Shown here one piece after another: positions 1 to 64,000 of a stretch of DNA of 64,000 bases. The notes under the pieces were generated by a model, which saw only the letters and a program-made list of their open reading frames with translations, was not told where the DNA came from and did not search any database. The stretch covers positions 992,001-1,056,000 of the forward strand of contig CM022673.1 of assembly GCA_012295275.1 (NCBI GenBank), written 5' to 3'. Position numbers and translations under genes: made by a program. Numbering within the stretch: position 1 is the first letter of the stretch; each line of letters starts with the position of its first letter. Source of the stretch: Chrysomallon squamiferum. Taxonomy: Eukaryota; Animalia; Mollusca.

Positions 1-2401
1 TAGTTTGGTTAAATGACAAGAATTATAAAACCTGTATATTAAAATACTTTCAGTAACAACAACAACAACAACAACAATAATAATAATAAAATATAGCTGT
101 AGTAGTAGTAGTAGTAATAATAATAATAAATTTAAAAAATTCTTTTTTTAATTTCTAAACGTCCTTTAAACGAATAGGGCACAGTTTTTTTGTCTCGGTT
201 ATGTCCATAAATAGCACAGAATTACATAAGTGCATTTTAAAAAAGAATAATAAATAAAATATAATAAAAATTTCTGCTCAACATGAATATTTCTGAAAAT
301 TACAAAAATCCTAAAAACAGATCCAAAAAACATAAAGAAAAGTAATGGATTAGTTATTTTGGTTTGTTGTTATTTGTTGATTCGGACGAACTATTCTTGT
401 TTTTTACGTTGGGAATTCGACTATGCAAGATGGCAGATATTTTGGTTGCCACTGTCCTGGGATCCCTGGAAATGCTGGAAGTATTTGCTTCGGAAACTGG
501 AAACTTTGCGGTAACGTTAAGTGCCACTCCATCGAATTCCATTTTCAGAATGCTGTTTTCTCCAAGCAACACAGTATTTGAGCGTGGACTATTTCCTGGC
601 GTCTACGATGTACTCAAGTTTTTGTTAAATTTATAAAAGATTAATATTATTTAATTATATGAGTATGAATGTCTGCAAATGTGTATATGTCTGCGTGTTT
701 CCGAAATGTTATTTTGTATTTACTATAAATTTATTACATATTGAAATAAATGTTATTATTCTAAAGAAACTGATTATTACTGTGATAAATAATTATCCGT
801 TTTAAAAAATAATGATAATTTTAAAATATTGTTTCAGTTTATGTTTCAAATACTTTTTATTATAAATTTTTTTTTTTTTTTTTTTTACCTCAAGATGAGA
901 TAACTCGTCCAAGCTTATATTAAGATTTTTAAAAACTATTTAGAGTTACGTTTCTTATATCATTATTAATTCGGATGGTGTGGAAGACATTTCTATTTGT
1001 TGTCGTTTGAAGTATTGCCTGCGCTGTATTTATTTATATATATATATTTATTTATTTATTTATGTTATTTCTGCACACGTGAAAATTACTGAAAAATTCA
1101 CATAAAACATAAATGCCCTAGCTTAGTAAAGTAACAACTAATTAATGTTGCTGGTTTTATTATTTAATTTTAAGTTTATCTCCAGTATCAATTATTTATT
1201 TGATGATTAGTAACTCCATTACTGTAAATATTTGTTTCTGTTTTCCAGCACTGACACACAGACAGACACATATACATGCAAATGCTCAAACCCATATGCA
1301 TACGCACATACAAATTTCGATCTGTTCGATAATTTTTATTCAAAGATGGACTCCGTGATTTTATAACTATAAGATAATATGGTGATATGTATCGCGCGCA
1401 CGCACACACACACACACACACGCAAAACACAAGCACACAAAAACACAGCACATAGCCACACACATATTAACTTACACATACAAAACCTATACTATGACGA
1501 CTTCTTACTTTTTCAGGCAGTTTTGGGTTTTTTCTTAAAGCTGATGCTCTTGCGCTGGGGAGGGTTGGAGGGCTGACGGTGCAGGCACAGCTCGTTGACA
1601 AAGTACAGTCACATGATACACAGTCTCTGCCTTCATGCATTTTAACTGGACTGATCTGTGTCGAATAACAGTAATCACCAACATAAGGCTTAAATGCCTG
1701 AAGTCTCTTGTACGTATAATCAAGTCTGAAAATGTAAATTTAATTTTCCAGTTTTCATATTTACACAAAAATTAAGGACAACTCTTGAAAATCATTTTGT
1801 ATTAAGGGCCATTTTGTTACTTACTGGCATCATACCTTCTGATTTTTGCTCCTGTTATGATTAACAGCAATTTGGTGTCCTAAATTCTGTGTGCATGTGT
1901 GTGTGTGTGTGTGTGTCTCTGTGTATGTGTGTCAATATGTATATATGCATATGCTTATCTCTACATATGTATGTGTATATATGGATATATACATATACGT
2001 ACATTTCATACACAACCATGTGCATGCACCAAGTGAAAGTTTCATATGTTCAGCATGAACATAATAATCTTTATAATTCTGAAGCATACTGAAGCCTGAG
2101 CTGTTACTACATTTATTTCAAGTATAACATATCACAAGATCAGTTGTTTTTAGTGTTGAAATGTGTTGAACTTGTATCATTTCAGTCATCCATTCTCCTG
2201 GCATTTTTCATTTCTACATTTAATTAACAATGCATGCAAAAACTGAGCGGATAATAAAACCAGTTTTGGGGGTTTTTTGTTTTTGTTTTTTTATGTTAAA
2301 ATTAATTGAGTGTCAAACACAGTTTTTATTATTATAATAAATATTTTTTTGAAAGGAAATGTGTTCATGGGATATTGATTTTCCTACACCAGAAAGTAAC
2401 T

Positions 2402-2915
2402 TAGCAGCAGCACGTAACATTTTAATTAGAAAATACAAAAGCAGCAAGTAATCTTTTCAATGGACAGTCATTTAGCAGCAGTAAGCAAACCTTTCACTGA
2501 ACAGTCATTTAACAGCAGCAAGCAATCTTTTTGCCAGTCATTTTACAACAGCAAGCAATCTTTTCACTGGACAGTCATTTAACAGCAGCAAGCAGTCTTT
2601 TCACTGGACAGTCATTTAACAGCAGCAAGCAATCTTTTCACTGGACAGTCATTTAACAGCAGCAAGCAATCTTTTCACTGGACAGTCATTTAGCAGCAGA
2701 AAACAATCTTTTCAATGGATGATCATTTAGCAGCAGAAAACAATCTTTTCACTGGACAGTCATTTAGCAGCAGAAAACAATCTTTTCACTGGACAATCAT
2801 TTAGCAGCAGAAAACAATCTTTTCAATGGATGATCATTTAGGAGCAGCAGATTTCATTTTAATGGTACAATCACTTAGCAGCAGCAAGCAACCTTTTAAT
2901 TCGACAACCACTTAA
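2402..2915. repeat. 37-bp minisatellite, about 13 copies, degenerate at the edges
   Basis: Unit close to AACAGCAGCAAGCAATCTTTTCACTGGACAGTCATTT repeated head to tail with no spacers; later copies carry a TAGCAGCAGAAAACAATC variant. Confidence 0.95.
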
Positions 2916-3204
2916 CAATATTTCATATTTACCGCTGTCACTGATACTTTGTATGTGCAGATAGAGCTGGAACAGGGAAAAGCCAGTGGACACAGCAATA
3001 GAAGGAGTAATCTTGTGACCTATTTTTATCTTGTGCTATGATGTCCTTCATTTCACTGAATAAATGCAGTGTAAGAATGAAATATAGAACACAGTGCCGG
3101 ATAATAAAATGTAGTAAAAGGAACGTAATCTAGAAACTGTTACATGAACAACAGATGTGACATGGCCCACTTAGGAGTAAGACTGCTACTCATCAAACTG
3201 AATG

Positions 3205-3247
<43 letters not shown>

Positions 3248-3503
3248 TATGACTTATTATGACTTAGTATCATTTTTTATTATAGTTTTTGTTGTTAATC
3301 ACTCATTTATATTTGTTTTTCTTTCATTTTATAAACTAATAAGTGCTGTGTTGTATTTATGACTGTCATAGGAAACGTGTTTATAGAAGTAAACATCAAT
3401 AAGAATTATGAAATCTTAACATTCCAACAATTCAATTTGTAATACATCACTTGATTAAAAAATTATGTAAATAAAAAAAAATATATTAACAACAGCAAAG
3501 AAG

Positions 3504-3506
<3 letters not shown>

Positions 3507-3551
<45 letters not shown>
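3507..3551. repeat. (AAT)n microsatellite
   Basis: Direct reading; similar tracts at 3205-3246, 46843-46884 and 62003-62040. Confidence 0.95.
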
Positions 3552-3553
<2 letters not shown>

Positions 3554-5050
3554 AATAATTTTATTGTTTTTTACTTGTTTTAAATATATAAATTTATACT
3601 TATATTAATAGTAATAAATTTTAACAACCTTTTGAATTAATATAGGATAAAAATATTTGTTTCACCTGTACTGGATGATGTAATCATGTACATCTTCATA
3701 ATGTCGAAATTCATATGGGATTTTGTTAACATTCTGAGAGTAAGAACTAGACATACTGGAAAATGTATTCATTTTGTCAAAAGACCTGAAACAAAACACA
3801 AAAGGTTTCTATAATTTTAATAATTAATCAGATTTGGTGACAGATCAGTTATGAATAGCTTTCCTCTACCATACAATTCAGACATTTGGCATAACTAGAT
3901 ACATTTAAGATGTAATATTCTTTTCTATATTTCATGAATATTAATCACTCTGGATGAAAAATTGTTCATAGCTTACCCCATTACTGCAATAAGAATATTT
4001 TATATTTGTCAATGTACTGAATCTTGGATACATACTTTGCTACATTTATGTTTCTTTATGTTCATCTTCTGATCATGATGGATTAATCATTATGTTGTTG
4101 CCTACAAACTAGATACTTGAGATTTCTGAACTACTATTTTTTAGCTATGATTATGTAATATACTTGACACAGAAGGCTTTGGCATTCCTGTTGATGTCTT
4201 CCTTAAAAGGAGGAAAGCTGGTTCTTGATAACAGTGACTGACTTCTTCCAACTCTTTTGATATTCCAGCAACTTCTGCTTGTATCGAAAATAAATGTAGA
4301 ATGACAAGATGAACATGAGTCCCATCCATCTAGCCACTGTGCAGAAAACACAAAAAATGTTTAATTGTAACAGAAAAGAATGTTGGTATAAAAACAAACT
4401 AGTATTCATTAATAGACAAAAAAACTAAATTGTAGTTGCCATTAAGCTGATATTCATTAATTTCTTTATATAATTAAAATTTTGGTATTTGAGAAAATAA
4501 CGATATTAAGACAATACTGTTTTATCTTTTTTCAATCCCAATAACCACACTAAGAATATATATAATTTGTAATGTACATGAACACTATAAATACACAACA
4601 CAGCAAAGATTCACACACACGCACACACACATATATATAACACAAAATGCACACTCACACCCACAGATAAATATATATATATGACACAACACACACACAC
4701 ATTCCTGCCCAAACTGATGTAAGTACACACATATCTGCACAATGCTTTACCGAATCAGATTTGCTGCACTCTGGAAGTGACAGCAATAACTGTCTTTGAG
4801 GATCTGATATGTCAGATGATGACTTCAAACTGTCATTTTTTGAAACTTCCAACAGCATATTTGTTGCACATTTCTCAAACATGATCTTGTACATGCATGA
4901 TAGATCGTATGGATTAATCTGATAAATCCGACATCGAAACTCTGGAGAATAGTTACAAGTCATGTATTTTGAACCATGCATTTGTGTAGGTTTTGGTTTT
5001 TGGCTCCCTGGAAAACAGTTTAAAATTGAAATCCTCTCTTTCTCTTTTTG

Positions 5051-5051
<1 letters not shown>

Positions 5052-5105
<54 letters not shown>
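5052..5105. repeat. (CT)n microsatellite
   Basis: Direct reading. Confidence 0.97.
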
Positions 5106-5107
<2 letters not shown>

Positions 5108-5439
5108 TTTTTGAGTCTCTCCATCCCTCTTTAAAACTTTTTTTATTTTTTTTTTCCAATTGTTATTGACTTAAGTTATTTAAAAAAAAAATTATTATTA
5201 TTATTATTCTTGTAAATCAACTTTGCCAACAGGAAGATAAAACTGGTTCATTTGTAAATGTTTGTAAGAATACGTTTTAAAAAAAGAAGTTCCAACAAAT
5301 TACTTAAGTCACCTGTATTCTTCTTTGTTATTGGTGCAAGACCTTTTCGTGTTCTGGATTTTATCATAAGTACTTAATGTGTTTAATAATCATATTTTAA
5401 CAGTCATTAATAAATATTGTTTTTGAATATTGATCAATA

Positions 5440-5900
5440 TTATGTAAAATACCGTCACGTTGAATGTAATCTCGATAAGGGTTCTCCTAAAATTTGCAGA
5501 GTGAGTTCCCTTGTTCGATTACGTCAAAACATTAGATTAGACTTGGAGGCAGACGTCGGTGACGTACTAATATGACGAGGTAAGTTCTCTGGTCTCAGAA
5601 AGGTGGTAGACGTTTTCACAATTTTATTTAATATTTTAGTTAATGGCAGATTAACCCCAAATATTTATATTAAATTTTAGAAATGCAGTTTGAAATATAA
5701 CGCATAAGTGTAATTAATCTGTATATGTACTTTAGGTATACTAGATTATTAATAGAACACTATAACTTACGTGAAATAGTAACAATGTTAGGTAAGTACG
5801 TCTCGCTTCTGGCGACTTTTCCAGACGTGAAACGTTCATGAAAATTCTTCAAATAAACAAATGCTGTTTTAACCCCGGTTTTCTCGAAGTAGCTCATTAA
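5440..5900. promoter_or_regulatory. Candidate bidirectional promoter region (CpG-enriched, CRE-like ACGT motifs)
   Basis: Local CpG excess with TACGTCA (5520), GACGTC (5552) and TGACGTA (5560). It lies just upstream of the minus-strand ATG at 5367, and plus-strand GTAAGT donors at 5580 and 5792 suggest non-coding first exons. Confidence 0.4.
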
Positions 5901-6106
5901 CTATTCGTAGTTTATTCCTAAAGAGGTTTAAAAGGGTTAAAAATTGATTTAAAATGCCAGTTTATAACGTCTGTCATAGCACCTTCACCTTTGCGCTAGA
6001 CGGACTGTCTAGCAATTGTTAACAGACAACTGTGGACAGAACACACACGCACATACAAATTAAAAAAAAATAATAGTAATAATAAATGTTAACATTATAG
6101 ACGTAC

Positions 6107-6141
<35 letters not shown>

Positions 6142-7844
6142 GGGGTAACGTACAGAGAGAGATTCAGGGGCGTTATTTTTTTTATTTTTTTTTATGCACG
6201 TTAACTTTTTATACATTTGTGATTTGTATTTCACTCCATAAAAGAGACCAATGCTCATATATGCCTCCACTTGAAAAAGTAAACGTGGCATGTGCGTCTC
6301 CTCTCTGACAACTGACAGCACAACGAGTGATTTTAACCATAAGCTGCATAAAATATACCCGAAATAATAAACCGGAGAAAGGATAAAGTTTTTAAATCTC
6401 ACAATACTTGTTTCAAGACAGGTATCCTTTCTTCTGCGTCCAATCCATTTACTGCGCCTCCTCGTGATCAGTTCTGTAGCGGCCATTATAGCAGTTAAAA
6501 TTTAATACCTAATCCTAAATTAAATACAGCAAAAACTGGCATGCTTACAAACTTTTTTTTTTTTTTTTTTTTTCTGTTTGATTTTATTTTCATATTAATT
6601 TTTTTTTTTTTTTTTTTTTTTGTTATGTTGTTGTTCTATCTTGTGATATACAATTAATTAAACTGGCTTTTAAATAAAGAGCAGCAGCATATTAGTTATA
6701 CATAATGAAGGGCAGTTCAAAAATTTCAGAAATGTGAGCGCCAACCCTTAAAAAAAACAAAATAATAATGTCGCTGATCAAATATCTCGCCTTTGTACCT
6801 AGACATTAAGCTATTGCAGTATTATTGTTGTTGTTGTTATTAATATTATTTATTTGGTGTTGTGGGTATCAAATTTAGTTATAGTACAGGTCTACACCGT
6901 TTAAACAAATACGTACCAGTAGCATTAAATAATTTTCTGTTTCGCTTCGACATAGCTTTTTTTAAAAATGCCTCTATTATTAATTAATTAACGAGTTTAA
7001 TTAATTTTTGCGAGGTCAGTTTTATTAATATATTTTTAATGATTTAGTCAAACATCATTTAATTTATTTTATTTTTTTTTTTTTTATTAAATAACTATTA
7101 TTACTACAATTTATTTGTTTATTTTAATCATTATTTATTTATTTTTTTTTTTTATTTTATTTTATTTTTTTTTTGTTTCCCCGCCCCACGAATCCTGTGC
7201 CTTCATTTACTGGTTAGAAGCACTGAATTTTTTACAAACATCATCCATTAAGCCACTGACCACTGTGAGCTTCTGGTTGGAACCAGAAAATCAATAGCTC
7301 AGCCACCAGAGTTAAGAACATTAGTCTGCCATGTATTTATTTTTTGTAAACTGTAGTTAATAAATTGTAGTAATAATAGTTATTAAAAATTGAAAAATAA
7401 CCTTTCACAATCATATTAATTTTTGCAATAGGTTTACAGGTCATATTTAGGTTTGCTTCACTATATGCACTGGCCTAACTTGCCCATTTGCACGTGAATG
7501 TTTTCAAAACAAACCGTGACCTTTCTGACGTAAGGAAAGATTAAAGAAACAGCCAATCGTATCAATTCATATCAATGACCTCGAGCTGCTTTGCCACCTG
7601 ATCGAAGGTATCTCAGCAGAGTTGTGTTTAGTTCTGGCTGTCATTGTTTGTTATTTTCTTTTTGCAACGGCTAGAGCTTTTCAGTTATTGAGCACTTCTC
7701 TTTTTCAGTGCCTATTTCGTTAAACTAAACACTACGGAACGTCAAACTGTGTGTATTGAGGAACCAGCTAAGTACGTGAGTGACCTCATGAATAATTCAT
7801 GAGCTGTTAGAAGGAGGCTTGATCTGCTCAGGAAGGGTTGCACC

Positions 7845-10800
7845 ATGTCGGATCGTGAGCTGAGTGGTGACGAGCAGCAACAGCCGCAGGGTCAAGGCGC
7901 AGGTTATTCAATACGCAATTTCTTAAATTATAACTTTTTTTCACTTTATTACTACATATCTTAGTACATGTTATATTTTGCACTGTCACGGAAGTTTAGC
8001 TGTTAACAAGTGTCCATGTTTTTCTGTCAAGTGACCGGGTCAGCGTATCTTGGAGAATTTTCATAATTTCTCGCCCAAACGTCAATATTTACATTTAATA
8101 CAATTGTTGCATTGTTATGTTAACAGTCGTAGAACGTCCTGGAAATTTTCATTACGTGAAATGTTCTAACCATCATGTATAAACACATTTTATTCCATGT
8201 GGTGGTCAGCGGAAATTCAACATGGCGAGCACGGCATCGACAAACTCCGGAAGCCTAATTATTTCTTTCTGTACATAACCTAATCTTTATTTACCATTTC
8301 TATATATTGAGTTATCCATTTTCTGCATGAATTTTTATTTTGTTACTGAATTCGGTACTGTAGTTACTGGCAAGTGTCTTTGACTTATGAAACAGGAAGT
8401 GCAAGCTGTCAAATTTTTGTAGGTCAAGTTTGTTTTGGTTTTGCAAGATGGAAATTCCTTTGGTTTTGTTGTTTTCAGAGCCTTATAAAGCGTTTTACGC
8501 AGACTTTTTTGCGTACAATTTTAGATGTACATGATAAAATGTTTCAGTATGGATAACAAAATTTAGAATAATTTAACTAAGTTTGTTAATCATCTGTCTA
8601 GGTTAATAGATATTGATTTTCCGAGTCGAAACAACATCGCAAATTGTCGTAATCAACTGAACTGCGCTTAACAAAACAAAAATTAATAGAGGTTATTTTT
8701 ATTTTATTTTTTCATTTTCTATGAATATAACTGCCAAAAAATAAGTTAAAATATAATTAAAAATATTTTATTTGATGTTTATTATATATTCAACAAGGTT
8801 TTTGTTTTAACTTCAGGATTTCCTATCGGTATTTGAATATGTTATCTGTACTTGTTAATGTTTGATAAGTGAATATAAATATTGAAATAAATAGTAAGAG
8901 GATATTAACTTACAGTGATATATTTAGAAAATTTTATTAAAATATAAATTAAATTGTATTGTTTTTGTTATTTTTAAAACAAAATTTAAAAATCAGGTGG
9001 ATATTTATTTTTATTTCATTTTTGCACAGTACCGTATGCTTGCATATTTGGGGTATTTTTAAGGAAAGACTACTGGTAATCTGAGTGAGGGGGAAAAGGA
9101 CAACACTTCAAATAAATGAAGTTTTATGAATGATTTTACTGAACTTGTATGGCCTTTAATTTTTGGTGATATCATTTGACACATTATTAGTCTAGTAAAA
9201 TATGGCACATGCACACACCATCATGTAGATAATTAAAATAGAAATTATGAAATACTTAGTTTTTGTTTTTTGTTGGAACTGTAAATTTTTTATTTCTAAA
9301 ATAAAATATATGCAACTGTACCATTATACATTTTATATATCTTAAATTCATTTTAACAGCATTTCTCAAGGAAACAAATTATATTTTTTTTTATTGGGTT
9401 TCAGTGGGATTTTTTCTCTGATAATACAACTACTTCCATGATAACATGTCAACAAATGGATATTTATGAAAATATTAATTAAAAAATAGAAATTGCACAT
9501 AGGACTTCAGGTGAACTACCTGGCTGTTTGGAATATTGGCTACATATTTTCAGTTTTACTAATAAAATATAATGCACCTTATTGTGCCCTGACATTTTAT
9601 CCATGGATTGCTTTGATTTGGTAACTTTAACATGTAAAAATTCCTTTGCATAATACAGTTTCACATTATTAAAATAAAATACATATTGAGTGAACATATT
9701 TTTTAGGAAATTACTATTAGGCTTGTTCTTGATAATTAGATCATTATTTTAAAAGAATTAATATTGTACCATATTCAGTTACCTACAGAAATAAATTTAC
9801 ACATGTATGAGTATATTTTGTATAAAGATTAAAGGCATACACATACAGTTGGTAAATATGTAAATTAATCAATGTTATATAGTTGCTGAAAGTTAAAGAT
9901 CATTTCCATGATAAAACCTCTGTTTTGTGAGGTATTTTATTTGGGTTTTTTGTTTGTTTTTGTTGTTTTTTTAAATCTAAGACAGTGAAGCTGATTGGAT
10001 TCCATATTTTGTGTTATTAATTTCTTCAAAAGTGCTTGACCACAATGATACTGATCACATATTTTTTTCATGCCATAAATACATACAAGATGTATTAATA
10101 ATTAGGACATTTACAATATAGATTATAGGCACCTGTGCTGTTGATAATATTTTATCAGCAAGGTCAAGTTTAACCCATAGATGACAATACACATACATAC
10201 ACATCCTATCTGTAATATAACTATTCAACAAATTCAGAATGTTTTGTATGCATCAAAATGGGTAGTCACTTTTTTTGTCTTTCAGATAAAGACTTTCCTT
10301 GGAATAATGTTGCATTATACCATTAGCTACTTAAAATAGTTAAACATTAAACGATAAGTTCTGTGTGTGTTGTTGTTTTATTCTACTGTAAAATGGATAT
10401 GAAGTTACCAGTATAGTGGTGTTGCTTCCTGTAAGTTCAAACATACTGAAAATGTGCTTGAAACTTTTTATCTGCATTCACTATAAAAATGGTTGCAGAA
10501 GTGCCTTGTTTGACAAGCATGTTTAGATTGGTTTGGGCACCATAAAGATTTTCTTTATTTATTATCTCCTCAAATGTAGTTCACTTTTGCTTCTTTATCC
10601 AGAATTGTAGATCATCTGTTTGTATTGTTTTCTTTTGTTTTTCATTGGTATAATATTTACATAACTTTAAAATAACAAGTTTGGAGAAAACAATATTTGT
10701 ACATTTTACATTTTACATTTTCCGTATTGGAACATTAATTTATTGCTGGTAATTTGTTTTAATTAAGTTAAGTATCTTGTACAAACTTAAATTAGTTGCT

Positions 10801-11825
10801 TTTCAAAGCCATAACCAGATTTGTAAGATGATTTTTATACCACTTAAATGCAAAATGAAATGATTGATAGGTGTTCTTGTTTTGTGGAGGTTTTTGTAAA
10901 GAGTTTACAGTTCCTTAGCAATTTTATATATCTTATGATCATAGACATAGCTTCACATAACCACATACCTGTATTTATTGTGTTCATGATAACATCCATT
11001 TGTTCCAATTCATTGCATTTGTGAACAAGTAAATACATCAGTTTAATTATGGAATAGTAATTATTGGAATTAATTTATAAACTTGCAACCACTAAAACAT
11101 TTTTTTTAAATAGCTGAATCATGAAATTTGTGTTTACATTCAGCAGTTTACTATTGGCAGCTTGCCAGATATAATTGTTGGGTTAAATATAGCATTCTTT
11201 CATTGTATTGATTTGTGTAGCAACTTGGTTGATAAGATGTACACATACATCAGTCAGTGTTTCAACAATTCCATTGAATAATGTCCAGTGATTTTGTGTC
11301 AGCCAGAATCCCAGATGATACCACCTTAAAAGATGATTGGGGAAGAACATGTTAAGACAGACTCAAATTTTACTGATAATTGGTGTTAAGATGGGAATTT
11401 CAGTGAATGTCAGAGATTTTGCCCTTGGGCTTTCGACAGCATGTGAACCAGTACTCAGATACTTGCTACATTGCAGATCAGTCACAAACATACTGGTATC
11501 TCTCTTACAAAACTGAATTAAGGCTTAAAGCTATTTAGTTGAACCTTGCCTAAATACTGTTAGAAGAATCAAAATATATATCATTGAGAGTGATCGAAAT
11601 GAGTGAAACATTTATCATGAATTTCTCCGTATGTTGTAATAAATGGGCAAGTCAGACACATATCTTACAATAACCCAACTGAATTTTATACTTTAAATAT
11701 CATACTTGACAGACCTCAGCACTTTATCAGTGGCAGATGTTTCTCTTTGATATTTAAAAGTTGTTGAATGATGTTAGGATTATAACTTTTTCATTTCCAT
11801 TAATACATTTTGAATGGTAAATGAA

Positions 11826-11856
<31 letters not shown>

Positions 11857-12589
11857 GTGGGTCTTTTTAATATTTTTTGTGGATGTTCTAGTTCAAATAG
11901 TTTGTACTTAATATTTAATAGAATTGTTTCCAAAATATATTTAATGCAGCCTAAAAATCTGATGAGATAATATAAATATCTTTTGTATTTTGGCAGAAGT
12001 TGGAAGGTATGAGATCTCGACTTGTATGATGGACAGTAGTAGAGTTCAGATTGTAGTATATAATACATATTAACATTAGATCAATTGTGTTGAATATTGT
12101 ACTAATTATTTCAGAGGACCATATTTTTAGAAATTCAGTATTTCATATAATCTTGTATGACTGAATCTGAAAGTAGATGGTTAGTATCTAATCTTCAGCA
12201 GTAATTTTACCAGTATTCCACATGCTTTCGTTCCTTCTTTTTAGCCTTATTGAACACTGCTATATTCATTTAACCAGATATTCAATCTATTCATCAACTT
12301 TTCATTGACAGTCATTTTCTTCTTTATACATAATAGTGCTAACATTCTTAAAGTAATTGAGGAAGAACTCTGCCTTGTCACACAACTTCAAACCAAAATA
12401 GCTTATTCACAGTATATTGTTTAAATTGGATGATGTGCCTTAAAATTTGTTTAAACAATATAAATATTTGGTTTAAATTGTAATTTTGTTTTTGCCTATT
12501 AAATATAGTAAATCAGTAATGAAAAAAAAAAGATTTACTTTTTTATAAAGAATTCTAGATCATAAAACTCATATAAACTTTCTGAATAA

Positions 12590-12632
<43 letters not shown>

Positions 12633-15600
12633 TTTAGGATCTGGAGAGCAGGAACTGGCAACAAGAACACTTCATATACAGTCAAAGCGATTTTACCTAG
12701 ATGTCAAACAGAACAGACGTGGCAGGTTTATTAAAGTGGCAGAGGTATGTTACTATTTCTAATTTCACATTCAGTATTCTTTTTATCAAATGTCTGTGTC
12801 TCGCATCATGAATCCTGTGTTCTCTATATTTTGCCCTATAACTGTTCGTGGGTTTTGGTTTTTTTTTTTTTTTTTTTTTTTATGCGTGAATAACTGGTAG
12901 ATTCATGCTGAAGTAAACCTGCTTTATCTTTTAACATTAGTCTTTTAGAATTTAAATTGATTTGTTGCTAGTGATAGAGTAAAAAAAACATTAAAAAATA
13001 AATATATTTTGCTAAAGACTAAGCAATAGGAGTGAAAGTATTTTTTGGGGAAAGTGATAGAACAGGCTGAATTCTGACAAACTAAAATAATTTTACTTTC
13101 TAAGGAATAGAACAGTTTATGTGCATTAAATTAGAAAGGTTCAGAAACCTTATGTTGATTATTGACTTAATAAGTTTCATATTTTCCGCATGTTTCTACT
13201 AGGTGGGTGCAGGTGGGAAGAAAAGTCGCCTCCTTCTCGCGATGTCTTCTGCTGCAGAATTCCGAGACTATCTGACAGATTTTTCAGAACATTATGCATC
13301 CCTAGGTGGGTTATCTCAGTGGTCAAGCTTTGTTTTTGTTCATTTTTTTTTTTTTTTTCAGTATCTTTTCATTTACAGCAAACATTAGTGTAAGTACTTT
13401 CTCATTTACTGGCATATTTGCTAAGCCACACTGGAACAACTTGATCCTATTAATTTAATTTCTTTTATCTTAAATGTTCCAAGACAAAACTGTTTATTTA
13501 AACCTGCTTTTATAAATATTTAAACTGCACTGAAAATGATCTTTTGATGAAGTAATTGTTTTTACTATCAAGATAGTTTTTCAATCAGAGATATCTCGAG
13601 CAGAAATCATCTGTTTTCAGTGTGGTGCAATTAATAGCCATAACAATACAAATATGTTCTGTTTTGAAAGCTGATATTTGTTTGTTTTGTTTTTTTTGTT
13701 TATTTAAATATTAAGTCAGTTACATTTTTTTCTAGGCTGCACATAAATTTCAAAAATATTTCGATTTTAAATTTTCTTTTGAATAATGCTTTATATTACA
13801 AACTACGGTTATTTGTATGCTGTAATTATTGTGAGGCAACGGGTTTTTGGCCAGTTTTGGGTTTGATTTTTAATGTGCAGCTCTGAAATTGTTGGAGATT
13901 TTGTTAAAGCCATGTTAATTTTGTTGTTCAAACTTTGTAGATGACTTGCTTTCCAAAAGAATAAAATGTATTAATATTAAGTAAATTTAAAAAAAAAAAA
14001 AAAAATCATTACATTTTAACTATGGGTTAATAACTATCAAACATTTTGAAATGGAATAATACTAATAAATAATTCAGTTTTGTCAAAGAGTGCATGATAA
14101 TGTTTAATGAAATCTAATAGTCTTTTTTAATATTCTCTGCCAATTATATCATTAATTATATATGTTCTTTGTCTTTAAAAGCAAAAAGGAATCATTTTCT
14201 ATCTTTATCAGTAATGTGTCTTTTTGAAAGCAATGTCTGGTGTTTATTGCCAATGAAAATTTGTGAATTTGTTTTTTTTATTATTTACTGATATATCCAT
14301 ATATGGCATATGTCAACATATCTGTAACATAATTTGCCTGGCTAGGGCAGAGATACTTGGGCTGAAAGTTGATCTTTTCGTGTTTTTTGCAGAGGACAAT
14401 GATGATAGTAAGTATAGATTGCTCAACATTTTCTGCTATTTAAATTTTGCTGAGACCTGGTAAATAATGAGGCATTATTCCTATGGTAAGAATTTTTATT
14501 TCTTTCTTAACATGCAGAGTGCGGTATAAATTAATTTCGAAGGAGGAAACAAAAAAAAAAAGACCCAAAAATGGGAAAAATAAAAATAAATCTTTTAAAT
14601 TTTGAAGAGGTTTGTAAATGTGATCAAAATTATTAATGATTGTTCTTAATCCAGTCTGTTAGAGACTTTTGTTCACTAATTATGATAAAGTGGAATATAA
14701 ATATGCATGTAATGTATGTAAATAAACCTAACTATACTATGAAATGTTTAAATTCAACATTTAAAATTTAAATTTTTTATTTTATATTTATAATTTTAAC
14801 AGAAAATATGTTGCTAAAAAAACCACTCAGTAATGATAAAAAAATTAAATCGATAAGTAGGTGGAAAACACAGTAACTCCGGAATAATTCAGCTACACAG
14901 TAATGAAAGACTGACCTTAATGTATTTTTTTAATTATTTATTTTTCATTATTATTTTCTTTTTGTCTTTTTTCTTTTTTCTTTTTAAATGATACTATAAT
15001 AATGAAAAAATTATACTAAAAATCAGTTCTAATATCAAAAATACAAAATCCGTAATACAAGATGAGATCTAATTTTTTGTCTTATTGTTACTTATTGATC
15101 CATACAAAAAGCCTCACATTAGTTGCTGTGTTTGTCAATAATGTGATTTAGAGATAATTTTCAGCCCGATTCATTAAGTACTATTCTTTGTTACTATGTT
15201 ATTAAATTTTGACTTTTTAAATGTTATGTTTACAGTTTTGAAAACATTTTTCATTGTTTGGTTGTTAAATATTCTTGATAATTATTTTGATTATCTAGTC
15301 AAGTAAAGAAATAAGCTCATTTTTCAGAGTGACGTCATCTATTTAATGATTTATAATAATTAACACTAAAATTTGTAACTCAACTACAGCAATTTCTAAA
15401 CTAACCTATTATGCCTCAGTAGATATATTTAATAAATGTTTGTTTTAATAGTGAATAAAAATTCTTGACATATAGTCGTTATCTGAAAATAGATAATTTT
15501 AAAAAACCTGTGTGATTTTTGATAAGATGCTTTGACAACTTGAAGGAATTGTAGCCATTTTATTTTCTATAAAAGTTGTAATGCTTGAATGTTCCAATCT

Positions 15601-18600
15601 GAATTAATATAACCATAAGGAACAAAGGAAATAAAAGTAGATTAAATTGTGTTCATAATAATTTTGTGTTTCTCCCTGCATTTTAAAATATTGGAATTCT
15701 TTTTCATCAGATTAATGCACGTTAAGATAAATTTTGCTCATGTACCTCTGCCCAGCTGTACATTCCATTTTTGCTTTTCAGTTTCTATATAACAGAGCCC
15801 TTCTCTTGCAGGTCCTGCCAATACAGAGAACCCACCTGAAGATGGCAAACTAAAGAGTGAAATGATTGTCAAGGATAACAGACGGTATTACCTTGACCTT
15901 AAAGAGAACCAGCGTGGAAGATTCCTAAGAGTAAGTAGAATATATAATGAAAGTCCTGAAACAGATTAAGCTAATAAAAAATGAAAACAGACACACACAT
16001 CCAGCTTTACAAGAAAAACTGGAATTAGTTTTAATGACTTAACTTTTAATTTTTAATTTTCACATTCAGTGTCCTCAAAACATGTAAAAGAATTAGTTAT
16101 CCATTGAAAGTGGATAATACAAGAAATGTATTTAATGCAAATGCATGAACATTTTCTGTTTAAAATATTTCTATTCTGAAATGGTTTGTAATATTAAAGT
16201 GTTTTTTTTAAAAATACATCGAAGAAAGATAAGCACTCAACACGTTAAAATCTATGGTTAAGAGACATTCTACACTGATTAAGGATTAAGTAGATTTAGT
16301 GAGGAAATAAGTCACACAGTAGACTGTGCATTTTCAGTTGGGAGTTTCTTGTATGTACTTGATACTCTTGAGCCAGGGACAAGAAATAGTCCAATATGCT
16401 GAAGAGAATTAATTCAGAATACTGTCTATGTTTTAGCCTTCCACTTTAGCATCAAAATCATAGTCTCTCTCCCTTGTTAAATGCCATATTAATACAAAAT
16501 TTATAAAAATATTCCACATATATACTTTTTTTTAATGGTTGTGGCTCATCAAGTTATTAAATAATTTTAGTTTGTGAGTGTTTAAGATTTTTATTCTTTT
16601 TGTGGTTTAAAAGAACTATTTACAAGACTTGTTATTATATAAATTTCTTAAGGATTTAATAATATATAATAATGCAAATAAAAATACATCAGTGCAGTAT
16701 TTTGCTAGATTTCCACTTTGCCATTTTATGCATATATTTTTCATGTGTATGTGTGTGTGTGTGTGCCATTTTATTTTTCAAATAACAGTTTATCCAGTGC
16801 TATTTTTTTCACTATCCCTAGCATCTAATTTATTTAACTTTAAGCTGAAGTGTTCATTTTATAAGTATGTAAATGGTTTTGTAAATGTTTAAAGTTAATA
16901 GTTAAAGGTTGTAATTTGTTTGCCTTGAGCATTAATATTTAACACTTTTATTGTTTTGGGGCATTTTTAAATTTCAGTAAGGAGAATAACATTTGTTTTC
17001 CACAGGTTTCACAAACCATACCACGAGGAGGTCCACGTTCACAAATCGCTATACCCGCACAAGGCATGATCGAATTCAGAGATGCTCTCACAGAGCTACT
17101 TGACGAATTTGGCACCGATGATCAAGGTGAGGATGGTAAGATCACAATTTGTATGTCTTACAATAAAATGATTTAATCAATCCAAGGTTTGTATCTTTTT
17201 CTAATGAATTGTTGTTTTGTTTGGACTGTTTTTACTAAACTGGGTGTACATTCTGTCTTATTGTTTGTTTTTTCTACTGTTTTGTTTGTATTGTTTTCTG
17301 CTAGGCCGATTGTGTAATGTGTTGTAGTAGTTTGTATGTTTTATGCCAAGCTGGTTCAGTTCTGTGTTTTATAAGTTGATTATCTGTGTACCATTTGGAG
17401 CCTGCAAAAATTTGTTCCAACCATTTCTTTCTAAGCTGTATAGTATTAAATAAAGCTTTTAATTTGTAGGACATTCTGCTTAACTGTTATTTTTAATAAA
17501 AAATGTTTTGTAAAACTGAAGCTGTGGTTTGTACTAATTAATGTAACCTAGCTATATTACATATTAATGATACGAAATGTATAAATTTGGCATTATTTTA
17601 TACTAATCTAAAACTTGTCTTGGCAGCTTTTATCAAACATTATTTTATCAAACAAAGTTACAGTTGTAACCTAATAAATGCCAGTATTAAAATGCATTTA
17701 TAGGTTATTAAACATTGATTATTTTCATTTGTTATATATAAAAGAAAATTTCTTGCTCTGTGTTTCAAATTTGTATATGTTTGTCTTATGTTTACATTTA
17801 AAGGATGTCCAGTATTCTGTTTTAATGGCTGGAACTAACATACTTACTTGCATTAATTACAATAACCCTTTATTTGTAATTTACATCATAAAAAACCATA
17901 TATAATAAAAATAATGAAGAAATGATTCATTTAATACCATTCTGTTTAATATTTAAATATTTCAGGTTGCTCGTTATGTGTATGTACAAATCGCATGAAG
18001 AATGGATTAATTTTTTATAAAAATAATAACTAAATATTTTATGATCTTAATAATCAATGGAATCAAATTACTCAAAATTGCTTATACATGAGTATGCAAC
18101 AATGTCCAAAGACGCTGATACAAATCCAAAAATTTCCATTCAAATATTTTCCATGCTGCATATTACTTAAAGAGTTACTTCAAATTTCAGAACCTCAAAG
18201 TGAACTACCAGAAAGCCGATCAATGCGAGTAGAAAACAAAATGTTCTATTTTGACGTCGGCTCAAATAGAAGAGGAGTATATATGCGTGTATCAGAGGTA
18301 AGAAACTCATTATGTTACATGTATACTCATCAGTGATGGAAACTCCTTTTAAAATTAAGCAAACAAAAATAAAAACTTAGTTATAGAGTTAATGCAGTTA
18401 AATATTACACTGAACACTATTAGTGATTAAACAAATGCAGTGTTTTTAGGAAAGGAATGTGTTGCTTGAAATTTATTTCTTTTTTTCGTATTATTTCCCC
18501 ATATTTTTTATTTTTATTTTTATTTTATTTTTAAATCCTTTAATGTGGTGAAAAAATGGTTATCCGTAGGAAATTTATCTGAAATCCTTATATGCTAGCA

Positions 18601-21313
18601 TGTAAAAAATACTGATTCATTTAATTTTTATAATTTTAAATTTAACTATTAAAAATGTTTAAAGTTTTCAGCATTATAATTGTTAAATTGCAAATTAAAA
18701 GCAAAAACTAAAATTGTGACATCTGTAATTATATTTAAAAACTAATGATACTGTCAAATTTGTAATTTCATAATCCTTTTTAATTGTTTAACCTTTTTAC
18801 TTCTGTGCATCCTGTTAGTTTTTGTCTTATGGGCATTATAGTGGATTTGAATTTTCTTTGTCATTTTTTTTTTTTTAATTTAAAATAATTTTATTTAAAA
18901 ATAAATTAATTTTTAAAAAAATCAAAAATTCAGTTCTTCATTTTTCATTTTCATTGTCCATCTCATTCTGTCATCATGTTACGTGCTTTGTCATGCTTCC
19001 CTTGGTAACTGTTTATTTTTTATTTTGTTTTTATTTATTTTTTCATCTTTCTATGTCATTTCTTCCACAGTCTCACAATCTGTAATACCATGTTCAACAA
19101 AGCTCAAAGTTTTATATAAAAAATTCAAAAAAAAAAAAGAAAAACAATTTCAACAAACTTTCTTTGTCAGTTGTTTCTAAATGTTAAAATCTGCAAATTG
19201 TTTTTAGTTACTTTACTAGTCTTCTCTCCAGTTGATAAACACTGAAAATGAGTTGCATTCAACAAAAATCAAAATCTTTGATAGCATAGTAACAGTAACA
19301 TGAGCTTATAAACAGAAATAAGACAAAATATTGACTGATAAAAACGCAAAGAGAGTACTGAATTTCTGTCCAGTCTAACAAGTGAGGCTTTAAACTTTCA
19401 CAAAAAAAAGGAAATCATTCCGACTATAAATGTTCATTTGATATAAAGAAACTGCTCAGATTACAGTTGTTAATTATATTATATAGATAAATGCAGTAGT
19501 GTTTCCATTTTTATTTAGCATCTGTTGCTTTTTACTGTATGCTAATGTGTTCACAGTATGTAAATGCAAACATACATGACTTTAAATGTTAATCTTATTG
19601 GATTAGAAAGAAATTATTTGGCAAATCTTTAGTATCTTTTTTGTACATGGTAAAAAAAAAAGCTATTGTAATTCTGGGGATTTTTTGTTCAATTTTTTTT
19701 TTTATATATATAAATTTTTCTACCTATAATTATTTTTGGTAATATTAAATTGAAATATTTATTTACAATAAAGAAAAAACACTTGAAAAATACCAGATTC
19801 ATAAAAATTAAAATTTAATATTTTGTGATACAAGTGTATTGTACCAAAAATCTGATAATGGATGGGATAATCTTTACCTTTTTTTTTCTCCCTTTAAATT
19901 TTATTGATTAATTTTTTTTTCTCTCATTTAAATTCCATTTCTTCCTCTTTTTTTAATTTTATTTAATTTTATTTGTTTTTTAAATTATATTTGTGAAAAA
20001 TGTAAATACGGTCAAATTCAGGATTAAATACACCATTAATTTTTGTGAAATACAGTTTCTGCATTGTGTCCTGACTTTTACAAGATTTTGTTTATCTGGC
20101 ATCTGTTTCAAATATAACAAAAACAAAATTGTGAATTCATGGCAGTTCTGGAATGTTCTAAAAAAAATGCGTATCATTCAAAATAAAGTGCTACCAAAAT
20201 ATTATTTTTTAAATCCAAACTGTAAACTGCAAATACTATGATTTAGTTTTGGTTCTGGATGTTTACTTGACATTTATTTTATGAATTTCTTAAAAAAAGG
20301 TTATGTTGTGCGTTGTGTGTAAACACAGCAGGGTTTTGCAAAAGATTGGCATACAGTTTCCACAGTCTTTAAGCTGTAACTCTTTTTTCAGGTGGTCTCT
20401 GGGTATGATTCACGGAATTATAGATCGAGTCCTCAGGTAAAATTATTGTCTTCTAGGTGATGTTTTATGTAACTGTTAGATTTGGTTGGTGTAGCCATGT
20501 CATCTTTTCCTTAACATTTCTCTAAGCCTCACCTTGAATATTTAAATATATGACTCTTTCTTTGGTACATGGTAATACAGATAGAGCTGTCCTTTTTTCT
20601 GTTTTGTACTTCTGTTTGTAATCCCTTTGTTTCATCAGTGCATTCATGTTACTGTTCATCATTGTAATCATGACATCATCATCATCAAGATTTATGTCCA
20701 TTACTACTACTAGTATTAGTTTATTTTCATTGTCATGGTAAGAAATGAATAATACTGGGGGGATACTTATTATAAACAGATTTTTTCTTTATGATTGATA
20801 CTGAAGTTATATATTTTCTACATTCTATTTAACACCTTTTTTAAGCAACTGCAGCATATGTGAATGCATGCACTGATAAATTTTTTGTTTCAGTGCAGAT
20901 TTAGATAGTGTACGTAAACTCAATAAAAGGGATTTGAAGAATCTGTTAAACTGTTAGCTACCTTTAAATTGTTTGTAAATCATATCACTATAACAATTTT
21001 TTTTTTTTCAATTTTGTGACAACCAACATTTTTTATAGCCCATTTGTTTAGAATTATGTAAATTAAAAGTTCATACCATTTAGTGAAATGTGCATGTTTT
21101 CTATTACAATGAAAGTTTTATTACGGGTTTTTGGTTTATTTTCTAAATTTGATTTGTTTTAAAAAAAAAAAAACATTTTACCTTCCATTGATTATTTTAC
21201 AGGTTCGAAATAACTTCCGTACTGCCATCACCATTCCAGAGCGATCATGGGCCAGGTTTCGTGATGTACTTTCGGAATTTGTGGACCGGCCCGACAAGAA
21301 GGAGTCCCAGTAG
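7845..21313 (+). CDS. PURA: Transcriptional activator / ssDNA-RNA binding protein Pur-alpha (three PUR repeats), about 244 aa
   Basis: Exons 7845-7902, 12638-12744, 13203-13305, 15812-15930, 17006-17135 (alternative donor 17126), 18191-18297, 21203-21313, all GT-AG and in phase. PUR motifs: [89 protein letters not shown]. The exon 1 donor (AG|GTTATT) is weak, so the N-terminal exon is less certain. Confidence 0.95.
14393..14407 (+). CDS. PURA: Candidate 15-nt Pur-alpha microexon (EDNDD)
   Basis: cttttcgtgttttttgcag|AGGACAATGATGATA|gtaagt; phase 1-1, matching the surrounding intron; no stop. Confidence 0.65.
20392..20436 (+). CDS. PURA: Candidate 45-nt Pur-alpha cassette exon ([15 protein letters not shown])
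   Basis: ctcttttttcag|GTGGTC...CCTCAG|gtaaaa; phase 0-0, open in the Pur frame. Confidence 0.7.
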
Positions 21314-22385
21314 GGCCAGATCTATCAGCTGTGAACAGCGACCAAAACTGACCTGCTTATGACTTAGGGAATGTGCTTGGTGATGTCCGTCTGTCTGTAT
21401 GTCCTGTGTTTGTGGACCTGTGTCTGTTTACAAAGACTGCATATTTTACTGAACAGTGGGTCCAGATCAGATTTAAAATGCATCTATAAATGAAAAATGA
21501 ATGCCAAAATTTTTTTATTTATTTATTTAAAAAAAAAAAAAGAAGAAAAACAAAATGACGGTAGAAACATCCAGTACTGTGGAAAGAAAGAGCACTAGTT
21601 AAGCCATGATATCTTTCTGGGCCATTAATTGTGATATGTGAAAAAAAACTAAATTAAGGATTTAAAACAAGAAAAAAAAAAAGATGTAAAGTTTACTGCA
21701 GAATGCATTTTGAGAATGGTTTAAGAAAATGGGAATTCCCATTAAAAAATCCTGCCAATCCGATTTGATGAGGTAAATTCTAGGCACCATGCTTATCTGC
21801 GTGATTTTGTGCCTCGGTGGCAGCAAAGCTTGCCTGCAATCATACTTCATAATCATTTGTTAGTTCATTTCATGCATTTTTTGTGTTTATCTTTTTATTA
21901 TTATTTTATACCATATCATTGGCAATGATCGGAGATGATTATAAAGCACATTTCCTTTGTCCTTTTGAGGCAATGAGATTCTGCCAGCAGCAGTAGTCAG
22001 AATATACTTATGTACGGATTCGTGGAAAGTTTTCCGTGATTGTTTTCATCTACAGTTCTGTAGTGATAATTGGTTTTTAATAGTGTGGTTAAGGAGAACA
22101 AGGTTTTAAGCTTGTTACGCTGTTAGCATCCCTGTTATTTGTTGTTGTTAAATGATGGACTCTGGGATATTGTAAATTATTGTATACAGATTGCGACAAC
22201 TTATTATTATTATCCTGGAAAGGCTGTACGCAATGGTGATGTTGCTACTGTGTAAAATGCATAACGTGGTGGTCGGCTTGTTTTAGTAGAAAATAAAACA
22301 CAAGTATTGACATTGTTTGCACCCTATTGGTGCACTTTAGTTTTTTGGTTGTTGAATGATGGTTTAGGAGATACATTTTTTTGTT

Positions 22386-22429
<44 letters not shown>

Positions 22430-23467
22430 CAAAGAAAAGCCTTTTTGTTTCACTATTTCAGTACAGCAGGAGGGGTACACAGACAGTTTGTCTGTTATAG
22501 TTGCCATGCCATGCCAGATTTCAGAGTACATATTTAGTAAGCTGAGGAAGATTGCAAGTAGCATGTTCAAAATACGGCAAGAAGAAAAAATAGCAATGTT
22601 TGGGCTGTCCCATTTTCAAAAAACAAAAAAGAAAAAAAGATCTCAGTTTTGAATGTACAAGCAATAAAGAGCACATAGATATCATGACCTGGAAAAATAA
22701 TGTGAAAGAAGTCTGTACAAGAAAGGTTGAATAGATAAACTGTCTGTGTGCCACAAGCAAATAATGTTTTAGGTTGAGGTGTTGATATTTCTTCACATGG
22801 TTTGCCAGATAATTGGTCGCAGTATTTATTGTTGTAATGTTATGATAGTGTACACTTGCGTCATGCATTTGGACATTGATGAGGTCTTGTTAATGATTAT
22901 GTGTAACAGATTTTATTAATCCAAAACAAAATTTTAATTTAACAATAAAAAATAATTTCATTGACAATCTAGAGCGGTGGTGAAAGGGAACAACAACCTT
23001 AAAGATGATTAAAGAGAGAAGCTATCAACATGCTTGGAAAACAAAATGCCCACCATCTGTTGTGTGGAAATAGTTACTTTGTTGATTAATATAAGATGTT
23101 TTGTACATAAGTTATGTGATAAAAACAACAATGGAAAGATTTAAAAATAATAATTAAAGAAATATGGAAAATTAAAATTCTCAAATATTTCCTTTGCTTT
23201 CTCATCGGGTAACATCAAGCTACAACTTTTTTCTTAAGATTTTCCACAAACAGTTCCATTGTGATGTCCTCTTATTTATTTCTTTGAAGAAGCTAGTGCT
23301 AACCAACATATTCATCTGTTATTTTTATGTATTTTGTTGATCAATGTATGTTAGAATTGACAAACATTTTACCCATATTTATCAACAGACCTTAACAAGG
23401 AAGAATGTTAGTTCCTTGTGTTGCTAGAGCCTTTTCCAATCTTATTACATATATATATACATATGTA

Positions 23468-23509
<42 letters not shown>

Positions 23510-25660
23510 TTATTTTTTTTTATTATTTTTTTTTAGTAAGTTATATTTATGTGTTGTATTAAGTATTGCACTCTGGTTATCACTGGAAGTTTATATAACT
23601 CATTCTTGTTACTCGGGGTTTTCTCAATTTTTTTTTTTTTTTTTTTTTTTTGTTGCTGTTGCATGCCTTACACAAAATAATTTTGGGCTTCTTGTTATTT
23701 TGTGATAATTTATTAAAAAAAAAAATTAAGCTGTGATCAATTGGCTTGCCATGTACCTAGATGACCACAGGGACAAGTACTGGATTTACAATTAACCCTT
23801 GTGATTGTTCCAAAATTCATCTTGGCAAGTACTGTAGAGGTGTAGGGTACACAACTTGATGAGCATATTTATCTATTCTGACTTAATTTTTATTTCCAGT
23901 TAAACATTAAAATGTTGACATTTGATGCATTTCTGCAGAGCTTCCACCCCATGTACCATCCTGAAACATGGAATATGTCATTTACACTGGGTAGCAGAAG
24001 TGGGTTTTGTATTTTATAGTTGACACTTAAGTTAATACTAACCTAATGAAAGCTCTTTCTCTATAAGTGACCTATGCATCAGTTTTAGATCTAATTTTTC
24101 ACATCAAGTGCTCTCTCTTCTCATCTTTTGTTATATTTATATTGTACATGTAGGGTTAAAAAATCTTTGAAAAAATAGAGGCAGGAGTAAAATCCCACAT
24201 AAATAAAAATATTTTAGTAATTTCAGAAATTATATTTTAGTCAACATGGTGACACAAATGGCATCAAATCTAAGTTTTGTTTGTAGTAATAGATTAAGCA
24301 GGTTATATGTACCAGAATATTAAATTCTAACAGCAATTATATGGGAAATGTAGTTCTACAGAGTAGTTAAATAACTTTGTTTTATTAAAATAATAATTTA
24401 TTTCTCCAACTTCAAATTGTTCAATACTGTGCTTGTCTAGTTACTACTTTCAAACTAAAAATTACAATTAAAAATAATGGCAGTATTTATTTGCATATAA
24501 AAAGTATTTATTACCATATGATTTATTAAAGAAAAAATATAATAAGCAATATGCATTTTTATCTACTGATTCTGATAACATTTTGTTTTTAGATTTTAAT
24601 ATTAGATTAGTTGTTTGTTTGTTTTTTTAACAGGAGTTCAAAACAAATTAATATTTTATTCATACTAAACCATTTCATTGTATTTTTCCATACCATCAAC
24701 ACTGTTTAAATGAAGAATACCACCTTTTGTTTTTACATTGCAGCTACATAGATCAGCTTTTCCCTATGTCCTACATAAAGATGGAAATAGTAACTTTTTA
24801 TAATCAGGTTTAAATGTATCCTATGTTAATAACATCTGAAAAAAAAAAGAAGAAAAATTACATTTTTGCTCTGTAAATAGCTCTATAAATTTATACATTT
24901 TTAGCTTTAATTTAAAATGTTCAATGAAAGAATAGATGCATACATAATGTTAACATGCAACATGAAAAAAAAAATTTAACGTAAGAATTAGTAATGGAAA
25001 AATAACTTAATTTCACTGGCACCATACTTTAAATATATATTATTAAATTTAAAAATTTTAAATTGTCCATATTTTATACAGTTTTTGGCTTTTCCGGGAT
25101 ATTTTTTTTGTTGTTGAATTTTTAAAAGAATTGTATCTTAAAAAGGATCGTTCAACATTTTTGGAAACTTTTTTTTCCTGATGACACATATTTATTAATG
25201 TTTCTTTTGCTCTATCACTAAAAAAAAAAAAACCAGTAATAATAATTTTTATTTAATGAAAGGGGGAAATTTTAGGATGTAGAGAACAATTTTTATTAAT
25301 GCAGACTGTTTTCCATTCTTTTTAAGATTTAAAAAAAAAAAAAAAAAATGTTGAACCATCCCATTTGTTCTCTCTCCATCCATGATGTACATTTTGGTCA
25401 GATCGAATGATATTACCCACCCTCTCCAGAATTGTTTGTTGTTGAATCTTATTTACTAGAATATTTCAAAGTGCTCCAATAACTGTTAAACAATGGAAGA
25501 GTATAGAGAAGCCCAAAGACATTATTTTTTTAGGTAGGTTCTTAGAGGTGTTTCAAGGTTGTAATTGCAGTTTAAACTGTACAGTACTTTTACTTAACAA
25601 TGGAAACATGTTCTAAAATTGTTGTGCATCCATTAAATATATACTGTTGATACCTGTGTT
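21314..25660 (+). other. Probable long Pur-alpha 3' UTR
   Basis: No coding exon follows the stop. U-rich sequence with several AATAAA and a distal ATTAAA (25632-25637) followed by a GU/U-rich tract. The 3' end is inferred. Confidence 0.5.
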
Positions 25661-26024
25661 ATGTTTTTTGTTTAACTACATCATTTCCATTTTATTATTC
25701 AGTAACAAGTTTTATCAACTCCATGATCATTTACATTAGAATGCATGAAGAACATGAACATAAAATGGACACTTGTGTATTAACAGTGGAAAGTATCTGC
25801 AAGTTAATAAATATTAAGACTAAGAACTGAACAAAGGAATTGTTATTTTAGGTCACATTTTGGCACCAATGATTTTTGATAATGAATTCAAGATGTGAAT
25901 ATGCATCTGTACTATTCTCATTATTTCTATTTAAGTGGAATGAAGATAAAATTGGAACAGAAAGTTCCAATTTGTTTCGGTGTTCAAAAAGAAAAAAATT
26001 ACAAACCAAATAAATGAAAAATTA

Positions 26025-26030
26025 TTTATT
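26025..26030 (-). terminator. Polyadenylation signal AATAAA of the SNF/U1A gene
   Basis: Plus-strand TTTATT about 390 nt past the stop, followed on the minus strand by U/GU-rich sequence. Confidence 0.7.
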
Positions 26031-26064
26031 AAAAGTCCAAATAAATGAAATTAAATGAGATGAA

Positions 26065-26165
26065 TTGCTACAGCAGGTATGTGCAATGTTGCCGTCTGAA
26101 GATCAAACGGGCCAACACCTGTGCAATGCTGAGCAAGTAAAAATGAATGGCTTGGTGCAATGCCA
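26065..26165 (-). promoter_or_regulatory. PIE-like autoregulatory RNA element with three AUUGCAC U1A-binding boxes
   Basis: ATTGCAC on the minus strand at 26161-26155, 26127-26121 and 26087-26081. Flanking complementary arms TGGC/GCCA, TTGCTCAGC/GCTGTAGCAA, AGGT/ACCT, GTTG/CAAC and CCGTTTG/CAGACGG. About 35 nt upstream of AATAAA. Confidence 0.85.
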
Positions 26166-26421
26166 CGAATTATCAGAACTTGATGAAATGATCCTACCTT
26201 TCCCTACAAACCATGAACACAATCTCCTGAATGAATTTTCCACGCAGCAATACCACATCCAAAACAGATATGTATAGGAGAATGTCTGGTAGGCAGTTGA
26301 AATGTACACTCCTAAATGAAAATTCACTCAACCGACATTATTCTTTTAAACAATACTTTTGCATTTTGTTCACCATTACATAAGAGGGTCTTCCTGCACA
26401 GCACAGCACTATTTTATCAGT

Positions 26422-28567
26422 TTACTTCTTAGCAAATGAGATTTTCATAGCATTTGTTGGCGTAATCTTAAATCCTTGAAGTGCTTCTTTTGCTGCTCCT
26501 GCCTGACTGTCTATTTCAAATTCTACAAAGGCTATGTCATGTCGACCTGGTACCAAACGAACTTCTTTAAAACCAGGAAATCTAAAGGGAAACAAATTCA
26601 TAAAAGGGATTATATTAGAGAAAAACATCCCATCAGTACTACACTTTGATGTAACAGTTAATTATCAATAATCTGTGAAAACCTATATTTTAACATTAAA
26701 AAAACAACAACTTCACCACCTGAAAAATGATAGTACAAACGAAGAAAAACGGGCAAATAAACTTCAGAATATAATCTGCAGCCAATCAAATGTTAACAGA
26801 GAAATTTGTAAATAATCTGAAATAGAAAATCCTTTTGCTGACAGTAATTAATAAATTTACGGTAATTTAGCATTGCTATTCTGTCACAATCTGATAACAT
26901 CAAACTTACTGATTAAAAAGCATGGACAACATCATTTCATTGGTTTCTTCAGGCAGGTTGGTGATGAAGAGAATCTGGTTAGGAGGTTGTTCAGGAATAG
27001 CTGTAGGAGCTGGAACTGGTACTGCAGCAGATGGTACTGAAAAAAAAAAAAAAAAAAACATATAAATTAAAAACTGGAATATTTTGCTAAATTTTTAATC
27101 CAATACACATATACTGGGTTCTACAAGACACCATATTTGTTGACAAATAAACATTTAAATTATATTTATTTCATTTCAATGTAACAAAAAAATAAAAAAA
27201 ACCAACAGTCTCTGAAAAGTCTAAATTGTTTAGATTAAGCCCTCATTTATATTCTGTAATTTACATGTAATGATCTGTAATTATCAAAAGCACAGCAAAT
27301 AACAAAATTGTTTCCAATTTTCACGTCACAGACATTTTAAGCATGTTTGAAAATAAACGTAGTAAAGATACAATGTAGAAAAAGACGGTCATACCTGCTA
27401 CTGTGGGCTGTGGTTGGTGAGCAGCTGGCTGAATTGGTGGGGCACGAGCTATTGGAGGTGCAGATCTTTAAAAAAATTAAATAAATATATACATTAATAT
27501 TCTCATTACAAAAGTTTTTATTTAATCAAGTAACTGCTTAAAACAGTTAAACATTAATGATTAACATTGTAAGCTTCAAAAAAAATAATAGATAGGAATT
27601 TATTGCAGAATACATATTAATAATCAGAATATAACCAAGAGATTCTAAATAAAAACATAAGCCAGAAAACAGCTATTTGTAGTATTTAATTACACTTACT
27701 TTGTAGGTTTAGCCTGTGTGGCCTGACCTTTCTTCTTTTTTCGTGGCTCTTCATCTTCTCTTTTACGTTTTGGTTCCTCTACATAAGTGCCCTTCATTTT
27801 TGAGATGATGTGTGAATCTTTTTTCGAAAACTGAATTCTCTGTAAAAGAATTTTAAAATTATTTAAATGATGTTCATTTTGGAACAGCCGATATTTTGTT
27901 TGTTACTGGAAAAATAAGCAAAAAAAACAAACAAAAAAACACTCCAGTTAAACAAAACAAAAAATGTACAATGTTTTGATACTAGTAAGAACAGCTGAGG
28001 TTGCAGGATGCAACTATTTAAAAATGCTTACCATGGGTTTATCATAGAATGGAAATCCTTGCATGGACCGCATAGCACTGGCCGCACTGTTCACATCTTT
28101 GAAAATGACAAAAGCCTGACCTCTCATTTTCAGTGTTTTTAATGCAACAATATCAAGAATTTGTCCAAACTGAGAAAATATAGCATATAGAGATTTCTTC
28201 AACTCTGAAAGAAAAAAAGAATTCAAAAACATAAAAGCCACCAACAACATCTTAGTAAATTTTATTTTAATCTTAGATATGTTTAAAAGTGATATTAGAT
28301 CGGTGACAAAAAAATATATATTAAATTACTAAGTGACATAATGACTGCCACAGAATTAACTTAGGACAAATTATGTATGCTATGTATACTTAAAGTTACA
28401 CAGAATATCAGAACATTATTCATTTGACAAACACCATCCTAAGGATGTCCAAATTCATCTGGAAACATGACAAATTTTATAAATAAATTTGAGTATAACC
28501 TACCATCCTTTTTGATTTTTTCATTCAGGTTGTTAATATATACGGTGTGATTTGGTGCAGCAGACAT
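26422..28567 (-). CDS. SNRPA: U1 snRNP A / U2B'' family protein (SNF-type, two RRMs), 244 aa
   Basis: Exons 28567-28504, 28204-28032, 27839-27700, 27465-27395, 27036-26910, 26581-26422 in phase. Motifs: [52 protein letters not shown] and [47 protein letters not shown]...MKISFAKK. Confidence 0.97.
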
Positions 28568-29172
28568 AGCTTTGTTGTTGTTGTAAGACTGAAAACAGAT
28601 AAAAATATTAAGTGTACATCAACTCTTTGTTACCAGACATTTCAGTTATTATTTTGAAGTTACTTTTTGTTTTAAAGCTAATGCTGATACAAAAAGGTGA
28701 TATTAAAAAAACTGCCTAAACCCACTTCAGATAAAATCAACCAATTTGCAGGCAACCGTGTGTTCACATATCCAATGTCAAGAACACAATGCTGATCTAT
28801 TCTTGGAAATGTACATGGCTTTTTACTTTCAAGTCACAATTACATCTGCACATACATCTGTTATATTTGCCAATATTGAAAAAATGTAGTTTTATTCTGT
28901 TTTATCTTTTCATATCTGAACTAGAAGTAGAAAACTAACAAAATACAGAGTTAAAACCTCTGCTAACTAAAGTTACTAAGGATAGACCAAAGGTGGTTAT
29001 ATCATATGACTTACTACTTAAAGTTAAAAGTGACAATGTCACAATCATGTTGTGAATGTTACATGGATTTTATATATATATATAATAATATATATATATT
29101 ATAATTTATATACACACGCGTGTGCGTTAAATCCAACACGTACGTGTGTGCGTGCGTGCGTGCGTGCGAGCG

Positions 29173-29175
<3 letters not shown>

Positions 29176-29253
<78 letters not shown>
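29176..29253. repeat. (GA)n microsatellite preceded by (GCGT)n
   Basis: Direct reading. Confidence 0.97.
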
Positions 29254-29255
<2 letters not shown>

Positions 29256-29330
29256 CGGTGACTGACCGCAGACTGGCTCAGAAAGCTTAGGCTTGCAAAT
29301 GAAAACACCTGCATTTTTTTAAAACTAATG

Positions 29331-29370
<40 letters not shown>

Positions 29371-29499
29371 TAACACTCACAGTCACGAAAGCGAAAATAC
29401 TATCATTTGAATAACACTTGCTATATACTACCTTATATACAGTGTAATACCATTAATTACCTAATACATAAAACAAACTCCTTTCTAACAACTAAATAT

Positions 29500-30231
29500 A
29501 GTCCAAATTTTATAAAGATTACAATGGATTCATTTTACGAATTCGTATTTCGTTGAAACCACGATTAATGAACGATATAAACTTCCGGAAATCTAAGGCA
29601 CCGTAAAGAGCAGTAAAATTTTAAAAAACTAAAATAAAACAACTATTAATTACTAAATTTGATTATGTATTAATAATATTTTTTTACAGTTTGAAATATA
29701 AAATAAAATTATAAATAGTTTTTCTTATAATACATAAAGGATTTATCATGTATCTCTTTAAAAACTTAACCGGACAACACTGCCTCTCAAAAAAAAAAAT
29801 AATAATAATAATAATAATAACAATAACAATAAAAAAATTAATAATAAAGCGTACTTTCTTTTTTTTTAAATAAAACTTTGAAAAAGAAGCATTCTATCAG
29901 AATTAACATCATTTTTTATAATTAAATTGATTTTGTGGAATTCGTTTAATTAATTTTACATTTTAATGACTGTAACGTCTGTTTCTGGTTGTTTGCTGTT
30001 CGTTGAATACAATCTTGAAAATGCTAAATTGTAACAAAATAACATAAATTAAGCATAATGACATTATTTATTATTGTGTATGAATGTAATTAGAATTAAT
30101 ATTGTGAACAATATAATTTATATAAATATATTATTTTTAATAATATGCGTGTTCTCGATAGATCGGGATTTTGGAATCCATATTGTATTTCCGAAAGAAG
30201 TCGAAGGAGGAGGGTCAGCCTCTTCAAAATG
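29500..30231. promoter_or_regulatory. Head-to-head promoter region between SNF (-) and VPS26 (+)
   Basis: The SNF ATG exon has an acceptor at 28589-28590, so a non-coding first exon is needed upstream. ETS motif ACTTCCGG at 29581-29588, CpG-rich patches at 29535-29605 and 30145-30235, VPS26 ATG at 30229. Confidence 0.6.
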
Positions 30232-33200
30232 GTATCGTTATTGAAATTTTGTTGTATTTGATGCATTATAAACACTGGTCTGCATGTATTTTATAGTACT
30301 ATGTTGCTATTGTTAGTTTTTATGCCTTGTAGTGCAACGTTTTTTATATCGTCTTTCTTAAATTGAAAACAGGATGAAATTAGGGGGTGTTTGTCATGTG
30401 ACAGATTATCGTGTTCTTGCTTTTATTTCAGCAAATCAATATTAATAATCGGTTATATTTACATATTTGAGGTACGTACATATTTGCTTGTTACCTTGAA
30501 TATTGATTTTGCTCAAGTTAATATTTAAACGAGCAACGGGTAAGGCCAAGTACTCAAACAGTGAAAACTTCCTCTTTTGAACTTTGGACAAATTACTAAA
30601 TTAGTAAATATTAAAATACTAAATTAAAATTGAGGCCTTCCGTGATAATCATAACGGAATGTGCATAAAACTATAATATGTCAAAAGGGGCAAAAAACAG
30701 CCAACTTAAATCCACTCTAAAATATGTTCAAAGAAATAGGTATGTCACTATGTCACTTGTCAGTATGTGACAATTTTCAAAGATATTATTTTCCAAAAGC
30801 TTATTAGAAAGACAAACAATACTGTGAATACATATTAAACTGACACCAAGATCTCTTGCAAAAAGTTACATTGAGGGTATTTTTTCTTCATAATCTATGG
30901 AGAAACTGATTCGTTTCTGTCATTTTGCAAACATAAACCCTGAATATCTCAGTTTTTATCCAGTATACATTTAATAAAAAAATGCTGCTTTTGATGAGTT
31001 CTAAAGGTGTACAGGTTGCTAATTAGTTCAAATATACTTTACGCCTTAATTATGTAATTCTCAAACACTCCATTTTGCTAACATTAATTTTTCACAGTTA
31101 ATTGTATCAATTAGTTTTAAATGTGTCACATGATCGTGTCTTCATTATACAGCTTTTACATTTCATAAACATCAAACCAGTGTGCATGAATTATATCTGA
31201 AATTAGTATTTTTGATAGGTTTAGAACCATCATGCCACAAGATACATGTATTCCTTACATTACACTACATAAATACTTGGTCACTCAAAAAACCAAAAAT
31301 GAAACATCAAATTTGTAAGACAATGGCCGTGGAGTCATTTGCTGAGAACACCAAGCATTTTGGTATCCAAAAATAAGTATCTGCTAACCAAATATTTATA
31401 TTAAATTTGTCAATATGAGAGAAGTAAATACTTTTTATTGTGTATGTGATTTAAAGTCTCAAGTAAGCTTACCTTTGTAACAGTTGATTGTTCATTTTTT
31501 AATCAAAGATGACATATGATAATCATTCTGTTCTTTTAATATTCTATTTTATTTATTTTATTTATTTTATTTATTTTATTTATTATTTTATTATTTTATT
31601 ATTTCATTATTTTATTTCATTATTTATTTATTCTAACTTGTTGCTAACCATCTGTATTTAGACAAGCATTCCTGAAATATGACAAATGATATTAAGTTAA
31701 ATAATCAGTTGTTTTTATTTATTACATCAAATGATATAAATGACTAATATTTTGTTTTAAATTTTTGCCATTATTTGTCAGTGATAATTATAGTAGTGAT
31801 AATATTAAATATTATAATTAATAACTCCCTACATAATGATAAAATAATGTTATTCTACGTATATGTGCCTCACAAATAAAGTAATCTATACTAATACATT
31901 AACAAGTTATACTACCCTCAGTTTCATCCTACTTAGCTGAGATAATTTTTTATCAGGTTAAATGTTTTTATTTTTTGACAAAAGAAAAGAAAACTATAAA
32001 AGAAGAACCAAATATCAAAAATAAATTGAATCCTTAAAATGTTGTTGTGTGTTGTGGTTTTTTTGTGGGTTTTTTTTTTTTGGTTAACTTTTAAAGAATC
32101 TAAATAGTTCCATTTCTACCAATTCTTCCTTTGTGTGAATTTATATTTACATCTTTTATTCATTTTAACTTCATTAATATTTTCTGTTATTACTTTTATT
32201 TGGTTTCTATTTATATATTTAATTTTTAAAATTTATTAATGGTTTTTTATTTTTATTTTTTTTTGATAATGGACCTAAATAATTCCAATTCTTCCTATGC
32301 ATGAATTTATATTTACATCTTTTATTCATTTTAGCTTCATTAATATTTTCTGTTATTACTTTTATTTATTTTGTAGTTATGTATTTTATTTATTTATTTA
32401 ATTATTTATTATTATTTTTATTATTTTCGCAGAGTTTTTTTGGATTTGGGCAGAGTGCCGAAATAGACATTGTTCTTGAAGGACAGGATTCCCGTAAGAC
32501 TGCTGAGATTAAAACAGAAGATGGTAAAAAAGAAAGATATTACTTGTACTATGATGGTGAAACAGTTTCTGGAAAGGTAAATTTTAAATTTGTGTTCTTT
32601 TCTCTTTTTTATTTTTATTTTTTTATTTAATTGATGATGATGATCTGGTTTTATTTTAGGACTTTATCATTAGTTAGCATGTTGTTCACATTAATTCAGT
32701 TTAATAAGTGTGTATTGAAGGAACTGACAAATTATCATCATTATCTTAAAATCTATCTTTTTAATGCAGTTAAATTTGATAATCATAAATACAGCAGACT
32801 ACTAAATAAGAAAAAGGTTTTGTTTATCTGATTTGTGAAGCAAAATTAAGGTTGCATCCTGATAACAAGCCAGCTGGTTGAATTAATGAACTGTTCTGTT
32901 GCAAAGAATTTAAAGAAAATGAGGTTAAAATTGTGACTGTTACAATTTTATTATCAGTTCTCTGAAGTAAAAAATCTGAAATCAAATAAAAATCTTAAAA
33001 TAAAATGTTTAAATTCTTATTATAGGTCAATGTTACCCTGAAGAAATCAGGAAGCAAGCTTGAACATCAAGGAATAAAAATAGAATTTGTAGGTCAAATT
33101 GGTAAGTAGTTACATAATAAAAGAAGTGTAATTTAATTATATTTGTTGAATATTTTCATTTGTATATTATTTTTAGAATTTTATCATTCCTAATTAGCTA

Positions 33201-36200
33201 TAAGAAGTTGTCTGTTTTTGGGGGTGGAGTGAGGGGCAAGATCAGTTTTTAATTTTTTGATACATGAAGTTCCTAAATTTCAGAATGGTTTTATAACTAA
33301 TAATCATTTCTCATTAATTTTTTTTTTTTTTTTTTTTCATTTCTGTTTTACTTTTTTATTTTTGTTATTTTCATTTCTATTTTAATTTATAATTTATATA
33401 TATATATTTTTTTTTTTTTTAGAATTGTACTATGACAGAGGAAATCATCATGAATTTACTTCACTTGTGAAAGAATTGGCACGACCAGGGGAGCTAACTC
33501 AAAATGCCAGTTACAGCTTCGAGTTTCAACAAGTAGAGAAACCTTACGAATCATATACGGGTGCCAATGTTAGATTAAGGTGAGTGACCTTTAGAAATTA
33601 TCATTTATTTTATTTCTGAAAGTTTTAAAATAACAATAATGTGTGTGTTTTATATTGTGGGAACAGAAGTTGGGTTTGTTTGATAATATTTACTGAAAGT
33701 TGTGTTATTTTGTGTCTGTGCATGTGAGATTAGGATTAGTATTCTTTTGGGAGAGGTGTAAATTAAGCATTCCCTCTTTATAATAATAGAATAATGATTA
33801 TGGTTTGAATTGGATTTACAGATATTTTCTTCGAGTTACAATTGTGAAACGACTAACAGATGTGGTGAAGGAACAGGATATTGTTGTGCACACACTGTCG
33901 CAATATCCTGATATGAACAATAGCATAAAAATGGAGGTTGGAATAGAAGACTGTCTACATATAGAATTTGAATACAACAAGTCAAAGTAAGATACTACAG
34001 CATGTATGTTTGTGTTCGTGTTATATTTAATAATTTGTTACCATCAGTTAAAATATTATACAACATCTACTCTAATTTATGCAGAATGAACAATAAAGGT
34101 TCAGTATTTTTAAAGTTTGATTTCATAATTTAAAAAAAATAACAATAGATTTCTTGATGGGGTTTTGTTTTGTGTGTGTGTGTTAGGTTTGCAACAAAAA
34201 ACCAAAATGAAATCATTAGATTGTTATTTGATATTTTCAAAACAGATAAATTGTGGAAAATAAGATATTTAATTCTTAAGTACATTTTATTACACATTTT
34301 ATTACCAAAAAAGTATTGTGTGATTTAAATATAATTTGAAATAAATAACTAAAAAATGTATACAATCAAAAGCTGGTAACATAGTACTACACTTTGTTTT
34401 TATACCTTAGTCCACAATTTTGTGCCATTTTATTTGATTTTATTATCACTTTTTGTTTTCCCCAAACCAAATTAAAATGTATAAACAAATGGAAATAAAA
34501 TGTAAAAACATATTGACAGCATTTAGAATATGTTACTATAAATCTGTTTCATTGCTTACTGAAGATATCATCTCAAGGATGTGATTGTCGGTAAAATATA
34601 CTTCTTGCTGGTTCGAATAAAGATTCGCTATATGGAACTAGCAATTGTGCGTCGAGAATCCACTGGTGCAGGTACTGTGGTTAGAAAGGTCACTGTCTGA
34701 CTCTATTGCTTTCTCATTGGCTTATTGCAGTGAAAACCTCTATATTAGATGTGCATGTTGTTTTTGTTGGCTCAATGCAAGTTACTATATGAACAAGATT
34801 ACATGTTCTGTTGGCTCAGTACATTTTACTGTATATACAGATTTACATGTTTTGTAGGCTCAAAAACAGGTTATTGAAAAATTCAGTTTACTTTTGCTGT
34901 AAACAGAGCTTACAATTCTTTTGTGAGCCTAAGAACAAGTCACTGTATATACATGAATCCATGTTTGTGGTCTGTGTTGCTGTTGTTGTTGTTTTTATTT
35001 ACCCTTTTTTTGGTTTTATGACTGTTGTATCATTTTTACTTTTAATTTAGAAAATGTTTTCAAAATTGCCATGATTGTTGTCGATCATGACTTGATTTAT
35101 TTAAATATAATTTGTTGTTTTTTATATATATATATATATAACCAAAATTCCTTCTGCCTATCATCATAGCAACAACTGCATTTAGCCAGCAGCAGCCATT
35201 ATGCATGTTTGTTTTTATTCTGGTGGTTTTTGTGGCTTCATTTCCAAGTTTTTGTTTCATTTTTATTTTTGTTTTGAAACAGGTATCACTTAAAAGATGT
35301 AATAGTTGGCAAGATTTACTTCCTTCTTGTTCGGATAAAAATCAAGCACATGGAGGTTCAAATAATTAAAAGAGAAACAACAGGGACAGGTACAAACATT
35401 TGAGTTTTCATAACAAGCAGCAGTGTTTTCTATTTCTTTATTCCAACATCAACAGTTATTTAAAAGGGAAGATGTAGCTGCACATAACAAACAGTTTAAT
35501 AAAATAACCTGTAATGTAGAGGAGCTGTAATAAGCACAGTTAATAATAATAATTTTAAAAAAGAAAGATGCTTTAACATTTGCAGTATTATTAAAAACCA
35601 TAGGAAAAAAGAAAGCTAAATATATATCTTTTCGTGATATTTTGAGAAAGCTGTCAGATGATCAAACTTCAGTTGTTAAATTTCTATTGTTTATCAAATT
35701 TAAAAGAACAAGCTGGTTAATGCTGAACAGGACTATCCATTACAAAAAAATGGATGTATCTTTCATTAATGAGCCATCATGTTATTTGACTAGAATCCTC
35801 CAAAACATTGTCAGGTAAACATGTAAAAATAAGAGACATAAAAATATTATTGAGATAAAGATTTGTGTGGTTTTTTTTCACTTGTAAGGATTTTTTGCCA
35901 TATTTTCTCATTTGTTGTGAAAGTTTTAATTAGTTTAGTCATATCATAATTTATTGTCTTGTAAAGTATATTTATTTCTTCTTTTTTTTTAAATGTTATT
36001 TTGAATGTTGTATTAAGTACTCGTGTCTTGATTAATTGTACTAGATATATTTTATTTTAATTATTTTAATTTGTTTTACTTTTATTATTATTTTGTTTTT
36101 CTTTAAAATTATTTCTTACAAAAAAACAAAAAACTCACACACTTGTGTAACTTAGGTATCTTTACATTCTGCAAGTTTTATTTTTTATTCTTAATTTTAT

Positions 36201-37643
36201 TTATTTATTGTTGCTTGTTTGTTTATCCCTGTATGATGTTTTGAACTATTAACTCTGAATTTGTGTTTGATTATATTTTCTTTAAACAATAATCATTGTA
36301 ACAGTAAACAGTAATCAGTTGGGAAAAAATAGCCCAAAGTAACATTGTAAAGTTGCAGTAAAACATTAACAGAAACTCAACTTTATTTATTTTAAATTAA
36401 TAAAAGTTTAGATCTTTATAACAAAAATACTTTGTTTTTATTATTATTAAATAATTTGGCTCTTTATGATTTTTAATTCTGATTTGATAGTAGTTTTTAT
36501 TATTATTATTAATATTGTTATTATTATTATTATTGTTGTTGTTGTTGTTGTTATTATTGTTATTTCTGCTATCACTACTACTACTATTACTACATATTAA
36601 TTATTTATTTATGTTTTTGTTGTTAGAGGATTGATTCTGGACTTTGTTTTCTCAACAGGTCCCAATACTTTTAATGAAAATGAAACAATTGCCAAGTATG
36701 AAATTATGGATGGTGCTCCAGTGAGAGGTATGTTTAGTTACTGTTAAAAAATTACAAATGTTTCCAGGTATTGCAGTTTTTAAAACAATTTAGCCACTCT
36801 TTTTGATGTAGAAAAATCAATAAAATATTAACTTATTAAAAAAAAAACAAATGAATCTTTTTTTTTCATTATGTATCGTTTTTCTTAAATGTGTGTGTAT
36901 GAGTGCAAAGTCATTTAAATTAAACTGGAAATTCAGTTATTCTGATGATGAATATTGCAGGTGAATCCATACCTATTCGACTTTTCTTAAGTGGATACGA
37001 GTTGACACCAACAATGCGAGACATCAACAAGAAATTCTCAGTGCGATACTATCTCAATCTGGTGCTCGTAGATGAAGAAGAAAGACGCTATTTCAAACAA
37101 CAGGTGAGAGGATGTGTTACTCTTAATCAAAACCATTGCTGTTTAATACAGACACCAGTGGATGTATATATTTATCAGCCTTGTACCTGTATGATAAGTC
37201 AAAAGTTCCTTAATGCATCTGTTGGATTATTAAAAACATTTTTTTGCAGATTTCTACAGCTGGTTTTTTGGAGACACCTAGCAATAATGAAAATAATGTG
37301 TGTGTGTGTTTGTGTGTGTGCACGTGCGTGCGTGCGTGAAAGAGAGAGTAAGTATGGTGATACATACAATTTCAGCATTAAAGATGTTTGTGAAGCAAAG
37401 ATTCATAGATTAATGTATAGCATTTATTTACTATAATTATTTTAATTTTTAATTTTTTTTTTTGTTTCTGTCCTGATATTCCAGGAAATCACGATTTTCA
37501 GAAAATCAGATAAAGTAAAACGAAACTATCAAGCTTCCATGCACCATCATCATCAGCACTTCACGAGAGACCAGCCAAAGTCAAAGACAGCGGCAGCTGC
37601 ACCCGTGCAAGAGAACAACACAGACAGTGCCGGTGACAAATGA
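30229..37643 (+). CDS. VPS26: Vacuolar protein sorting-associated protein 26 (retromer subunit, VPS26B-like), 340 aa
   Basis: Exons 30229-30231 (ATG only, inferred), 32433-32576, 33026-33101, 33423-33579, 33822-33986, [34565-34671 or 35283-35389], 36659-36727, 36961-37103, 37485-37643. Motifs: [122 protein letters not shown]. Confidence 0.97.
32121..32367. repeat. Local direct duplication of about 80 bp in VPS26 intron 1
   Basis: aattcttcct...gaatttatatttacatcttttattcatttta(a/g)cttcattaatattttctgttattacttttattt at 32121-32201 and again at 32287-32367. Confidence 0.9.
34565..34671 (+). CDS. VPS26: VPS26 mutually exclusive exon 6a ([35 protein letters not shown])
   Basis: 107 nt, aag|...|gtactg, open frame, same phases as 6b. 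Confidence 0.85.
35283..35389 (+). CDS. VPS26: VPS26 mutually exclusive exon 6b ([35 protein letters not shown])
   Basis: 107 nt, cag|...|gtacaa, open frame; closer to the canonical animal VPS26B sequence. Confidence 0.92.
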
Positions 37644-40600
37644 GACACACAGCAGAGTGATAGGACACTTTTACCCTGGTGTGCGTGGAGCGGTATCTTC
37701 CTGTGTACAAAACACTGTGATTCAGTACGAGAGACTTCAACATTCTACTTTTTAACAAACTACTCGTCAGAGTCAGGAAGATTTCAGAATGTGTGTATTT
37801 ATGTTTCATGCTTGCATACAAACGCCGAATGTGATTTGAAAATAACATAACTGTTGAAGGCCAAGAAGTGAAGGTTGCTGCACTGATTCAAAATTCTGGA
37901 TTTCACTTCCTTTTTTCGTTTTTTTTTCTTTTTTTTTTTCTTTTTTTCAGCATATATATATATATATATATATAAATAATGTGTGTATATTTATATGAGA
38001 ATGATGAAATAAGGGCTGAATTGAGATCGCTATTTGTGTTTATTTAAAAAATAAAAAATGTATTGTTGGTCAGTTTGAATTACACGATAGAGAAGAAGCT
38101 AATAAATTGCCATCATTATTATTGTTCTTATTTTAGTTAGTAATCAGAAATAAAAAATGTATATATCCTTTCTGGAGTTACATTAAAAGTATATAATTTT
38201 ATTTTTATTCATTGTTAATATTCTTTTTTAAATAAGCCACCAAATATATGTTCATTGATTTCATGTGAATGAAGTTTGTCCCTTGATGAAACATTTTGTT
38301 GTTAGTTATAACTCGTACAGGTTTCACAGTAACAGGAAGAAAATTGTAATTCTAGTCTAATACAAAATTATATTCATCACAGATAAAAAAAAAAAAAATT
38401 AAAAGAAATAATTCATAGCTCAAGAACATTTTAACTGCAGAAGATCAGAAAATAATTTTTATTTTTTTTTTTTTAATTTTAATTCTCTTTAATACTATGC
38501 CATACTTTTAGTGTTAATTAAAAGCCAGCAATTTAATGTTCAGTGAATTCTTTTTTAATTTTTTTTTTTTTTTTTTAAATTGTGATTATTTGTCATATTG
38601 TTAATTATTGCAGAGAAGATAAAAACGTATTACAGTAATATTTACTGCCTTTTCCTTGAAAATCAGTTTTGTTTGTCCAGTGGTAGAAATTACTCAGACT
38701 GTCCATAATTGCATATGTGGTGTTATCTTTGATCATGATAACAATTGTCTATTTTTCAAAAACATTATAAATTTGAAAATAAAAAAAATAGAACAAAAAA
38801 AGTGTCATGATATTTAATCAATAGGTGTGTAAAACTAAGTGCTAACTGTAGAACTCTGCACTGAATCTACAAATGAATCACAAAAACAGAAATGTACAGA
38901 TTGCATTGTGTAAATTGTGAATACTCTGGACAGTGCAAAGGTATACATATTGATACATGTACATTATCGATCATGTTATGTACAGATTTATTAATATATG
39001 TCATTGATGTGTGTCATATTTTCTTCTGTTATGTCCATGCCACATTATGTATTTGTGCATTGTGGAACTGGACGTATTTAGATCCAACATTATCTAGTTT
39101 ATTTCATCAACACAGTCCATGATTATCTTTTCTAAACAGTTTTATTACTTATTTAGAAAAATATGCCAGACTTTTGAATGAATTGTATAAATACTGAATT
39201 ATTTATCTGCAGAAACTATTGCTTAAATGTGTGTAATCTGTAATAATTATGAGAGGTTCAATTTATAATATTTATTTATTATGATTCATTATTTTAAAAT
39301 GAGTTTTATTTTTATCCAATTTTAAACGTGCTTTGCCAAAATATGTAGGCTTGTCAAACTAGGTGCACATAAACTATATAAACACAATAAAACATTTTGT
39401 TTTTTTAACTGCATCTGTCATGTTCTGTTTTTAAAAATTAGTAACCAACAAAGATCAAAATAAGCCATGGATTTTGACTGATATAACTTTAAGTCAACTT
39501 AAAATACACTAATGTTTTAAAATTATTATTATTATTTTTTGGGGGTATTATTATTGGATTATTTTAATGTTACTACAATTTGGGGATGCTTTATTTTAAA
39601 AGGTTGTTAATGTACCATCATTCTGAAAACCGGGTTTTCAGTTTACCTCTTTGGAATACAACTGACTTGTTGATAACATTTTCATAACGAAAAAAAAAAA
39701 AAAAAAAAAAAAAACCAACAAAAAAAATCAAATGTACATCCTGTTTTCATTCTTTAAAGACTATTTATATTTACCAATTCCGGTTCAAAGATCATCAGTA
39801 TATAGCTTTATTATTACAAAAAATATGTTGAAGAAAAATCTCATTTTAATAAAGTCTCAACTTGTTAAAGTAGTTTGTCATGTGTTGGTGCATTTTGTCC
39901 TAGTTGTTCAGACAAATCACTGTTGGGCATTTTTTTTTAATTTTTAGCCTTGTTTACTGATATGGATGTTAGACCTTTTTTTTTCCTTTTTTTTAATTTT
40001 TTAAACATAATTTTAAAAATGCTCTGTATATTAAGTTTGTTAAATGGCAGTTCTGTTGTTCTGTTATGTGTTCATATTGTTAAGCGACATTCCTTGAAGG
40101 ATTAAACTTTTAACAAAACTAAATTAATTCTTTATCCTTTTTACTTTTCATATTGTGCAAATTAATTTTAAAAATAAATAAATAAAAATGATAATAATAA
40201 AGATGTGTATTTTCACTCAGGATTGGTGTAATGCAGTGTGTAATATTTTCAGTCGTAGTTGTAAAGGCAGTGTAGTTTTGGCTTTATCCCCCCATTAAGT
40301 TTCCCATTAAGTTTCAAGACAAAAAAATTCAAATCTAATTCATGAAGCAAATTATTTTAATTGTTGGTTCCAATAGCTTTGTATGCATTGTTTGTTTGTT
40401 TTTTCTTTGTTTTTAAAAAAACAACCAAAAAACAAAACAAAAAAAAACAACAACACTTTTATACATGATCTAGATAGTTCTGCAGTATTCAGTAGTTTGG
40501 AAAACTTTCATGATGTACATACAGACAACTGGATGAACAGAACATTTGGTTGTGCATTGGCTCATGTAATATTATGTAAATTCTTACAGCACTTTATTTG

Positions 40601-41884
40601 CTATTGTAATATTTGTTATTAAATTTGTTGTATGTTAATGAAAATAAAATGATCTTACTACATGATTTTTGCATTTGTTTCTTTTTCCTTCTAAAATAAA
40701 TGTTTTAAAATACACACACACACATACATGTATATATAAATATAAATATATATATATGAATATATATGAGTGTGTGTGTGTGTAATTTTTTTCCCCCTCA
40801 GTTCTATTTTAAAAGCTTATATTTTCAAAATTTTACAGAATCATGAGTTCATAAGATAATGTGTTTCATAATAGTCAACTAACATCTCAGGTTGGAATCT
40901 AGAAATTGTGTGAAGTTCTATATCAAGTTTTTAACTTCGATTTCTCTGATTTTCAGTTTCCAAAAATTTATGTTAAAAATCATCACTATGTTAGACTCAC
41001 ATTAGATCTGAAAGGTATTTTATTTGAACTTGTCCTTGTTTTTTTTTTTGAGATAATAAAAGAACAAAACAACTGTTTCTTATTTTTTACCAATTTATTT
41101 TCACTTCTGATTAATAATTTAGGTTCCAGTATCATCATGTTATCCCCAAACCTATTTCATTTGTTCATATGATAATATAATAAAAGTAAATAACAAATAC
41201 TCAAGATGGCTCAATGGAGCAAAACAGTAAACCTTTTAAAAATTATGATTAAGAAAATAAGCAAAACAATGGACAATAGGTCAGTTTAACAACAGTATAA
41301 ATATTCCTTTTTCCTTTTGTCTTTAACAGTTCCTTTTATTAATACAATAATAATAAAATGGTTTTAAAACATTCACATTTATAACCAAAAAAAATACAGG
41401 AAACGTGATTGTATGTAGCAAAATGTACATAAAAATATTTTGCACATTTCATAAAAAATCAAATGAGATGAACTTACAAATAATAAACAAATAATAAATC
41501 TTTTAAGTGCTCAACACTTACATTTTTGTATCACGTTCTTATAAAATTTTAAGTAGAAGAATTTTTTTAAAGAAAAAGTTCTTAAACATTATTAATTATT
41601 TTCTGAAATGCTGAAAATCATGTAAGGGGACATAACTCTAATCACTTTTTACTGTACAAGAACAAAATGAATGAGATCTTTTAACCTGGTTTCAAAAGCA
41701 AATTATTAAAAATGTTCACCAGTCTTTGTCAAGTGGTCACAGTTTAACATAAAATAATTTTTTTTTAAGCAGTGAAATTAAAATAACATGCACATATCGC
41801 ACTGACAAATAAGTCTTAATATAATCTATATATTAAGATGCTACATTATACTCTCCCAGATCATCTAACATTGTAGTAAAAATG

Positions 41885-41962
41885 GACCTGTATTAAGCTA
41901 CCCTCTCTCTGTAAAGGCAAGTTAATTATTCACCTTTTGATGGCTGATTCATAATACGGTTT
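41885..41962. mobile_element. Possible degenerate MITE fragment
   Basis: Imperfect inverted ends ACCTGTATTA...TAATACGGT around a short core; recalled resemblance only, no target-site duplication seen. Confidence 0.25.
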
Positions 41963-43853
41963 ATATGCTGGACATTCAGAATTATTTGCATAGATGCACC
42001 ACAATTTGCATAGTAATGAATATAATTTGTCATGTTTTCTATCAGCTCAAATGACAGAATGAATTATGAGGATGTTAATGGAAATCAGTACAACTAATGT
42101 CACAAAACAGACCTCAACACTAAGCTTTAAAATGAAGTTAGATGAAATGTTAATGTGATCCAAACATTTGTAAAGAAAATGTCCATTTATTTTGTGAAAT
42201 AATGAGTTAGCATGTGCATGCAGGAGTATGCACCTTTTAAAAATCCCAAAATCCAAAAGCAAAATCCACACAACTATTAAAAAAACCCATTTAGTTGCAA
42301 ATTATATTGATTTAATTTTAAAAATAAACAAATAGTTTGTAAATCAGCTATGGATAACACACAAAACAAAACAAAATGTCAACAATAAATTAAACTTTTT
42401 GTTACAGTATTCACAAACAACGACACCCTCTGTTTAAAACATAATAATAAAATTATCTGAAATCTTTTATTTCTAAGTGGCACAAAAATTAATATATTAA
42501 TAAAAATTACTTTTTACCTACATACCTTGAAACTGGGTTTTTGGCCATTATAAATATAGATATGTTATTTACATATATAATAAAACTATTAAAAACAATA
42601 CACAAAAAAGAAATCTGCTGAATCAAGAACAAAACAAAATACAACTGACACAAACAACAAGATTAATTAATGCTGTGTTAGTAACAAGATAACATTTAGA
42701 AATAATTTTAAGTATAGTACCTTAAAGCTTGTAAATAAATACATTCAAGCAAATGTATTTGCATGTATAGGTAATTTGAATAATGTTTAAAATAAATAAA
42801 TAAATAAAACTAATAAAATACTTCACAGCTTAATCAGCTGAACCGAAAAATTCAAGTTATTAATTTAATGGCAGGGACAGTTTTTCTTTTAGTTGTTTGG
42901 TTTTTTTTCCTCAAAATTATTATTAAAAACATTTTTTTTTTTTTCTTGGTATTATTTTAATATTATTTTGTTTAAATTTAATTTAATTTTTATTATACAT
43001 TCAACTTGTGATATAAATTAAAATATATTAATACATTAACATGTTATATTTTATGTTTTTACAAATAAACTGAAACTAGCTATAAAACACTAATATGCCT
43101 TAGAATTTTACTAACTCCAAAAAAGAGAAGTACATGAAGTTTTTAGTAACATGCATAATTTTCATCTAAACTAAATAACAGATATTGAACACCGGTGATG
43201 TGCAGTTCTATAAATAATAACTATAACCTACTGCTAACTATATTATATTTATATGCACTAGATAAAGCTATATTTAAATAGTATATGTTAATATACAATC
43301 TTTATTAATATTAACTATAACATATATTGTACTGGCATGATATTTATATATATATATATATATTTATATTAATATAACAAATGCCTTGGGTTAATTTTTA
43401 TTTCCACAAGATAATGTAACAATCTGTAAACTTATTTATTTAACAGTATTTTATTTTATAATTTCTGCAGTAAGATATTGAAACAACATGTTAATATAAT
43501 AGTATGGATAACTGCTGAATATTCTTTTTATGTATTAACCATTTTTAGATAAAGATATTGGGTTTTTTAAAAACAATTAACCTTCACTTTTCACATTGTT
43601 TAATTAAAAAGGTGACTAGTATCATGTTTAAAAACAAAAAAAAACCAAACAAAACCCCATAAGCAATGTCTTTTCTGTAACAACCAATTATCATCATATA
43701 GCATGAAGAAAACAAAATTTACTAAAGAAAAAGAAAAAATAGAAAAACAGAAAGGATAGTGTAATAATTTAACATTGGTATGTTGCACCCATCTGCTCAA
43801 AATAAGCTGCAACAAAATGCACTATGAAAAATTAAAGATGGAGTTTATGATCT

Positions 43854-53261
<9,408 letters not shown>

Positions 53262-54034
53262 CTTTGTACTACTAACTCTGTTCTTGTTAAAACTGGTAAT
53301 TTATTTTATTTTTTGAAATGGGCTGAAAGTAAAAAGTAGATAATAAACAGCAAGTGATGAATAACTTTTTGTTCTTCTTTTTTCAAAATGTCGAAGTTAA
53401 AAGGATATAATAAATAGCAACTAATTTTCATGTATTTTGGGGGATGGGGGGTTTGTTTGGTTGCTTGGTTTTTTTTTGTTGTTGTTTTTTAATGTCAAAG
53501 TAAAAAATAAATAACTGATAAATACATTTTTATTTTGTTTTGAAAATGGCTGAAAATGAAAAGCATTTTCTACACTGAGGACCTTTATCAAAAATGCTTA
53601 GAGTACAAGGAGATAGTCTGAGAATATGCTAAGTTTATAACACAAAATCAGCTTATATTTCCTATAAACAAATGGTTTGCATGTATTTTCTGTAATACAG
53701 GCAACCATTTTGTGAGTGCTAACCACCAGAAAACTAGCATACATCAATGTGTTGAATGACTTAAAACTTTAAAATTCTGGAATCCTTTGATTTCAGAATT
53801 TTGGATAAGGGTTCCTGTGAAAAATATCAACAGAAGAATAAAAATTTTTTTTTGTACTCAAAATGATTGAAAAGCAAAATGTAAATGAAAATAAAACATG
53901 AATAATAAGAGTAACCGACGAATAAATGCTGGTTAAACAAGACTTATTTCATTTGTTGTATGTTAAACAGAGTTTTGGTATTATGATGTATTACATCATT
54001 CTGTTGTAAGAGTTCACCTTTTATCAAAACTGAC

Positions 54035-54108
54035 AGATTTTGATACATGCTGGAACACCCAGAAACAATAAAGATTTTGATACATGCTGGAACACCCAGA
54101 AACAATAA
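54035..54108. repeat. Perfect 37-bp tandem duplication
   Basis: AGATTTTGATACATGCTGGAACACCCAGAAACAATAA twice. Confidence 0.95.
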
Positions 54109-56439
54109 CACCATCTTCATTAAACTTCATTTTTATTTTTGTTCATATTATTTATAAACTGTGTCAGTAACAGTAATAGTAATATCACCTTCATTATAAC
54201 CATTACTAATACTGTTTTTATTGTTGTATTTTATAACTTGTGGCTATGCTAACAGCAGTAGTTATGATGATCATTGTCACTGTTATTAGTACTATTAGCA
54301 TACAACAAGTTATCAATAATAACAACAAAAACAAATATTACTGTATAAAATGTAAGTCAGTTAAACTCATTATAGTCTAAAAATAATTTAACACTGTCCT
54401 CCAGTCATGTCTGGGAAGATAACACGAAATATTAACCTCCAATCCTAACAGTCATGCTCTAACAATCATTTAGGCCTTGAACACAATGTATTAACATATA
54501 ACCTGGTAACACAATACTAGTAAATAATGCAAAGTATATAAGTCTCAGTGTATAACAAACTATTCAGCTGTGTTTACTTTAAAAGATAATCAACTAAATA
54601 GTGTGGTATTCACAGATTGAGTCTTATGTATTTTCAAGAATGTTTTCAAAAAATAAAAGCAATACATGTGTATGTATGTATGTATGTATGTATGTATGCA
54701 TGTATGTATGCATGTGTGTACGTAAAACTGTATGTGTGTGTTAAGAAACAAAAATAAATATTACAATGAATACTTATTCTACATTTTTACTAATTTAAAG
54801 ACAGTAAAATTCCTATTAACCATATACAGACAGACAAAAAAGATAAATATCTTTTGTGGGATGGGAATGATGAGTATGTTTGTGCAGGATGTATGCACAC
54901 ATGTAAAAGCTTGCATGTATGTGTATGTGTGTTGTATTTGTGTGTATGTATGAGTGAGAATGAATGAAAATGTATGTGTTATATATCAGTCAGTGTGTAT
55001 ATATAGTGTCTGTTTGTACATATAATGTTATATAGTGTTATATAATGATCAGCAAGCTTATCACCACGACACATTATTATGTAATAATATGCAGTCTAGC
55101 AAAGTATTTAAAGATATTAATCAATGAAATGATCTGTCAACAGGATTTTATAAGCTGTTTCTAATGATAAAATAGCAGATAAAAGATAGTAATGCTGGCA
55201 ATGGAGCACTGTGTGGAATGGTAAATAAACTGACACAAGATAACTGTAGTGAGGATTACAACACAGGGTTTAATACCAGAAAAATATGGCTGAACTAATT
55301 CTTTCCTCAGAGAGAGAATTTTTTTTTTTTATACATTTATATCTATATATATTATTATTTTTATAACAAGTTCAGTTTTAAACTGGTAACGCCCATCCTC
55401 AATCTAAAATAAATTCACACATTTTAAATTAGTCTAACAGTAAAACAAAACTAAGTATGTTTGGAAAATCTTGTACCACCTGTTAAATCAATACTGCTTG
55501 ATAATACTTGTAAGTGATGAAAGAGAATTCTCAACCTCCACCTGGTAATAAAACAATCTTACTCTAAGGTATAACACTGAAATGGTTTTTAGTCTTTGTA
55601 GGGTATATTAATGTATGGTGTGTGACACATGCATCTTTAGATTTGCAATGTGTGTATGTGATTGTGAATTTTTGTTTATGTGTAAGTATAAATATACTCT
55701 TAGGCACAAACACATACATAATACACAGCCATATATGTAAAAAAAAATACACATATTTACATCTACAAACATACATCATATATAAATACATAATCACAGA
55801 AACATACACACATACTCACACAGAATCACACCCACATACACACACACATGTATCTTTTATATACACTTGTATGTGTGATTATATGTATTTGACTATGTTT
55901 CTGTGCATACATTTATCTTATTTGAAATAAACTGATTCAAACTATCTGTACACTTAAAATGTTTAATGACGTTCAACTGAATTTTCAGAGTATACTGAAC
56001 AATCTCAAGCACTTTAACTCATAAATAAAACTGAAAAAACCTTAGCACACAAAACTGACAAGAACAGATGACAGGACTAACACACATAAGCAAAAATGAT
56101 TACCTTCTTATTTACAATTACTTACTCAACCCAAACCACAAATACTATTTAGATAATAACCTGAGTTTCTGATCAACAGACAAGCTATTAGCATGCACAA
56201 ATTGGTACAATTTAGTCATAAACATTTAAAGCCACCATTATGTCACATTTTTGAGGGGTTATTATTGTAGTATGTTTCTTAAATAATGCTATATGTTAGA
56301 TATTTAAAATCTAAAATTAAATATCAACTGGCTAAAAGGTTAAAGAAAAAATATACACACTATATGTATGTATGTATAATATATGTACATGTATACATAG
56401 TGTTCTGTATATTAATACAATCATTGGTGTAATTTCAAA

Positions 56440-56745
56440 TAAGATTTAAATAATAATAATATATTCAAGTTATTTAATATATATATACTTCTATATTAAA
56501 TAGATTTAATAAATATATATACATATACATTCAGTAGATTTAATATATACACCTATACATTCAATAGATTTAATGTGCATTCAACAGATATAAACTTCAG
56601 TTTTTAATATATATATAATGTACATGCCTGTATATTGAATACATTTAAACATCATTATTCAATAGATATAACTTGGATATTCAATATATTTAATATACAT
56701 ACCTGGACATTCAATAGATGTAAATTTGTATATTCAGTATATTTA
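56440..56745. repeat. Degenerate AT-rich minisatellite (ATTCAATAGATTTAATAT core)
   Basis: Recurring cattcaatagat/tattcaatatatttaa motifs at irregular spacing of roughly 20-35 bp. Confidence 0.7.
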
Positions 56746-57612
56746 AGTAAATTCTACCTCTGGTAGGTGTATCCTGGTTTAGAATTACTAACCCAATGAA
56801 AAACAAGCAGCGTTATAAGTAAGCTATTATCAGTGATACTACTTTATTTTGTCCTCAGCCAATCAGAGAAGAAAAGGAACTAGAACAACTTAGCTCTAGT
56901 GTGATAACAGATGATTCAACTTTTCAATACCCCTTAGTGCTTCTGGGCAGGTGAAAATTATTTAATAATAAACTCCCATTGTGTGATGAGAGAACAAAAA
57001 TAGCTCTAGACATGCATATACACTAAGTATATTCATATATTTATATGTCAGTCATGGAAGAAACCTATTTATGATGTCTGTTTCAGTGTATTTTAGAAAC
57101 ATGTAAGAATAAAAATGTTCTTGGTCAACTAATATTTTTACGGTTTCAGAGTTCAATTGCTATAAAAAAAAAAAAAAAAAAATTAAAAAAAAACACGTAA
57201 ATTTGGGTTCTAAAATATGATTTAAAACTACTGTTTAAATATATACCTGTCTAATCTCATAAGAAGATATTAAATTCATAAATTACATCAGTTCAAAGTA
57301 AATCTAAAAATATGGCTTCAAACTACAGTACATTTATAACTTCACTGTAATTTATATAACTTTATTGTGCTGTGCAAAAACCCTAAACTCATAAATGCAT
57401 CAGTTTCTTTCAAAATAAACAAAGATATATTAATATTTACTATTCACAACTCTATATCCAAAACACTTCAGTTATATACGTAATACTGCAGAAAATTATT
57501 TCAGCTATATCTCAATATTTTTATATCGGCTCAAAAAAAATTAACTTAATACAGAAAGTGAATTAAGATTGTTTAGCTATAATTCATGTTTTAATGTAAA
57601 AAGTTGACTTAC

Positions 57613-57870
57613 TTAGATCAGAAACTGAAGAAGTCACTACCTTAACCGATCACTCAGTGGAGAAGCAAATTCTACACAGACTGGTACAGAAAGTGGCTAC
57701 ACTTAGCCTAGTGTGCTGAAGATGAGACGACAGTAAATGTTTGTGTCTAATCGTGTTTACCTTCACATCAATACTGAGAGCATGTGCACACGAGGCTACC
57801 AACAGTGTCTTTAAGTGTCAGGCGGTGAGAACAACTGGGATCAGCAGCGTTGTCACGAGGTGACATTTTA
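57613..57870 (-). other. Candidate alternative non-coding first exon of UAP1
   Basis: Locally GC-richer block ending in the donor AA|GTAAGT at 57613/57612. The UAP1 ATG exon has an acceptor at 53324-53323 that needs an upstream exon. Confidence 0.45.
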
Positions 57871-58055
57871 TATGTTTGAACTTCCCTTTTTACTCAGTCT
57901 CGTTACATGTATCAACCTGTGCTTAATTACAGAATCACTTGGCTTAGCTTAGTTGCTTCGACTTCAATTTTGTAATTATGTTTCTATCACTATTTTAAAA
58001 TTTAATCTTTCTTTCTTACTTTTTGTTTTGTTTATTTATTTATTTGTTTTATTTT

Positions 58056-58057
<2 letters not shown>

Positions 58058-58100
<43 letters not shown>
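58058..58100. repeat. (GT)n microsatellite
   Basis: Direct reading; (TA)n also at 52011-52058. Confidence 0.95.
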
Positions 58101-58102
<2 letters not shown>

Positions 58103-59929
58103 ATTTATAAGAAGAAATAAAAATTATTGTATTTCATATATATCCTCTCATAAGCACAAACTTTTATTATAATTACATACATAAATATAAATGCAAACAC
58201 ACATACATATTCTCATATAGACATATAAGCATACAAATACAAAAACATACATAAATATATTGGTATAAATATGTTGTACACACACAAACATGTAACTACA
58301 TATACACATATAAACAAATATACATACTATGCATGCACACACACACACACACACACACATAAACATACACATCCATACAAATATATACATACATATATTG
58401 CCCCTAAATGTAGCAGATGTTCTAAATATTTTAGTAATATTAATATCATTAAGTCCAGCACATCCTATTATATATCTATTTTATATTAACAATAATATTC
58501 AGAAGTTTTATAAGCCTTCTTTCAATGAAATCAGTGAGCCAAATGCCACTACTTCCTGATTTGTAATAATCTGTACATTGCTTGGACTTCCTAAATGAAA
58601 CACTGATAAGTCCTTATAAAGATAAAACTCAATGGGTATTCACTTATCCACAGGACATGTCTTGTACATGCATACTTGAACAAAGTCTACACTTACCAGT
58701 AATAACAGACATGTAGACAGTGAAACTGTGATAAGATTAAATCTTAAATTACATGTTCATGCTAGTTAATTAATTTTAATCTTTAAAATAGTTATTAATT
58801 CATTCTTCATTTCATTTTCTCAGTGACTAAGAAGAGAGAAAAAGAGTTACTAGGTTCCATTCAAAATATATATATTATATATATATATATTTTTATACAA
58901 CCTAAAATATTGTTTATTTAGCATATATACATATGCTGACAGTGTATTATTACTGACTGATACACACATTTCTCAACTGTCAGAAACTCAGAAGCTTGCA
59001 ACAGAAGTATTGGATCAAAAGTACACACCAAGCTATGTAAAGCTAGAATCAGAGGCCACTCAGTGTTTGTTTTAAACCTGCAATCATTTGCCAGTTCGCC
59101 AGGAGATGACAAACTCACGTCTCTTGACTTAGAAATGTCTACAGAACACAAAGACCTGTTTTTATCAAACTTCCACACCACCGAACATAATTTCGAAGTC
59201 AGTGACTCTGACAAAGATGAAAACACAAACAGAAGCATTTAAATATACAATTTCACAATGTGTGACTAAAGTATGAATGGACTGAGATAGAAAATTTGTG
59301 TCTGAATACTCAGACAAGTTTTGAAATTTTGTGAAAATAGCTAAGGGTTACAGTTTAATTGTAATAGAGAAAAATTATGAATAAATAACTGAAATGAGCA
59401 AATCATTTATCCAAAAAACAGTTTTATCAAAGAGAAGAAATCAAATATTTAAGGGAGGCAATAATTATTGTGCCAGATATATTTTCAACATAAAATGAGT
59501 TTAATTATATTGAAAAAGAAGAATGGTACAAAAACCACTCATATCTAGATGTGCATACAAATGATACTGACCTAGAAAAAAAATCAATTCATGTTATCTC
59601 ACATTACATGCAAATTTATGTTAAAAACTTAAAGCTTATAAAAAAAAAAAAACTAAGTAAAAAGAGTTTTGGTATTCAAGAATGACAGTTGCTCTGAACA
59701 CAAAAAGGCTTTATGCCAAAAAGCAACAAAGCATTACATAACATACTGTGATTGTAAGTTGAGACTGACATCCAACAAAGAACATCAGGATAACTGAACA
59801 GTGTGAAAATAATATTTAGCCACCTGAAAAATCTCTATCTTTTTGTCAAGTTCTGCAAATAATATATCACTTCTGTTTTAACAGTGTACATAAGTATGTA
59901 TGAAATATGTAGATGTGTACGAGTGTGTA

Positions 59930-59962
<33 letters not shown>

Positions 59963-60286
59963 ACACCTATACATATATATATGTATATGCGCATGCACAC
60001 ACACACATATGAATATGTTGACAGAGAAAGATTGAGAGACAGAGAGAGAGAGACAATGACAAAACACATTAAAAGTTAAATTTGAACATAAAACATCACC
60101 AACTGTAAGGTAAAGGGAGGGTTGTATAGGGGGTATTAACTCTGTATTCACAAATGAATAACTCATATTTATGTATATGTGTATGTATGCATGTGTGTGT
60201 AAAAACAAATCATTAAATCTAACAAAACAGCAAACTAGAAACATAAGAAATGATAATCCTAAATACAAGTCATAAAAAATATACAT

Positions 60287-60319
<33 letters not shown>

Positions 60320-60718
60320 GATACAGATATTCCTGATAAGAATTATGTGAATTCAGTATGAGAGATTATGTTCTTTTAATTAATATTATTTTTAATTTTT
60401 TTATTTATTTATTCATTTATTCATTTTTATATCTTTTATATTTAATCTCTTAATAAATTGTATTATCTAACATCAGTTTTAAACAATTACATATACTCAT
60501 TTAATGAATGACAAAAAAAAATTAAATAATAATAATAATAAAGATTTTTAAAATAATTTTAAAAATAAATAAACATCACTACTTTAGAAACAGGTGCATA
60601 TTCATGAATAAATACGGTAATGCGGTACATGATTATTTTTATTAAATATTAAGTGATATGACAACAACATTTTGAGTTGTATATGAAGGATTTTAAACAT
60701 TTCGGCTACCTACTTTAC

Positions 60719-61080
60719 CTGTTTTAAAAATGCATTTAGTCTTCACAAATTTCGCAAACCACTCAATATTTACATAGATACCAGACACATTTATTACTAG
60801 CGGCGTGTGAACCGGAAGTAACACGTGTCACACTTTCAAATAAATTCTTACGCTATACAATATAGTACTTCATAATCTTAGTCATTTTATTGCTAATAAT
60901 TATATTTAAATATAAATAATTTATATTAATTGCACTATTAAATATAATTTATAACTTCGCATTGATAGACATAACAAATCCTAAGATAAACACTATTATA
61001 CGTCAAAGTGCAAGAATATTTATATTTTCTTCTGTTTATTTACCTTTTCAGAAAAAATGCACGTGACACGTGTCAAAATA
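60719..61080 (-). promoter_or_regulatory. Probable distal UAP1 promoter and first non-coding exon
   Basis: Donor CAG|GTAAAG at 60719/60718, ETS motif CCGGAAGT at 60812-60819, CACGTG boxes at 60822-60827 and twice within 61060-61073. Confidence 0.55.
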
Positions 61081-61999
61081 ACATTTTGAGTTTTACTGTT
61101 AGATACTGACTGATTAATTTGTTGTTGTTGTTGAAAGCATGGAATTTTGTGTTGTTGGTGTTGAAATGTAGTCTGCAGGAGAATTTATGTAATACATTAA
61201 ATCCAAGAGATTGGGGTTATTAATTTTTTCGCATACCTTTATGTGTAACATTTTTATATTCATCATATCAAATAATATTTATAGACCAATAACTTTAGTT
61301 TTAATAACAGCAAATAAGGTAAATACTTTGTAATTTATTGATTCAGTCATAAACGACGTGTAAATCAGTAGAAATTATTTAAGTTTTTTAATTTAAATAA
61401 TTAAGCAAACCATATTTTCCCTGTAAAGGGTAAGAACTGGAACGAAATTTAAATTTTAAATCATCATAAATTCACAAACCAAAAAAATTGTGTTGTTATT
61501 TATTTATTTATTTATTTATTTATTGTTGGTTTGTGGGGTTTTTATTTATTTACTTTTTTATTATTATTATCCCTTATTAACAGTATGTGGTGACAAGTAA
61601 TAATTGGTGAGATAAAAAATTCTTTCTTGTAGCACAGTGTAATCATGAAAAGGAGCTTAGAGATAATTAAGTTAAATTTCTGTAATTTTCTCTAATCAAA
61701 CAATCTAATCTTTTTAAAATAAAAGTTAAATGTTATTGTTAAAAAAAAAAAAAAAAATTAAAGTTCTCAAATACATATTTATTTGCTTGTCAAAGCTATA
61801 AATTACGACGAATTTATATTCTTTTACATTTACTATTTACCAATCCAGTTATCCGAAATTAGATGATTCACGGAAATACACGTTCCTGACAAAACTGTGA
61901 TCTCAGTTTGAAATACATTCTGATTAGTCTGCTTCGTGTGCCAGGGCCCACTTTCAGATAAAGGCGATTTGTTGATAACTTCGTTATGCCTGATACTTC

Positions 62000-62040
<41 letters not shown>

Positions 62041-62611
62041 TCTAAATAAGAAGCTGTCTTGTTTTGATATACTATGTAAATGACGAATTTTTTTTTAATT
62101 AAAATTGAAAAAACATGGATAAAACCAATATAAAAAAACAAACAAAAAAAACAAACAAAAAAAATGCCATATATAACCTGATAATTTGAAAAATAATGGA
62201 GATTTCATGTTACCAAAATTTCAGTGATTTTTGGCCTATTGTTTCAACCATTTATTGTGACAAATACTGTAATCGAAGTTCATTAAATTCTCATATCTTC
62301 CTTAAAAACCAAGATAACTGAACATTTTAGGATGTCAAGGTTATTACACTACTTTAGCTAAAGTCATAGATAATTACTTATCTGTAGATATAATTATAAT
62401 CAATTAATCTACTGAAGTAAAAGAAAAACTCATCAAATCAAATGGAATATAGTTTGTTTACTATCGTTTAGTATTTAATAGGCGGCTTTAGGTTACTGCT
62501 ACTTTGGTTTGAAACATTTTGTTGATACGTGTATTTAACACAAATAAGTTTAAGTATCAGGTCATCACTATTTGAAAAGGTAGCAGGCCAATTGTGAAAC
62601 TATTTTTCGTC

Positions 62612-62718
62612 GGAAAATTATAAATACTGCTAGAACAGTAAAAGGGAAAATTATAAATACTGCTAGAACAGTAAAAGGGAAAATTATAAATACTGTTAGA
62701 ACAGTAAAAGGAAAAATT
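62612..62718. repeat. 33-bp tandem repeat, about 3 copies
   Basis: GGAAAATTATAAATACTGCTAGAACAGTAAAAG three times plus a partial copy. Confidence 0.95.
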
Positions 62719-62809
62719 CAGAAGTGAAACAATGGAGAAATAACTGACTAAAAATTATTATGATTTTTAAATAATTTTTTATTATTATTATTATTTTTTT
62801 TTTTTAAAA

Positions 62810-63100
62810 CGTTTAAAAACGTACGAACTACAACACTAATTTGTGTTCATCAACTGGATTCAAGCCCTAGCACGGACATTGTGTACTCGGGTAATGACCG
62901 GAAGTAAGATTTTGTCGCGTACGTAAATAAACTAACGAATAAGTAAGACAATTAAATAAAATAAAATAAATATTTGAATAATATTAATTTACCATCAACA
63001 GTGAACAACAGTCCATTGTTTCCATGCACTAATGAGTGAAACAAATATCAACACGATATGGAGAAATATTTTTCTCGCAGACGTCATCACATATGTTCAG
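62810..63100. promoter_or_regulatory. Second promoter-like CpG patch (target gene not identified in the window)
   Basis: ACCGGAAGTAA at 62897-62907 (same 11-mer as at 60811-60821), CGCGTACGT and GACGTCA (63080). Confidence 0.4.
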
Positions 63101-64000
63101 CCTCAAACAAGTCAAAAACAAGAAAAAAGTTCTTAGCTGAAAATCATAACCCTCCTTTTTAATTTAATTTTGTTTTAATTATTATTATTATTACTATTTA
63201 TTTATTTATTTATTTATTTATTACTTATGTTTTATTTTATTTTTTTAATTGTTATTAATTTTATATTCATTATAATAAATAATAGGGATCAAACAACGGT
63301 CCTAATATATCATTACAGTCTAAAACACAGGTGGAAAAGATTCTGAGAAATGTTTAAAATGGATTCCTTGTTATATTGTTATTCGTTTATAATAATAATT
63401 ATACTTAAAATTATTAACATATGTAAAAGACAAGTGCTATTTTGCATTATCTTTATTATGAAAATGTTTAGCATCCTTTGTGACACCCGTTCAAAGAGAG
63501 ATTTGTAGCTCAACAGTAGAGTTCCTCGAAGGTTATAAAGATTATCTTTGATTCATCCGACGGACTTCTTACGAACATCGCTACGTGCTACTGTTGCTTT
63601 TCTCATCCTTAAGGAATGAGGAATATAACTGAAACTTTGGTACCATTTGAAAACATTTTAACTTATAAGCATTTGCGAAGTTGATTGATTTGCGAGTTGC
63701 GGGGGAATTCACGAGCCACGTACTAAACTCCTTCTCTAACCTTGTTCTCGTTAGGTTACAGTCCCTACTGATTGAAAAATAATTGTCGAGATCTTCGAAA
63801 AAAACAAACAACAGTGAGACAGAGGAGAAACGCATCCTATTAGGAAGACGGACAAAGACTCGTGACATCCGATACTATGAAAATACGTTGATATTGCATT
63901 TAAAGTAAATAGATACCGCATTAATTTATTATTATTTTTATATTTTATTAAATCCTACAGAGACTATAAAATAAGATTCTAGCTTTGAATGAAAAAAACA

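Follow-up and report, generated by a model that had tools for sequence, protein, structure and literature searches.

Autoregulation of U1A is a textbook feedback loop, and the accounts of it that we found place it in vertebrates and describe it as absent in plants. In humans, two U1A molecules on the polyadenylation inhibition element (PIE) block poly(A) polymerase (PAP) via its last 20 residues (PMC2874999, PMC6884704), and PIE action is aided by an upstream 5'-splice-site-like U1 site (PMC3157836). The vertebrate PIE (Rfam RF00460) lies in the 3' UTR of its cognate gene, above AAUAAA, at a conserved distance to the poly(A) signal (PMC6884704). Its two AUUG(C/U)AC boxes, each closed by a C-G pair, lie one on each strand of a single stem, separated by a 4-bp helix.

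U1A reads AUUGCAC together with a closing C-G pair in loops of varied size (PMC2203988), and in U1 snRNA stem-loop II (SLII) the loop has 10 bases and a C-G closing pair (PMC4114683). The protein from before the duplication that gave U1A and U2B'' bound SLII tightly (PMC4114683), and a 10-nt loop of this type was the RNA in a crystal structure of Drosophila SNF (PMC5992148); neither of these two sources mentions PIE or polyadenylation. PIE-like sites of the U1A family also lie near the poly(A) signals of SMN and IgM, where they affect 3'-end processing (PMC9977717, PMC2874999), but those are heterologous human targets, whereas the sites described here belong to an invertebrate and lie in the mRNA that encodes the protein itself. 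Arabidopsis U1A belongs to the same protein family, yet it is reported neither to bind its own 3' UTR nor to dimerise (PMC5829640), so not all eukaryotes share such self-binding in the 3' UTR.

An earlier note on the DNA studied here (the window, a stretch of 64 kb analysed as a whole) had described a PIE in the 3' UTR of an invertebrate snf gene, while knowing the element from vertebrates only. Our full-text literature search likewise found no report of sites in an invertebrate snf 3' UTR, an agreement that extends to the texts within its reach, the primary PIE papers lying beyond it. Judged from sequence, the general result is a set of predicted SLII-mimic arrays in invertebrate snf 3' UTRs, with a predicted cross-paired form in molluscs. 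We propose that surplus SNF binds three boxes in its own mRNA and curbs 3'-end formation of that mRNA, which we think somewhat probable.

The snf gene and its transcript

The snf (U1A/U2B'') gene of the window lies on the minus strand and has six coding exons with GT-AG borders and a product of 244 amino acids. Four of its five introns are joints listed for contigs of two RNA runs from one study, and the fifth fits the spacing inside one contig (X8 record 21). Its parts are as follows.

28504..28567, minus: coding exon 1, with ATG at 28567; exon up to about 28590; joint 28204/28504
28032..28204, minus: coding exon 2, RRM1 core with SNF-type VALKT loop (RNA contigs, PDB matches, Pfam RRM_1)
27700..27839, minus: coding exon 3, end of RRM1, helix C and basic linker (gene model and RNA contigs)
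27729..27791, minus: basic segment, aligned with human U1A residues about 99-118 (protein alignment)
27395..27465, minus: coding exon 4, Pro/Ala/Gln linker (gene model and RNA contigs)
26910..27036, minus: coding exon 5, linker and start of RRM2 (gene model and RNA contigs)
26422..26581, minus: coding part of the last exon, RRM2, stop TAA at 26424-26422 (RNA contigs, protein domains)
25841..26421, minus: 3' UTR up to the reach of a spliced RNA contig (X5 record 9)
26025..26030, minus: AAUAAA, candidate proximal poly(A) signal, then a U/GU-rich stretch (sequence)

Two RRMs and a VALKT in the beta2/loop 3 region of RRM1 mark the product as SNF type, which separates the gene from the U1A genes that carry the vertebrate PIE. 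The VALKT loop is shared with the best PDB matches, 6f4g_B and 2k3k_A, whereas human U1A chains differ there; VALKT alone is no proof of a single-copy SNF, since human U2B'' carries it too (PMC4114683). The nearest named homologues among 120 stored are from Patella, Haliotis, and Lottia (76-80% identity), and a FastTree phylogeny of 53 proteins groups the window SNF with Haliotis (support 0.94), which points to a gastropod as the probable source of the DNA. The SNF-type RRM1 stretch and the basic segment that the earlier note had read here are both present in the 244-amino-acid protein. The note had also taken the basic segment as a pointer to PIE-type action, a use that we rejected. Although the segment matches human U1A (E 8.8e-06) better than U2B'' (2.1e-04), it is found family-wide, including in proteins of insects, whose sampled loci lack the boxes, and so it is not diagnostic of a PAP mechanism.

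RNA contigs place the boxes within the transcribed, spliced snf mRNA. One spliced contig (X5 record 9) has 0 differences to the window over 25841-26581, and the exon 1 contig piece comprises 28504-28590 plus a 124-nt loose end; additional 5' sequence comes from upstream. In these contigs the mRNA runs past the element; an end before it would have spoken against a PIE. An AAUAAA had been placed about 35 nt below the element; it is present at 26030-26025, 34 nt from the element's end and 50 nt from the last box, but contigs run past it in 2/2 runs, by 61 and 184 nt, and leave its use unconfirmed. Spliced contigs end at 25964 (X8 record 20) and 25841 (X5 record 9), and a second AAUAAA stands at 25696. 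Because contigs show neither ends nor levels, and intron-containing contigs are also present in X5, the run-through neither confirms nor excludes the proximal AAUAAA as the used signal.

This crossing of the proximal signal is what one would expect if SNF binding steered the choice between the proximal (26030) and distal poly(A) sites, or stabilised the mRNA, and imposed no brake at all. Human U1A shifts poly(A)-site use in IgM (PMC2874999), and genome-wide it raises expression more often than it lowers it (PMC9136276). However, the limits of the contigs apply here as well, and the sole well-studied case of self-binding in the U1A/SNF family is repressive (PMC2874999, PMC6884704); we regard a role of this kind as quite improbable. 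Across 4 runs, the absence of polymorphism inside the element was set aside as uninformative, divergence being under 1%.

AUUGCAC boxes and their predicted folds

The proposed brake would act through the following features of the 3' UTR.

26190..26200, minus: 5'-splice-site-like word AAG/GUAGGA, weak candidate U1 snRNP site, 39 nt above box A
26147..26166, minus: box A hairpin GUGGC-[AUUGCAC CAA]-GCCAU, with 5-bp stem, 10-nt loop and C-G closing pair
26065..26136, minus: cross-paired PIE-like element, predicted; middle helix only with boxes open
26135-26128 with 26074-26066, minus: outer stem of the element, predicted
26121..26127, minus: box B, AUUGCAC; preceding C26128 paired to G26074
26120-26117 with 26078-26075, minus: middle helix of the element, 4 bp, predicted
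26116-26113 with 26091-26088, minus: inner stem of the element, predicted
26110-26092, minus: distal arm of the element, predicted
26081..26087, minus: box C, AUUGCAC; preceding C26088 paired to G26116

The 72-nt element of the earlier note lies exactly at 26136-26065, inside the snf 3' UTR; the note had counted two boxes, and the 3' UTR has three copies of C-AUUGCAC, the third at 26161-26155. Over both strands of the 64-kb window, CATTGCAC has just 3 copies, all within 82 nt, and ATTGYAC occurs 22 times against 30 expected.

Box A resembles U1 SLII. Its AUUGCAC stands at the 5' side of a C-G-closed, 10-nt loop on a stem of at least 4 bp, an arrangement shared with many of the invertebrate sites described below, and its free fold adds 3 pairs within the loop. 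Unlike SLII, these sites are in mRNA, often in 2-5 copies whose stems are unrelated. The 64-kb window holds no U1 snRNA at the Rfam gathering score.

Boxes B and C are predicted to pair in a different manner. With the boxes constrained to be unpaired, the PIE-like fold is the best one, at -22.3 kcal/mol (z -4.6); shuffles that kept the boxes and their C averaged -10.05 +/- 2.67, and 0/2000 reached -22.3. The middle helix then has a probability of 0.96-0.98, versus 0.01 in the free ensemble. The free fold, at -27.6 kcal/mol (z -2.87), pairs the UGCA cores of boxes B and C with each other. The fold of three stacked stems that had been drawn from the sequence is thus the best when the boxes are open, but it gives way to core pairing in the free fold. 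The outer and inner closing stems persist in both folds, and the C-G pairs closing boxes B and C have probabilities of 1.0 and 0.98 in the free ensemble. A reading of boxes B and C as two separate hairpins was rejected on energy, the cross form being 12.5 kcal/mol better. Natural PIEs are likewise predicted to fold poorly into their target structure (PMC1933236).

The layout recalls the vertebrate PIE in several respects: position in the cognate 3' UTR above AAUAAA, two C-G-closed boxes, which prediction places on opposite strands of one stem, and a 4-bp helix separating the boxes, in the window solely when these are open. PIE internal loops are of 7+1 nt, with one unpaired base opposite each box. 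The earlier note had likened the boxes of the window to the internal loops of the human PIE. In the predicted structure, boxes B and C form bulges of 7 and 9 nt with zero nt opposite (7+0 and 9+0) rather than equal internal loops, where the vertebrate PIE has asymmetric internal loops (PMC1903381). Scoring with the Rfam U1A_PIE model (RF00460), which had been suggested as a check, gave no match in the window, at the gathering score or at E<=10, and none at E<=10 in the bivalve-like locus L016, both scans being without a positive control; Rfam scans of the two sequences returned only sub-threshold chance matches. The third, hairpin-type site and a signal distance that is not fixed among relatives are further differences. 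The window element is therefore PIE-like in layout, yet its predicted loop geometry and its Rfam score fall outside PIE.

A possible further likeness is the candidate 5'-splice-site-like word upstream, which mammalian PIEs also have (PMC3157836). Two such words occur in 1200 nt, against 0.5 expected, and the RNA contigs of 2 runs contain no splice joint at the 26200-26190 word.

Sites in the snf 3' UTRs of other invertebrates

Relatives came from a scan with the last exon; the best 80 of 310 were kept, a sample biased to close matches, and dereplicated to 46 clusters, of which up to 1200 nt after the stop were counted (40,201 nt over 46 loci). Among these loci AUUGCAC occurs 49 times, versus about 4.9 expected from dinucleotide shuffles summed over four groups, and elsewhere in the same loci it occurs 2 times in 61,705 nt upstream and 2 times in 25,453 nt further downstream. 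At least one C-box is present in 18/46 clusters and at least two in 15/46, again among the best 80 of 310 relatives. All 49 boxes fall in 24 clusters, a set defined afterwards by a last-exon signature, where 2.1 were expected and 200 shuffles reached a maximum of 7.

Box-bearing loci, as placed by tree or best match, include mollusc-like ones (caenogastropod-like L002 and L003, heterobranch-like L022, bivalve-like L016 and L031), annelid-like ones (L013, L023, and L037, all with weak support), the chelicerate-like L060, and the copepod-like L059, L063, L066, and L078. The 28/46 clusters with no C-box comprise 19/19 of two unplaced groups, 3/3 insect-like clusters, and 6/24 others, for which only 202-532 nt of sequence, possibly incomplete, were available. 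AUUGCAC is absent from the two unplaced groups, KESQS (L004-L068, 10 clusters) and PMKI (L033-L080, 9 clusters), over as much as 1200 nt past the stop; should the groups be paralogues within a single lineage, sites may have been lost after duplication. A search of genome contigs added L082, an insect-like locus whose first 360 nt or so past the stop contain no box, and 1 short spurious match; a search of viral contigs gave 1 unrelated locus and no useful snf relative. The L082 contig has 1068 nt, with an intron end followed by an insect-like snf last exon; its record is titled as a bacterial MAG, and it is probably eukaryotic contamination of that assembly. The word CAUUGUAC, which stands just below the signal in 3 of 4 insect-like loci that are nearly identical, was discarded as a candidate site: L072 lacks it, and it does not fold into an SLII-like hairpin.

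The context of the boxes is that of an SLII site. Counting the window's 3, C precedes 50/52 boxes, and 37/52 close a stem of at least 4 bp, versus 11.9% of 750 control positions; 20 of these 37 have a 10-nt loop as in U1 SLII. Such features bear on whether the boxes are chance words or serve another protein, for instance one of the RBPMS/couch-potato family, which binds GCAC motifs (PMC5311487). The ordinary frequency of ATTGYAC in the window would suit that explanation. However, the full 7-mer, the preceding C, the stem-closing 3' G, and the 10-nt loop amount to SLII recognition and are specific to snf 3' UTRs, and the three CATTGCAC copies of the window are tightly clustered; we therefore judge another reader, or chance, very improbable indeed.

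Most of the invertebrate sites are plain hairpins, often in arrays of 2-5 with unrelated stems. Arrays of 3-6 boxes with near-identical stems in L005 (UTR 178-370), L025 (77-360), L042 (137-262), and L076 (229-375) look like recent tandem hairpin duplications, to judge by their stems, and degenerate additional hairpins with one-base changes occur in L013, L023, L042, and L070. The three boxes retained in each of the copepod-like L063, L066, and L078 have poorly paired surroundings; the first two boxes share UGC-AUUGCAC-N3/4-GG(A/G)G and conserved downstream words, and this context is possibly a distinct structural variant. The first box of the bivalve-like L016 and L031 is similarly poorly paired.

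Fold energies of two hairpins and of the cross-paired form were compared for 22 box pairs. The cross fold is ahead by more than 4 kcal/mol in 5/22, namely the window (12.5), L003 (8.8), L002 (6.8), L023 (5.2), and L016 (4.1); besides the window, three of these (L002, L003, and L016) are mollusc-like. In pairs of duplicated hairpins the two energies are often near equal because identical stems can swap partners. One stem position is diagnostic in the window, L016, L002, and L003: the cross form makes two Watson-Crick pairs there (one of them G.U in L003), versus a G.U and an A/C mismatch when two hairpins form. L023 lacks a position of this kind. L002 and L003 match the layout of the window, one hairpin and then one cross pair, and between them all 13 pairs are kept (26/26 cells), with one G-C to A-U double change; their covariation, from two sequences only, does not exceed a shuffle control (255/500). 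For L002/L003 and L016 the folding does not predict the tail pairing that makes the middle helix, although it is possible in L016, so as modelled the middle helix is special to the window. The relatives (best 80 of 310) included no near counterpart of the window's own element. We infer that a strand swap between two SLII-like tandem hairpins accounts for PIE geometry.

Two further comparisons concern what surrounds the boxes. First, the last box is followed by AAUAAA or AUUAAA after 50 nt in the window and after 65-513 nt in relatives. Second, 5'-splice-site-like words over the 24 clusters number 20, versus 11.3 +/- 3.5 expected, a weak excess given that at least 1 of 60 shuffles reached 21. 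They adjoin or separate boxes in L002 (UTR 644), L003 (1033), L013 (266, 340, and 848), L016 (844), and L031 (219), and in L002/L003 the word lies inside an arm of the cross pair.

These comparisons are relevant to a loop in which SNF binds the boxes and limits itself at a step other than 3'-end formation, either through cytoplasmic translation or mRNA decay or through U1-assisted splicing in the 3' UTR followed by NMD. Plain hairpin arrays at variable distance from the poly(A) signal do not suggest a fixed contact with PAP, whose C-terminal target is reportedly conserved in vertebrates and not in flies (PMC9136276), and splice-site-like words stand next to boxes in the window and in L002/L003, L013, L016, and L031. 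Against this, the excess of such words is modest, no splice joint appears in the 3' UTR in 2 RNA runs (though decay targets could be missed there), and the pair in the window is predicted to fold into the PIE topology for two proteins, with a canonical AAUAAA 34 nt below it and a U/GU-rich stretch beyond that signal. On balance, we consider self-limitation at such other steps unlikely.

A putative self-limiting loop and its setting

The favored reading, a brake on 3'-end formation, starts from the SNF-type RRM1 protein and the boxes in its spliced mRNA, and from the strong statistical enrichment of C-closed boxes in the snf 3' UTRs of many invertebrates. Any SNF left over by U1 and U2 snRNA would bind the boxes. 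In the window, binding would have to spend about 5-6 kcal/mol on separating the UGCA cores of boxes B and C; the 4-bp middle helix could then form and set two proteins side by side. Binding would lower SNF output, conceivably by a block of poly(A) polymerase as on the human PIE, perhaps with help from U1 snRNP at the splice-site-like word.

The steps differ in strength. SNF binding to these predicted sites is very likely, because U1A reads the same motif, a crystal structure shows Drosophila SNF on a loop of this type, and SLII was bound tightly by the protein that preceded the duplication. That the boxes mediate negative feedback on SNF is likely. Inhibition of poly(A) polymerase as the effector step is possible but somewhat doubtful, since the variable gap to the signal, the fly PAP tail, and the family-wide basic segment all count against it.

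The earlier note had proposed that PIE feedback predates the split of U1A and U2B''. The age of the self-binding fits the data better than the form: sites for it occur widely in the snf 3' UTRs of invertebrates, and therefore SNF self-binding, as deduced from its sites, very probably predates the vertebrate split, but the common form in invertebrates is the hairpin array, not PIE. A fuller scenario, which we offer tentatively and with slightly more doubt than belief, is that SLII decoys in the 3' UTR were the ancestral bilaterian means of SNF self-limitation, lost in insects, for example. The vertebrate PIE and the mollusc element would both be strand-swapped tandem hairpins, the mollusc element would be a cooperative, PIE-type brake on polyadenylation, and PIE geometry would have arisen before the split or repeatedly.

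Should SNF bind these sites, the loop would predate U1A by far and would have governed a single protein shared by the U1 and U2 snRNPs. The lack of sites in the insect-like loci sampled may explain why work in flies missed it. The series from tandem hairpins, through pairs with near-equal hairpin and cross energies, to fixed cross stems offers a testable route to PIE and its cooperativity, and it raises the question of whether the vertebrate contact with the PAP tail is an ancestral effector step or a later addition.

The neighbors of snf in the window are a PurA gene and a Vps26 gene, both on the plus strand, and two features belong to its immediate surroundings.

32283-33987, plus: Vps26 gene exons, divergent from snf
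25128-25650, plus: transcript end with poly(A) tail at 25650 (RNA contigs)

The latter transcript is convergent with snf, comes within about 190 nt of where the longest snf contig stops, and may be a long 3' UTR of the PurA gene, whose exons lie near 18034-21310.
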